Positions 1-64,000 of a DNA stretch of 64,000 nucleotides are shown here, one piece after another. Under the pieces are notes generated by a model that searched no databases, had not been told where the DNA came from, and was given only the letters and a program-made list of their open reading frames with translations. Numbering within the stretch: the first letter of the stretch is position 1; each line of letters begins with the position of its first letter. Source of the stretch: an uncultured Verrucomicrobiae bacterium (GTDB lineage: Bacteria; Verrucomicrobiota; Verrucomicrobiia; Chthoniobacterales; UBA10450); NCBI GenBank assembly GCA_963834385.1, contig CAWIBO010000002.1, positions 96,001 to 160,000 on the forward strand. The letters are read 5' to 3'. The position numbers were made by a program, and so were the translations under genes.

Positions 1-560
1 ACGCCGGTCTGGGCCGCCAGCGCCCAGTAGCCGGCGCCGGCAAAGGCGAGGAGAATGGCTGCGGTCGAGCCCCCGGCAGCGGCCGCGAGGTTGATGGAGG
101 AGACGGCGCGAAAACGAAGGTCGCGTTTCATGACCGCCTCCGGGATGGTCGCGGTGCTCAGGACAAAGAAGGCACCGGTCAGGCCCAGGCCGACGGGAAT
201 GACGCGCGCCTCCCCAAAAAACCAGGCAAGCCCGAACGCGCCCGGAATCAACCCGAGCACAAGCAGCAGATTCAGGAGAAAGGCCCGGCGGAAAAGACGT
301 GTCCCCACGCTGGCGTCAAGGGCCGGGTCCTGCATGGCGGCGAAGTCGAGTCCGAACCCGCGCAAGGCCATCCCGAGCGCCACCAGGGGAATGGCCATGG
401 CCACGAGGCCGAAGTCGGCCGGCGTAAGCAGGCGCGCCAGCACCACCACGGTCAACGCCGAGACGAGGGCCGTGGCGGCCTGACTGGAAACCACGGCGAC
501 ACCGGAGCCAAAGGCCCGGCGTTCCAGGGAGAACCGCGAATGCTCAGGAGGGTGGGGCAT
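1..560 (-). CDS. Polysaccharide flippase, WzxC/PST-like (runs off the left edge; not in the ORF track)
   Basis: Manual translation from ATG at 560 gives ...LTVVVLARLLTPADFGLVAMA...GAGYWALAAQ, typical of PST-family flippases. Confidence 0.85.
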   Translation of the reverse strand, partial: MPHPPEHSRFSLERRAFGSGVAVVSSQAATALVSALTVVVLARLLTPADFGLVAMAIPLVALGMALRGFGLDFAAMQDPALDASVGTRLFRRAFLLNLLLVLGLIPGAFGLAWFFGEARVIPVGLGLTGAFFVLSTATIPEAVMKRDLRFRAVSSINLAAAAGGSTAAILLAFAGAGYWALAAQTG

Positions 561-714
561 GGGGAGGAATACGCCCGCCCATGCTTGGGCGGAAGACCGC
601 GCCCGGCAAACAGGAATTCAAAGATGTTCGCCGTCCGCACCGGCGGACTGGTTTCCGGGGTCGTTTTTTTCCTTTTGCATTCGCGCGCGTATTCCCGCAA
701 GACTTCCCGCACGG

Positions 715-1746
715 ATGAAAATCGCCCTTGATGCGATGGGAGGAGATTTCGGCCCGCCCAATCTGGTGGCGGGGGCCGTCATGGCGCTGCAAACCCATCC
801 CCAGATTAGCCGGCTCTTCCTCGTCGGGGACACCCCGAGCATCGAGGCGGAGCTGAAGAAGCACGGTTGCAACGACCGCCGGATCGAGATCACCCACAGC
901 ACCCAGGTGGTGGAAATGTCCGACCGGGCCGTCGAATCCGTCCGCCGCAAGAAGGACTCTTCCGTCAGCCGGGCCGTTGACCTGGTCAAGAAAGGGGAGG
1001 CCGACGCGATTGTCAGCGCGGGGCACACCGGGGCGGCCGTGGCTGCGACCACGATCAAGCTGCGCACCCTCCCGGGGATCGAACGTCCCGGCATCGCCTC
1101 GCTCATCCCGACGGAGCATAACGTTTTTGTCTTGATCGATGCCGGGGCCAACGTCGATGCGCGCCCGATTCATCTCCTGCAGTACGCCATCATGGGCTCG
1201 GTCTATTCCAAGCACGTGCTCGGTTACGCCAACCCGGCCATCGGGTTGATGTCGATCGGCGATGAGGACGTGAAAGGAACAGACTTCACCAAGGAGGTCT
1301 TCAAGATGCTCAAGCAGAGCAATCTCAATTTCCGCGGCAACATCGAGGGGCACGACCTTTTCGAGGACCCGGTCGAGGTGGTCCTCTGCGACGGTTTTGT
1401 CGGGAACGTGGTCCTGAAAACCTGCGAGTCGATCGCGCACGCCATCTTTCGCTGGCTCAAGCATGAGCTGAAGAAGAACCCGATGCGGCTGACCGGGGCG
1501 ATGATGGCCAAGGGGGCGTTCATGGCCATCCACAAGAAAACGAATTACGAGGAGTACGGCGGCAGCCCTTTGCTGGGGGTGAATGGCATTTGCATCATCG
1601 CGCACGGCTCCAGTACGCCGCTCGCGATCAAGAACGCCCTGCGCGTGGCGGCGGAGTCGATTGAACACCAGGTGAACCCGCATATCGTCGAGGAAGTCAC
1701 GCGCTATCATGAAAAGACAGCCCCGCTCGAGCCCGCGCTCGGTTAA
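715..1746 (+). CDS. plsX: Phosphate acyltransferase PlsX
   Basis: MKIALDAMGGD N-terminus, SAGHTGA, DAGAN, CDGFVGN and PLLGVNG motifs; lies upstream of fabH. Confidence 0.97.
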   Translation: MKIALDAMGGDFGPPNLVAGAVMALQTHPQISRLFLVGDTPSIEAELKKHGCNDRRIEITHSTQVVEMSDRAVESVRRKKDSSVSRAVDLVKKGEADAIVSAGHTGAAVAATTIKLRTLPGIERPGIASLIPTEHNVFVLIDAGANVDARPIHLLQYAIMGSVYSKHVLGYANPAIGLMSIGDEDVKGTDFTKEVFKMLKQSNLNFRGNIEGHDLFEDPVEVVLCDGFVGNVVLKTCESIAHAIFRWLKHELKKNPMRLTGAMMAKGAFMAIHKKTNYEEYGGSPLLGVNGICIIAHGSSTPLAIKNALRVAAESIEHQVNPHIVEEVTRYHEKTAPLEPALG

Positions 1747-2734
1747 GCCTCGCCGGACCGTCTCCATCGTTGGCACCGGCAGTTATGTGCCGGCCAGAAT
1801 CCTCTCGAACGAGGAGCTCTCCAAAATCGTCGAGACAACGGACGAATGGATCACCACTCGCACCGGGATCCGGGAACGCCGCATCGCCGCCGCCGGCGAG
1901 CACACCAGCGACATGGGAGCGAAGGCCGCCCAGGCCGCCATGGAACAGGCCGGTATCGACGCCGGGGAAATCGATCTCATCCTCGTGGCGACGGCCACGC
2001 CCGACATGGTTTTCCCCGCCACGGCCTGTTTCGTGCAAAAGAAGATCGGCGCCGTCAACGCCGCCTGCCTCGATGTTTCCGCCGCCTGTGCCGGTTTTCT
2101 ATTCGCGCTCGAGATCGCGCAGCAGTTCATCACCTCCCACACCTACGAGACCGTCCTCGTCATCGGCGCGGAGAAACTCAGCTCGATCACGAACTGGACC
2201 GATCGCAATACCTGCGTCCTCTTCGGGGACGGCGCCGGTGCCGCCCTTCTCAAACACCGCGGCCCCGGGACGCACGGCGTCATCAGCACCTACATCGGGA
2301 GCGACGGCCAGTATTCCGACATCCTCTTCATGCCGGGCGGCGGCTCGAGCTGCCCGATCACGCGGGAGAACGTCGACATGAACCTGCAAACGATCCACAT
2401 GAGCGGGAAGGACGTCTACAAGCAGGCGGTCACAGCGATGCTGAGCGCGTCCAAGAAGGCGCTCGACGATGCCGGCCTGACCATCGACGACATTGCCTGC
2501 ATTATCCCGCACCAGGCCAACCTGCGAATCATCGACGCCATCGCCGAGCGCCTCGGCATCGCGCGCGAGAAGGTGTTCGTGAACCTCGACCGTTACGGCA
2601 ACACCTCGGCGGCGGCGGTGGCGATTGCGCTGGACGAAGCCCACCGCGCGGGCCGGTTCAAGCCGGGCGACTACATCCTCATGGTGGTCTTCGGCGGCGG
2701 CCTCACCTGGGCCAGCACGGTGATTGAGTGGTAG
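1709..2734 (+). CDS. fabH: 3-oxoacyl-ACP synthase III
   Basis: WITTRTGIRERR, AACAGF (catalytic Cys), PHQAN, GNTSAA and FGGGLTW motifs. Confidence 0.97.
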   Translation: MKRQPRSSPRSVKPRRTVSIVGTGSYVPARILSNEELSKIVETTDEWITTRTGIRERRIAAAGEHTSDMGAKAAQAAMEQAGIDAGEIDLILVATATPDMVFPATACFVQKKIGAVNAACLDVSAACAGFLFALEIAQQFITSHTYETVLVIGAEKLSSITNWTDRNTCVLFGDGAGAALLKHRGPGTHGVISTYIGSDGQYSDILFMPGGGSSCPITRENVDMNLQTIHMSGKDVYKQAVTAMLSASKKALDDAGLTIDDIACIIPHQANLRIIDAIAERLGIAREKVFVNLDRYGNTSAAAVAIALDEAHRAGRFKPGDYILMVVFGGGLTWASTVIEW

Positions 2735-2843
2735 GGCCAACCCCCCGCGGGAGCGGAAAAATTCCTGACCCGCATTTTCCTCGTCTGCCGCGATAACAGG
2801 GTGGGAGGGCGATCCGTCCCACCCAGGCAACGGAGGAAACTGC

Positions 2844-3389
2844 ATGAATCCACTGAGACAGAATTCGTGGTCCCCCTACGTCGTTGGGGTTGCCATTGGC
2901 GTGCTGAGCTGGCTGGTCTTCCTCACCGCGGACCACCCTCTCGGGGTCTCAACCTCCTACGAGAACACGGCTGCCCTTTTGGATCAGGCGGTCGACCCCG
3001 CCGCGACTGCGAGCAATCCATACTTCCAGAAGAGACAGAGCGAAGGAAAGCCGCCCAGGATTGATTGGGAATGGATGCTGGTTGTCGGAATTTTCCTCGG
3101 CGCTTACGTCAGCGCCCGGCTCGGAAACGACCGGACGGAACAAAGTGTGCCGCCCCTTTGGCGCTGGCGTTTCGGTCCCGGCGTGGCCATGCGCTTCGCC
3201 GGGGCCTTCGCCGGCGGGGCCCTCATGATGTTTGGCGCGCGGCTGGCCCAGGGTTGCACCAGCGGACATGGGATCAGCGGGGCGCTTCAGCTGGCGCTCT
3301 CGAGCTGGATCTTCGTCGTTTTTCTCTTTCTCGGGGGGATATTCGGCGCCTTTGCGCTCTACGGGAAGGAGGGCCGGCATCATGTTTGA
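2844..3389 (+). CDS. YeeE/YedE family sulfur-compound transporter subunit
   Basis: WSPY..G..IG N-terminus, GARLAQGCTSGHG motif, hydrophobic helices. Confidence 0.9.
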   Translation: MNPLRQNSWSPYVVGVAIGVLSWLVFLTADHPLGVSTSYENTAALLDQAVDPAATASNPYFQKRQSEGKPPRIDWEWMLVVGIFLGAYVSARLGNDRTEQSVPPLWRWRFGPGVAMRFAGAFAGGALMMFGARLAQGCTSGHGISGALQLALSSWIFVVFLFLGGIFGAFALYGKEGRHHV

Positions 3390-3933
3390 TTCCCCGCAAA
3401 AACTTCTCCTCGGTCTGCTCTCCGGGGTTCTCTTCGGCATTTTGCTGCAAAAGGGCCGGGTCGCAAAATTTCGGGTGATCATTGGCCAGTTTCTGCTCAA
3501 AGACTGGACCGTCGCCAAAGTGATGCTGACGGCGGTGGCGGTCGGCGCCGCGGGAGTCTGGGCCATGTTCGCGCTTGGGTGGGTCACGCTCCACCTGAAA
3601 CCAGCTGCCTTCGGCGGTGTCGTTATCGGCGGCCTGCTTTTCGGCACCGGCATGGCTCTCTACGGCTACTGCCCGGGCACCGGGGTGGCTGCCTGCGGCG
3701 AAGGTCGGCGTGATGCCATGGTGGGGGTTGCCGGCATGCTCGTGGGTGCGCTCGTTTATGTCCTCGCCTATCCGGCTCTTCAGGGGCTGATCACCGGCTT
3801 TGGAGATTGGGGCAAGGTGACCGTTGCCGAGGTGACCGGGCTTTCCCCCTGGCTTTTCGTCAGTCTCATCGGCCTTGTCGCCGTCCTTGTCCGTCTTTTT
3901 TCCGGAAGGGGACCGACGTCCTCCCCTTCTTGA
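3382..3933 (+). CDS. YeeE/YedE family partner subunit
   Basis: GLLSGVLFGILLQKG and GYCPGT motifs; ATG at 3382 overlaps the end of the upstream gene. Confidence 0.9.
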   Translation: MFDSPQKLLLGLLSGVLFGILLQKGRVAKFRVIIGQFLLKDWTVAKVMLTAVAVGAAGVWAMFALGWVTLHLKPAAFGGVVIGGLLFGTGMALYGYCPGTGVAACGEGRRDAMVGVAGMLVGALVYVLAYPALQGLITGFGDWGKVTVAEVTGLSPWLFVSLIGLVAVLVRLFSGRGPTSSPS

Positions 3934-3946
3934 CGATTCTGAGGTT

Positions 3947-4321
3947 TTAGGGCGCGGCTTCCCGTCGGCGTGCGCGCTCGGGCCGCCGGAAATGGGATGA
4001 GCGCTCCGCCAGGTCCTTCGTCAGGCGGGAGCACATCAGGTCGCAGAGTTCGAGGATCTTTGGGTCAGATATGAAGTAAAACGCCTGCACCCCATGTTTG
4101 CGGCGCGCGATCATGCCGGCCTCCATCAGGATCCCGAGATGCTTGGAAACGTTGCCCTGGCTCAGTCCGGTCAGGCCGACGAGGGCGGAGACATTCTTCT
4201 CTCCCTGCTCAAGGGCGGCCAGGAGCGAGAGTCGGGCGGGCTGACTGAGGATCTGGAAGCGGCGAGCGACCAGCTGAAGGGCGCGCGGGGAAAGAGGGAG
4301 TTTTTTCTTTTTTGGCGGCAT
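3947..4321 (-). CDS. ArsR/SmtB family transcriptional repressor with C-terminal CxxxC
   Basis: LSQPARLSLL...SQGNVSKHLGIL winged HTH and LCDLMC; divergent from the sulfur operon. Confidence 0.92.
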   Translation of the reverse strand: MPPKKKKLPLSPRALQLVARRFQILSQPARLSLLAALEQGEKNVSALVGLTGLSQGNVSKHLGILMEAGMIARRKHGVQAFYFISDPKILELCDLMCSRLTKDLAERSSHFRRPERARRREAAP

Positions 4322-4349
4322 GACAAATGGAATGACTGTATTATACTAC

Positions 4350-4363
4350 TATATCGTGATATA
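4350..4363. promoter_or_regulatory. Candidate ArsR operator, TATATC-GT-GATATA
   Basis: Perfect 6-2-6 inverted repeat in an AT-rich patch between the divergent arsR and DUF6132 genes. Confidence 0.55.
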
Positions 4364-4403
4364 TGGGAAAGCCGTTTCGGTGGACCCCATCTTTTTTTAT
4401 CCC

Positions 4404-4697
4404 ATGAAATTTGTAAATCCTTTCACTCTTTCTCCCCTCTTTTCCGCTCTTTTAATCGGCGCTCTTCTCGGAAGCGCTCTCGGCTATTTCGGCCAGTGCA
4501 CCTCCGGCACCTGCCCGCTCACCTCCACCTGGTGGCGCGGCGCCCTTTACGGCGCCTTTCTCGGTCTCCTCTTTGGACTTAGCTCCCTGCGGGCACGTCC
4601 GGCACCTGAGGGCCAGGGCAATCCAGCAGGGAGGACGGCAGCGCCCGCTCCCGAACATGTTTTTCACACCCGCAAACCCTCGCCCCCCGGCGATTGA
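4404..4697 (+). CDS. Small membrane protein, DUF6132-like (CxxGxC)
   Basis: GQCTSGTCPLTS motif between two hydrophobic helices. Confidence 0.75.
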   Translation: MKFVNPFTLSPLFSALLIGALLGSALGYFGQCTSGTCPLTSTWWRGALYGAFLGLLFGLSSLRARPAPEGQGNPAGRTAAPAPEHVFHTRKPSPPGD

Positions 4698-4761
4698 AAA
4701 AGGGGAGCCGGGGAGCCCCGACTGCTGTCGTCTCCCTCCGCAAACGAAAGGAACTGATTAT

Positions 4762-6162
4762 ATGTCACTCATTTTTGAACGTATCCAGACCGACGGCATC
4801 GCCGAACTTTCCTATCTCGTCGGCGACGATAGCGAAGGCGTCGCGGCCGTTTTTGATCCCACCCCGGACGTCGACAAATACCTCGAGCTGGCGCGGGAGA
4901 ACAATCTCTCCATCACGCATGTCTTCGAGACGCATATCCACGCCGATCTCATGAGCGGCGCCCGCGAACTCTGCGCCCGGGTCGACTCCGCAAAGATTTA
5001 CGCCAGCCACGACGGGGGCGCGCGTTACGGGTTCGACACCGAGAAAGTAAAGGACGGCGATACCTTCACCCTCGGCAGCACCGTCATCACCGCCCGGCAC
5101 ACTCCGGGACATACGCCGGAGCACATGAGTTATGAACTGGCGGAGAAGGACCGCCCGAAGAAGCCCTGGGGCGTCCTGACCGGTGATTCCCTTTTCGTCA
5201 GTTCCGCCGGCCGGCCCGACCTGCTCGGGTCGAGCGAGACGGAGAAACTCGCCAAACAACAGTTCCATACCCTGCGCGATTATTTCATGAAGCTCTCGGA
5301 CAGCGTCATGATTCATCCCGCCCACGGGGCTGGTTCTCCTTGCGGCGCCGATATCGGCGACCGTCTCCAGAGCACGATCGGTTACGAGCGGGAAACAAAT
5401 CCCTTCCTGCAGTTTGATGACGTCAAGGAGTTCACCGACTACGCCCTGAGCACCGCCCCGCCGGTCCCGACCTATTATCCGCGGATGAAGAAGATCAACG
5501 CGAAGGGGCCGGAGATCATCGGCAACCTCCCGCGCGTGCCCGGTCTGCCGGCGAAGGCCTTCAAGGAGGCTGTCGGTCAGAAAGGCAACGTCCTCATCGA
5601 TACCCGGCACATGCTGGCGTTTGGCGGCGGCCACATCAAAGGCGCGCTGAACATCGGCGGCTCGCCCATGCTCTCCATCTGGGCGGGTTGGTTTCTCGAT
5701 CCGGACGACGGAATCCTGCTCGTTCTGGAGAAGGACAGCGGGCTCGAGACTATCGTGAAATATTTCATTCGGACCGGTTACACGAAGTTCGCCGGCTATT
5801 TGGTGGGCGGAATGAAATCCTGGGACAACGCCGGGTTCGACATCGAATCCGTTCCGCAGATGAGCGTGCACGAACTCAACTCGGCCGACGGCGAGATGCA
5901 GATCTTCGATGTCCGGACACCCGATGAGTGGAAAGAGGGGCACATTCCCGGGGCGCACCATCTGTTTCTTCCTGAGCTGCGGGAGAAGGCGGCGAAATTC
6001 GACAAGGCGAAGCCGACCGCGGTTTACTGCGCCAGCGGTTATCGCGCCAGTCTCGCCTCCAGCATGCTGAAGCAGGATGGGTTCGCGGAGGTGCGCAACA
6101 TTCCCGGGAGCTGGCAGGCTTGGAAGAAGGCCGGCTTCGAGGTGGAAGGGAAGATCAGCTGA
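4762..6162 (+). CDS. MBL-fold persulfide dioxygenase fused to rhodanese domains (CstB-like)
   Basis: ETHIHADL, HTPGHTPEH, TGDSLF, PAHGAGSPCG, C-terminal rhodanese YCASGYR. Confidence 0.9.
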   Translation: MSLIFERIQTDGIAELSYLVGDDSEGVAAVFDPTPDVDKYLELARENNLSITHVFETHIHADLMSGARELCARVDSAKIYASHDGGARYGFDTEKVKDGDTFTLGSTVITARHTPGHTPEHMSYELAEKDRPKKPWGVLTGDSLFVSSAGRPDLLGSSETEKLAKQQFHTLRDYFMKLSDSVMIHPAHGAGSPCGADIGDRLQSTIGYERETNPFLQFDDVKEFTDYALSTAPPVPTYYPRMKKINAKGPEIIGNLPRVPGLPAKAFKEAVGQKGNVLIDTRHMLAFGGGHIKGALNIGGSPMLSIWAGWFLDPDDGILLVLEKDSGLETIVKYFIRTGYTKFAGYLVGGMKSWDNAGFDIESVPQMSVHELNSADGEMQIFDVRTPDEWKEGHIPGAHHLFLPELREKAAKFDKAKPTAVYCASGYRASLASSMLKQDGFAEVRNIPGSWQAWKKAGFEVEGKIS

Positions 6163-6755
6163 TGAAACGCGTCTTCTTTTTCTTTCTGCTCCTGCTGCCG
6201 GTGGCGGCGCAGGCGCAGGGCGGCGAGCCGAGGGTCAATGCGCTGGAGTTCCCGGGCCCGGCCTGGTCTCCCTATCTGGTGGGGGCCGGGATTGGTGTCC
6301 TGAGCTGGTTCACCTTTTATTTTGCAAACAAACCGATCGGCGCTTCCTCCTTTTACGCCACAGTGGCGGGCGCCCTGGGCCGGCTTTTTGCCCCGCGACA
6401 CACCGATTCGCTCGATTATTACAAGGAGAACCCGCCGAAATTGGGGTGGGAAACCGTTCTGGTTCTCGCCACCATCCTGGGAGCTTTCCTTGCCGCGTCG
6501 ACCGGCGGCGAATTTCATAACCGCTGGCTGCCGCCCTTCTGGACAGCCCGGTTTGGCGAGGATTCCATGCTCCTGCGCGCGTTGGTCGGGTTTGGCGGCG
6601 GTCTCCTGATGGCTTTTGGCGCCCGCTTCGCCGGCGGTTGCACCAGCGGTCATGGAATCAGCGGGACCCTGCAGCTTAACGTCGCTTCCTGGATTGCCGT
6701 CATCTGCTTTTTCGTGGGCGGCATCCTCGTGGCTTATCCCCTCTACCTCCTATGA
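6162..6755 (+). CDS. YeeE/YedE family transporter subunit (second copy, with signal-peptide-like N-terminus)
   Basis: WSPYLVGAGIG and GARFAGGCTSGHG motifs. Confidence 0.9.
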   Translation: MKRVFFFFLLLLPVAAQAQGGEPRVNALEFPGPAWSPYLVGAGIGVLSWFTFYFANKPIGASSFYATVAGALGRLFAPRHTDSLDYYKENPPKLGWETVLVLATILGAFLAASTGGEFHNRWLPPFWTARFGEDSMLLRALVGFGGGLLMAFGARFAGGCTSGHGISGTLQLNVASWIAVICFFVGGILVAYPLYLL

Positions 6756-7342
6756 CTGACCCAGGCGCAGCCGTAAAAAAAGGGAGCGACAAGCCGGAAG
6801 CCCCGGTCGCGGCGCCCGGGAAGCTTCTGCTGGCGTTGGTCAGCGGTTTGGTCTTCGGGTTTCTCCTGCAAAAAGGAGGCGCGGCAAAATTCAACATTCT
6901 GGTCGGCCAGCTGCTCCTGCAGGACTGGACGGTGGCGAAGATTATGCTCTCCGCCATTGTCGTCGGGATGCTTGGCATCTACCCGATGCACCGGGCGGCC
7001 AAGGTGAATTTGCACCTGAAACCCACCCAGCTTTTCCCGAACATCGTGGGCGGCCTGGTCTTCGGGGCGGGTTTTGCCTTGATCGGTTATTGTCCTGGGA
7101 CGGCCGCGGCCGCGCTGGGACAGGGTAATTGGGATGTGCTCTTCGGGATGGCCGGTCTGGTGGTTGGGTCCTACTTCTACGCGGAGATGTCAGGCTGGTT
7201 GAAGACGAGCAAGACCTGGGGCGACTTTGGAAAGATCACCCTCGCTGACGTGATCAAGGTTCCGCGGTTGCCCTTTGCGCTTGTTTTTGCGCTCCTCCTC
7301 GCCGCCGGACTTTTCGCCCTCGAGAAGTTGACCGTCCGTTAG
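6752..7342 (+). CDS. YeeE/YedE family partner subunit (second copy)
   Basis: GLVFGFLLQKG and GYCPGT motifs. Confidence 0.9.
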   Translation: MTDPGAAVKKGSDKPEAPVAAPGKLLLALVSGLVFGFLLQKGGAAKFNILVGQLLLQDWTVAKIMLSAIVVGMLGIYPMHRAAKVNLHLKPTQLFPNIVGGLVFGAGFALIGYCPGTAAAALGQGNWDVLFGMAGLVVGSYFYAEMSGWLKTSKTWGDFGKITLADVIKVPRLPFALVFALLLAAGLFALEKLTVR

Positions 7343-7349
7343 CGCCGCG

Positions 7350-8105
7350 ATGGCCCTTGCGCTGGCATTGGCGGTCTTGATTGGGCTCTCGCTCGCCTTA
7401 CTTGGTGGCGGCGGGTCGATCATTACCGTGCCCGTTCTGGTTTACGCCGCCGGTTACTCGCCGCGGGAGGCCGTCCCCATGTCGCTCGCCATCGTCGGTG
7501 GAGTGAGCCTGCTGGGGACAATTCAGAAGGCAAGGCGTGGCCTGGTGCACTGGAAAGCCGCTGGAGCCTTTGGGGGCGCGGGCATTCCAGGCGCGCTTCT
7601 TGGCGCGCAGGCGACCGCCTTGGTTTCAGCACGCGCGCTTCTCCTAATCTTCGGTTTTCTCATGCTCGGTGTGGCCCTGCACATGTGGCGCCGACCCCAG
7701 GAACTGACGAGGCGCGATGTCGAATGCCGGATTACGCGTTGCCTGGCGGCCGGTTTCGGGGTCGGCGCCCTGACTGGTTTTCTCGGTGTCGGTGGCGGCT
7801 TCCTGCTCGTGCCTGCGCTGGCTTATTTCGCCCTGCTCCCCACGCCGATGGCGGTGGGAACTTCGCTCGCGATCATTGCGCTTAACGCCCTGGGGGGACT
7901 CGTCGGCCACTGGAACGTCACGGACGGCCAATGGGGCGGCCTTGGCTGGTTCCTCCTTGCGGCCGTCGCGGGCATGCTGGCGGGGCTGCCGCTTACGGCG
8001 CACGTCTCCGCGCGGCAATTAAATCGCGCCTTTGCTCTTTTCGTTGTGCTGGTCGCGTTCTTCGTCATCGGGCACACGTTCCTGCGCCCGGCAGCCGGTA
8101 TCTAA
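7350..8105 (+). CDS. Sulfite exporter TauE/SafE family
   Basis: LGGGGSIITVP and LGVGGGFLLVP duplicated motifs, AVGTSL. Confidence 0.92.
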   Translation: MALALALAVLIGLSLALLGGGGSIITVPVLVYAAGYSPREAVPMSLAIVGGVSLLGTIQKARRGLVHWKAAGAFGGAGIPGALLGAQATALVSARALLLIFGFLMLGVALHMWRRPQELTRRDVECRITRCLAAGFGVGALTGFLGVGGGFLLVPALAYFALLPTPMAVGTSLAIIALNALGGLVGHWNVTDGQWGGLGWFLLAAVAGMLAGLPLTAHVSARQLNRAFALFVVLVAFFVIGHTFLRPAAGI

Positions 8106-8124
8106 ACAACCACAAAGGAATCCC

Positions 8125-8568
8125 ATGAATGATCTGATGAAACTAAGTGACCGAATCACCATCGGCGGACAACCGGCCTCGACCGAAATCGAGGAACTGA
8201 AGCGCGAGGGTTTCCGCACGATTGTCAATCTGCGCGCCCCCGGGGAGGACGATCAGCCGATGAGCCCGGAGGAGGAAAGGAAGGCGGTTGAGGCGGCCGG
8301 AATGAACTATCTCCATTTCCCGGTCTCAGGCGCGACCATGGGCCCGGAAACGGTGGACGAGTTTCGGGAGAAACTCCCGGGCCTCGAAGGTCCGGTCCTG
8401 GTGCATTGCCATGCCGGGATGCGCGCGGGCGCCTTGAGCATGATGGCCGCAGCGGTCGAGCAGGGTTGGAGTGGCGAGGAGACGTTGCAAAAGGCCGAGG
8501 CCATGGGCTTCCGCTGCGAGGCGCCGCAGCTCCGGCAATTCGTCCGAAACTACGTCGACAATCATTGA
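8125..8568 (+). CDS. DUF442/Blh-type phosphatase-fold sulfurtransferase
   Basis: GFRTIVNLR and PVLVHCHAGMR (CxxGxR) motifs. Confidence 0.85.
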   Translation: MNDLMKLSDRITIGGQPASTEIEELKREGFRTIVNLRAPGEDDQPMSPEEERKAVEAAGMNYLHFPVSGATMGPETVDEFREKLPGLEGPVLVHCHAGMRAGALSMMAAAVEQGWSGEETLQKAEAMGFRCEAPQLRQFVRNYVDNH

Positions 8569-8581
8569 GCAAAAACGCCCC

Positions 8582-10102
8582 ATGCACTGGTGCCTCGCCT
8601 TTCTCTTCCTTGGCGTGCTCACGATGAGCGCGCGGAGCGAACCGCAGCGCGTTGTCCTGCTGCACACGAACGACATTCACGGGCATGTCACCGCGTGGCA
8701 TGGATGGGAGGGTGATCTGGCGGGCAAATCGGTCGGCGGGTTCGACCGGCTCGCGGCCGCGGTTGCCAAGGAACGCGCGGAAGCCGGTGCCGACGGCGTG
8801 CTCCTGCTCGACGCCGGCGACGCGATTGGGGACACCATGCTGGCCGATCTGACGCAGGGCACGGCGGTACTCGATGGGATGGCGGCGCTGCGTTACGACG
8901 CGATGGCGCTCGGCAACCACGAACCCGACTTTGGGGTGACGAAGCTGCGGCACTACATCGAGGAGGGGAAAGTGCCGTTGCTGGCGGCGAATGTGCGCCG
9001 GAACGGCGAAAGCCTCGCGCCGCCTTTCCGCGTCACGGAGGCCGGCGGGGTGAAAGTGGGCTTGCTCGCGCTCGCTTATCCCAACACCCCGCTGACGACT
9101 GCCTCGAAAAACGTGGAAGGCCTCGCCTGGGAAGAGGATTCGGCCGCAGTCGTCCGGCGGTTTCTGCCGACGATGCGGGCCCAGCACGCCCAGCTCATCG
9201 TCGTGCTGTCTCACCTCGGTCTCGGGGCCGACCAGAAACTTGCTGAAGCCGTCCCGGAGATTGACGTCATCGTTGGTGGCCATAGTCACAACCGGATGAA
9301 GCGCGCTCTCGTCGTCGGCTCGACTCTGATCGTGCAAGCCGGCGCGCACCTTTCCGATCTCGGCGTACTCGAGCTCGAAGTGGAGCAGGGCAAGGTCACG
9401 GCGCACAAGCGTCGGCTGATCCCGCTGACCGGTGCAGCCGACCCGGCGATGACGCGCCGGATCGAGGACATCAGAAAACCATTTGTCGCGCAGCTCGAGG
9501 AAACCCTGGGCGAAGCGACCGGGCCCATCGTGCGGGCACAAACACTGGCCGGTGATGAGGCGCGTAAACGCCACCAGCAGTCGCCAGCCGACTCGCTTTT
9601 TGCCGATATCGTTCGCGAACAAACCGGGAGCGAGATCGCGCTTCTACCCGGAGTCGGATATGGCGTGGCCCTGTCGGCCGGACCGATCACAGCCGAGGCG
9701 CTGCGGAATCTTCTGCCTCATGACGGCAGGATCGTGACCATGACCCTGACGGGGGCGCAGGTGCGCGAAATTCTCCAGCAGGCGGTCGAAAATACCTACA
9801 GCGAGGACCCGGGGCGGAAAGTGGGCGGGATGATCCAGGTGAGCGGTCTTACGTTTTCCCACGACAGCCGGCGGGTCCTGGAAGCGTCGCTGTCCTCCTC
9901 CCAAGTTTATCGCGTGGCCACCAATTCGATGCTCGCTGAAGGCGGCCATCGCTACGCAACTTTCCTTTCCGGAAAGAATGTGCAGAAGCACGGGTCCCAG
10001 TTTGAAATGATCGCCGCCTGGGTAAAAAAACAAAAAAAAGTGAACGCGCCCGGCGATACGCGCATCTCACTTGAATCCGGCCCAACCAAGGCCGCTGAAT
10101 AA
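8582..10102 (+). CDS. Secreted metallophosphoesterase/5'-nucleotidase family protein
   Basis: Signal peptide; HTNDIHG, DAGD, GNHE, LSHLG and GGHSH motifs; C-terminal 5'-NT domain. Confidence 0.9.
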   Translation: MHWCLAFLFLGVLTMSARSEPQRVVLLHTNDIHGHVTAWHGWEGDLAGKSVGGFDRLAAAVAKERAEAGADGVLLLDAGDAIGDTMLADLTQGTAVLDGMAALRYDAMALGNHEPDFGVTKLRHYIEEGKVPLLAANVRRNGESLAPPFRVTEAGGVKVGLLALAYPNTPLTTASKNVEGLAWEEDSAAVVRRFLPTMRAQHAQLIVVLSHLGLGADQKLAEAVPEIDVIVGGHSHNRMKRALVVGSTLIVQAGAHLSDLGVLELEVEQGKVTAHKRRLIPLTGAADPAMTRRIEDIRKPFVAQLEETLGEATGPIVRAQTLAGDEARKRHQQSPADSLFADIVREQTGSEIALLPGVGYGVALSAGPITAEALRNLLPHDGRIVTMTLTGAQVREILQQAVENTYSEDPGRKVGGMIQVSGLTFSHDSRRVLEASLSSSQVYRVATNSMLAEGGHRYATFLSGKNVQKHGSQFEMIAAWVKKQKKVNAPGDTRISLESGPTKAAE

Positions 10103-10103
10103 T

Positions 10104-10676
10104 ATGAAAACAAAAAACGCAGGTCTTCTTCTTCTCGTTCTTGTGCTGGGCTTTATCACCTGGCGCTCCTCCAGTTCGGCCGGTGGCGGAAGTTGCCTGG
10201 CCAGCCTTTTCTCCCCTTCCTCAGGAGTGCAGACGGTGGCCAATAACGGAAGCGGGAACGCCCCTGCCTGGGAGTTGAAGGATTTGGAGGGCAAAACCGT
10301 CCGGTCGTCGGACCTTCAGGGGAAAGTGGTGCTGCTGAATTTCTGGGCCACCTGGTGCCCGCCCTGCCGCGAGGAAATCCCCGACCTGGTGGCCCTGCAA
10401 AACCAGTACAAGGAGCAGGGGCTCGTGATTGTCGGCATCTCGCTCGACCAGACGGGGCCGGAAACCGTGAAACGCTTCGCGGACCGGATGAAAATCAATT
10501 ACCCGGTGGTGATGGGAAACCAGGAGGTGGCCGCGGCCTATGGCGGCATCCAGGCCATCCCGACCACCGTCTTCATCAACCGTGACGGGAAGATTGCGGG
10601 GAAATATGAGGGCGGGGTGACGAAGGAAATGCTCGAACCGCCACTCAAACCGCTGTTGCAAAAAACCAACCTGTAG
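10104..10676 (+). CDS. TlpA/ResA-like thiol-disulfide oxidoreductase
   Basis: N-terminal anchor, LNFWATWCPPC, IPTT. Confidence 0.92.
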   Translation: MKTKNAGLLLLVLVLGFITWRSSSSAGGGSCLASLFSPSSGVQTVANNGSGNAPAWELKDLEGKTVRSSDLQGKVVLLNFWATWCPPCREEIPDLVALQNQYKEQGLVIVGISLDQTGPETVKRFADRMKINYPVVMGNQEVAAAYGGIQAIPTTVFINRDGKIAGKYEGGVTKEMLEPPLKPLLQKTNL

Positions 10677-10680
10677 ACCC

Positions 10681-11112
10681 ATGACCAGACTTCTCTTCCT
10701 CATCATGACGACTCTCCTCGCTGCTCACCTGTCTGCGGCGGATCCCGGCGCAGCTTCGCCCGCAAAGCATCGCGTTGCCTTTGAGGTGACCATGGAAGGT
10801 GAGGACCAGTGGAACGGCGTCCTCAACAATGTGAAGAATGTTCGCGAAGCGCTCGGGGAACAAACGGAGGTCGTGGTTATTGCGCACAGCCACGGGCTGG
10901 GGCTTCTCCTTGCGAAAGAGGGGCCGATCGCGGAGCGCGTGCAGGAGTTGGCCGGTCAAAAGGTCGTGTTCGCCGCCTGCGAAAACACCATGAAGAAACG
11001 GAACGTGACCCGGCAGGATCTGCACCCGGCCTCCACCACCGTCGATTCCGGGGTGGCGGAGGTGGTGCGGAAACAGGAAGCCGGCTGGAGTTATATTAAA
11101 TCCGGCACGTAG
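10681..11112 (+). CDS. Exported DsrE-family protein
   Basis: Signal peptide, FAACENTM, SGVAEVVRKQEAGWSYIK. Confidence 0.85.
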   Translation: MTRLLFLIMTTLLAAHLSAADPGAASPAKHRVAFEVTMEGEDQWNGVLNNVKNVREALGEQTEVVVIAHSHGLGLLLAKEGPIAERVQELAGQKVVFAACENTMKKRNVTRQDLHPASTTVDSGVAEVVRKQEAGWSYIKSGT

Positions 11113-11138
11113 GGGCGCTGCGAATTCCTGGTAGGGCC

Positions 11139-11588
11139 ATGAGTGTCTCGCTCCCTCCCACCCAGACTCGCGTCGAGAAGAACAGTCCAGAGGACGCAAA
11201 CCGTAAGGTGGCACAGGCGACCCTGGAATCGGTGCGCCGCTACGAAAATCGCCCCGGGCCGGAGATCGCCCGGCGGCTGGAGGAACTCGATCGTGAGTGG
11301 GATATCGAGCGCGCCCTGGAAATGAATGCCGCGGCGCTGGCGCTGGTGGGAGCGGTCCTGGCCCTGGTCCTGCATTCGGCCTTTGCCCTCCTTAGCATCG
11401 TCGTGACCGCGTTTCTGCTGCAACACGCCCTCCAGGGGTGGTGCCCGCCCATCCCCATTTTCCGGCGGCGCGGTTTCCGGACGGCGCGCGAGATTTACCG
11501 GGAGAAAACGGCTTTGCGAATCTTGCGCGGCGATTTCAAGCCCGCCCCGGGGGCGGAGGAGGCGCTGGCGCAGGTGGGAGACAACTAG
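11139..11588 (+). CDS. DUF2892/YgaP-like membrane protein
   Basis: REWDIERALE, two TM helices, QGWCPP. Confidence 0.75.
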   Translation: MSVSLPPTQTRVEKNSPEDANRKVAQATLESVRRYENRPGPEIARRLEELDREWDIERALEMNAAALALVGAVLALVLHSAFALLSIVVTAFLLQHALQGWCPPIPIFRRRGFRTAREIYREKTALRILRGDFKPAPGAEEALAQVGDN

Positions 11589-11746
11589 GCGCGGGCCGGA
11601 GGCAAGCGCCCACCGTCATTTCATGGTGATGCCGGCTTTGCCCACTGTGCCATCGTGGTGGGCTATCGCGGCTGGGTCCGCCGTCGCATCTGGCCGAATA
11701 GAGAAAGCGGGTTCCGGTCCCCGGTCGAAGGATGTATGGTGCCGAG

Positions 11747-12610
11747 ATGCTGATTGAGACGCACGCCCACCTTGATTATCCGGATTTCGCGGCCGACTTC
11801 GACGACGTTTTACGGAGGGCCGGAGAGGCCGGGGTCACCCGGATCATCACCATCGGCACGTCGCTTGAGAGCAGTGCGCGCGCGATCGAGCTGGCCGAGC
11901 GGCACTCCCAGGTTTACGCCGTCATCGGTGTGCACCCGACTTCCGCCGAGGAAGCACCCGATGACGTGATGACGCCGCTGCGCGAGCTGGCCCGGCATCC
12001 AAAAGTGGTCGCGCTCGGGGAGACCGGGCTCGATTACCACCGGCTCCCGAGCGTGGAAGCCGGCAAGGAGAAAACCTTGCAGGTGGTCTCCAAGGTTTTG
12101 CAGAGCACCACGGATGACGAACTGGAGGCGCGCATTCACGATGGCGCCTACAAATCGGCCCAGGCCGCGCTCTTCCAGGAGCAGCTCGACCTCGCCCTGG
12201 AACTCGGCCTGAACGTCGTCATCCATCAACGCGACGCGTGGGAGGACACGCTCGAGCTGCTCCGGCCGTATGAAGGGAAATTGCGCGGCGTTTTTCACTG
12301 CTTCGGCGGCCCGCTTGAGCACGCGGAGGAAGTGATCGCGGCCGGTCATTTGGTTTCGTTTACCGGGATCGTCACCTTCAAGAACGGGGCGGCGGTGCGC
12401 GATGTGGCGGCGCGGGTGCCGCTCGACCAGTTTATGGTCGAGACGGATTGCCCTTACCTTGCTCCGGTGCCGCATCGGGGAAAGCGCTGCGAGCCGGCTT
12501 ATACCCGGCTGGTCGCGGAATCGATCGCGTCGGCACGCGGGATTGGGTTGCAGGAACTGGCGAATGCGACAACTTCAACAGCAGAGAAGTTTTTCCGGTT
12601 CAATCGATGA
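11747..12610 (+). CDS. tatD: TatD family hydrolase
   Basis: ETHAHL, GVHP, GETGLDY, GVFHCF and ETDCPYLAP motifs. Confidence 0.93.
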   Translation: MLIETHAHLDYPDFAADFDDVLRRAGEAGVTRIITIGTSLESSARAIELAERHSQVYAVIGVHPTSAEEAPDDVMTPLRELARHPKVVALGETGLDYHRLPSVEAGKEKTLQVVSKVLQSTTDDELEARIHDGAYKSAQAALFQEQLDLALELGLNVVIHQRDAWEDTLELLRPYEGKLRGVFHCFGGPLEHAEEVIAAGHLVSFTGIVTFKNGAAVRDVAARVPLDQFMVETDCPYLAPVPHRGKRCEPAYTRLVAESIASARGIGLQELANATTSTAEKFFRFNR

Positions 12611-13210
12611 AGCGTCTTTTTCCTCCCTGCCCTGGCGGCCGTTTTCCTTTCCTCCTGCGCAGTGAAAGACACCCGGCACACGATCCATATCAGCGTGCCG
12701 GAGCAGCGGCTGGCCCTGCTTGATGAAGGGCGCCTGGTTGCGACCTACCCGGTCTCGACCTCAAAGTTCGGCCTGGGCGATATCCCGGGCAGTAATTTCA
12801 CCCCGCTCGGGACGATGGAAGTGGCCGACAAGGTCGGGGGCGGGGCCCCGCTCGGCGCCGTCTTCAAGGACCGTCGTCGCACCGGTGAGACCATCCCGGT
12901 CGACGCCCCGGGCCGCGACCCGATCGTCACCCGCATTCTCTGGCTGCGCGGGCTGGAGTCGCGCAACGCGCGCGCCTATGGCCGCACCATTTATATCCAC
13001 GGCACGCCGGAAGAGCGGAATATCGGGCGTCCCTCCAGCTACGGGTGCATTCGCATGCGCTCCCGGGACGTTGTCCAGCTTTACGACATCGTGGGCGAAG
13101 GCGCCCGCGTGACCATCGCCGAGGCGCCGCTCCAGGCGATGCTCCCGCCTCCTTCCCCGTCGCCGGAACTGGCGCCGGGCCAGGTCGCCGAGGCGCCCGC
13201 CAACCGCTGA
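12607..13210 (+). CDS. L,D-transpeptidase family lipoprotein (one extra T near 12617-12621 detaches the signal peptide)
   Basis: IYIHGT...SYGCIRM; removing one T restores MKRLFLPALAAVFLSSC lipobox from ATG 12607. Confidence 0.85.
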
Positions 13211-13211
13211 T

Positions 13212-13718
13212 CTACTTTCGCGCGAGCGCGAATTTTTCGGCCGGGCCGCCCCGGTAGGAAATGGTCTCCACCCGCGTCATCCCGCATTTTTCCAGGACCC
13301 GGCGCGAGGCGACATTGTCGGGTCGAACGATGCCAATGAGTCGCTCGAGGGCGAGCTCCTTGAAAGAGTAGGCGATGACGGCCTGTGCCGCCTCGGTGGC
13401 AAACCCGTGCCCCCAGCAGGAGCGGAGAAAACGGAACCCAATCTCCGTTTCGCCCACTTCCGGCAGGAACTTCGGGCCGGCGAACCCGATGTGCCGCTCT
13501 GTTTCCCGGAGCAGACAGGCCCAGCGGCCGTAACCGTAGGTGCGGTAATCTGCGATCGGATGCTCCCGCAGCACCGTTCGCGCCTCTTCCGGCGACGTAA
13601 GCGGGATATCGCCGGTGTGGCGGATCACCTCGGGATCGCTGTTCAATCGGAAGAAGTCTTCCGCGTCGGTCTCGGCATACTCGCGCAGAAGCAACCGGCC
13701 GGTCTCGAGAATCATCAT
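13212..13718 (-). CDS. GNAT N-acetyltransferase, RimJ/RimL type
   Basis: ILETGRLLLR, EIGFRF, WGHGFATEAA, NVASRRVLEKCGM. Confidence 0.9.
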   Translation of the reverse strand: MMILETGRLLLREYAETDAEDFFRLNSDPEVIRHTGDIPLTSPEEARTVLREHPIADYRTYGYGRWACLLRETERHIGFAGPKFLPEVGETEIGFRFLRSCWGHGFATEAAQAVIAYSFKELALERLIGIVRPDNVASRRVLEKCGMTRVETISYRGGPAEKFALARK

Positions 13719-13747
13719 CTGGCGCCCCTCTTCCCGGGCCGGGGCGG

Positions 13748-14763
<1,016 letters not shown>

Positions 14764-14808
14764 GAAGGCGGTTCGCTTTAATCCATCGGGTCGCTGTCGG
14801 CAATAGCT

Positions 14809-15546
14809 TTAGGCGGCGGTGGCATCCTCCAGCACAGCACGCTGCGCGCCGATCAGCTGGCGAATTGCCTCGCGGCCCATCCCCAGCATCCGGGTCAGCT
14901 CATCTTGTGAGAAAGTGGCCTCCTCACCCGAGCCCTGCATCTCGACGAATTCGCCGGCCTCGGTCGCCACCAGGTTGAAATCGACCGTGACCGCCTTGTC
15001 CTCCTCGTAATCGAGATCAACGATCGGGGCGCCGGCCAGGATGCCGGCGCTGACGGCGGCGATGAGCTGGCGCACGGGAGAGGTTTTCAGTTTGCCGTTG
15101 GTCACCAGTCGCTGGCAGGCCATGGCCACGGCCAGGCTGGCCCCGGTGATGGCGGCGGTGCGCGTGCCTCCGTCGGCCTGCAGGACATCGCAATCAACGA
15201 AGAGCGTGCGTGCGCCCAGTTTCTCGAGGTCGACCACCGCGCGCAGGGAACGCCCGATCAAACGCTGAATCTCCGAGCTGCGCCCGTCGAGGCGGCCCTT
15301 GGAGATGTCGCGCGGTTTCCGGGTCAGCGTCGAGTAGGGGAGCATGGAATACTCCGCCGTCAGCCAGCCCCCGGTGACATTTTGTTCCTTCATCCAGCGC
15401 GGGACGACCTCGTCGATCATGACCGCGCAGATCACGCGGGTGTCGCCCATGGCGACCAGCACGGAGCCGCTCGCATGCGGCGCGATGCCGGTCTCGAAGC
15501 GGACCGGGCGAATCTGTTCAGGGGCACGTCCGTCGGGGCGGGGCAT
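14809..15546 (-). CDS. rph: Ribonuclease PH
   Basis: RPDGR, TAEYSMLP, EIQRLIGRSLR, DVLQADGGTRTAAITG. Confidence 0.97.
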   Translation of the reverse strand: MPRPDGRAPEQIRPVRFETGIAPHASGSVLVAMGDTRVICAVMIDEVVPRWMKEQNVTGGWLTAEYSMLPYSTLTRKPRDISKGRLDGRSSEIQRLIGRSLRAVVDLEKLGARTLFVDCDVLQADGGTRTAAITGASLAVAMACQRLVTNGKLKTSPVRQLIAAVSAGILAGAPIVDLDYEEDKAVTVDFNLVATEAGEFVEMQGSGEEATFSQDELTRMLGMGREAIRQLIGAQRAVLEDATAA

Positions 15547-15631
15547 GGCGGGAGTCTAGAGAGCGCGCCACCGCTGCCAACTGAAACGTTGTGGTCAGAG
15601 GATGCAGTTGTCGCCCCGCGGGCTTTTTGGG

Positions 15632-15707
15632 GCAGGATTAACAGGATTTTGCAGGATTTTTACGAGGGAATCCCGAGGACCTGCCTTTCAATCCTGTAAA
15701 TCCTGTC
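15632..15707. repeat. Inverted pair of 9-10-nt periodic CAGGATT units
   Basis: CAGGATTAACAGGATTTTGCAGGATT ... AATCCTGTAAATCCTGTC; the same motif recurs near 28126, 28321 and 54114. Confidence 0.85.
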
Positions 15708-15714
15708 TTCCTCC

Positions 15715-15744
15715 AACAGAAAGGGCGCGCAAAAGCGCGCCCCT
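15715..15744 (-). terminator. Probable intrinsic terminator of rpsA
   Basis: Minus strand GGGCGCGC-TTTT-GCGCGCCC followed by TTTCTGTT, about 30 nt after the rpsA stop. Confidence 0.65.
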
Positions 15745-15775
15745 CCGGGTAAAACAATCTGCGGGTGGAGAAGAA

Positions 15776-17458
15776 TTACTTCTTCTTGGCTTCGCCGGGG
15801 CGGTAATCCTCCTCGGCGGCGGCAAACGCCTTCTCCAGGCCGACCATGTCTTCGCCGGGGCGAAGGTTGTCGAAGGCCTCGGATTCGCGGCGCAGTTCTT
15901 CCTCGGAATAATTGGCGGCCTTGATCGAGAGACCGATGCGGCGCTCGAGCTTGTCCACCTTGATCACGCGGGCTTCCACTTCCTGCCCAACCTTGAGGAC
16001 GTCCTTGACCTTCGCGACGTGCTCCTCGCTCAGCTGGGAGATGTGGACCAGGCCATCAATGTCGTCCTGCAATTGCACAAAGGCGCCGAAGCTGGCGAGC
16101 TTGGTCACCTTGCCCTGCACGAGATCGCCGATCTTGTACTTCTGGTCGATGTTCTTCCAGGGATCCTCGGCAAGCTGTTTGATTCCGAGGCTGATGCGCT
16201 GGTTGGTCTTGTCGATGTCGATGACTTCCGCCTCGACCTCGTCGTTCTTCTTAAAGACCTCGCTCGGATGGTTGATCTTGCGGGTCCAGCTCAGGTCGGA
16301 GACGTGGATCATGCCGTCAATGCCGTCCTCCAGCTCCACGAAGGCGCCATAGGCGGTCATGTTGCGGATGGTGCCCTTGACCCGGCTGCCAATGGTGAAC
16401 TTCTTCTCGATCTCGTCCCACGGGTTCTGCTCGAGCTGGCGCAGGCCCAGGGAGATTTTCTGTTCCTCCTTGTTGACGCCGAGGACGACCGCTTCGACCT
16501 CCTGGCCCTGGGTCAGGATGTCGGCCGGGCGCATGATGCGCTTGGTCCAGGAAAGCTCGGAAACATGGATGAGACCTTCCACGCCCTCCTCCAGCTCCAC
16601 GAAGGCGCCGTAGGGAACGAGGTTGGTGATCTTGCCTTTGACCTTCTGGCCGGCCGGGAAACGCTCCTCGATCTGGTCCCAGGGATTTTTCTGGGTCTGT
16701 TTCAGGCCAAGGGAGACGCGCTCCTTTTCCTTGTTGATATCGAGCACGAGGACGTCGAGCTGCTGGCCAACCTTGAGCAATTCGCTCGGGTGACCGAGCC
16801 GGCCCCAGGTCATGTCGGTGATATGGAGCAAACCGTCCATGCCGCCGAGGTCGATGAAAGCGCCGAAATCGGTCAGGTTCTTGACGGTGCCGTTGACGCT
16901 GTCGCCCACGTTCACGCCCTCGAGGAACTTCTGGCGTTTCTCGCTCCGCTCCTGCTCGATCAGCTCGCGCCGGCTGAGGACGACGTTCTTGCGGTCGTCG
17001 TTGATCTTAACAATCTTGAAATCGTAGGTGTTGCCGACGAACTGCTGAAGATCCTTCGGCGGGACGATGTCGATCTGGGAGGCCGGAAGAAAGGCTTCCA
17101 CGCCGATGTTCACCATGAGGCCGCCTTTGACGACCGATTTGACCTTGCCCTTGATCAGGCCGTCGCCGGCGAAAACCGCGGCGATCTTGTTCCAGTTCTG
17201 GCGGTAAGCGGCCTTCTCCTTGGAGAGGACCACCATGCCTTCGTCGTTTTCGAGGCGCTCGAGGAGCACTTCCACTTCGTCGCCCACTTCCATTGATTCG
17301 ACGTCGTCGAACTCGGAGGCGGGAATGACGCCTTCCGATTTGTATCCGATGTCCACCAGCACCTCGCGGGGACGTATTTCCAGGATATGGCCTTTTACGA
17401 TACTGCCCTCTTTGAAGTCCTTCATGGACTTCTCGAGTAGATCCTGCATTTGCAACAT
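15776..17458 (-). CDS. rpsA: 30S ribosomal protein S1
   Basis: Repeated S1 domains (GYKSEG, FGAF..., DGLLHI, RISLG); AAGGAG upstream of ATG 17458. Confidence 0.98.
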   Translation of the reverse strand: MLQMQDLLEKSMKDFKEGSIVKGHILEIRPREVLVDIGYKSEGVIPASEFDDVESMEVGDEVEVLLERLENDEGMVVLSKEKAAYRQNWNKIAAVFAGDGLIKGKVKSVVKGGLMVNIGVEAFLPASQIDIVPPKDLQQFVGNTYDFKIVKINDDRKNVVLSRRELIEQERSEKRQKFLEGVNVGDSVNGTVKNLTDFGAFIDLGGMDGLLHITDMTWGRLGHPSELLKVGQQLDVLVLDINKEKERVSLGLKQTQKNPWDQIEERFPAGQKVKGKITNLVPYGAFVELEEGVEGLIHVSELSWTKRIMRPADILTQGQEVEAVVLGVNKEEQKISLGLRQLEQNPWDEIEKKFTIGSRVKGTIRNMTAYGAFVELEDGIDGMIHVSDLSWTRKINHPSEVFKKNDEVEAEVIDIDKTNQRISLGIKQLAEDPWKNIDQKYKIGDLVQGKVTKLASFGAFVQLQDDIDGLVHISQLSEEHVAKVKDVLKVGQEVEARVIKVDKLERRIGLSIKAANYSEEELRRESEAFDNLRPGEDMVGLEKAFAAAEEDYRPGEAKKK

Positions 17459-17607
17459 ATTGGTAGTGTTCTCCTTTGGCGTAGCGCCGACTAATGCCAG
17501 GCAGGGTTGTGTGCCCGGCGACCCTTGGAAAAGGGGAGGCAATAGTAGGCGTGTTCCCGGGGGAGGTCAACTGGGTGCCCAAGGGGGGTGGGAGGGGTCA
17601 CTGGAGG

Positions 17608-17774
17608 CGTCATCCCGAGCCGCGCAGGCGGCGAGGGACCCCACGATGAAAGGACGGGCTCCGGCCCCTGGTCGGGCGGGGCACAAAGGCGAGAGCGGGG
17701 TGCTGGTCCAGGAGGTTTTGGGGGTGGAACGCCGCACGTTCTTCGCGAGGTCCCTCGCTGCGCTCGGGATGACA
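17608..17774. repeat. Solo (C/T)GTC-tagged palindromic doublet (MITE/REPIN-like, about 165 bp)
   Basis: GTCATCCCGAGCCGCGCAGGCGGCGAGGGACC ... GGTCCCTCGCTGCGCTCGGGATGAC; same ends as the units at 21031 and 21677. Confidence 0.92.
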
Positions 17775-17802
17775 GCGCCCGTCGGCGGCTCTATCTTCGA
17801 GC

Positions 17803-18306
17803 ATGCGTGGTTTCTTCTGCCTGTTCCTGGTCGCTCTTCTTTCCGTCTCCCAGGCGGGGGCGGCTTCCCCGGCCGAGGAAAAGGTGCTCGAGGCGATCAG
17901 GAAGCCAGAGCTTAGCGTGGTCCATCTGTGGGCGCCGTGGTGCGGGAACTGCAAGGCCGAGCTGAAGAGCGGGGGTTGGACCAGGATCGTGGGGGAGAAC
18001 CCCGGGGTGCAGTTCTATTTCGTCTCCATCTGGAACGAGGGGGGAGATGGTCGCGATCTCCTCGCGAAACATGAGCTGGCCGGCAGGCCGAACGTCACCA
18101 TCCTGGCCGACCCGGGCCCGCGCGGGAGCGGCAAAATCACCCGGTTCGCCGGGCTGCCCGTAAGCTGGATTCCCACCACGTGGATTTTCAAGGGGGGCGA
18201 CCTCCGTTACGCCCTGAATTACGGCGAGGTGCGCTTCCCGATTTTGCAACAGTTTATCGAGGATAGCGGCGACGCCTGGGAGCACGCACCGGAGCCCGCA
18301 AATTGA
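17803..18306 (+). CDS. Secreted thioredoxin-like protein
   Basis: Signal peptide, HLWAPWCGNC, IPTT. Confidence 0.82.
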   Translation: MRGFFCLFLVALLSVSQAGAASPAEEKVLEAIRKPELSVVHLWAPWCGNCKAELKSGGWTRIVGENPGVQFYFVSIWNEGGDGRDLLAKHELAGRPNVTILADPGPRGSGKITRFAGLPVSWIPTTWIFKGGDLRYALNYGEVRFPILQQFIEDSGDAWEHAPEPAN

Positions 18307-18346
18307 GTCGATTTGTGCAGAGGATAAGGTTAGAGAGACCCATTCG

Positions 18347-19786
<1,440 letters not shown>

Positions 19787-19815
19787 AGGCCGGCGCGCGC
19801 GCAACCAGTTCATCC

Positions 19816-21000
19816 ATGCATAAAGAAGCGAAAAAAATCGAGGCGAAGCGACACGATTTCGCCACGCGCACGATTCACGCCGGCCAGGAGCCGGATCCCT
19901 CGACCGGCGCAATCATGACGCCGATTTACCAGACCTCGACTTACGTCCAGGAAAGCCCCGGCCGGCACAAGGGCTTCGACTACGCTCGCTCGATCAACCC
20001 GACCCGGCTGGCTTACGAGAAATGCGTGGCTGACCTCGAGAGCGGCACGCGCGGCTGGGCCTTTGCCTCCGGCCTCGCCGCCATGGCCACCGCCCTCGAT
20101 GCGCTCGACACCGGTTCCCACGTTCTGGTGAGCGACGATCTTTATGGCGGGACCTTCCGGCTTTTCGAGAAGGTCCGGCGCCGCTCCGCCGGTCTCGAGT
20201 TCACTTTCATCGACATGACCGACGCCTCGCAGATCGAGTCGTCCCTAAAACCGAACACGCGCATGCTCTGGGTTGAGACCCCGAGCAATCCGCTCCTGAA
20301 GATCATCGATCTCGAAGCGGTGGCGCAGATTGCGCGGAAACACGGGGCCCTGGCCGTTTCCGACAACACTTTTGCCAGTCCCTGGGCCCAGCGCCCGCTC
20401 GAGCTTGGTTTCGACATGGTCATTCATTCCGCGACCAAATACCTGAACGGGCACTCCGACATGGTCGGGGGCGTGATTGTCGTGGGTGAGAACAAGGAGC
20501 TGGCGGATCAGATTCAGTTCTTGCAGAACGCCGTCGGCGCCGTGGCCGGCCCGTTCGACAGTTTCCTGGCGATGCGCGGCCTGAAAACCCTTTCCATCCG
20601 CATGGAGCGGCATTGCGAGAACGCGGGCGAGATTGCGCGCTGGCTCGAAGGCAACCCGAAACTGGAACGGCTGATTTATCCGGGCCTCGCCGCGCATCCG
20701 CAGCACGCCCTCGCCGGGAAACAGATGCGGGGATTTGGCGGAATGGTCACGCTTGTTCTCAAGACCGACATGGACGGGACCCGCCGTTTTCTCGAGAACA
20801 CCCATCTTTTCTCGCTCGCGGAAAGCCTTGGCGGCGTGGAAAGCCTGGTGAACCACCCGGCCATCATGACCCACGGCGCCGTGCCTCCGGAAACGCGGGC
20901 CAAGCTCGGCATCACCGATTCACTCGTGCGGCTGTCGGTCGGGATCGAGAACGTGGAAGACCTGAAACACGATCTCGAGACGGCGCTCGCGGCCATTTAA
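19816..21000 (+). CDS. Cystathionine gamma-lyase/synthase (Cys/Met metabolism PLP family)
   Basis: PIYQTSTY, ETPSNP, HSATKYLNGHSD, AESLGGVESL, RLSVGIE. Confidence 0.95.
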   Translation: MHKEAKKIEAKRHDFATRTIHAGQEPDPSTGAIMTPIYQTSTYVQESPGRHKGFDYARSINPTRLAYEKCVADLESGTRGWAFASGLAAMATALDALDTGSHVLVSDDLYGGTFRLFEKVRRRSAGLEFTFIDMTDASQIESSLKPNTRMLWVETPSNPLLKIIDLEAVAQIARKHGALAVSDNTFASPWAQRPLELGFDMVIHSATKYLNGHSDMVGGVIVVGENKELADQIQFLQNAVGAVAGPFDSFLAMRGLKTLSIRMERHCENAGEIARWLEGNPKLERLIYPGLAAHPQHALAGKQMRGFGGMVTLVLKTDMDGTRRFLENTHLFSLAESLGGVESLVNHPAIMTHGAVPPETRAKLGITDSLVRLSVGIENVEDLKHDLETALAAI

Positions 21001-21029
21001 TCCGAGCAACGAGAACGCTCACGCGCGCG

Positions 21030-21300
21030 TGTCATCCCGAGCCGCGCAGACGGCGAGGGACCCCACGAAAAAAGGACGGGTATGGCCTCTGTAGCTACGG
21101 GGCGCCAAGACGAAAGCTCGCTGCCGGTTCCGGGTTTTTAAGGGTGGATCGTCGCAAGCTATTCGTGAGGTCCCTCGCTGTGCTCGGGATGACGGTGGGG
21201 CGCGGGGCGCCAAGACGAAAGCCCGCTGCCGGTTCCGGGTTCTTCGGGCGTGGATCGTCGCAAGCTATTCGTGAGGTCCCTCGCTGCGCTCGGGATGACG
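21030..21300. repeat. Left repeat module: arm A (forward), then two B arms (inverted) in an approximately 106-bp tandem duplication
   Basis: A arm starts at 21031; B arms end at 21193 and 21299. Confidence 0.95.
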
Positions 21301-21597
21301 GTGGGGCGCTTGGAAGAGGTCGACGGAAAGGTCGGTCCACCGGGGGTTTTGTGCGTTGACCAGCGCGTTCTTCTTGCTCCTGCGCCAGCCTTTGATTTCT
21401 TTCTCCCGCGCGATGGCGTCACGCGCTTCGTTAAAGACCTCGAAACAGACGAGGCGGTTGAGTCGATAGCTTTTGGTGAAGCCTCGGACGACACCGTACT
21501 GATGCTCCCACACCCGGCGTTCGAGGTTGTTGGTGATCCCGGTATAAAGGACGACCCGGCTCTTATTCGTCATCAGGTAAACGAAGAAGTTCTTCAC
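21265..21597 (-). CDS. Stand-alone small GIY-YIG nuclease (probable GTG start at 21597; ORF open to 21660)
   Basis: FFVYLMTN..RVVLYTGITNNLERRVWEH, GFTKSY, AIAREKEIKGWRRSKK, NPRWTDL. Confidence 0.92.
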   Translation of the reverse strand: MKNFFVYLMTNKSRVVLYTGITNNLERRVWEHQYGVVRGFTKSYRLNRLVCFEVFNEARDAIAREKEIKGWRRSKKNALVNAQNPRWTDLSVDLFQAPHRHPERSEGPHE

Positions 21598-21675
21598 CGT
21601 TGAGTGCCCATTTGGCCGCTTCCCAGTCCTATCCGTGACCGGTGTGGCGGAGAAGCGCAATTACGCCCCGGCGCG

Positions 21676-21933
21676 TGTCATCCCGAGCCGCGCAGACGGC
21701 GAGGGACCCCACGAAAAAAGGACGGGTCCGGCCTTTGTAGCCGCGGGGAGCGCGGGAGGAGTCCGTTGCCGTTTCCGGGTTTTTCGGGGATGGACCGCCG
21801 CAAGCTACTCGTGAGGTCCCTCGCTGCGCTCGGGATGACGTGGGCGCGGGCGCCAGAACGAAAGCTCGCTGCCGGTCCCGGGGTGGACCACCGCAAGCTG
21901 TTCGTGAGGTCCCTCGCTGCGCTCGGGATGACG
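21676..21933. repeat. Right repeat module: arm A plus two B arms; a direct repeat of the left module
   Basis: A arm starts at 21677; B arms end at 21839 and 21932. Confidence 0.95.
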
Positions 21934-21944
21934 GAGGGGGCGCC

Positions 21945-22748
21945 TTACCGGCTTGGAAGTTTCGTCAGCAGTTCGTCGATCTCCTGTTTGAATCCAGGAT
22001 AGGGCCGGGCGCCTTTGATAAACCGAAGCGGCTTGAAAGCACCGTCCGGGGTCGTTGTCCCAAGAAAAAAGGCCGGGGTGCCGGTAACGCCGGCCCGCTT
22101 CCCGTCGGCCAGGTCGCGCCGGACTTTATCGGCATGAGTCCCCTGCGCCAGGCAGCTTTCGAATCGGGCCGAATCCAGCCCAACCGCCGCTGCGTGGGCC
22201 GTCAGGTCGGCCGGAGCGAGGGCCCGCGGATTGGCAAAAAGGGCGTCGTGCATCTCCCAGAATTTTCCCTGGTCCCCGGCGCAGAGCGCGGCTTCGTGCG
22301 CCTTGAACGCCTTTTTGTGGATCGATTCGAGCGGGAAGTTCCGGAAGACATACCGAAGTTTCCCGGTCGCGATGTATTCCGCCTCGAGCTGCGGCAGGGT
22401 CTGTTTCACATGGCGCGCGCAAAAACCGCATTCGTAATCGGTGAACTCCACCAGGGTCAGCGGGGCGGCGGCTTCCCCTTTCGCCGGGGCCCCGGCGAGG
22501 TTCATGGTTACGTCGCGCAACGGGACACCGGCGCGCGGCGGTGCCGGGCGGGGCCTCTCGCGTTCCTGCGCGATCTCGCGGCGCAAAGCGTCCTGCGCCG
22601 TCCGGAATTGTTCGACTTCCTTCCGGAGACGGGCCAGTTCCCGCTGGTTGCCGATCCCGTAGACGGCGGCGACGATGGCTCCCGCCCCCAGCAGAAAGAA
22701 GAGGAAAATCACCCCGACTGGCGAGAGTCCCCGGCTGGCCCTGGCCAT
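21945..22748 (-). CDS. Membrane-anchored DsbA family oxidoreductase
   Basis: [27 protein letters not shown]. Confidence 0.9.
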
Positions 22749-22871
22749 GTTTTGCCGTGTCGGTTTTCGCCGGCTGCGCCATCGGCCGGAATATGCGGGA
22801 AGGAGAGGCGCGAGGAAAGCCCGGATAAACGCGCTACAAAAAAGGGCGCGCATGCTCTAGCATGCCGCCGC

Positions 22872-23966
22872 ATGTCCAGTTCGTTCGGCCAGCTCTTCCG
22901 AATCTCCACCTTCGGCGAATCGCACGGGGGCGGGGTCGGCGTGGTCATCGACGGCTGTCCGCCCTGCCTCGCTCTCGACCCCGCGGAGATCCAGCGGGAA
23001 CTGGACCGGCGCCGGCCGGGACAGAGCGCGGTCACGACCCAGCGCCAGGAACCGGATCACTGCGAGATTCTTTCCGGGGTGTTCGAAGGCAAAACCCTGG
23101 GAACGCCCATCGCCCTCCTCGTGCGGAACAAGGATGCGCGGGCGGAAGACTACGAGGCGGTGCGCGACACCTATCGTCCCTCGCACGCCGATTTCACCTA
23201 CCAGGCCAAATACGGGATCCGCAACTGGCAGGGAGGCGGCCGCGCTTCCGCCCGCGAAACCATCGGACGGGTCGCGGCGGGCGCCGTGGCGCGCGTGGTC
23301 CTGCGCGCGTTGTTTCCGGATTTCAGCGTGATCGCGTTCGTGCAACAGGCGGGCGAAATCGTGGCCAGGGTCGAGCATGATTCGCTGCGGGAAGCGGTGG
23401 AGACCAACGTGATGCGTTGTCCGGATGAAAAAGCGGCCCAAGCCATGATCGCGCTCGTTGAGCAGGTCCGGGCCGAGGGCGATTCAATCGGCGGAATCAT
23501 CGAGTGTGTGGTTAGAGGTCTGCCGGCCGGCCTTGGAGAACCGGTCTTCGACAAGCTCGAGGCCGACCTGGCCAAGGCCATGATGAGTCTTCCGGCCACG
23601 AAGGGTTTCGAGATCGGCTCCGGCTTTGCCGCGGCCAGCCAGCGCGGATCGGCGCACAACGATCCTTTCGTCCAGCGTGAGGGACGCATCGGCACGGCCA
23701 CCAATAACTCAGGCGGCGTCCAGGGTGGGATCAGCAATGGCGAACCGATCGTGTTCCGGGTCGCCTTCAAACCGCCGGCCACGACGGCGCGGGAGCAGAA
23801 AACTGTCACGACAACCGGCGAAGAGACCAAGGTGGCCGTGGGTGGCCGGCACGATCCCTGTGTCCTGCCGCGGGCGGTTCCCATCGTGGAAGCCATGGCC
23901 GCGCTGGTCCTGTGCGACCACGCGCTGCGACAACGCGCCCTGTCCGTCGCGGGAGGAACGCCCTGA
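22872..23966 (+). CDS. aroC: Chorismate synthase
   Basis: [44 protein letters not shown]. Confidence 0.97.
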
Positions 23967-24886
23967 TGTTCGCGGCCATCGGCGATGCGGGCGGAGTGGT
24001 TGCCGGGTCGTCCCGCTGGCAACTGATCTTTCTCGGGATCGCCCTCCTTATCATTGCGCTCGAGATCGTGCGCGGCTGGCGACTCGGTTTCTTCCGGCAA
24101 CTGGTGCGGATCGGGGCTGTTCTCTGCGCCTATGCCGCGGCCATTTTCCTCGGGCCACTCTTCGTTCCGCTGCTCCGGCCGGTCTTTACTCTGCCCGACA
24201 TCGTCCTTGGCGCCATCGGGGGAAGCATTCTCGCGGTGATTGTCTACGCCCTCGTCGCGGCGCTCGGCAATTTCTTCGTCCGGCGTGCCGGACAGCCGAC
24301 GAACGGCGTTCTTCGGCTGTTCCAGGGCGCGGGCGGCGGTTTCCTCGGGATCGTTTTCGGGTTCTTCATCGTCTGGCTGCTGGTCGTGAGCATTCGCCTG
24401 GTCGGTTCCTTCGCGGAAACGCAGGTCAAGGCTCTTCCGACCGTTCCCGCCGAAGCGGTCACCAGCGGCGGGACACCCGCGCCTTCCACGCGGTCGCGGG
24501 CGGACGTGTCGCTCGCGCTCTCACTCGCACGTCTGAAAAATTCGGTCGAGCTCGGCGCGGTGGGCGAGGTCGTGAAAACGGCCGACGTCGTCCCGGACCG
24601 GACCTACGACACACTGGCGAAGGCGGGCGGGTTGCTCGGCCAGCCCGAACGGGCGCGGCGTTTCCTCGACACGCCCGGCGCGAGGGACCTGTCGGAGCAT
24701 CCCCGGCTGGTGGCTCTGCGCGAGGACCCGGAAATCCAGGAGCTTTTGCTGGAGGGCCGCCTTTTCGAACTGATGCAGCATCCCCGGATCATTGAAGCGG
24801 CCAATGATCCGACGGTGGTGGAACGGGTAAGGCGCTTCGACCTGTTCAAGGCGCTGGAAGAGGCCGATCAACCGTCGGTGAAATAG
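23966..24886 (+). CDS. CvpA-family membrane protein with soluble C-terminal extension
   Basis: RGWRLGFFRQL plus several TM helices and a G..GG..G..FG pattern. Confidence 0.75.
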   Translation: MFAAIGDAGGVVAGSSRWQLIFLGIALLIIALEIVRGWRLGFFRQLVRIGAVLCAYAAAIFLGPLFVPLLRPVFTLPDIVLGAIGGSILAVIVYALVAALGNFFVRRAGQPTNGVLRLFQGAGGGFLGIVFGFFIVWLLVVSIRLVGSFAETQVKALPTVPAEAVTSGGTPAPSTRSRADVSLALSLARLKNSVELGAVGEVVKTADVVPDRTYDTLAKAGGLLGQPERARRFLDTPGARDLSEHPRLVALREDPEIQELLLEGRLFELMQHPRIIEAANDPTVVERVRRFDLFKALEEADQPSVK

Positions 24887-24890
24887 CGTG

Positions 24891-26339
24891 ATGCCATGGC
24901 TCACCACCATCGGGCTGGAGGTGCATGTGCAGCTCAAGACGCAGTCCAAGATGTTTTGCGCCTGCGCCACCGCGTTCGGGTCGCCGCCGAACTCGCAGAC
25001 CTGCCCGACCTGTCTCGGCCTGCCTGGCTCGCTTCCGGTGGTGAACGAGGAGGCTTTGCGCCTGACCGTGAGGGCCGGGCTCATGCTCGGGAGCGAGATT
25101 CCCGCGCTCTCGAGGTTTGACCGGAAAAATTATTTCTATCCGGACATGCCGAAGAACTACCAGATCTCGCAGTACGAATTTCCGCTCTGTCTCGGCGGCC
25201 GGGTTCCGTTGCCTGAGCTGGCCTGGCCCAAAGACGCGCGGGAGGGAGCGGTCGAAAAATCAGTGCCGCTCGTCCGCATCCATCTCGAGGAAGACGTGGC
25301 CAAAAGTTTTCATTTTCCGAACGCCACCGGGGTCGACTTCAACCGGGCCGGCCTGCCGCTGATGGAAATAGTCTCCGCGCCGGAGCTGGAGTCGCCCGAG
25401 GAGGCTTTCGCTTTTCTGACTTCGCTTCGCCAGATTCTCGTTCATGGCGGCATCAGCGATGCCGACATGGAGAAGGGCCAGTTGCGCTGTGATTGCAACG
25501 TCTCGGTGCGTCCCGCGGGGCAGGCCGGGCTGGGGGCGAAGATCGAGATCAAGAACATGAACTCGATCAGCGGGGTGCGCCGCGCGCTCACGTATGAGAT
25601 CGAACGGCAACAGGCCGCCCTGGCGGATGGCGAAACGCTTTCGCAGGAAACACGGGGCTGGGACGATGCCGCCGGCCGAACTTTTCTCATGCGGACAAAG
25701 GAATCGGCGCAGGATTACCATTATTTTCCCGAGCCCGACCTTGTTCCGTTGCAAACGGCGACACTGGTGGAGGCGGCGCGGCGCGATCTGCCGGAGCTGC
25801 CCGCGGCAAAAAGAGAGCGTTTCATCGAGGCCTACGGGATTACGCCTTACGATGCCGGGGTCCTGGCGGACGACCCTGCCCTTGCCTCCTATTTTGAGAA
25901 AGCCGCGTCGGGTGCAGGCAAAGCGAAAACGGTGGCGAATTGGGTCCTGAACGATCTGCAAAGCGCGCTGGCCGCGGCCGGGCAAACGATCACCGACTGT
26001 CCGGTCGCGCCGGAATCGCTGGGCGCGCTGGTGGAATTGGTCGAGAGCGGCCGGATCAGCGGCCGGCAGGGCAAGGAAGTGTTTGCGGAGATGTTCGCTG
26101 GTGGACGTTCCCCGGCCGAGATCGTGGCCGCGAAGGGACTGACGCAGGTGACCGACCGGAACGAACTGGAGGCGCTCTGCGACCAGGTGATCGCGGCCCA
26201 CCCGAAACCGGTCGCCGACTTCCGGGCGGGCAACGTTGCTTCGCTTAACTTTTTGAAAGGCCAGGCGATGAAACTTTCGCAAGGGCGGGCGAATCCGGCG
26301 CTCCTCGGTGACATTCTCCGGGAAAAACTTTCCTCCTGA
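24891..26339 (+). CDS. gatB: Asp/Glu-tRNA amidotransferase subunit B
   Basis: IGLEVHVQL, FDRKNYFYPD, RIHLEED, LRCDCNVS, EIKNMNS, YFPEPDL. Confidence 0.97.
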   Translation: MPWLTTIGLEVHVQLKTQSKMFCACATAFGSPPNSQTCPTCLGLPGSLPVVNEEALRLTVRAGLMLGSEIPALSRFDRKNYFYPDMPKNYQISQYEFPLCLGGRVPLPELAWPKDAREGAVEKSVPLVRIHLEEDVAKSFHFPNATGVDFNRAGLPLMEIVSAPELESPEEAFAFLTSLRQILVHGGISDADMEKGQLRCDCNVSVRPAGQAGLGAKIEIKNMNSISGVRRALTYEIERQQAALADGETLSQETRGWDDAAGRTFLMRTKESAQDYHYFPEPDLVPLQTATLVEAARRDLPELPAAKRERFIEAYGITPYDAGVLADDPALASYFEKAASGAGKAKTVANWVLNDLQSALAAAGQTITDCPVAPESLGALVELVESGRISGRQGKEVFAEMFAGGRSPAEIVAAKGLTQVTDRNELEALCDQVIAAHPKPVADFRAGNVASLNFLKGQAMKLSQGRANPALLGDILREKLSS

Positions 26340-26354
26340 ACGCGCGGGGCGCCC

Positions 26355-27446
26355 ATGAGAGTCCTGCTCGCGCCCGACAAGTATAAGGGAACGCTTTCGG
26401 CCCGGGCTGTGGCCGAGGCGATGGCGGCGGGGTTACGCGACCTTCTGCCCGGGATTGAACTCGATCTCCAGCCGGTGGCTGACGGGGGCGAAGGGACCGC
26501 GGAGATCCTTTGCGCCGTGTGGGAGGGAGAGTGGAGGTCGGCGCGCGCGCACGATGCCATTGGACATCCGATTGAGGCGCGCTTTGCCTGGCGGAAGGAG
26601 ACTGGGCAGGCCGCGCTGGACATGAGCGAGACGGCCGGAATGGCACGACTGAAATGCCTGGAGCCAGCGCGGGCAGACACTTTTGGCGTGGGCGAGATGA
26701 TGAAGGCCGCGGCCGAACAAGGTGCGAAGGAGATCGTGGTCGGTTTGGGCGGGAGCGCGACCAACGACGGCGGGTGGGGCATGGCCCGCGCGCTCGGTTA
26801 CGAGTTTCTTGGGCGCGACGGCGCCGTGCTGGAGGAAGTCTGCGCCCTGGCCGAACTGGAACGGATCGTGCCGCCGGCGGCGCCCTTCCCTGTGCGCGTG
26901 GTGGCCGCAGCTGACGTCGCCAATCCCCTGCTCGGGGCGCGCGGCGCCACGGCGGTTTTTGGACCGCAAAAAGGAGTGCGGGACCTTGCCCGGTTCGAAG
27001 CGGCCCTGACCCGTCTGGCTGAAGTGGCGGCGAGACAATGGGGGCGTGATGAGTCGGCGCGCGCCGGGGCGGGCGCGGCAGGCGGGTTGGGCTTCGGCCT
27101 GCTCGTTTTCGCCGGCGCGAAGATCGAGCCGGGGTTCGAGGTGGTCTCGCGGGCGCTCTCACTTCCCGAGCGGGTGGCGGCGGCCGATCTCGTCCTGACT
27201 GGCGAAGGCCAGCTCGACGCACAGACCCTGGAAGGCAAGGCGCCCGCCGGGGTGGCACGCCTCGCCCGCGCGGCCGGAAAACGCTGTCTCGCGGTGGTGG
27301 GCCGTTCCCGCCTGTCCGGCGCGGAGAGCCAGCTTTTCGACCGGGTGATTGCGGTGCTCAAGGCAGGCGCGTCGGCCACAGGGATTGATCCGGCTGACGC
27401 CGTTCGCCGCACCGTGCGGGAAGGGTTGCGAGAAGAGATCTGCTAG
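26355..27446 (+). CDS. Glycerate kinase (GlxK/GarK family)
   Basis: APDKYKGTL, ADGGEGT, GLGGSATNDGG, GAAGGLG, TGEG.LD.QT..GK. Confidence 0.93.
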   Translation: MRVLLAPDKYKGTLSARAVAEAMAAGLRDLLPGIELDLQPVADGGEGTAEILCAVWEGEWRSARAHDAIGHPIEARFAWRKETGQAALDMSETAGMARLKCLEPARADTFGVGEMMKAAAEQGAKEIVVGLGGSATNDGGWGMARALGYEFLGRDGAVLEEVCALAELERIVPPAAPFPVRVVAAADVANPLLGARGATAVFGPQKGVRDLARFEAALTRLAEVAARQWGRDESARAGAGAAGGLGFGLLVFAGAKIEPGFEVVSRALSLPERVAAADLVLTGEGQLDAQTLEGKAPAGVARLARAAGKRCLAVVGRSRLSGAESQLFDRVIAVLKAGASATGIDPADAVRRTVREGLREEIC

Positions 27447-28001
27447 GGACCGGTTGCCTGGGCGCGAAAGCGGCGCGCGTTTTCGACGTATTTGCGGGCC
27501 CACCCGGCGATCGATCGTTGGGTCTCGGAATCGAGCGCCCGCACGATTCGCGCCGGTGAACCGTGCACCAGGGAACCCTCGGGGATTTCCATGCCGAGGG
27601 TGACCAGCGCGCCGGCGCCGATGATCGAGCGCGGTCCGATCCGGGCGCCGTCGAGAATAATGGCGCCCATGCCGACCAAGGACCTCATCGCCGACTTCGC
27701 AGGCATGCACGATGGCCCCGTGCCCGACCGTGACCAGTTCGCCGAGCAGGCAGGGATAATCATCAGCCAGGTGGAGCACCGCGTTGTCCTGCACATTGGA
27801 GCGTGGTCCGATGACGATGCGATTGATGTCGCCGCGCGCGACGACGCCATACCAAATGCTGGCTTCTTCGCCGATGGAAACGTCGCCCACCACCGTGGCC
27901 GTGGGCGCGATCCAGGCCGTGGGATGGATTGTCGGGCCGCGCGCCAACCGGTCGGCTACTCCGGCAATGCCGGCAGGCGGGGTGCTGACCGATTGCTCCA
28001 T
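27443..28001 (-). CDS. Gamma carbonic anhydrase family protein (frameshift near 27678)
   Basis: GDV.IG, RGD, SNVQD, TVGH..VHAC, then LVGMGAIILDGARIG in the next frame. Confidence 0.9.
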
Positions 28002-28072
28002 GAAGCAGCGTCGCTTTGCGGCATGCCTGATGCAAGGTGGTGATCAGTGCAGGCAAGGTCGCTCCCTCCTCC

Positions 28073-28500
28073 GGTAGGGCGAGACTCCGTCGAGCCTGGG
28101 GGAGCGCCTCGCCTCCGTTGAAGAAGACAGGATTAACAGGATTTTGCAGGATTGTTTTGGGAGCAGGACCACCGCGCACAGCGGTCGCGGCGCATTCTCC
28201 CAGGCTCCGCAGAGCGTCGCCCTACCGGGGAAACTTCAAACGATTCACCATTCACGCCCTCTCTTCCGGTAGGGCGAGACTCCGTCGAGCCTGGAGGAGC
28301 GCCTCGCCTCCGTTGAAGAAGACAGGATTAACAGGATTTTGCAGGATTGTTTTGGGATCAGGACCACCGCGCACAGCGGTCGCGGCGCATTCTCCCAGGC
28401 TCCGCAGAGCGTCGCCCTACCGAAGGAACCCCAACGATTCACTACTCACGATTCACCATTCACGCCCCCTATCCACGGTAGGGCGAGACTCCGTCGAGCC
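28073..28500. repeat. GTAG-tagged REP doublets: two 154-bp units 195 bp apart plus a third left arm
   Basis: GGTAGGGCGAGACTCCGTCGAGCC at 28073, 28268 and 28477; inverted arm GGCTCCGCAGAGCGTCGCCCTACC ending at 28226 and 28421. Confidence 0.93.
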
Positions 28501-28528
28501 TGGGGGAGCGCCCCGCCTCGGAGGTCTC

Positions 28529-28578
28529 GGAGGGACCTGCTTCCGCAGGTCCACGGACGAGCGGAAGCTCGTCCCTCC
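28529..28578. repeat. GGAG-tagged palindromic doublet
   Basis: GGAGGGACCTGCTTCCGCAGGTCC-AC-GGACGAGCGGAAGCTCGTCCCTCC; degenerate inverted copy at about 54152-54198. Confidence 0.85.
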
Positions 28579-28580
28579 GT

Positions 28581-29225
28581 TCAGTCTTTGCGTTGGATCT
28601 TGCCGGCCCCGGCGATCTGCTGCTCCAGGATTTTCGGGTCGCCTTTGTAGGTGACCTTGCCGGCGCCGCTAATGGCGACCTTGAGGGTTTTTTCGACGCT
28701 GATCTCAGCCTTCGAGGCCCCGGTGAGATCGAGGGTCGCGTTCTGGGTCTTGAGTTCCTCCGCGTTCAACCGGCTCGCTCCCGTGTGGCTCGCCGTCAGT
28801 TCGTTTACGTTGCCCTCCAGCGTCACCCGGGAGGCGCCCGTGGTGCGGACGACGAATTTCTCACCGGTCACCCCTTTCCCGGTAAAACGGGAGGCACCGG
28901 TCAGCTCGACTGCGGCGAGGGCCGGGCTGGTCAGCAGAACCTTCACGCTCTCCGTCGGATTGATCCGTTGCCGTGTGCGAATGACGAGTTTGTCGCCGTC
29001 GATCGAGGTTTTCACATATTGATGCAGGTTCTCATCGGTCACCACCTGCAGCGAGACCGGGCCGGGCGACCATTCGACGCGGTAGGCCCCGCTCGTTTCC
29101 AGGGTGGTGAACGGGTCGATCTGTCGCGTCTCGGTCGTGACCCTGCCGTTGCCCTCGATGCCCCGCCAGTCGCAGCCGGCGCCGACGAGAAAGACCAGCG
29201 CGAGCGTAAAAATATATTTTTTCAT
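28581..29225 (-). CDS. GIN/DUF2807 beta-helix lipoprotein
   Basis: Lipobox GAGC, GNG...E.R, repeated TGAS motifs, SGAGKVTYKGDP. Confidence 0.85.
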   Translation of the reverse strand: MKKYIFTLALVFLVGAGCDWRGIEGNGRVTTETRQIDPFTTLETSGAYRVEWSPGPVSLQVVTDENLHQYVKTSIDGDKLVIRTRQRINPTESVKVLLTSPALAAVELTGASRFTGKGVTGEKFVVRTTGASRVTLEGNVNELTASHTGASRLNAEELKTQNATLDLTGASKAEISVEKTLKVAISGAGKVTYKGDPKILEQQIAGAGKIQRKD

Positions 29226-29294
29226 TTTTGGTTCACGGATGGGATGCGCCCCGGGGCCGATTTGGATTCAAAAACTTTGCGGGAAAGAGCGTCA

Positions 29295-29774
29295 TCACTC
29301 CTCGCCATCAAAGTAATCAAGCGCTTCACTCCGCAGGAGACGCCGTTCCGGTGAACGCACCAGCCACTTTCCGCTGTCAGGGTAAAAGCAGGATTCACCG
29401 CGCGGGTTGTCAGCCACGACGTAGACCACAAGGTCAACGTCACCGTCGTTGATGATCTGGTGCGGCTCGTCCGGTCCGAAGATGAAAACGTCGCCTTCCT
29501 GCACCGTGGTGGTGCCCTCCTTGTGCCGGACGCTGCCACGGCCGGAAAGAACGTGGTAAAATTCCCACTGCGCGCTGTGTGAATGGTACGGGTAGGGCAC
29601 CTGGCCCGGGGTGAGCCGCATGATCTCGACGTCAAACGGATGCCGGTGGGCGAAGTCGGACGAATTCATGTCGCAGCCAAGCGCCTCGGAAAGGCCGCGG
29701 CCGGCCCCGCCGTATTTGCCCTTGGGCGAAGACCAGGTCTCTTCGGTCAGACCCTTGGCGTTGACCATGCGCAT
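29295..29774 (-). CDS. Cupin domain protein
   Basis: PYHSHSAQWEFYHVLSG, PDEPHQIIN, YPDSGKW, YFDGEE. Confidence 0.88.
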   Translation of the reverse strand: MRMVNAKGLTEETWSSPKGKYGGAGRGLSEALGCDMNSSDFAHRHPFDVEIMRLTPGQVPYPYHSHSAQWEFYHVLSGRGSVRHKEGTTTVQEGDVFIFGPDEPHQIINDGDVDLVVYVVADNPRGESCFYPDSGKWLVRSPERRLLRSEALDYFDGEE

Positions 29775-29828
29775 TCCGCAAGGAGATGGTTTTCCCGCGG
29801 GAAGGTCAACCGCGATCCAGCGCGAGGC

Positions 29829-32610
29829 TCAGAACTTCTTCTCGAGATCGACGAAAATGAAACGCTGCCGGGGATCCTCGAGCTGAACGGGGTAGCCCGC
29901 CGTGTTGTTGGCGAATGGAGGGGGATCGTCGAAGACGTTGCGGACCCCGACACGGATGGCGAAATCATCGAGCCAGGAGATTCCGCTGGCGGAAGGCGCG
30001 GCTGGCGTGACGATTTCCTTCCCGGTCGCCGGCGCTTCTTCCGAAACCCTGTTCTTCCGAAAAGTGTAACCGACCAGGAGATCCACCGTGTTGTTGCTGT
30101 CGACCCGGCGATCGCCGGTCTCGTCCACGTAGGAGTCGGTATAGTTCACCGCGCCACGGGCCTCGAACCCGCGGAAACCCCAGATGATTTCGCCGCGGCC
30201 GCGAATCTTGGGACGCACATACGTGCCGGCCAATTCACGCGGGGCCTCGGCGCTGCTGCCCTGCTGTCGAAAGCTGTCGAGGTACGCGAGGTCGAGCCGG
30301 AGGGCAAAGTTGCCCAGCGGCGTTTCCGGAAAGGCGTATTCCAGGCCGAAGTCGGCTCCCTGAACCTCGACGCGGCCGAGGTTCTGGAAGCTGGTGTTGA
30401 TGGAGAGAACCGGGCCGGGGAGGCCGAGCATCTGGTCGCCGGCGGACGGCGGCGCGCGTTGCACCAGGCCGGGGAAATCGGCTTCGTTATCGAGAATGAA
30501 CTGGGGATCGAGGCTGGCAATGGCTTCTTCCACTTCGATCCGAAAGAAATCCGCGGAGAGGGAGAGGCCGGGGACGAACTGCGGACTCAGGACAAAGCCC
30601 GCCGAATAGTTGCGCGATGTTTCCGGGTCAAGGTTCGGGTTGCCGCCGGCCAGGACCTGGAGCGGACTGCTTTCATCGATGGGATCGCCCGTCACCAGAA
30701 AACGCCGGGTATCCTGCAATTCCTGGGAGAACGTGAGTGAGCCCGCGAAGAGCTGGACCAGCGCGGGCGCGCGGAAGCCGTGGCTGTAGGAGCCGCGCAG
30801 CAAAAGCCAGTCGCCGGCCGGGCGCCAGCCGAGCGCGATCTTCGGGTTCACCGTGGCGCCGAAATCGCTGTAGTGCTCGCCGCGGAGCGCGAGCTGGAGT
30901 TCGAGACTGCTCACGGCCGGAATCTCCATGTCGCGGGCGATCAGGGGCACAAAAAGCTCGCCATAGCCCGAGAGGACATCGCGATCGCCGCCGGCGGAGG
31001 TGGTGTTGACGTCAATCACACCGCCCCGGCGTGAAAGCGGATCGAATTGGTCGGAGAGTTCCTCGAAACGGTATTCGGCGCCGAAAGCGGCGGCGACGTC
31101 GCCGCCCGTGATCTTGAAGAGACTGCCGGTGACGCGTGCGTCCGCCCCGAAAAGACGGGATTCGCCTTCGCGGGTGGTGGTGACGCGCAGGCGGTCGATG
31201 GTGGCGGGGTTGTTCACGTTGTTGCCAGCGCCAAAGACGTTGAATGCCGTGGCCGGGTTGGTGTCGGCCAGGGCGGCCACGACCGCGTGCGCGCGAAAGG
31301 TTGTTCAGGGTGCGGTCTTCCGTGGCGGTCTCGCTATAGAGCAGGGCGGCTTCGCCGAGCCACTCGGAGGGAAGTCGCAGGTTCATCCCAACGAGTGCGC
31401 GGTAGTTGTCGGAGGTAATCCGGTCAATGCGCGGCCCGGCCTCGGTCACCCGGTAACGGAAGACAACCTCGTCGCCGAATGGGTTGAACGGGTTATCCGC
31501 CGGGACCGCAATCCCTTCCACGTCGCCTTCGATCGGGGCCGGCGCGAGTTGCTGCGTGGTCAGGATGCGGCGGTAACCCAGCTCGGCGAAAACGTCGACG
31601 GCCTCGGCCACGCGAAATTTGCCGCGGGTGAAAAAACCGAAACGCTCGGTCTCCGGCACCAGGGGCTGGAACGGCGCCCGGTCAAACCGGTTGCGGCCGG
31701 GCGTGAACTCGGAAATCTCCGGGGTGCCGTCGCTGTCGGCCGGGACGCGCAGCGGATCGCCCGTGACCGGGTCAAAGACCGTGCCCGGGTTCGCGACGGA
31801 ACTGAGGAAGCTGCGGCCGCCCTGGCGGCGCTGGTCGATCGACTCGGAAAAATATCGGTCGGATTGGAAGAGCGCGTTGCGATGGAAATAATCGGCGGCA
31901 AAGACAATGGCATGCCGGTTCTGCGGGTCGGTGTAACCGGTCAGGACGCTGGCCCGGAACTCGCCCGCGTCGGAATCGGTCGTGTTGCCATACCCGGTGC
32001 TGATGAGGGTCCCCTGGTATTTTTCGAAGAGGCGAACGTTGACCACGCCGGCAATGGCGTCGCTCCCGTAAACGGCGGAAGCGCCATCGCGCACGATATC
32101 GATCTGCTCCACGGCTGCGAGCGGGAAGGAATTGAGGTCGACGAAGCTGGTGATGCCCCCTTGGGCAAAAGGGTAGGGGGCGACGCGCCGACCGTTGAGC
32201 AGAACAAGGGTGGCGTCCGGCGTCAGCCCCCGCAGGGCAATGGCGGCCGCGCCGGGCGCCAGGGAATCGCTCTGGTTTTCCGTGAAGGTCGGTCCGGAGT
32301 TCTGCGGCAGGGCGCGCGCAATGTCGCCGAAGGAGCCGGTGCCGGTCCGTTTAATGGCGTCCACGTTGATGAGCGACTGCGGGACCGCCTCGAAAACTTC
32401 GGTGACGCTGATGTGCGAGCCGGTGATGACGACACGTTCGGCCGCGGCTTCCTGCTGTTCCTCGGCGGAACCGGGCTCGGGGAGCGGGTTGCCGTTGGCG
32501 TCGCGTTCCGAGATGAGCGGCGCCGGCGAAGAGCCCGGTTCCTGCGCAAAACCGGGCATCGGCCGTCCGAGGAGCGCCAGAAGGATGAGGGGGAGAAAAA
32601 AGCGAGCCAT
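29829..32610 (-). CDS. TonB-dependent receptor (frameshift near 31290)
   Basis: Signal peptide, VVITGSHI, LRGL...TLVLLNGRR, DGASAVYGSDAIAGVVN, GNPNLDPE, NVFDDPPP, terminal Phe. Confidence 0.93.
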
Positions 32611-32689
32611 CAGAGAAGGATGAATCGGACGCGAGGGCAGGGGTGGCCGTGGAGCGGGAATTCTCCTGAACCGCGGGCGAGCGGCGGAA

Positions 32690-33595
32690 TCAAGGGGCGG
32701 CGGCCGGAGGGGGGCTGGCTTTAGGGCGGTGTTTCGTTCGGCCATCCGCGACCACTCGCCAGCGGCCATCCGGTTCGCGACGCCAGACTCGCACAAAGCT
32801 TCCCGCCTCGGCGCCGGCCAGACGTTCGACCCGGAACGTGCCGTAAACGTAGCCGAGATCGCCCGACGCACTCATCCCCTGACCGTCCTGGGTCGACTTC
32901 ACGATCCGGCCGCGGTCGGCGCTGAGCATGACGCTTGCGACCTCTTTGCCGAACGCCGGGAAAACATTCTCCCGGAACACCTGGATCCCGTCCGCGGCCA
33001 CGGCGAGCAGGGCGGCGCTGGCGTCCTGCCGTGAGCCTTTGCCGAGCTGGTTCTCCGCTTTCTGCATCGAGGCGAGCGCCTCCTTCTGCGGAAGGCTCTC
33101 CGCCGGATGCTCCCAGGAAGCGAGACGGAGAGGAGGCCACTCCGTCGTCAGCGGCGGGGTTTCAAACCCGATGTCGAGCGCCACTTTCCAGGCGCCCTTG
33201 GTATCCTTTTTCCAGATGGAAAAAAACTGGCCGTAGGAATTCGGCTTTGCCGCCGTGGGCGAGGCTTTGAAAGTGGAAGGTCCGGTGGTGTAACCGAGGT
33301 CGCCATCCTTGGAGATGGCGGCGAAGGCCGGAGCCCAGCGCAGCTGCGACTCATTCGCAGACCGGGCCTCCCATTGTTTGCGGCCATTGATGGGACCGGG
33401 ATCAAAAGTGACGGCCCCGTCCGCCAGGAAAGTGACAAAAGCGTCCCGGACATTGTTTTCCGCCGCCATGCGGGCAAAAGCCAGCTCGGCCTCGGCCACG
33501 ACGCGCGCCGGATCGGACGGCGCGGGAGAAACCTCCTGCGCCGAGGCGCCGAGGGCCAGACTGATGAGCGCGAGAAGGATAAAAAACCCCGGCAT
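32690..33595 (-). CDS. Secreted tandem NTF2/DUF4440-like protein
   Basis: Signal peptide; two repeats of S.SGDLGY..G...WKK/WRR...G.W.V..D. Confidence 0.8.
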   Translation of the reverse strand: MPGFFILLALISLALGASAQEVSPAPSDPARVVAEAELAFARMAAENNVRDAFVTFLADGAVTFDPGPINGRKQWEARSANESQLRWAPAFAAISKDGDLGYTTGPSTFKASPTAAKPNSYGQFFSIWKKDTKGAWKVALDIGFETPPLTTEWPPLRLASWEHPAESLPQKEALASMQKAENQLGKGSRQDASAALLAVAADGIQVFRENVFPAFGKEVASVMLSADRGRIVKSTQDGQGMSASGDLGYVYGTFRVERLAGAEAGSFVRVWRREPDGRWRVVADGRTKHRPKASPPPAAAP

Positions 33596-33718
33596 GTCCG
33601 GGGAAAGATGCCGGCTTTCCACCTTCGCGACAAGGCTCCGTCAGCCTGAGCTTCACCATGCCGGGCGGCGGGACTGATTTGCGTGGCCGCGGCCCCCCTA
33701 AAAAAAGCGGTCGGTTTA

Positions 33719-33744
33719 GACAAAATCCGCGGTTGGCGGCGTCT
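33719..33744 (+). promoter_or_regulatory. Possible ECF-type autoregulatory promoter (GACAAA ... CGTC)
   Basis: CGTC -10-like element about 6 nt before ATG 33750 of the ECF sigma gene. Confidence 0.35.
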
Positions 33745-33749
33745 CTCTT

Positions 33750-34265
33750 ATGAAAGACCCTGAAAAGGTCATGGAAAATGTCGCCCCCCATGAAAACTGG
33801 AAAACTTGTTTTGCCGAGCTGGCCCCCGGCCTTCTCCTTTTCGCCCGGCAATGGGTCCGCAGCGCCGCCGACGCCGAGGATGTGGTCCAGGAAGCCTTCG
33901 TCCGGTTCTGGCGCAAACAGCATTCAATCGAGAACCGCGGCCTCCTTTTCGCCACTGTCCGTTCCATTGCCCTCGATTTTATCCGCCGCAACATCCGGCG
34001 CGAACGCCGCGAAGCAGACGCTCTGCGCGATGCCGAGCAGGTGGTTGAGCCGCAGTTCGAGGAAAGCGGCGAAGCGCAGCAGGCGCTCGTGGCCGCCATC
34101 AGGGAACTGCCGATCGAGCAGCGCGAGGTGCTCGTTATGAAGATCTGGAACGAACTCACCTTTGCCGAGATCGCCGCCGCCCTCGGGATCTCCCAGAACA
34201 CCGCGGCTTCCCGGTATCGCTACGCCCTGGGCAGCCTCAAAAAGCAATTTGTCTCCCATGAATGA
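33750..34265 (+). CDS. ECF RNA polymerase sigma factor
   Basis: DAEDVVQEAF, LPIEQREVLVMK, TFAEIAAALGISQNT. Confidence 0.93.
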   Translation: MKDPEKVMENVAPHENWKTCFAELAPGLLLFARQWVRSAADAEDVVQEAFVRFWRKQHSIENRGLLFATVRSIALDFIRRNIRRERREADALRDAEQVVEPQFEESGEAQQALVAAIRELPIEQREVLVMKIWNELTFAEIAAALGISQNTAASRYRYALGSLKKQFVSHE

Positions 34266-34761
34266 TTTCACCGAACTGGAAAAAGAACTGAAGCGGTTGC
34301 GCCCGCTTTCTCCCTCCGCCGGCCTGGCGGCGGGGGTGGAACAGGCGCTCAACGCCCCGGCCGCGGCCTCCCCCAACGAGGAGACTGTGGTGGTGCGTCC
34401 CGCTCGTTTCGAGATCAACTGGCTGCCGGTCGGCCTCGGCCTGGCCGCGGCCGCGGCTTTCCTTTTCCTGGCCCGGGTTGAGACCCCGGAAACGTCCTCT
34501 CCGCAGGCGCCCATGCTGACGCAGCGGTCCGTGCCGCAGGAAGCGGCCACTTCCGGTTTCCAGCCTACCGGCATGACCGAGGTGGTTTATCATCAGCGCG
34601 ACGAAGGCTTGCGTTACCCGCAAGGTGCCGACCAGCCGGTGCGCCGGACGCGCCTGCAAAAGCAGGAAACGGTGCAGTGGCACAATGCGGAGACCGGCGC
34701 CTCTCTTCGCGTCTCCTATCCCGCCGAGGAAGTGCGCCTGATCCCGGTATCCGGCCAGTGA
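34258..34761 (+). CDS. Putative single-TM anti-sigma factor
   Basis: Overlaps the sigma stop; LEKELKRLRP N-terminus, LAAAAAF TM helix, extracytoplasmic tail. Confidence 0.7.
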   Translation: MNDFTELEKELKRLRPLSPSAGLAAGVEQALNAPAAASPNEETVVVRPARFEINWLPVGLGLAAAAAFLFLARVETPETSSPQAPMLTQRSVPQEAATSGFQPTGMTEVVYHQRDEGLRYPQGADQPVRRTRLQKQETVQWHNAETGASLRVSYPAEEVRLIPVSGQ

Positions 34762-34795
34762 AAAATTTGCCTTAACCCATAACCAACCAAAACAA

Positions 34796-35875
34796 ATGAA
34801 AACAAAACTGATCCTGAACATCATGGCCGCCGGCTTGTTGCCGGTCCTGGCCCTGGCCCAAAACCCCGCCCCTCCGGCGCCCCCCAGTCCGGCTGGTCCG
34901 CCGGCGGGCGACAAGGAAAAGGACCGCAAAGTGCCGGTGACCTTCCTCGGGGTGGAAACCTCCTCCATCCCCTCCGTGGTCAGCGAACAGCTCGGCCTTC
35001 CAAAGGGCTTCGGCCTCGTGGTCGATTACGTGGCCAAGGACGGACCGGCCGAGAAAGGCGGGCTGCAGAAGAACGACATCATCCGCATGCTCAACGACCA
35101 GATCGTGATGGAACCGGGCCAGCTCGGAAAATTGGTCCGGAGTTTCCAGGAAGGAACTGACGTGACGCTCACCATCCTGCGCAAGGGGGTCGAGTCGAAG
35201 ATCACGGTGAAGCTGGGCAAGAAGGAAGTGCGGGAACGGCGCGATTTCGGCCAGCACCATGGTTTCAAGTTCGATTTCAACGAAGGCGACATGGAAAAGG
35301 CCTTCGGCGCGCTCGATCACCTGAAGTCCGCCACGCCTGAGGCGGTCGAAGAAATACGGGAATATGCTGAGCGCGCCCGCGAGCAGGCCCGCGAGATGCG
35401 GGACCACGCGCGCGAGCTACGGGAAAACGCCCGGGAGATGGGCAAGAGCTTCAACATCGTCGCGAACGATGACGGTCTCACCACCACCCGCTTCGACCTC
35501 GATCGCGCCCAGATTGTTTATTCGGACGACAAGGGCGAGCTGAAGATCGAAGGGACGGAGGGCAGAAAAATGCTCACGGCCAAAGATCCGCAAGGGAAGG
35601 TCGTTTTCAGCGGCCCCGTGGAAACTTCGGAGGATCGCGACAAACTGCCGGCGGACATCCGCGAACGGTTTGAGAAAGTGACCAAGGATATTCCGGTGGC
35701 GATTCCCCCCGTGGCCCCGATGCCGCCTCTGCCCCTGGACGCCACTACCAATGATACCGTTTCGGTGCCGCGGGCCCGGCCGGTGCGCATGCATCGCTCC
35801 GACATCCAGCAGGTTTGCCTGGAGAGAGGAGAGACCGGCGGCCGTCTCTGGCCCGCGCAAACAGTCATGCTTTAG
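34796..35875 (+). CDS. Secreted PDZ-domain protein (no protease domain seen)
   Basis: Signal peptide, FLGV, GLVVDYV..GPAEKGGLQKNDII, coiled-coil segment. Confidence 0.85.
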   Translation: MKTKLILNIMAAGLLPVLALAQNPAPPAPPSPAGPPAGDKEKDRKVPVTFLGVETSSIPSVVSEQLGLPKGFGLVVDYVAKDGPAEKGGLQKNDIIRMLNDQIVMEPGQLGKLVRSFQEGTDVTLTILRKGVESKITVKLGKKEVRERRDFGQHHGFKFDFNEGDMEKAFGALDHLKSATPEAVEEIREYAERAREQAREMRDHARELRENAREMGKSFNIVANDDGLTTTRFDLDRAQIVYSDDKGELKIEGTEGRKMLTAKDPQGKVVFSGPVETSEDRDKLPADIRERFEKVTKDIPVAIPPVAPMPPLPLDATTNDTVSVPRARPVRMHRSDIQQVCLERGETGGRLWPAQTVML

Positions 35876-35880
35876 CACGA

Positions 35881-35935
35881 AGACCCGTCGGGCTTTCCTT
35901 AACCTGGCCTGGCCAGCCGCCCGGCGGGTCTTTTT
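35881..35935 (+). terminator. Probable intrinsic terminator
   Basis: AGACCCGTCGGGC ... GCCCGGCGGGTCT followed by a T-run. Confidence 0.55.
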
Positions 35936-35950
35936 CCTTCGGCTGAATCC

Positions 35951-37252
35951 ATGAAGCGATCATCTCTCCTGCGAGGGGCCGGGTTTGGCCTGCTTCTTCT
36001 CCTTCCGGAAACCGCGCTCAGCGCCCCGGTCGCACCCGCCCGCGCCGCCGAATGGTTCAAGGAGGCGGCCCTCCTTTGCCAGTCCCCGGAGGCGCAACTC
36101 TGGCCGGTCTCATTGTGCAGCCCGCTTTTGCTGGTTGATCCCGCGACCCGGGAGGTCGTGGCCAGCCAGGCGGACGCGGAGGGCCATCTACGGGGGAAGG
36201 ACGGGATCTTTACCGGCACGCTTCCGCCCCATCTGAACGTGGCCAACACCGCCCTGACGTGGGCGGGAGTTGAATGGACCATGCTCGTTCTGCCTTTGCC
36301 GGAGGAGCCGCGGGCCCGGGCCATCCTTTTTGCCCATGAGATGTGGCATCGCCTCCAGGACGAAATTGGATTTCCCTCTTCCGGCGCGGCCAATGCCCAT
36401 CTCGACACCCTCGAGGGGCGAGTCTGGCTGCAATTGGAATGGCGCGCGCTTCGGGCCGCCCTCGCCGCGGGGGACGAGAGCCGTCGACAGCACGTGCAGG
36501 ACGCGCTGCTCTTCCGCGCGACGAGACGTTCCCTCTTTCCGGCCGCGGCGGAGGAGGAGCGGGCCATGGAAATGCATGAAGGGCTGGCGGAGTACACCGG
36601 TGTGAAGGCCGGGGCCGGGTCGGAAGCCGCGCGCGAGGCACAGGACCGCCTCTCCGCGGCCACCCAGCGGGAAACGTTTGTTCGTTCGTTCGCCTACGCC
36701 TCGGGCGCCGCCTACGGCCTGCTGCTGGACGACGCGGTTCCGGCCTGGCGGGAGCGTCTGCGGCCGGAGGATGACCTCGGCCTTCTTCTTGAGAAAGCGC
36801 TTGGTCTGGCGCGGCCCGGGACAAAAGCCGCTGTGGCCCTGCGGGCGTCGAAGTATGAGGGCGATCAACTCCGCGAAAGCGAGACAGGGCGCGAGAAGGC
36901 CCGTCAATCCCGCCTGGCTGCACTTCGGGCGCAGTTCATCGAGGGTCCGGTTCTGATTCTGCCCCTCCGCCGGATGAACATGCAGTTTGATCCTGGCTTA
37001 CCCGTGCCGCTCGATACTTTCGGCACGGTCTATCCCGGTCTGCGTCTGGTTGATGAATGGGGCATCCTTACCGTGACCGACGGGGGCGCGTTTCTGGCCT
37101 CCGATTTTTCGGAGGCCCGGGTCGGGGCCGCCGGGCTCGGTGCGGGGGCGACCGTCACGGGCAAAGGCTGGACCCTGCAACTGGCCGACGGCTGGATGTT
37201 AAGGGAAGGCGCGCGCGCCGGGGACTTTCGGGTGGCAGCCAGACGCCCGTGA
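35951..37252 (+). CDS. Secreted hypothetical protein with HExxH...EGLAEY (gluzincin-like)
   Basis: Signal peptide, AHEMWH, HEGLAEYTG. Confidence 0.7.
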   Translation: MKRSSLLRGAGFGLLLLLPETALSAPVAPARAAEWFKEAALLCQSPEAQLWPVSLCSPLLLVDPATREVVASQADAEGHLRGKDGIFTGTLPPHLNVANTALTWAGVEWTMLVLPLPEEPRARAILFAHEMWHRLQDEIGFPSSGAANAHLDTLEGRVWLQLEWRALRAALAAGDESRRQHVQDALLFRATRRSLFPAAAEEERAMEMHEGLAEYTGVKAGAGSEAAREAQDRLSAATQRETFVRSFAYASGAAYGLLLDDAVPAWRERLRPEDDLGLLLEKALGLARPGTKAAVALRASKYEGDQLRESETGREKARQSRLAALRAQFIEGPVLILPLRRMNMQFDPGLPVPLDTFGTVYPGLRLVDEWGILTVTDGGAFLASDFSEARVGAAGLGAGATVTGKGWTLQLADGWMLREGARAGDFRVAARRP

Positions 37253-37259
37253 CGCGGTG

Positions 37260-39717
<2,458 letters not shown>

Positions 39718-39732
39718 GCTCAGGGAGGTGGA

Positions 39733-42192
39733 TTATTCAGAACGCAACGCTTCCATCGGGCTGACCCGCATCGCCCGCCGCGCCGGCAGCCACGCGGCCA
39801 GGAAGGCCACGAGCGCAATGAGAAGAACAATACCGGAAAATGTAATCGGGTCCCACGCGTTGACGCCGTAGAGCATGCTGGTGAGAAGCCGAGTGGCGGC
39901 GAGAGCAGAGAGCAGGCCCACCCCCACGCTGACGGCGACGACGGCCATGGCCTCACCAACGATGAGTCGGAAAATCGCGGACTGTGCCGCACCCAGGGCC
40001 ATGCGCAGGCCAATCTCGCTTGTGCGCTGCGCCACGGAGTAAGCCATCACGCCGTAAATGCCCACGGCGGTGAGGAGGAGGGCCAGGCCGGCAAAGAGAG
40101 AAATGAGCAGGGTGTTGAATCGGGCCCGCGCCAGCGAATCGGTCATGTACTGAGTAAATGGTTGTGCCCGCGTGAGAGCGATCTCCTTGTCCACCTTGGC
40201 CAGCTCGGCCCGCAGCATGTTGGTGAGAGCGGCCGGATCGCTCGTCGCGCTGCGCAGAAGCAGCCAGTTCATTGAAACGGGCACCTGGCTGGCGGGAAGA
40301 TACATTTCCGGTGTAAACTCGGCGCTGAGCGACTCGTGTCTCACATTCCCAACGACGCCGACAATCTCCCGCATCGGCGTGCTCTCCTCCGTAATCGACC
40401 AACCGGGCTCAATCCGTTTCCCCACGGGGTTCTCTCCCGGGAAATGTTTTTTGGCAAATTGCTCGTTAATGATCACCACCTGCTTCGCCTCGAGCCGGTC
40501 GGTCTCGGCAAAGGCGCGGCCCTGGCGCACCGGGATGCCCATGGTCTTGAAGTAATCTGTCGACACGATGCGCGTATCGGCGGCATCGCGTTGACCCTCA
40601 GGGAGGGGGCGTTCCTCAATGTCGAACGACGTAACGACCTGGCTGCCACTGAGAGGCAGGGGCAGGATCGTGCTGGCCGACTCCACCCCGGGCAGGGCGC
40701 GCAGGCGCGTCAGCAGTTGATCGTAAAACGCCACCAGGTCGGCCGACTTTGGATAAGCCGCATCGGGATTGCTGATCCGGGCCGTGAGCAGTCGGTCCGG
40801 TTCGTAGCCGGGATCGACCCGGCCCAGCCGCGCGAAACTTTGCACAAGAAGACCCGCGCAAACGAGCAGGACGAGAGCCAGCGCAATTTCCACCGCCACG
40901 ACTGCGCGACGGAAACGATTTTTGCCCAGGGTGCTTCCCGAGGTGCCGCGTCCGCCCGCCTTCAAAGCGTTGCTCAGGTCGACGTGGGAGCTTTGCCAGG
41001 CCGGGAAAATTCCAAAGATGACCCCCGTGGCGGTCGAAACGAGAAGGGTGAAGGCGAGGACGACGCCGTCGAGCTGAATATCGTGAATGCGCGGGATGCT
41101 TTTCGGCACCACCGCGATCAGGGCATCCGTTCCCCACTGCGCCACGAGCAAGCCGCCCAATCCTCCCAGCGCCGCCAGCACCATGCTTTCCGTCAGCAAT
41201 TGCCGAATAAGGCGGGAGCGCGACGCGCCCACCGCGGCGCGCAAGGCAATGTCGCGCGTCCGGACCGTAGCCCTGGCCAGGAGGAGATTCGCCACGTTGG
41301 CGTTCGCAATCAGGAGGAGGCAAACGACCGCCCCGAAGACCACATAAAGCGCGGTGCGCACATCGCCCACGAGTTCCTCGCGAAGTGGCCGCATCACCGC
41401 GGTAAAATCAGTGTTGGTGTCGGGAAATTCCTTTTGCAGGCGTCGCGTGATCGTTTCCAGGTTCGCCAGCGCCTGCGTCCGGGTTACGCCCGGTTTCAGG
41501 CGGGCCACCCCTTCCAGCATATGGTTGCCGCGCTGTTGCGTGACCGGCTTGCTCCCATCCGCGTTGGCCGCGTCTTCGGCGATGGTGATGTAAAACTCGG
41601 GCGCTTCCGCGATGATCGGAAAGCGAAATCCCTCCGGCATCACGCCGATGACGGTGTAAGGCTGTCGTTCCAGCGTCAGAACCCGCCCGAGCACGTTGGC
41701 GTCGCTTTGGAACCTGCTCCGCCAAAGGGCGTGGCTCAGGATGATTTTGAATCCGCCTGGACCGCCGCCGGCCTGTTCATCCTCGCGCTTGAAATCACGG
41801 CCCAGGCGAGGTTTCACGCCGAGCACGTCGAGGAAGTCGGCGCTTACTTTCTGGCCACGCAGGTTCACGGCGTCGTTGCCGTCCATCATGGTGAGGGAGC
41901 GCCCGCGATAAACCGCCAGATGCTGCAGGGTGCTGTTTTCCTGCCGGAGATCAAAGAAGTCCGGATAGGAAAAGGCGCCGACAGACTTTTCCGGCTCCCG
42001 CGTGTTCTGCATTCCCACTGCCACCAGCTCCGCCGGCGCCGGGAATGGCAGCGGTTTCAGCAGCACCGCGTTGACGACGCTGAAGATGGCCGTATTGGCC
42101 CCGATCCCGAGGGAAAGAGTGAGAATGGCGATCGCCGCAAAGAAGGGGTTCCGCCGCAGCTGGCGCAGCCCGTAAGCAACGTCGTTAAGCAT
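39733..42192 (-). CDS. Duplicated MacB/FtsX-type ABC permease (ADOP-like)
   Basis: [39 protein letters not shown]. Confidence 0.93.
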   Translation of the reverse strand: MLNDVAYGLRQLRRNPFFAAIAILTLSLGIGANTAIFSVVNAVLLKPLPFPAPAELVAVGMQNTREPEKSVGAFSYPDFFDLRQENSTLQHLAVYRGRSLTMMDGNDAVNLRGQKVSADFLDVLGVKPRLGRDFKREDEQAGGGPGGFKIILSHALWRSRFQSDANVLGRVLTLERQPYTVIGVMPEGFRFPIIAEAPEFYITIAEDAANADGSKPVTQQRGNHMLEGVARLKPGVTRTQALANLETITRRLQKEFPDTNTDFTAVMRPLREELVGDVRTALYVVFGAVVCLLLIANANVANLLLARATVRTRDIALRAAVGASRSRLIRQLLTESMVLAALGGLGGLLVAQWGTDALIAVVPKSIPRIHDIQLDGVVLAFTLLVSTATGVIFGIFPAWQSSHVDLSNALKAGGRGTSGSTLGKNRFRRAVVAVEIALALVLLVCAGLLVQSFARLGRVDPGYEPDRLLTARISNPDAAYPKSADLVAFYDQLLTRLRALPGVESASTILPLPLSGSQVVTSFDIEERPLPEGQRDAADTRIVSTDYFKTMGIPVRQGRAFAETDRLEAKQVVIINEQFAKKHFPGENPVGKRIEPGWSITEESTPMREIVGVVGNVRHESLSAEFTPEMYLPASQVPVSMNWLLLRSATSDPAALTNMLRAELAKVDKEIALTRAQPFTQYMTDSLARARFNTLLISLFAGLALLLTAVGIYGVMAYSVAQRTSEIGLRMALGAAQSAIFRLIVGEAMAVVAVSVGVGLLSALAATRLLTSMLYGVNAWDPITFSGIVLLIALVAFLAAWLPARRAMRVSPMEALRSE

Positions 42193-42214
42193 ACTCTTGT
42201 TGGCCGACGCTCAG

Positions 42215-43150
42215 TTACTGCTGGTTGGCCACTTCCGCGCCTGCGGCCTTGATGCGGATGCTGCCGGCGCTGGTGCTCAACACCACCGACCGACCGCCGC
42301 CGTTCAATTTGCCCACCAGGCTGTCGGCGTCGCGCTTGCCCTCGAAGGGAAGATCGGTCGAGACGCGGCCGGCGCTGGTCTCGGCCTTCACGTCAATGCC
42401 CGCGGTGGCCGGCACGGAAAGATTGATGCTGCCGCCGCTCGTTTCGAGGCGGACATCTCCCGCCATCGGCGAGGGGAGCACCGCGTCAATGCTGCCGCCC
42501 GACGTTTCTCCCACCAGGCGTCCATGGATCCGGTCGAGGCGAAGGGAACCGCCGCTGGTTTCGAGGATCGCGTCACCGCGGTAATCGTTCACTTTGATGT
42601 GACCGCCCGAGGTCGAAAGGTCGAGTTTGCCGCTGCCTTCGCGCACCGCAATGTGACCGCCGCTGGTTTCGCCCTGAACCGGGCCCTCGATGTTGGTGAA
42701 CTCGAGGTTGCCGCCGCTGGTCTCGGCTTCCACGGTGCCGAGGAGATTGTGCGCCTCAATTTCGCCGCCGCTCGTTTCCAGCTTGAGGTTGAAGTTCTTC
42801 GGCACCTTGATCGTGTAACGGCCCTTGGTGTTGACGTGCCGCCAGACCCGGCGGTCCTCATTCTTTTTTCGCACCGCCCGCACGGTGACGGTGTTGCCCT
42901 CCTGGGCAAACTCGACCGGCACTTCGGCCAGGTATTCTTTTTCCTTCGCTTCATCGCGCATTTTTACTTCGCGAAACGCCTGCACCTCGACTTTGTCGTC
43001 GGCCCCGGCCTGGACGTCGATGGAACCGAAATCAACGTCGACCACGAGGCGGCCGCCGGGCGCGGATGCGAGAGTGCGTTCGATATTTTCCGAGGCGCCG
43101 AAAGCGGCCACGGCGGAACAAACGAGCAGAAACAGGATTCGGAGAGACAT
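42215..43150 (-). CDS. Secreted DUF4097 beta-strand repeat protein
   Basis: Signal peptide; many ETSGG.I repeats. Confidence 0.85.
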   Translation of the reverse strand: MSLRILFLLVCSAVAAFGASENIERTLASAPGGRLVVDVDFGSIDVQAGADDKVEVQAFREVKMRDEAKEKEYLAEVPVEFAQEGNTVTVRAVRKKNEDRRVWRHVNTKGRYTIKVPKNFNLKLETSGGEIEAHNLLGTVEAETSGGNLEFTNIEGPVQGETSGGHIAVREGSGKLDLSTSGGHIKVNDYRGDAILETSGGSLRLDRIHGRLVGETSGGSIDAVLPSPMAGDVRLETSGGSINLSVPATAGIDVKAETSAGRVSTDLPFEGKRDADSLVGKLNGGGRSVVLSTSAGSIRIKAAGAEVANQQ

Positions 43151-43412
43151 GGGATTTGATGGGGTTGAGGGTTGGAGAAGCGTCCTGCCGGGGGTTGAGA
43201 CCGGTGAACGCGCTTCTGACCATTTGCAGGCGGCGTGCCAGCGTTTGCGGCTTTCGTTTAATGGCTCTTGGCGAACAACTTAGAGAGAGGCACCTCCCGC
43301 CCCAATTCACCTCTTCATCCCGGGGTGGGGAATCCATCGTCCCAGTTCCGGCACGGTGGATCTTGCGCGGCTTTTGCTTGTCGAATCGCGCGCCTTCCCT
43401 ATAACGAGGCGC

Positions 43413-43832
43413 ATGGCGAACGGTCCTTCCTCCCCCGACGATCTGACCCCGGTGAGCGGCGCGCCTACGGACGTTGCCCGCAGCGGGACTGGACTGCCCA
43501 AGCCGTTGCATGAACGAACCGCGGAAGAGGATCGCGAGGTGGCCGATTGGCCGGCGCTGGCGGCCAGCCCTTCTTTCCAGGCGCTTTTGCGGGCCAAACG
43601 CCGTTTTATCATCCCGGCCACGATTTTTTTCGTGGCCTACTTTTTCGCCCTGCCGGTGGCGGCGGGCTATTTCCCGGAGCTGATGATGCGCCGGGTTTTC
43701 GGGGCACTGAATTTCGCGTATCTCTTTGCCCTCTCGCAGTTTTTCATGGCCTGGATCCTGGCCGCCCTTTACGTGCGCGCGGCCAGCCGGTTCGATCGCA
43801 TGGCGGAAGAGGTCATCGCGAAGCGCGCTTAG
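43413..43832 (+). CDS. DUF485 (YjcH-like) membrane protein
   Basis: FQALLRAKRRF, two TM helices, YVRAASRFD. Confidence 0.85.
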   Translation: MANGPSSPDDLTPVSGAPTDVARSGTGLPKPLHERTAEEDREVADWPALAASPSFQALLRAKRRFIIPATIFFVAYFFALPVAAGYFPELMMRRVFGALNFAYLFALSQFFMAWILAALYVRAASRFDRMAEEVIAKRA

Positions 43833-43923
43833 CTCCGGCGCGCGGGCGCGGTGAGCCAGCGCCCGTTTATTGACGAGGAAATTTGTTCCGTTGAGGTGGA
43901 GCCGCCTTTCGCTAGGCTCGCTC

Positions 43924-46191
43924 GTGCCCGCTCCCGCCGAACCCGCTGTCACCCCGGAGGCTGTGCAAAAGCATGGCCTCACCCCGGATGAATACGATCG
44001 CATCCGCCAGATCCTCGGGCGCGAGCCGAATTTCACCGAGCTCGGCATCTTCTCCGTCATGTGGAGCGAGCATTGTTCCTACAAGAATTCGCGGCGCGAG
44101 CTGAGAAAGTTTCCCACCACCGGCGCGAACATTCTGGTCAAGGCAGGCGAGGAAAACGCCGGCGTGGTCGATATCGGCGACGGCTGGGCGGTCGCCTTCA
44201 AGATCGAGTCGCATAATCACCCCAGCGCGATCGAGCCTTTCCAGGGCGCGGCCACCGGCGTGGGCGGAATCATTCGCGACATTTTCACCATGGGCGCGCG
44301 CCCGGAATTTCTCCTGAACTCGCTTCGCTTTGGGCCGATCACCGCGACCGGGCGCGAGGACGCGGCCCGCCGGGCGCAGCTGGCGACCAATCGCCGGCTC
44401 TTCACCGGCGTGGTCTCCGGCATTGCGCATTACGGGAACTGCATCGGTGTGCCCACCATTGGCGGTGAGATTTATTTCGACGAATCGTTCGAGGGCAACC
44501 CGCTGGTGAACGTTTTTTGTCTCGGGGTGCTCCGGCACGAACAGCTCGCCCGCGGCGCCGCCAGCGGCGTGGGCAACCCGGTTTTCTACGTCGGCGCGGA
44601 AACCGGCCGCGACGGCCTGGCTGGGGCGGCTTTTGCCTCGCGTGAGCTGACCGAGGAATCGAAGGAGGATCGGCCCGCCGTGCAGGTGGGCGATCCTTTC
44701 AAGGAAAAGCTCCTCCTCGAGGCCTGCCTCGAACTCCTTGCGACCGATGCCGTGGCCGGCATCCAGGACATGGGCGCTGCCGGCCTTACCTGTTCCACCT
44801 GCGAAACCGCCAGTCGCGGCGGCACCGGGGTCGAGATCGACCTGGCGAAGGTGCCGAAACGCGAGCCGGGCATGACACCCTACGAAACACTCCTGAGCGA
44901 GTCGCAGGAACGCATGCTCATCATCGCGAAGAAAGGCCGGGAACAAGTCGTGCGCGACATTTTCGAGAAATGGGATGTGCCCTGTGCCGAGATCGGCCGG
45001 GTGACCGACGACGGCATGATGCGGGTTCGGAACAACGGCAGCATCGCGGCGGAGATTCCGGCCAGGCCGCTCGCGGACGAAGCGCCGCTCTACGAACGGG
45101 AAGCCCGGCCGCCCCGGGAGCCGGCCCGCCCGGTTGACCCGAAAAGCGTGCCGGAGATCGAACCGGTTCTCGCCCTGCGCCAGCTTTTGCGCGACCCGAC
45201 CATTGCCTCGAAGAACTGGGTTTACCGGCAGTACGATCACATGGTCCGGACCGGCACGGTGGTGCGCCCGGGAAGCGATGCCGCCGTTTTTCATGTGCGC
45301 GCGGCGAACAAGTATCTGGCCGCCACGAGCGACTGTAATTCGCTTTTCTGCGCGCTCGATCCGCGCGAAGGCGGCCGCCTCGCCGTGGCCGAGGCGGCGC
45401 GCAACCTGACCTGTTCCGGCGCCAAACCACTCGCGGTCACTGACAACCTCAATTTCGGCAACCCCTACAAGCCGGAAAACTTCTGGCAACTGCGCGAGGC
45501 GGTCGAGGGCATCTCGGAGATGTGCCGCGCTTTCGGGACGCCCGTCACGGGCGGCAACGTCTCCCTTTATAATGAAAGCCCGGCCGGCGTGGTCGACCCG
45601 ACGCCGACGGTGGCCATGGTCGGCCTGATCGAGAACGAGAAACAAATCACCACGCAATGGTTCAAGGAGGAGGGGGACGTGATTCTCCTCCTCGGCGACC
45701 TCGCCGGCACCCTGGATGCCTCCCGTTACCTGAAGGTCTGTCACGACCGCAAGGAAGGCGTGGTCCCGCGGCTCGATCTCGAGCGGGAACTGGCGTTGCA
45801 GGAGAACCTGCGGGCTGCCATCCGGGATGGCCTGGTCAGGTCGGCGCACGATTGTTCGGAGGGCGGGCTGGGCGTGGCCCTGGCCGAATGCTGTTTTGCT
45901 CCCGGGAAACAGATCGGCGCCCGGATCACCCTGGCAGCGGGCGAAACGGAGCGGCTGGACACGCTGCTTTTCCATGAGGCGCCTTCACGCGTGATCGTTT
46001 CGGTGGCGTCGGATGCGGCCGATGCGTTTCTCCAGCGGTTTCAAAAGGCGGGCGTGCCGGCGGCAAAACTCGGCCTGGTCGGCGGCGGCGATCTCGAGAT
46101 CGCGGCCGCGGGAAAAACGCTGCGCTGGACTGTCGCCGATCTTTTCTCCGACTGGTATCATGCAATCGAGCGGGCCGTGACCGCGGCATGA
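43924..46191 (+). CDS. purL: FGAM synthase subunit PurL (start uncertain; ORF open from 43870)
   Basis: [50 protein letters not shown]. Confidence 0.97.
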
Positions 46192-46222
46192 GCCGGCGTT
46201 TGAACGCCCGGTTAATTCAGCG

Positions 46223-47734
46223 ATGTTGCCCACAGTGACTTCCCTTCACGCGGACGATTCCTTCGAGCGCTCCGACAGGACGCACTTCCCGCAGCATGAG
46301 TGCGGCATTTTTGGCGTCTACGGGCATCCCAACGCGGCTGTTCTGACCTATTACGGGTTGTTTGCGTTGCAGCATCGCGGGCAGGAAAGCGCCGGTATCG
46401 TTACGAGCAACGGCCACGGCCAGGATTTCCGGTTGCACCGCGAGATGGGCCTGGTTTCGCAGGTCTTCGGCCCGGCGGAACTGGAGCATCTGAAGGGGAC
46501 CTCGGCGGTGGGTCATACGCGTTATTCCACCACTGGATCGAGCACGCTCAAAAACGCGCAACCCTTCGTGGTCGATTGTTTCCGCGGGCAGATTGCGGTG
46601 GCGCACAACGGCAACCTGATCAATGCGGGCGTGCTCCGCGACGAACTGGAGCGGCGCGGTTCCATTTTCCAGACCACGACCGACAGCGAACTGGTGCCGC
46701 ATCTGCTGGCGCAGCCGATCGAGAACGGCGGCAGTCCGCTGGGCGTCCTGCGCCGGCTGGAAGGGGCCTTCTCGCTCATCATCATGAGCGAGCGCGAGGT
46801 GATCGGCGTGCGCGATCCCTGCGGGTTCCGTCCGCTGGTCCTCGGCCGGCTCGACGGCGCTTACATTCTCGCCTCGGAGACCTGCGCGCTCGACCTGATC
46901 CACGCCGAGTTCATCCGCGACGTCGAACCGGGCGAGGTTCTCGTCATCAGCGAGAACGGGCTCCGCTCGGAATGGCCTTTCCGCGACGAGAAGCGCGCCT
47001 TTTGCATGTTTGAATATGTCTATTTCGCGCGGCCTGACTCGATCATCGGCGGCGTGAACGTGGCCAAGGTCCGGACCGAGATGGGGCGGGAACTGGCCCG
47101 GCGGATGCCGGCTGAGGCCGATATCGTGGTGCCGGTGCCCGATTCCGGGAACTACGCCGCCCTCGGGTTTGCCCAGGAATTGAACATCCCCTACGAGCAC
47201 GCCTTTGTCCGCAACCACTACATCGGGCGCACTTTTCTCCAGCCGAGCCAGCTGATCCGCGATTTCGATGTGCGGGTGAAACTGAACCTGATCAAGGAAG
47301 CGGTCGAAGGAAAACGGGTCGTGGTGGTGGATGATTCCATTGTCCGCGGCACCACCGCGCGCGCCCGGGTCGTCAACCTGCGCGAAGCCGGGGCCAAAGA
47401 GGTGCACATGCGGGTGAGTTGTCCCCCGCACCGGTTCGCCTGCCATTACGGGATCGATTTTCCCGACCCGGACAAACTGATCGCGAACAAGATGAGCATG
47501 CCCGAGATCTGCGAATATCTCGGGGTGGACAGCCTCGGTTACCTCGACGTCGAGGGGATGGTCAAGGCGAGCGGCCAGCCGGTGAGCGAGTTTTGTCTCG
47601 CCTGTTTCACCGGGAATTATCCGCTTCCGGTCGACCCCGAGCTCGACAAGTTCATCATGGAAAAACGCGACGCGCGCTCCAAGGCGCTGGCCGAATCTGA
47701 GTCGCACCCCGAGCTTTTTGCCGACCTGAACTGA
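46223..47734 (+). CDS. purF: Amidophosphoribosyltransferase
   Basis: HECGIFG, LQHRGQE, GHTRYST, HNGN, VDDSIVRGTT, CLACF. Confidence 0.97.
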   Translation: MLPTVTSLHADDSFERSDRTHFPQHECGIFGVYGHPNAAVLTYYGLFALQHRGQESAGIVTSNGHGQDFRLHREMGLVSQVFGPAELEHLKGTSAVGHTRYSTTGSSTLKNAQPFVVDCFRGQIAVAHNGNLINAGVLRDELERRGSIFQTTTDSELVPHLLAQPIENGGSPLGVLRRLEGAFSLIIMSEREVIGVRDPCGFRPLVLGRLDGAYILASETCALDLIHAEFIRDVEPGEVLVISENGLRSEWPFRDEKRAFCMFEYVYFARPDSIIGGVNVAKVRTEMGRELARRMPAEADIVVPVPDSGNYAALGFAQELNIPYEHAFVRNHYIGRTFLQPSQLIRDFDVRVKLNLIKEAVEGKRVVVVDDSIVRGTTARARVVNLREAGAKEVHMRVSCPPHRFACHYGIDFPDPDKLIANKMSMPEICEYLGVDSLGYLDVEGMVKASGQPVSEFCLACFTGNYPLPVDPELDKFIMEKRDARSKALAESESHPELFADLN

Positions 47735-48747
47735 TGCCGCGCAAAGCCTACGCCCGGGCCGGGGTGGACGTTGACCTCGGCAACACGGTGAAACGCGGCA
47801 TCCAGGCGCTGGTCCGGGGCACGCATGGTCCGGAAGTGCTCGGCCGGATCGGCGGCTTCGGCGGGCTTTTCGCGCCCAACTTTTCCGGGATGCGCGAGCC
47901 GGTGCTGGTGGCCAGTGTTGATGGCGTCGGGACCAAGCTCAAGATCGCCTTTGCCATGGACCGGCACGACACCGTCGGGGCGGACCTGGTCAATCATTGT
48001 GTGAACGACATCGCCGTGCTCGGCGCGCGCCCCCTCTTTTTCCTCGATTACATCGGGGCGGAGAAACTGGAGCCGCCCGTTTTCCGCCAGATCCTGCGCG
48101 GGTTCACCAAAGCTTGCCGCGCTGCGGGCTGTGCGCTCATCGGCGGCGAGACCGCGCAGATGCCGGGCATGTATCGCCCGGGCGAATATGATCTGGCTGG
48201 CTGCATCGTCGGGGTGATCGATCGCCGGAAGATGATCGACGGCAGCCGGATCCGGCGTGGCGACGTCATCCTCGGCCTGCGTTCCAGCGGTCTGCACACC
48301 AACGGTTACTCGCTCGCGCGTAAAATTCTCTTTGGGAAAATGCGGCTCAAGCCGGGCTCGCGGGTGAGGGGACTAAAGGAGAGCATCGGGGCGGAGCTGT
48401 TGCGGACCCATGTGAATTATCAGCCGCGGCTGGCGCCGGTCCTCGGACAATGCCATGGACTGGCCCACATCACCGGCGGCGGGCTGGTCGATAATCTGCC
48501 CCGCGTTCTGCCGCCCGATTGTGACGCGGTAATCGAGACTGCGTCCTGGGAGCCCCCGGCGCTTTTCCAGATCCTGGAGAGGAACGGACGGGTCGAGCGC
48601 GAGGAGATGTATCAGGTTTTCAACATGGGCATTGGCATGGCCGTGATCGTGGGCGCCCGGAGCGCGTCGGCGGTCGCGCGCAAGCTTCGCGCCATCCGCA
48701 TCGGCACGATCGAGCGCGGACGCGGACGCACCCGGCTCCGTTTTTAA
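47734..48747 (+). CDS. purM: AIR synthetase
   Basis: DGVGTK, GGETAQMP, SSGLHTNGYSL, HITGGG, FNMGIG. Confidence 0.97.
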   Translation: MPRKAYARAGVDVDLGNTVKRGIQALVRGTHGPEVLGRIGGFGGLFAPNFSGMREPVLVASVDGVGTKLKIAFAMDRHDTVGADLVNHCVNDIAVLGARPLFFLDYIGAEKLEPPVFRQILRGFTKACRAAGCALIGGETAQMPGMYRPGEYDLAGCIVGVIDRRKMIDGSRIRRGDVILGLRSSGLHTNGYSLARKILFGKMRLKPGSRVRGLKESIGAELLRTHVNYQPRLAPVLGQCHGLAHITGGGLVDNLPRVLPPDCDAVIETASWEPPALFQILERNGRVEREEMYQVFNMGIGMAVIVGARSASAVARKLRAIRIGTIERGRGRTRLRF

Positions 48748-48914
48748 AGGATCGTTTCCCGTCCTCACGGGCGGTCGCCGCACTTTTTTTCGAATAGAGA
48801 CGGGCGGAGTCCGGTCAAAACGACTGCACCACGCGCTCCACTTTCCCCCGGCGTTGGCGTGGTGTGTAATCGGCCGGGCCTCCTGGTCCGGCCCAACCCA
48901 TAGGAGAATCCAGT

Positions 48915-49280
48915 ATGAAAAAACTTATCATTACCCTTGGTTGTGTGGCTCTCGCTCCGCTTGCCTTCGCGCAGGTCTCGAGCACGACCACGACCGAGAC
49001 GACCAAGACTGACGGCGTGAACGCCTCCACCGAGACCACCACGACCACGACCCGGTCGTCCGGCACGGTTTCGACCTTCGTGCCCGGCAAGACCATCGTG
49101 GTCAAGACGAGCGCGACGGACCCGATCAGCTACGTCCTCGGCAAGACCGTGACCTACGTCACGCGTGCCGGCAAAACCATCGAAGCCTCGATGATCAAGC
49201 CGGGCGCCAACGTCGAAGTCATGTACGACAAGAACGGTGACGAGATGGTCGTCAGCCGCGTCATCGTCGACCAGGACTAG
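48915..49280 (+). CDS. Small secreted Thr-rich hypothetical protein
   Basis: AGGAG RBS, signal peptide, poly-Thr stretches, downstream terminator. Confidence 0.8.
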   Translation: MKKLIITLGCVALAPLAFAQVSSTTTTETTKTDGVNASTETTTTTTRSSGTVSTFVPGKTIVVKTSATDPISYVLGKTVTYVTRAGKTIEASMIKPGANVEVMYDKNGDEMVVSRVIVDQD

Positions 49281-49303
49281 CCGAGTCTCGGTTCAGAAAT
49301 TCG

Positions 49304-49341
49304 AAAGCCGCGGGGGCTCGTGCAGCCCCTGCGGCTTTTTT
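49304..49341. terminator. Intrinsic terminator between convergent genes
   Basis: AAAGCCGCGGGGGCT-CGTGC-AGCCCCTGCGGCTTTTTT. Confidence 0.85.
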
Positions 49342-49366
49342 GTGATGAGGCTTCTCGGGCGGCTTT

Positions 49367-50146
49367 TTAGAATCCGTAGATGAGGGCGAAGGAGACGTTA
49401 TGCTCCACGAGGCTGGCGTGGCCGTGCGCGCTGTAGCCGAAATTGCTCAGGCTTTCGTCCGTGCGCACGTTTCCGAGGTCGATGTATTGATACTGGGCCC
49501 GGGCGCTCCAGTGTTCCGTAATGGCATACTGCAGGCCGCCCCCGACAAACCAGCCCGCCTTGGTCGTGCTGACGCTGTTGCGGGCCCGGAACGGATAATC
49601 GGCCGCGCCCAGTCGCTGGGAGAAATCGATGTCGCCCACCGCTAGGCCGCCGGTGGCATAGGGAAGCCAGCGGCAGAGCGCGTAGCCGATCCGCGGACCG
49701 GCTGTGATCAGGTAATGGGACTTGAGAGAAGTGCCAAGGAAAAGCTGGTTGCCATCCGGGGAAAAGAAGGCGCCCGTGAACTTTGAGTCGCGCAGCCAAA
49801 GATAGCCGCCCGAGACTTCCGCCCCCAGGACCCAGTTGTTCCATTGGTGGTTGTATCCGAGCAGACCGCCCAACTCCGCGCCGCTGGTTTCGAAATCGGA
49901 TCCCCCGCGCGCTTCGATCTCCCGAATGTCGTTCGCTGTCAGGTTAAAAACGTTCAGCCTGGGGTTGACCGCACCGAGTTTGTACCCGCCAAAGACGCCG
50001 GCATAAAAGCCTGTCCAGACGGGGCATTCGGCCGCGCTGGGAGCGACGGCGGTTGATCCTTTCCCGGAGGAATATTCCGCCGGGCCGGCGTGAAGCGTTG
50101 CTCCCGTCGCGCAGAGAAAGAGAACGAAAATAGCCAGTTTCTTCAT
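49367..50146 (-). CDS. Outer-membrane beta-barrel protein (Omp25/RopB-like)
   Basis: Signal peptide, WTGFYAG, GYNHQW, PYATGG, GWFVGGG, terminal Phe. Confidence 0.88.
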   Translation of the reverse strand: MKKLAIFVLFLCATGATLHAGPAEYSSGKGSTAVAPSAAECPVWTGFYAGVFGGYKLGAVNPRLNVFNLTANDIREIEARGGSDFETSGAELGGLLGYNHQWNNWVLGAEVSGGYLWLRDSKFTGAFFSPDGNQLFLGTSLKSHYLITAGPRIGYALCRWLPYATGGLAVGDIDFSQRLGAADYPFRARNSVSTTKAGWFVGGGLQYAITEHWSARAQYQYIDLGNVRTDESLSNFGYSAHGHASLVEHNVSFALIYGF

Positions 50147-50210
50147 AAGGCTCGTCTTAGGTCGCGGCCGCGCTCGTGTCGAGCCGAAAGAAGTCCCGCA
50201 CTTGGAGGAA

Positions 50211-50645
50211 TCACCGCATCAGACCCGTGCAATTCGCGGCGCCGCAATGGCACGGTTCGCCGGCGTGAAATGACGGCGTGTAATCAATCGTGATCTCTTC
50301 CCCCGGCCGGATCTCGCGCCGGGCGAAGAAAAGCAGCCGGCCATGCATGATCCGGGTGAAACAATTCGGATCGCACGAATGATTGATAAACGCGGTAGGA
50401 TCATCGCTCCGGCTGGCATCAATGCTCCAGCGATCATCAATCTCGCAGATGCAGACAGGCCCGCCGGCTTTTGCCCGGCGTCGCCCTTCCCGTCGCGAAA
50501 TCCGTTCCCCGGTCAGCTCCCCGATCTTCCGCCGCGGGTAACGCTCTCGCGAAACAGCCGCGTCCTTTAATGGAGGATGTTCCTATTGAAAGAAGCCCTG
50601 AGCGCGCTCCCTGACGTTTCCTGCTCCTGCGCGACTTTTCCCCAT
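50211..50645 (-). CDS. SET-domain protein with post-SET motif, disrupted by two compensating indels; absent from the ORF track
   Basis: Manual translation: SSIKGRGCFA / RRKIGELTGE...FINHSCDPN...IRPGEEITIDY...CHCGAANCTG. Confidence 0.88.
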
Positions 50646-50786
50646 GCCCTCCCACCGCTCGTGCGTGACCGGTCCGCACGCAAGCGCGGGAAGCTGGGAG
50701 ATGGAGGAAGGGACGGACGAGCGGGGGCAGTCAAGCTGACAAGCTGACAAGGGTCGCTGAAGCGCCACGGCGCTACGCTCTGCTTA

Positions 50787-51034
50787 TTATCGATAGATTT
50801 CGCGACGATGGCCGAGCGCCAGAAGATGAAGTTGTTCTGGCGGCGTCGAACGTATAAATGATCCTGTAACGCCAATCCGGGCCCTAACTGTCAGACCCTT
50901 TCAGGCGGTGATGCGGATACGATCTGAGGTCCAGGCCGATCTCGTCCACCGCGCTTCATTCGCCCGCATCCCTGCGGAAAGTGCAACCAAGACTGCGTCA
51001 AACGCCGCGTAGTAAACCTGGTCGCCGCGCTCAC
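50787..51034 (-). pseudogene. RelE/ParE-family toxin remnant
   Basis: Fragments QVYYAAFD, VDEIG..YPHHRLKGSD, RIG, YRIIYTFD and LHLLALGHRREIYR* in several frames, directly after an antitoxin-like ORF. Confidence 0.75.
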
Positions 51035-51039
51035 GCGCC

Positions 51040-51228
51040 TCAGGGCTCGCGGACGCGCGTGCTCTTTCCAGCCGCCATGTCCTGCTCTGATTGCAGGACG
51101 GCCTTCTCGAAGTCGGGCGCGAACTCCAGGTCGTCCTCAATCAGATCGTCGAGCCAGCTACGGATCTTGCGCAGCTCTGTCTGCGACAGCTTGCGCAACT
51201 CACTCTCCATTTTCTCGACGTTGCTCAC
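51040..51228 (-). CDS. Putative antitoxin (small acidic helical protein; start uncertain)
   Basis: SNVEKMESELRKLS...WLDDLIEDDLEF...SEQDMAAG; directly upstream of the RelE-like remnant. Confidence 0.7.
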   Translation of the reverse strand: MSNVEKMESELRKLSQTELRKIRSWLDDLIEDDLEFAPDFEKAVLQSEQDMAAGKSTRVREP

Positions 51229-51290
51229 GCCGGACAGCATCCCGTAAATTCGCCGCGACAGCAAGTGCGGGAGCAGGGAGGAATGAAAAT

Positions 51291-51370
51291 GCTAACAGGC
51301 TGAAAAGCTGACAGGGGAGCACGGAGCACGGTGCAGGGATCCGATAACCAACAACTGATAACTGATAACC
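51291..51370. repeat. Three consecutive short-period (8, 7 and 7 nt) degenerate tandem tracts
   Basis: GCTAACAG GCTGAAAA GCTGACAG; GGAGCAC GGAGCAC GGTGCAG; CCGATAA CCAACAA CTGATAA CTGATAA. Confidence 0.75.
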
Positions 51371-51419
51371 GCGCCGGGCCGCATTTGAAAAATGGGCGCA
51401 AATCGCCGAGAGAGGGGCC

Positions 51420-52838
51420 ATGCCGCTGGAGTTGAAGGAGATCATTGCCGCTCGCCTGGGCGAGAATTACGAGCTGCATCATCAGCACCTTAACCGGACC
51501 CTCGTGGCCGCGCAGCGGGTGATCGGGTTCGATAAGGTCTATGCCCGGGCGGAGGGCGCCTACCTCTACGACATGGATAACGCGCCGTTTCTCGATTTCC
51601 TGAGCGGCTACAGCGTCTTCAATATCGGGCGGAACCATCCCGCGATCCAAAAGGCGATCCGCGATGTGCTCGACCTCGATCTCCCGAACATGGTGCAAAT
51701 GGATTGCTCGCTCCTGAGCGGGCTCCTTGCGGAGGCGCTCACGAAACGCACCCCGCCCCATCTCGATGCGGTCTTTTTCTGCAACTCGGGCACGGAAGCC
51801 ATCGAGGGCGCGCTCAAATTCGCCCGGGCCGCCACCGGCCGGAAACGGATGATCTCGCTCGCGGGCGCCTGGCACGGACTCAGCCTCGGCGCGCTCTCCA
51901 TCATGGGCTGCGAAAGTTTTACGGAAGGGTTCGGCCCGCTCATGGCGGAATGGGACACGCGCGTCGCGCTCGACGACCTCCCCACGCTGGAACGCGAACT
52001 GGCCCGGAATGACGTGGCCGCGCTCGTGATCGAACCGGTTCAGGGCAAAGGCTGCAAATCTCCCGCGGGCGATTTTTATGAGCAGGCGCAGGCGCTCTGC
52101 CGCAAACACGGCACCCTCCTCATCTCCGACGAAGTGCAGTGCGGCCTCGGACGGACCGGTAAAATGTTCGGGTTCGAACACTGGAACCTGGAGCCGGATA
52201 TCATCACCATCGCGAAATCGCTCAGCGGCGGTTATGTGCCGTGCGGCGCGATCGTGACCCGGCGCGCGATTTACCAGAAAACCTTCAGCCGGATGGACCG
52301 GTGCGTGGTGCATTCGACCACTTTCGGCCGGAACAACCTGGCCATGGCCTGCGGACTGGCCGCGCTCCAGGTGATCGACGAGGAAAAACTGGTGGAAAAT
52401 TCGGCCCGGATGGGCGCGCTCCTGATGCAAAAGGTGGACGCGTTGCGCGAGAAACATTCCTTCATCAAGGAAGTGCGCGGGAAAGGGCTGATCATCGCGA
52501 TCGAGTTCCATGAACCGACGGAGTTCAAGCTGCGCATGGCCTGGAAGATCCTGCACAAGGTGGACAAGGTGCTCTTCCCGCAAATGGTGGTGACGCAGCT
52601 CCTGGCCAAACACCGCATCCTGACCCAGGTGGCCGGGCACGCCATGGATGTGCTCAAGATTTTGCCGCCGCTCATCATCACCGAGAAGGAGGTCGATCTC
52701 TTCGTCAACGCGCTCGACGAAGTGCTGACCGATTGCCGGCGATTCCCCGGGCCGATGTGGGAGTTGGGCCAGAACTTCGTGAAACTCGCGCTTGGTTCCA
52801 AGCGCGGCGGCGCCGCGCAGCCGCCCGTTCCGGCCTGA
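51420..52838 (+). CDS. Class-III PLP aminotransferase, HpnO-like
   Basis: DFLSGYSVFNIGRNHP, NSGTEAIE, EPVQGKG, DEVQCGLGRTG, AKSLSGG, HSTTFGRN; termini resemble HpnO. Confidence 0.8.
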   Translation: MPLELKEIIAARLGENYELHHQHLNRTLVAAQRVIGFDKVYARAEGAYLYDMDNAPFLDFLSGYSVFNIGRNHPAIQKAIRDVLDLDLPNMVQMDCSLLSGLLAEALTKRTPPHLDAVFFCNSGTEAIEGALKFARAATGRKRMISLAGAWHGLSLGALSIMGCESFTEGFGPLMAEWDTRVALDDLPTLERELARNDVAALVIEPVQGKGCKSPAGDFYEQAQALCRKHGTLLISDEVQCGLGRTGKMFGFEHWNLEPDIITIAKSLSGGYVPCGAIVTRRAIYQKTFSRMDRCVVHSTTFGRNNLAMACGLAALQVIDEEKLVENSARMGALLMQKVDALREKHSFIKEVRGKGLIIAIEFHEPTEFKLRMAWKILHKVDKVLFPQMVVTQLLAKHRILTQVAGHAMDVLKILPPLIITEKEVDLFVNALDEVLTDCRRFPGPMWELGQNFVKLALGSKRGGAAQPPVPA

Positions 52839-52843
52839 CCACC

Positions 52844-53891
52844 GTGGCCCGCCCGATCAAGCGCGAGCCGCTGGTGGCCCGACCGATCCAGCGGGACCGG
52901 CTCAGCCCCTTCCAGTTCAATGCCGAGCCCGGGCGTTACGATTCCATGCCCTACCGGCGCTGCGGGAAGTCGGGCCTGAAGCTGCCCGCGATCTCGCTCG
53001 GGGCGTGGGAAACTTTTGGCGGCTACCGCAGTTACGAGGTGGCGCGGGAATGCATCTTTCGCGCGTTTAACCTCGGGATCACGCATTTCGACCTGGCCAA
53101 CAATTACGGACAGCCGCCGGGCAAAGCGGAGACGGTGGTCGGTCGCGTCCTGCGCGACATGCCGCGTGATGAGGTGATCGTCTCGACCAAGGCCGGCTTC
53201 CCGATGTGGGAAGGCCCTTATGGGAGCGGAGGTTCCCGCAAACATCTCCTCGCGAGCATCGACCAATCGCTGGCCCGGCTGGAGCTGGGTTACGTCGATA
53301 TTTTTTATTCGCACCGGATGGATCACGACACCCCGCTGGAGGAAACGCTGGGAGCGCTCGATGAGATTGTCCGGAGCGGCCGGGCGCTGCATGTCGGCCT
53401 TTGCAATTATTCGGGGGAACAACTGCGCGCCGCGTTGCGGATCGTGGAGGAACGGCAGCTCGCGCCGATCGTGCTCGAGCAATCCGTTTACAACATGTTG
53501 CAGCGGGGGATTGAGCAGGATCTTCTGCCGGTCTGTCGCGAGGCCGGGGTGGGATTGATCACCTTCTCGCCTCTGGCGCAGGGGCTCTTAAGCGCGAAAT
53601 ACCTGGAGGAACTCCCGGCGGAATCGCGCGGGGCACTGCTTTGGAGCGAGGAACACCGGGCCCGGCTCACGCCCGGAGCTGCGGCAACGGCTCGGGCGAC
53701 TGAACGAGCTGGCGGAGGCGCGTGGTCAAACGCTGGCACAAATGGCCATCGCGTGGGCGGTGCGCCGGCCGGAAATCACGAGCGTCCTGATCGGCGCGTC
53801 CGAGGTGGCCCAGATCGAGGAGAACGTGAAGGCGCTGGAGAACGGGCAGTTCAGCGCGGAAGAGCTGAAAGCGATCGACGGGCTTCTTTAA
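52844..53891 (+). CDS. Aldo/keto reductase, YghZ/GPR-like (frameshift near 53673; start uncertain)
   Basis: YRRCGKSGLKLPAISLG, FDLANNYG, STKAG, YVDIFYSHR, FSPLAQG; next frame continues GQTLAQMAIAW...SVLIGAS. Confidence 0.9.
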
Positions 53892-53907
53892 GAGTAAGTG
53901 GTCGGCG

Positions 53908-54241
53908 TGGATTCAGGGCGTGAACCGGGAATCGCGCGGCTTCTTCGGTAGGGCGACACTCTGTGGAGCCCTGGGGGTTCAGGATTCAGGGTTCAGAGGG
54001 AGCAGGATCAAGAGCATGAGCAGGAGTTGGGGAGGGTGAATGGTGGGCGGGGCTGGCTTCCCCGGTGGGGCGAGACTCCGTCGAGCCTGGGAGCACGCGC
54101 CGCCGTCAGCCCTAAATCCTGTGCCTCCTGTTAATCCTGTCTTCCTAAACAGAGGGCCAAGCTTCCGCTCGTCCGTGGACCTGCGGAAGCAGGTCTCCGG
54201 GGCGAGGTTTTCTCCCAGGCTCGACGGAGTCTCGCCCTACC
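53908..54241. repeat. Mosaic repeat hotspot: GTAG REP arms, TTCAG 7-mers, GAGCAx 6-mers, CAGGATT tract, GGAG doublet
   Basis: REP arms at 53947, 54064 and 54218 (inverted); AATCCTGT tract 54114-54141; doublet 54152-54198. Confidence 0.88.
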
Positions 54242-54304
54242 GGGGGGGCGAATCGTGAAGTCGGCAGCCGGGCGGGGGTGGGACCCGCCCGGGCGGCTTT
54301 CAAA

Positions 54305-55054
54305 TTACGGCTTTTTCTCGGGAGCGGGGCTGGCCGCGGCCTTGGTCGAGACCTTGGCGGCGGGCTTGGCCGCTTCCTTCGCAACCGCTTTCACTTTCGC
54401 CTTGGTCGCGGGCGCGGAGGCGGTCTGAAGGAGGTTGGTCTTGCGTGGGCCGTTGCCCATGATCAACGCCACGGTCTTGCCACGTGACCAGGAGAAGTGC
54501 GGGGCGCGGGCGGGGACCATGAAGTAGCTCCCAGCGCCATATTTCGTGGTCGCCTTTTTGTCGAAGGTGTCGCCGGTGCCCATATGCAGCGCGCCGCTCA
54601 GGATAACGCCGCGCTCGGCGGTCGGATGAGTATGCGGCTCAAGGCGGAAATCGCCCTGGGTCTCGAGCATGATGGTGTACGGTCCGCGAGCCTCCGGGTT
54701 TCCTTCCAGCACGGCCATGCGCGCATTGGTCATGGGCGCGGGAGCAGCCTGCCATTTGACGGTCTTGGCGTTCCACATCTGGACTTTGGCCGCCTTGGCA
54801 GCAGATTTCTTTGCGGCTGGTTTGGCCGGGCTCGCGGCGGGACTGGCCGCGTCGGAGGCGGCCGCGGTCGCGGCGGTTTCGGCAGCAGGGCTGGCCGCTG
54901 TTTCAGCCGAAGAAGTGTCGTCGGCTTTTTCTTCGGCACCCTCGACTTTAGGCGAGTCGGAGGTGGTGGCCGAGGTGGGCGTCTCCGTTTCCTGGGCAAA
55001 GGAAAGGCCGGCCAGGGCAAGGCTGAGGCAAATGACAGACAGGAGTTTTTTCAT
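54305..55054 (-). CDS. Secreted cupin protein with Ala/Lys-rich flanks
   Basis: Signal peptide, VLEGNP, PHTHPTAE, GSYFMVPA.APHF. Confidence 0.82.
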   Translation of the reverse strand: MKKLLSVICLSLALAGLSFAQETETPTSATTSDSPKVEGAEEKADDTSSAETAASPAAETAATAAASDAASPAASPAKPAAKKSAAKAAKVQMWNAKTVKWQAAPAPMTNARMAVLEGNPEARGPYTIMLETQGDFRLEPHTHPTAERGVILSGALHMGTGDTFDKKATTKYGAGSYFMVPARAPHFSWSRGKTVALIMGNGPRKTNLLQTASAPATKAKVKAVAKEAAKPAAKVSTKAAASPAPEKKP

Positions 55055-55375
55055 GTTTGGTTGGATCGATTTAATGAGTTGAAGCGGACCGACCCCCCGG
55101 AAACCCGGCCGACCGGCCGCTGGTGAAGCAAAAAAGTGACAGAGAGCGGAGGGATAAGGAAGAAGGAAAAACAGGCGGCGGCGGCGGCTTCGGACCCGCC
55201 GGATCTGGGGCTGGCGGGAGTTTTCGGAGGATTCTTCCAGGGAAGAGTGAGGGCTCGACAGGGGTGCATGGGCGGGGGCAGGATGGAGGGGAGCCGACGA
55301 CCGGCGGTGCACCGGCGGGCGCAACCCCTGAAACGACTGGAATTGTCACGTAACACACGTTATTTGTTTGGCCGC

Positions 55376-56878
55376 ATGCTTCTCCCCCGAAGACGCGTCG
55401 GCGGCCTTTGTCTCGTCCTGGCAGCGCTGACTCTTTTCACCCTCCCCATCGCTTCCGCCTACCGGCTGGAAAGTTACCGGTGGCCCTCCGGTGATGTCCT
55501 GATTCTGCTCCGCCTCGGAACCCAACCGGTTTCACTCCAGGATGGCAGCGCCAGCTGGAACGCCACCGCCCTGGTCGCGTTGCAGGATTGGAACAAGCAT
55601 CTGGGGCAGATCCAGCTGACCTGGACCAGTCTGCCCGCGGCGTCGGGCGGTGAAAACAACGGCAGCAACGACGTCTTTTTCTCGAACAAGATCTACGGGC
55701 AGAATTTCGGGTCGCGCACCCTGGCGGTCGCGGTGCGCTGGACGCAGTATGGCAACGGGGCGGAGTTGCGGGAAGCGGACGTGATCTTCAACACGGCCCA
55801 GCGCTTTGACTCCTACCGGGGGGAGCTGCAATGGGAGTCGGGTCCGGGTTACACCTTTGATTTGCGGCGGGTGGCGCTGCACGAGTTTGGGCATGTGATT
55901 GCCTTTGGCCATACCAGCAGCAGCAACGGGGTCGCCATCATGGAAGCGATCATCGGTGATCTTGATCACCTCGGGCCCGACGACATCGCGGCGGCGCATT
56001 TCCGCTACGGGCCAGCCCCGACGCCGACTCCAAGTCCGACACCGACTCCCATCCCCACGCCCACGCCAAACCCGACGCCCACGCCGAGCGCGACGCCGAC
56101 CCCGACGCCACCTCACAGCCTGGTGAATGTTTCCACCCGCGGTTCGGTGCAGACCGGGGACGCCGTCATGATTGGCGGGTTTATCGTGCAGGGCACACTG
56201 GCGAAAACGGTGGTCATCCGTGGTCTTGGCCCAAGCCTGGAAGGGGCGGTCGCGGTTGATATTTTAAGCGACCCGAGCCTGGAATTGTTTGATCAGGATG
56301 GGCTTCTGCTGGAGGAAAACGATGACTGGACGGAAGACGAGGCGGCTGTGCAGGCGACGGGACTTGCGCCCACTCATGCGAAGGAAGCGGCGATCCTGAC
56401 CACGCTTTCGCCGGGATCGTACACGGTGGTCCTGCGAGGGGTGGATGACCTGACCGGGATCGGCCTGATCGAGATTTACGACCGGGAACCGCAAAGCTCG
56501 CGCGTGGCCAACATCTCGACCCGCGGGCAGGTGGAAACGGCGGACCAGGTCATGATTGGCGGTTTCATCGTGGGCGGCGACGCCCCGACGAGTGTGATCG
56601 CACGTGCGCTGGGGCCTTCCCTTATCCCGCATGGGGTGGCCGGGACGCTGGCGGACCCGGCGCTGGAGCTGCGTGATGCGAACGGCGTGAAACTCCAGGA
56701 GAATGACGACTGGAAGACCGACCAGGAAGAGTTGATAACCGGGACCGGGCTGGCGCCGGCCGATGATCTCGAAGCGGCCCTGGTGGCGACGCTTCCACCG
56801 GGGAATTACACCGTGATCGTGGAAGGCGTGAACGACGGCCTCGGCGTCGGTCTGGTCGAGATTTACAACCTCGAGTAA
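55376..56878 (+). CDS. Matrixin-like (M10) metalloprotease, Pro/Thr linker and two N(V/I)STRG modules
   Basis: EADVIFN, HEFGHVIAFGH, Met-turn AIM, (PT)n linker, duplicated C-terminal domain. Confidence 0.88.
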   Translation: MLLPRRRVGGLCLVLAALTLFTLPIASAYRLESYRWPSGDVLILLRLGTQPVSLQDGSASWNATALVALQDWNKHLGQIQLTWTSLPAASGGENNGSNDVFFSNKIYGQNFGSRTLAVAVRWTQYGNGAELREADVIFNTAQRFDSYRGELQWESGPGYTFDLRRVALHEFGHVIAFGHTSSSNGVAIMEAIIGDLDHLGPDDIAAAHFRYGPAPTPTPSPTPTPIPTPTPNPTPTPSATPTPTPPHSLVNVSTRGSVQTGDAVMIGGFIVQGTLAKTVVIRGLGPSLEGAVAVDILSDPSLELFDQDGLLLEENDDWTEDEAAVQATGLAPTHAKEAAILTTLSPGSYTVVLRGVDDLTGIGLIEIYDREPQSSRVANISTRGQVETADQVMIGGFIVGGDAPTSVIARALGPSLIPHGVAGTLADPALELRDANGVKLQENDDWKTDQEELITGTGLAPADDLEAALVATLPPGNYTVIVEGVNDGLGVGLVEIYNLE

Positions 56879-56881
56879 CGC

Positions 56882-57116
56882 CTAGTCCCGCCCGCTGAAG
56901 TTGTCGCGGCTTTTGCGCACGTCACCGGCCACGCTGCGGGCCCGGTCGAGCGATCGTTTCGGCCAGTGGGCCGGGGCGGGGCTGGCGGCGGGCGTGGGGG
57001 CGGCCGTGGTGGCGACGGCCGGGGCCGGGGCCGGGCGGCGCGGGTTCCGTCGTATTGTTTTTTTGCCAGAAATAGATGCCGGTGGCGAGAACGGCGACCA
57101 GCAGGAAGGTTTTCAT
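56882..57116 (-). CDS. Small exported hypothetical protein, probably frameshifted near 57030
   Basis: [19 protein letters not shown]; an alternative frame continues [16 protein letters not shown]... to TAG at 56882. Confidence 0.55.
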
Positions 57117-57217
57117 GCCTCAGCAGGCAGCATCGTTCGGGCCACGGCTGCCGGCGCCGGGGGCGAATGACAAATCGCGAGACCGGCGATATCGTGAGCA
57201 AAAGGGAGAAACGAACC

Positions 57218-58195
57218 ATGAGCACCGCAGTCGCAGCCAAAGCAAACCAGCTCGAGCAGCTGAAAGAGTTCACCAAGGTCGTCGCCGATACCGGTGACTT
57301 TGAGACGATTCGCGAGTTCCAGCCGCAGGACGCCACGACCAACCCGAGCCTGATTTTTGCCGCCACCCAGAAGGAGGAATATGCGCACCTCCTGGAGAAG
57401 GTGGTGAAAGACCGCCGCAATTCGGGCCTCGCCGGGGCAAAACAGCTCGACGACCTGATCGATCATCTCCTGGTCGAATTCGGCTGCGAAATCCTTCAAA
57501 TCGTGCCGGGGCGTGTCTCGACGGAGACCGATGCGCGGCTTTCCTTTGATCCCGGTGGCAGCGCGGAGAAGGCGCGCCATCTGATCAAGCTCTACGAGGC
57601 GCGCGGGATCAGCCGCGAGCGTGTCCTGATCAAGATTGCCTCCACCTGGGAGGGGATCGCGGCGGCGGAAGTGGTGCAGCGCGACGGCATCCGCTGCAAC
57701 ATGACGCTCCTTTTTTCGTTGGGGCAGGCGGCGCGCTGCGCGGAGGCCAGGGTCCAGCTCATCTCGCCTTTCGTCGGCCGCATCTACGATTGGTTTAAGA
57801 CGGCGAACAAACGCGATTACACCGGGGCCGAGGATCCCGGGGTGCAATCGGTGCAGGAAATCTACACCTACTACAAGAAGTTCGGCTACGAGACGGAAGT
57901 GATGGGGGCCAGTTTCCGCAACGTGGGCGAGATCCTGGAGCTGGCCGGTTGCGACCTGCTCACGATCAGTCCCGAGTTGATGGGAAAACTGGCGGAGGCG
58001 ACCGGGACGGTGGAGCGAAAACTGAGCCCGGAAGAGGCGAAGAAGGCCCAGATCGAGCGGGTGCCGACGGACGAAAAAACCTTTCGCTGGCTCATGAACG
58101 AGGACGCCATGGCCACGGAAAAAACGGCGGAGGGCATCCGGAAATTCGCGGCCGATATCGTGAAGCTGGAAAAATTCATCGCAGGCAAGCTCTAG
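57218..58195 (+). CDS. tal: Transaldolase
   Basis: [46 protein letters not shown]. Confidence 0.97.
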
Positions 58196-58220
58196 CCGGC
58201 GGGCGGCGGGAACCGAAGGC

Positions 58221-58718
58221 GTGTTTAACGTCGTCCTGGTCGAGCCGGAGATCCCGCCGAACACCGGCAACATCGGGCGGCTTTGCCTCGCCACCGGCTC
58301 CACCCTTCATTTGGTCGGCCCCCTCGGTTTTGCCCTCGATGACCGGACCCTGAAGCGGGCCGGGCTGGATTATTGGAAGGAGGTGAAGGTTAGCCTGTGG
58401 GATTCGCTGGGAGAACTGGAAGCGGCCCAACCGGCCGGGAGCCGTTTCTTTTTTCTCACGACCAAAACGCAGGCGCCTTATCACACGGTCCGTTTTCGTC
58501 CCGGCGATTTCCTGGTCTTTGGCCGGGAAACGAAAGGCCTCCCGGAGGCGCTTCTGCGGGCGCGTGCGGCCGAGACCATCACGATACCGATGCGGGGCAC
58601 GCGCAGTTTAAACCTGGCCACGGCGGTGGCGATCGTGCTTTTTGAAGCGGTGCGTCAGCAGACCGGCGGCGGCCAGGGCGGCACCGGAGGACCATCTGCA
58701 TCCTCGCCAGTCCGGTAA
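58221..58718 (+). CDS. trmL: tRNA (cytidine/uridine-34-2'-O)-methyltransferase
   Basis: EPEIPPNTGNI, RAGLDYW, FGRETKGL, RSLNLA. Confidence 0.95.
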   Translation: MFNVVLVEPEIPPNTGNIGRLCLATGSTLHLVGPLGFALDDRTLKRAGLDYWKEVKVSLWDSLGELEAAQPAGSRFFFLTTKTQAPYHTVRFRPGDFLVFGRETKGLPEALLRARAAETITIPMRGTRSLNLATAVAIVLFEAVRQQTGGGQGGTGGPSASSPVR

Positions 58719-58772
58719 ACGTTTGAATAATAGGGTCCCGGGCGGGTCTAACCCTAAAGAAGGAAATCCATT

Positions 58773-59540
58773 ATGAACAAAATCATCACCATTCTGCTCT
58801 GCCTGACCATGGGCATGAGCATGGCCGCGCACGCCGAATCAAAGCAGGAAAAGAAGGCGCGCAAAGCTGAACAACGCGCGGCCAAAGCGGCCGCGAAATC
58901 GAACATCACCACTTCCGGGCCGCGGGTTCGCGCCAACGTACCCCGGCAGCGGATCAAGACGGAAGCCAGTCTCAACAACAACGCCCGGCTTCGCGGCGGA
59001 CAGTTCCGCAACCAGAAAGCGAAGAATCGCACCGTCGTGGTCCAGGAGAACAACGGCGGGGACAATCGCAAGTTCAGCGGCAGAAACAGAAACTTCTCGG
59101 GGAACAAGAAGCGCAACGTCGTGGTGGAACGAAAAGGGCCCAGCAACCATTACTGGAAATACAGCGAGGCGCGCCGGCATCACCGCCGCGACCGTCATGA
59201 CCGCCGCTGGTGGCGTCGGAATTACAGCCGGTTCTCGATCTTTGCCGGCGGTTATTATTACTGGGACCGCGGTTACTGGTATCCGGCCTACGGCTACGAT
59301 CCTTACTACAACAATTACCGCTACAACGAGCCGATCTATGGCGGCAACTACGTCGAGCCCGGCCAGATCATCGTGAATGTGCAGGTGGCCCTGAAACGGC
59401 AGGGTTACTATTATGGTTCCGTCGACGGCCTTATTGGTCCCATGACCCGGTCCGCCCTGGCCCGGTTCCAGCGCGACTATGGCCTCGACATCACCCGCGC
59501 GATCGATGGGCCGACCCTGAGCGCGCTGGGCGTCGTTTAA
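58773..59540 (+). CDS. Secreted Arg/Tyr-rich protein with C-terminal peptidoglycan-binding domain
   Basis: Signal peptide; VQVALKRQGYY.G.VDG..GP.TRSAL..FQRDYGL. Confidence 0.85.
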   Translation: MNKIITILLCLTMGMSMAAHAESKQEKKARKAEQRAAKAAAKSNITTSGPRVRANVPRQRIKTEASLNNNARLRGGQFRNQKAKNRTVVVQENNGGDNRKFSGRNRNFSGNKKRNVVVERKGPSNHYWKYSEARRHHRRDRHDRRWWRRNYSRFSIFAGGYYYWDRGYWYPAYGYDPYYNNYRYNEPIYGGNYVEPGQIIVNVQVALKRQGYYYGSVDGLIGPMTRSALARFQRDYGLDITRAIDGPTLSALGVV

Positions 59541-59611
59541 AACCGGCGCGAGCGAAGTTGCGAGACCGCGTGACGGGCAACCGTCACGCGGTTTCTGTTT
59601 TCAGGCGACGA

Positions 59612-61192
59612 CTAGAAACGGACGTCGGCCCGGACCGCCAGGGCGTAGAAGCTCACCAGGTGCAGGGCGAGCTGGAGAACGGCCACGGTCCAAAAGAGAC
59701 GCCGGGAGACCAGGAGGTGGCGGACCCCGAGAAAAAGCAGCGCGGCGACCACCCCTTGAAAACCATGCACGATGACGATCATCTCATAACCGAACGCGGC
59801 CAGGATGATGGCGCCCGGCGCGACCGCGGCGCAAAGCCAGAGGAGACGGGGCCGCAGCCGGGCGGCGGCCAGGAAAGCCGGTAGAATGAGAAACAGACCA
59901 ACCGCCCCGGGCAGGGTGTAAAGGATGCCGCCGCAAAACCGGCCCAGATCAAAGGGAATGCCGCTGAGGAACCGGGGATCCAACAGATGATAAAGGTTGT
60001 GCACCCGCGCCCAGAAAAACTCGAAAAGCGCCGAGGGCTCCAGCGAGAGCGGTTCGTAGTTGTTCAGGTTCTGCCGCAGCATGGATGTGGGAAGAGGAAG
60101 GATCAGGCGGGTCCAGACATACCAAGGTGCGAGGAGAAGAGCGGTGCTGCCGGCGAAAAGCGCCGGGTCCCGCCAGGCCGCCTTTCTCCAGAGGGCCTGG
60201 AGAAGATACCAGAGGCCGGCTCCGAGAATGAAGGCGAGCGCAAACGGATGAGCCCAAAAGGCGAGGGCGAGGAGAAGGCCGGTGAGAACGGGTTGACGCC
60301 GGGACCGCAGGCAATCCCAGGCCAGCACCACAAAGAAGGCCGCCAATGATTTCGGCCAGGTGAAAATGGTCTGGCTGACGAGGTAAGGCGAAAAGGCAAA
60401 AAGAAGAGCGGCCACCGGAAGCGCCGGGCCCCGGGCCAGACGGCGGAAAAGGACGCCGAGCCCGAGGAGCAGGAGAGAATTCAGGAAAATGGCGATGACG
60501 AGAAACCGCTCAAAGCGTTTCGCCGAATAAAGAGCCATGGCGTCGGGCCGCGATTCGCCGAGGTAGAAAAAGTGGGGGAATGGCCCCTGCCAGACGGGGT
60601 TGGAAAAGGCGGAACGGAAGGCGACATCAACGAGAGACATCAGGACGGTGCGATTGGTCACTTCCTGGGCGGGCAGGATGGGATGAACCTCCGCGAAAGG
60701 AATGTCGCGCAGGAGATATTCGCTCACGGCGTAAGGAATGAGATTGTCGGCCGGGAGATGACAGAGAACCTGGATCTTTACGTTGGTGGTGTGTTGTTTG
60801 AAGGGATAAAGGCCGTCGGGAAGGGAGCGCGGCCAGGTCAGGCCCACGTGCGTCAGGCCGATGCAACCGAGATTAAAGGCGACCCAGATGAGGAGGAACC
60901 ACCGGGCCGGGACGGAGAGGTCGCGGCGCAGCTCGCGCAGGGCGCCGCTGCGCAGGAGATAAACCAGGGCGCCGAGGAGGAGGAGCGCGCCACCGGCGAG
61001 CAAGAGCGGGCGGAGCGAAGGCGCCAGCGCCAGGAAAAATCCGAGGAAGCCGTGGAGGAGCACGCCGCCGGCGGCGCCGTAGCCGATGAGGGCGAGCCCG
61101 CGCCAGCGGCAGAACCGGTGCACCACGGCCATGCCGAGGCCCGTGATGGAAATCATGATCCAAAGCAGAAGGAAGAGTTCGTTCAGCTTCAT
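59612..61192 (-). CDS. Polytopic membrane protein, GT-C glycosyltransferase-like
   Basis: Many TM helices, large loop with AD motif, FTWPK, GLLLALA..AHP. Confidence 0.65.
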   Translation of the reverse strand: MKLNELFLLLWIMISITGLGMAVVHRFCRWRGLALIGYGAAGGVLLHGFLGFFLALAPSLRPLLLAGGALLLLGALVYLLRSGALRELRRDLSVPARWFLLIWVAFNLGCIGLTHVGLTWPRSLPDGLYPFKQHTTNVKIQVLCHLPADNLIPYAVSEYLLRDIPFAEVHPILPAQEVTNRTVLMSLVDVAFRSAFSNPVWQGPFPHFFYLGESRPDAMALYSAKRFERFLVIAIFLNSLLLLGLGVLFRRLARGPALPVAALLFAFSPYLVSQTIFTWPKSLAAFFVVLAWDCLRSRRQPVLTGLLLALAFWAHPFALAFILGAGLWYLLQALWRKAAWRDPALFAGSTALLLAPWYVWTRLILPLPTSMLRQNLNNYEPLSLEPSALFEFFWARVHNLYHLLDPRFLSGIPFDLGRFCGGILYTLPGAVGLFLILPAFLAAARLRPRLLWLCAAVAPGAIILAAFGYEMIVIVHGFQGVVAALLFLGVRHLLVSRRLFWTVAVLQLALHLVSFYALAVRADVRF

Positions 61193-61283
61193 GGCGCGAG
61201 CGCACTCTAACGGGATTCACCCGGGAATAAATCTTTCTCGGCCGCTTGTCCGGGATGCCGCCCTGCTGCGATAGTGGGCGTCC

Positions 61284-61958
61284 ATGGAACTGTCTGCGCC
61301 CCAATTGACCGCGCGTGAGCTGCAACGCTCGTTTCGGATCGGGCCGCGCCGAATTGAGGTGCTGCGCGGCATTTCGCTCGAGATCCAGCGGGGCGAAACC
61401 GTTTTCCTGGTGGGCGCCTCCGGGGCGGGCAAAACCACGCTTCTCTATACCCTGGCCGGTCTGGAACGACCGGAAGCAGGCACGGTCCGGTTCGAGGATC
61501 ACACGCTCTACACCGGGAGTGAGGCGGCGCAGGCGCGGGTCCGGAACGAGCGGATGGGCTTTGTCTTCCAGGGCTACTTCCTTTTGCCCGAGCTGACCGC
61601 GCTCGAGAACGTGCTCCTTCCTGGCATGATCGGACGCCGCACCCGCCGCGAGGTCGCGGAGGAAAGCCTGCGCAGCGTCGGGCTGGGGGACCGGATGCAG
61701 CATCTTCCGGCGGAACTTTCGGGGGGTGAACAGCAGCGGGTGGCCATCGCCCGGGCCCTGACCAACGACCCGGCGATCATCTTTGCCGACGAGCCGACAG
61801 GGAACCTTGATTCGAAAACGGGGGAATCGATCATTGATCTGCTCCTTGGGCTGGCCCGCGAGCGCGGCAAAACGCTCCTGGTGGTGACGCACGACAGCGA
61901 ACTGGCGGCGCGGGGCGATCGCCGCCTGCATATCGTGGATGGCCGCCTCGCCGCCTGA
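61284..61958 (+). CDS. ABC ATPase, LolD/MacB-like
   Basis: GASGAGKT, GFVFQ, LSGGEQQRVAIARAL, ADEPTGNLD, VTHD. Confidence 0.93.
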   Translation: MELSAPQLTARELQRSFRIGPRRIEVLRGISLEIQRGETVFLVGASGAGKTTLLYTLAGLERPEAGTVRFEDHTLYTGSEAAQARVRNERMGFVFQGYFLLPELTALENVLLPGMIGRRTRREVAEESLRSVGLGDRMQHLPAELSGGEQQRVAIARALTNDPAIIFADEPTGNLDSKTGESIIDLLLGLARERGKTLLVVTHDSELAARGDRRLHIVDGRLAA

Positions 61959-62009
61959 GCGCCTCCGAATTGTCGCTTGAATTGCGCCCCTCAGGGCCGA
62001 ACTTTTCAC

Positions 62010-62993
62010 GTGCTAACGAAATCTGCCACAGCGAGCGGGGCCGTCATTGATGAGCCGAACCAGGCGAAGACGGCCGTGAAACCGGTCGAGCAAGAGAAAA
62101 AAAGCGCGCCCGCGAAGGAGCTGCAAATCTGGCTGGACGGGAAATTTTTTGCGGAGAAGGACGCGAAGATCTCGGTCTTCGACCATGGTCTCCTTTACGG
62201 GGACGGCATCTTCGAGGGGATCAGGTTTTACAATGGCCGGGTCTTCCGGTTGGAGGAACACCTGGACCGGCTCTGGGACTCGGCCCGCTCGATCTGTCTC
62301 GAAATCCCGATGTCGGCGAGCGAGATGACTGAGGCGCTGCTGGAGACCATCCGGAAGAACGATCTGCGGGACGGATACATTCGCCTGATCGTGACGCGCG
62401 GGGTGGGCAACCTGGGTCTCAACCCGGCGCAGTGCAAAAAGCCGAGCGTGATCATCATCGCCGCGACGATCGCGCTTTACCCGGAGTCGGTTTACCGAAG
62501 CGGGCTCACGGTGGTGACCTGCGCGACCCGCCGGATGGGACCGGCCGCGTTGAACCCGGCGATCAAGTCGCTGAATTATTTGAACAACGTGCTCGCGCGG
62601 ATCGAGGCCAACCTCGCGGGGGCGGATGAAGCCCTGATGTTGAACGATGCCGGGAACGTGGCCGAATGCACGGCGGACAACATCTTCGTGATCAAGCGCG
62701 GGCAGATTTTCACGCCGCCGATCAGCGCAGGAGCGCTTCGCGGCATCACCCGCTCGGTCGTTTTCGAGATCGCGAGTGAGCTCGGGGTGAAGATTTCCGA
62801 GGCGGACATCTCGCGGCATGACGTCTTTATCGCGGATGAATGTTTCCTGACCGGCACGGCGGCGGAGTTGATCCCGGTGATCAAGGCCGACGGGCGCCTG
62901 ATCGGCCCGGGGACGCCAGGGACGATCACGGCCCGGATGATTGCGCGTTTCCGCGAAATAACGAGGGAAACCGGGACGCCGATCTATACGTAA
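62010..62993 (+). CDS. ilvE: Branched-chain amino acid aminotransferase (start uncertain)
   Basis: DHGLLYGDGIFEG, KSLNYLNN, LRGITR, ECFLTGTAAE. Confidence 0.93.
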   Translation: MLTKSATASGAVIDEPNQAKTAVKPVEQEKKSAPAKELQIWLDGKFFAEKDAKISVFDHGLLYGDGIFEGIRFYNGRVFRLEEHLDRLWDSARSICLEIPMSASEMTEALLETIRKNDLRDGYIRLIVTRGVGNLGLNPAQCKKPSVIIIAATIALYPESVYRSGLTVVTCATRRMGPAALNPAIKSLNYLNNVLARIEANLAGADEALMLNDAGNVAECTADNIFVIKRGQIFTPPISAGALRGITRSVVFEIASELGVKISEADISRHDVFIADECFLTGTAAELIPVIKADGRLIGPGTPGTITARMIARFREITRETGTPIYT

Positions 62994-63079
62994 AGTGAGC
63001 AACGGACCGATCGGCTCGGAAGGTGCTCAATGGCTTCCCGGGTGAATTTTTTCTCCGGTAGCGTGTCCAAGAACAAGAG

Positions 63080-63577
63080 ATGTTGTGTGACGTTTGCAAA
63101 TGTAATGATGCCACGGTTTTCCTGACCCAGATCCTCGAGGGCAAGATGCAGAAGGTAAATCTCTGCGACAGTTGCTCGAAGGAGAAGGGGGTGCAGGACC
63201 CGACGGGCTTTGCCCTGGCCGATCTCCTGCTCGGGATCGGCGCGGCCGAGGAGATCGAGAAGGGGACCGCGACGGAAAAATGCGCCGTCTGTGGATTCAC
63301 CCAGGCCGATTTCAAGAAGACCGGCCGGCTCGGCTGCAGTTCCTGTTACCAGACGTTTGCCGAGGGTCTGAACGGGCTGCTCAAGGCCATGCACAAGGGA
63401 ACCGAACACATCGGCAAACTGCCGCAGCGGGCCCATCGTGAGATCGAGTTTTCGGACCGGGTCCGCGCGCTGAACGATAAACTCCGCAAGGCCGTGGCGG
63501 AAGAGAACTACGAGACGGCGGCGTCGCTGCGCGACGAGATTCGCCAGCTCGAGACAGAAAGGGCGGGAGTGAGATGA
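63080..63577 (+). CDS. mcsA: McsA (CxxC zinc motifs plus UVR domain)
   Basis: Four CxxC motifs, GRLGC..CY, ENYETAASLRD. Confidence 0.93.
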   Translation: MLCDVCKCNDATVFLTQILEGKMQKVNLCDSCSKEKGVQDPTGFALADLLLGIGAAEEIEKGTATEKCAVCGFTQADFKKTGRLGCSSCYQTFAEGLNGLLKAMHKGTEHIGKLPQRAHREIEFSDRVRALNDKLRKAVAEENYETAASLRDEIRQLETERAGVR

Positions 63578-64000
63578 AGTTCGCCAACGTTATCGCCAGC
63601 GGCGGGGAATGGCTCCGGGGCGAGGGCCCGCATCACCAGATCGTGGTGAGCAGCCGGGTCCGCCTCGCGCGCAATCTGCGTCATCGCGCCTTCCCCGGCT
63701 GGGCCAAGAAAGCGGAGCGGACCCAGGTGCTGGAATTGATCAAGCCGCAGGTGGAGGAACTGCCCGAGATGCAGGATTCCTTCTCCGAGATGCTGCAGGA
63801 TCTCTCCGCCCTGGAAAAACAGGTCCTGGTGGAGCGTCATCTCATCAGCCGGGAACACGCGGCCAAAAGCATCGGCAGCGGGGTGGTCATGAACCGCCGC
63901 CAGACTCTCAGTATCATGATCAACGAAGAGGACCACCTGCGCATGCAATCGATCCGCTCGGGTCTCCAGCTCAAGAGCGCCTACAAGCTGGTCGACAAGG
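63574..64000 (+). CDS. mcsB: Protein-arginine kinase McsB (runs off the right edge)
   Basis: Manual translation: IVVSSRVRLARNL, LVERHLIS, SIMINEEDHLRMQ. Confidence 0.95.
   Translation, partial: MKFANVIASGGEWLRGEGPHHQIVVSSRVRLARNLRHRAFPGWAKKAERTQVLELIKPQVEELPEMQDSFSEMLQDLSALEKQVLVERHLISREHAAKSIGSGVVMNRRQTLSIMINEEDHLRMQSIRSGLQLKSAYKLVDK

Follow-up and report, generated by a model that had tools for sequence, protein, structure and literature searches.

GTCA-tagged, GA-interrupted hairpins accompany a likely Ssn-family GIY-YIG nuclease gene in Chthoniobacterales

What is a small GIY-YIG nuclease gene doing amid hairpin repeats that are dispersed over the rest of its genome, and are the two connected? 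The question is raised by the window studied here (the whole 64,000-nucleotide stretch of DNA that was analysed), which comes from an uncultured verrucomicrobial bacterium with an assembly of 2.9 Mb, 89.6% complete. A first-pass annotation had proposed that the enzyme recognises, nicks and spreads the hairpins, on the premise that no dedicated enzyme was established for CGTC-tagged REPs. That premise is out of date for cutting, though not for spreading, because the 2025 Ssn paper shows cleavage for four homologues (PMC11893778). As defined there, an Ssn protein belongs to cd10448, consists of one GIY-YIG domain and has CGTC-tagged hairpins on its flanks (Chenal et al. 2025, PMC11893778). SsnA and three homologues cut single-stranded DNA (ssDNA) just upstream of their own hairpin, on one strand only, and SsnA reduces transformation by NTS-bearing DNA; the NTS-ssnA-NTS arrangement is likened to IS200/REP systems, and domestication is suggested (PMC11893778). 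The CGTC-1 REPs of Neisseria are the dRS3 repeats, for which the passages of Di Nocera et al. (2013, PMC3733652) on these families report no dedicated transposase, and dRS3/NTS is the target of SsnA (PMC11893778). The system is thus already published as Ssn, and the new part is a class of GA/GA-interrupted hairpins that the published SRM pattern misses.

The nuclease gene and its flanking modules

The gene (21265..21597, minus strand) encodes 110 amino acids from a GTG start, with an alternative upstream TTG start that would give 131. Its assignment as an Ssn-like single-domain GIY-YIG nuclease gene draws on Pfam, alignment and a structural model. PF01541 (GIY-YIG) is the sole Pfam domain (E 1.8e-14), and an NCBIfam search of the 110-residue protein assigned no family. 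The gene is present in a single copy, the only other GIY-YIG match in the genome being UvrC. With an NTS-flanked homologue of N. gonorrhoeae as a stand-in for SsnA of N. meningitidis, the pairwise comparison gave 33% identity over 90/94 residues, gap-free, at E 2e-20, and the same homologue was recovered at E 2e-11 in a search of a 7.3-Gb plasmid collection. Y7, Y18 and E65 align with the catalytic Y6, Y17 and E64 of SsnA and are invariant in an alignment of eight sequences; Y18 and E65 are invariant across 53. Mutation of the three catalytic residues kills SsnA activity (PMC11893778).

An alignment-based AlphaFold2 model shows one compact GIY-YIG domain (pLDDT 92), whose best fold matches are GIY-YIG domains. 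In the PDB, the UPF0213 protein 1ZG2 is the best match both by sequence and by fold, and the search returned no solved Ssn structure. A tree of 72 rows and 99 columns, from which two short matches and all broken or incomplete genes were excluded, places the nuclease with SsnA-like rows and apart from UPF0213-like rows (99/100); the starred 66-row branch that holds the nuclease and SsnA also takes in, on these 99 columns only, an unrelated long-branch group of nine rows. The six SRM-flanked homologues in the tree group apart (97/91). The nearest named homologues are from Chthoniobacterales/Verrucomicrobiota MAGs, and no relative was found in the viral contigs searched. Judged by homology and catalytic residues, the 110-residue protein is likely a member of the Ssn family. 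As a separate observation, uvrC is split over two frames in G000 (L128:243-1803, C2 near 704 kb), by a frameshift or an assembly error.

The description of a lone gene of about 110 codons between two direct copies of a module with arm order A> <B <B was borne out. The copies (21025..21316 and 21671..21959) lie 646 bp apart, share 81 nt at 93% identity and have a mean column identity of 88%. The six arms around the gene start at 21031(+), 21193(-), 21299(-), 21677(+), 21839(-) and 21932(-), so that the order reads A> <B <B, gene, A> <B <B. Arm A1 (21031..21061, plus strand) is a long-form GTCA hairpin with a 4-bp stem, a GA/GA mismatch and a further 4-bp stem, and A2 (21677..21707, plus strand) is identical to it. 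The minus-strand arms B1 (21170..21193) and B2 (21276..21299) are short forms, B2 having a GCGNAGC loop and overlapping the last 11 codons of the nuclease gene. B3 (21816..21839, minus strand) forms with A2 a 163-bp convergent dimer that is predicted to fold as one long hairpin (z -5.1, beating 200/200 shuffles), and B4 (21909..21932, minus strand) lies 13 bp from the stop codon of a DsbA-like gene. The window contains eight arms in total, and the other two form, as the annotation had also noted, a solo gene-less convergent dimer of the same family (17609..17773, 165 bp; arms 17609(+)/17773(-)). A ninth core match with one mismatch, at 367, has no hairpin.

Both module copies end at an 8-nt match (21309-21316 and 21952-21959) common to the 3' end of the nuclease gene and the 3' end of the DsbA-like gene, at distances of 9 and 19 nt on the 5' side of a B tag. 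The two modules and the match may mark a microhomology junction near the predicted nick, as a single observation that chance could also produce. The left neighbour (19816..21000, plus strand) is a Cys/Met PLP enzyme of the cystathionine gamma-lyase/synthase family, 3' of a cystathionine beta-synthase gene; it is a host gene outside the element. The right neighbour (21945..22748, minus strand) encodes a DsbA-like thioredoxin, is absent at the site in relatives and has no enclosing arms. In the contigs of one DNA sequencing run (0.05 share), positions 21123-21990 were uncovered.

Similar to SsnA of N. meningitidis, the protein is a single GIY-YIG domain of about 100 residues with the same Tyr/Tyr/Glu, its gene sits between oriented (C/T)GTCA(T)-tagged hairpins of a kind scattered over the whole genome, and both arm-gene-arm and dimer-gene-dimer layouts occur. 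By analogy, the enzyme would bind GTCA-tagged hairpins on ssDNA and place its nick slightly 5' of the tag, at a distance of a few bases, with binding and cutting confined to the tagged strand as expected from SsnA biochemistry (PMC11893778). We consider this predicted binding and nicking probable, at close to four chances in five. The mode of action would accordingly resemble Ssn/SRM, and the layout that of RAYT/REP.

Hairpin anatomy and the published SRM pattern

A strict pattern detected 49 arms in the 2.9-Mb genome and 0 in each of three Markov-3 simulations. A slightly looser pattern gave 51 arms in 28 clusters, the six-arm nuclease cluster being the largest; 15 convergent pairs (112-168 bp) occur in 13/28 clusters, and another 13 clusters are single arms. 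The arms had been called palindromic, and they are indeed hairpins but not perfect palindromes: in the predicted fold, GTCA is followed by a 4-bp stem, a GA/GA 2x2 mismatch, a second stem of 2-5 bp with a short loop, and a short tail. The tandem GA/GA pairs would be sheared and stable. Stem position 8 is paired in 51/51 arms (31 C-G, 20 T-A, no mismatch), a tally that counts sequences and not events, as copies of arms are related. Near homologous genes, 99 of 138 GTCAT words have GA at the same position, and 87 of these 99 GA-type tags have a paired stem, with seven different stem sequences among them. The base before GTCA in the 51 arms is C in 27, T in 11, G in 11 and A in 2, and 38 thus begin CGTC or TGTC.

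A mini-hairpin motif is found on the tagged strand in 31/51 arms (28 GCGNAGC and 3 GCGNNAGC) and on the opposite strand in one. Mini-hairpins of the GCGNAGC / GCGNNAGC type are described as very stable in ssDNA, with a sheared G-A loop (Kimoto and Hirao 2026, PMC13037366); they are a structural motif, not a system, and the arms carry the motif at the tip with GA/GA pairs added. The arm structure thus predicts a signal on one strand, as ssDNA.

The published SRM pattern matched none of the 49 genome arms and none of 39 homologue loci. Genome-wide it gave 19 matches, compared with 25-39 in simulations; our own code for the pattern fires at 6/9 loci of the plasmid collection. The arms are therefore not classed as SRM, and the biochemically tested Ssn substrates differ from GA-type arms, since the pattern matches none of these arms. 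The stem here is interrupted by the GA/GA mismatch, unlike that of Ssn/SRM. The host group also differs in being one whose listed homologue, that of Chthoniobacter flavus, comes without SRM enrichment: according to the survey in the Ssn paper, SRM lies beside only 71% of Ssn homologues, and the C. flavus SsnA/cd10448 homologue has a fold value of 0.96 (PMC11893778). Such a value would be expected if the C. flavus targets were GA-type arms, and this class could account for Ssn homologues that seem to have no target. GA-type arms were also found beside homologues in Nitrospirales, Saccharimonadales, Clostridia, Thermomicrobiales, Planktothrix and Spirosoma records. At four further homologue loci (L013, L026 [Acidobacteriaceae], L016 and L088) the flanking GTC-tagged hairpins are longer and match neither pattern, SRM or GA; they are additional arm variants. 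A literature search over full text, the supplements of the Ssn paper and follow-up papers, covering running text, found no description of the GA-interrupted repeat.

Similar to the CGTC-1 to CGTC-4 REPs as characterized in PMC3733652, the arms have an unpaired GTC tag and a short tail, form mostly head-to-head heterodimers, and are intergenic without an adjoining transposase gene. The CGTC REPs described there have stems of 8-9 bp and loops of 4-5 nt, where the arms here have 4 bp, GA/GA and 2-5 bp and are variable in the base that precedes GTCA; the comparison uses the text description, and overlap with CGTC-3/4 is possible.

The boundaries of the arms bear on how they spread. In 37 pairs of dispersed sibling arms whose tails are similar, identity falls to background from the first base 5' of GTCA (0.24, compared with 0.34 in non-siblings, with one exceptional pair; sibling pairs are not independent), while 12 neighbouring arm pairs remain alike for about 7 nt 5' of GTCA. 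No consistent target-site duplication was found at the 15 dimers, which sets them apart from MITE/DDE-type elements with a fixed-length duplication. The data point to dispersed arms as a discrete unit that ends at GTCA and lacks target duplication, with local duplication in addition, and a defined unit is now available in looking for whether Ssn nicks make new copies. Same-direction arm pairs 0.8-1.2 kb apart around small ORFs occur at three places in G000 (C3:426163/426972, C5:533119/534225 and C2:1324432/1325663); they adjoin other simple repeat families of the same genome, and one enclosed ORF is putatively of the HicB type, as judged by eye.

Nuclease clades and arm subtypes in related genomes

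Sixty related genomes were surveyed, 36 in the host family and 24 outside it, with a strong match set at E at most 1e-13; the tallies include the unpublished genomes G002, G007 and G014. A strong nuclease match was found in 23/36 family genomes and 0/24 outside, and the arm pattern in 36/36 and 2/24, respectively. The first-pass annotation had anticipated an enrichment of tagged hairpins around homologues, and the loci examined (38 strong matches, own locus included, and one broken copy, with 11 of 34 weaker rows as controls) agree: a GA-type arm lies within 150 bp of the gene at 39/39 strong loci and at 0/11 weaker GIY-YIG controls. Arms are present on both sides at 27/39 strong loci, and the commonest layout, a tag-outward arm followed by the gene and a second arm, accounts for 18/39.

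Repeat sequence also follows protein phylogeny, as had been foreseen. The family proteins fall into clade I, which includes the 110-residue nuclease, clade II, clade III and some unplaced rows (starred for I and II, 91/88 for III). The class of an arm, as judged by its tail, changes five times on the protein tree, compared with at least 11 times in 300 shuffles, and three arm subtypes follow the three clades, also within single genomes; in all eight genomes with at least two paralogues in the tree, the arms next to these paralogues differ in class. The host genome, with one clade-I gene, has no type II or III arm. The expectation that copy number tracks the nuclease held for each subtype against its own clade (medians of 20 v 1, 23 v 3 and 31.5 v 0 with and without that clade) and not against the other clades (p 0.06-0.79), figures for which subtype patterns were drawn from arms beside the same genes, flanking arms were counted and kin are not independent. 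It does not hold strictly: 13/13 family genomes without a strong match still have arms (1-59), at least five type-I arms occur in 9/29 genomes without a clade-I gene, and no clade-I gene was found in G016 (98% complete), which has 92 type-I arms, in a homologue search that used a one-protein query and may have missed genes. Outside the family, G041 has 10 arms and no nuclease match.

Coincidence, in which ordinary intergenic repeats that are terminator-like or moved by a RAYT/IS200 enzyme happen to lie beside a small gene, could draw on these nuclease-free arms, on three Y1_Tnp matches in the genome, and on the spacer between the lyase gene and aroC, where several relatives carry unrelated inverted repeats and one carries a gene-less dimer. 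It is at odds with the 39/39 versus 0/11 flanking, with clade-specific arms inside single genomes, and with the one-sided mini-hairpin (31/51 arms versus 1). A RAYT as the focus of the repeats was considered and rejected, in line with the annotation, as the three Y1_Tnp/RAYT-like matches lie 73-132 kb from any arm. The coincidence reading is largely refuted, and we give it a very small residual chance. The nuclease and the GTCA-tagged arms are coupled, and this part of the original proposal is supported by the constant flanking, the match of subtype to clade and the lack of a RAYT focus; that the enzyme also spreads its arms is a hypothesis with evidence both ways.

The three clade-specific enzyme-hairpin pairs in one family are substrates for mapping how a protein of 100 residues reads sequence and shape, and are possibly orthogonal ssDNA cutters. 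More speculatively, GA-kinked mini-hairpins may represent a large unrecognised half of the Ssn system, in which distinct nuclease-hairpin pairs coexist in one genome and each nuclease, aided by host repair, copies its own GTCA-bounded arms and dimers to new sites without a transposase; we hold this broad reading only tentatively.

Site history, mobility and other small GIY-YIG families

The annotation had suggested looking for an empty site between the lyase and DsbA genes in relatives, and none was found. Among 91 loci with DsbA homologues, none has the nuclease or aroC and one has a lyase-family match; a lyase-DsbA empty site was thus not to be had, and the lyase-aroC junction was compared in its place. 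In 18/22 family genomes aroC directly follows the lyase gene (other genes follow in two, and contigs end in two), and neither the nuclease nor DsbA lies within 1.5 kb of the lyase gene in any of the 22. The cassette and the DsbA-like gene are therefore both additions at the site, since relatives have lyase-aroC without either, and the cassette is shown to be a recent arrival there. In G002 a gene-less dimer sits between the lyase gene and aroC, and in several relatives the same spacer has unrelated inverted repeats of different families (L059-L079); the spacer is a recurrent landing site for REP-like elements. Close homologues of the DsbA-like gene (21945-22748) are rare in the family, the best being 47% (G029). 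DsbA was considered as cargo of the cassette and rejected, there being no arm between it and aroC.

Elsewhere the gene appears to stay where it is. The 42 nuclease loci fall into 17 flanking contexts; the context of the window locus is unique, and groups of 10, 8 and 5 loci share one, ten clade-III loci having a single context, from which it follows that the gene mostly keeps its place. As a rule a genome has one copy from each clade, and different genera share contexts. Broken copies are frequent, and a genome can have as many as four paralogues whose arms differ. In a comparison of two genomes of one genus, G001 lacks the nuclease at three loci where G036 has it; the G001 counterparts comprise one site without an arm, one with a decayed right arm and one with a fused left-right arm. 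The latter two read as deletions, because arm remnants were kept, and loss is the simpler reading of the first, as its G036 context is common to three genera. At another G036 locus (L117:800-1000), an internally deleted cassette keeps both arms and a 5' gene stub, a natural intermediate between a full cassette and a gene-less dimer.

The arrangement resembles REP/REPIN-RAYT in that a single enzyme gene lies within a cluster of cognate hairpins and gene-less dimers are dispersed (an association described for RAYT in PMC3733652), and in that there are several enzyme-repeat pairs per genome and the gene seldom moves. It differs in the enzyme, a hydrolytic GIY-YIG nuclease in place of HUH or Tyr-linked rejoining chemistry, and in the tag, GTCA and not GTAG. 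RAYT genes move rarely, and their loss leaves repeats behind. Likewise, the gene studied here would move rarely, be mostly inherited in place and often be lost, leaving arms. Now and then a nick would set off recombination or copying through which arms and gene-less dimers multiply, and such an event would have placed the gene copy between two direct module copies; the chances of this step are about even.

In a stronger version, the nuclease would be the equivalent of a transposase, arm-gene-arm the autonomous unit of a selfish element, and the 112-168-bp dimers its actively copied MITE/REPIN-like derivatives. The tag-outward layout at 18/39 loci, the 17 contexts with a unique one in the window, the absence of the cassette at the lyase-aroC junction of relatives, the sharp GTCA boundary of 37 dispersed sibling pairs and the subtype abundance that tracks its own clade all fit this reading. 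However, the 15 dimers show no consistent target-site duplication, one copy per clade per genome is usual with contexts that cross genera, and sister-genome differences resemble deletions. The GTCA boundary is also not the cut site of SsnA, which, on our reading of the Ssn paper, lies about 3 nt upstream of NTS (PMC11893778). GIY-YIG enzymes act by hydrolysis and are not known to rejoin DNA. A selfish element of this kind would need host ligase or recombination, the chemistry being hydrolytic. Active autonomous transposition of the gene is rather unlikely in our view, and the selfish-element reading as a whole is doubtful to a similar degree. If the nuclease does copy its own arms, Ssn would be the mobiliser that CGTC-type REPs have lacked, and RAYT would have a hydrolytic counterpart in it.

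A domesticated host enzyme for ssDNA restriction or genome maintenance, cutting incoming or exposed ssDNA at hairpins, is slightly more plausible, though still well short of even odds; the arms would then spread otherwise, by local duplication or gene conversion. The one role that has been demonstrated in vivo for the family, the lowering of transformation by NTS-bearing DNA through SsnA, is of this kind (PMC11893778). Long residence at fixed sites, tandem local arm duplications and the GC3 of the gene (0.76, resembling the 0.76-0.80 of its neighbours) are in keeping with it. The patchy distribution (23/36), the broken copies and the presence of as many as four paralogues beside different arms are more in keeping with a parasite or weak commensal than with a gene that the host needs, and a host role leaves the constant flanking of the gene by arms unexplained. 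The host-enzyme reading is compatible with an Ssn-family nuclease as the best explanation, and the two are not exclusive.

Other small GIY-YIG genes have hairpins of their own. In family genomes other than that of the window, a second, distant clade of about 92-residue GIY-YIG genes (Pfam), the starred nine-row long branch of the tree (L052, L054, L055 and L118-L123), has no GTCA arms at its nine loci. A different hairpin, with CRCGTG, a GCGAAGC-like loop and TTTACGYG, is present whole or in part at 9/9 of these loci, mostly inverted around the gene; its pattern recurs across the genomes in low numbers, with a maximum of 22 in one genome, against a noisy control, and gene and hairpin may form a nuclease-hairpin system of their own. 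Still other repeated hairpins lie beside UPF0213-like small GIY-YIG genes at L023 and L027 (Actinomycetota) and at L025, which suggests that small GIY-YIG families commonly have hairpin partners.
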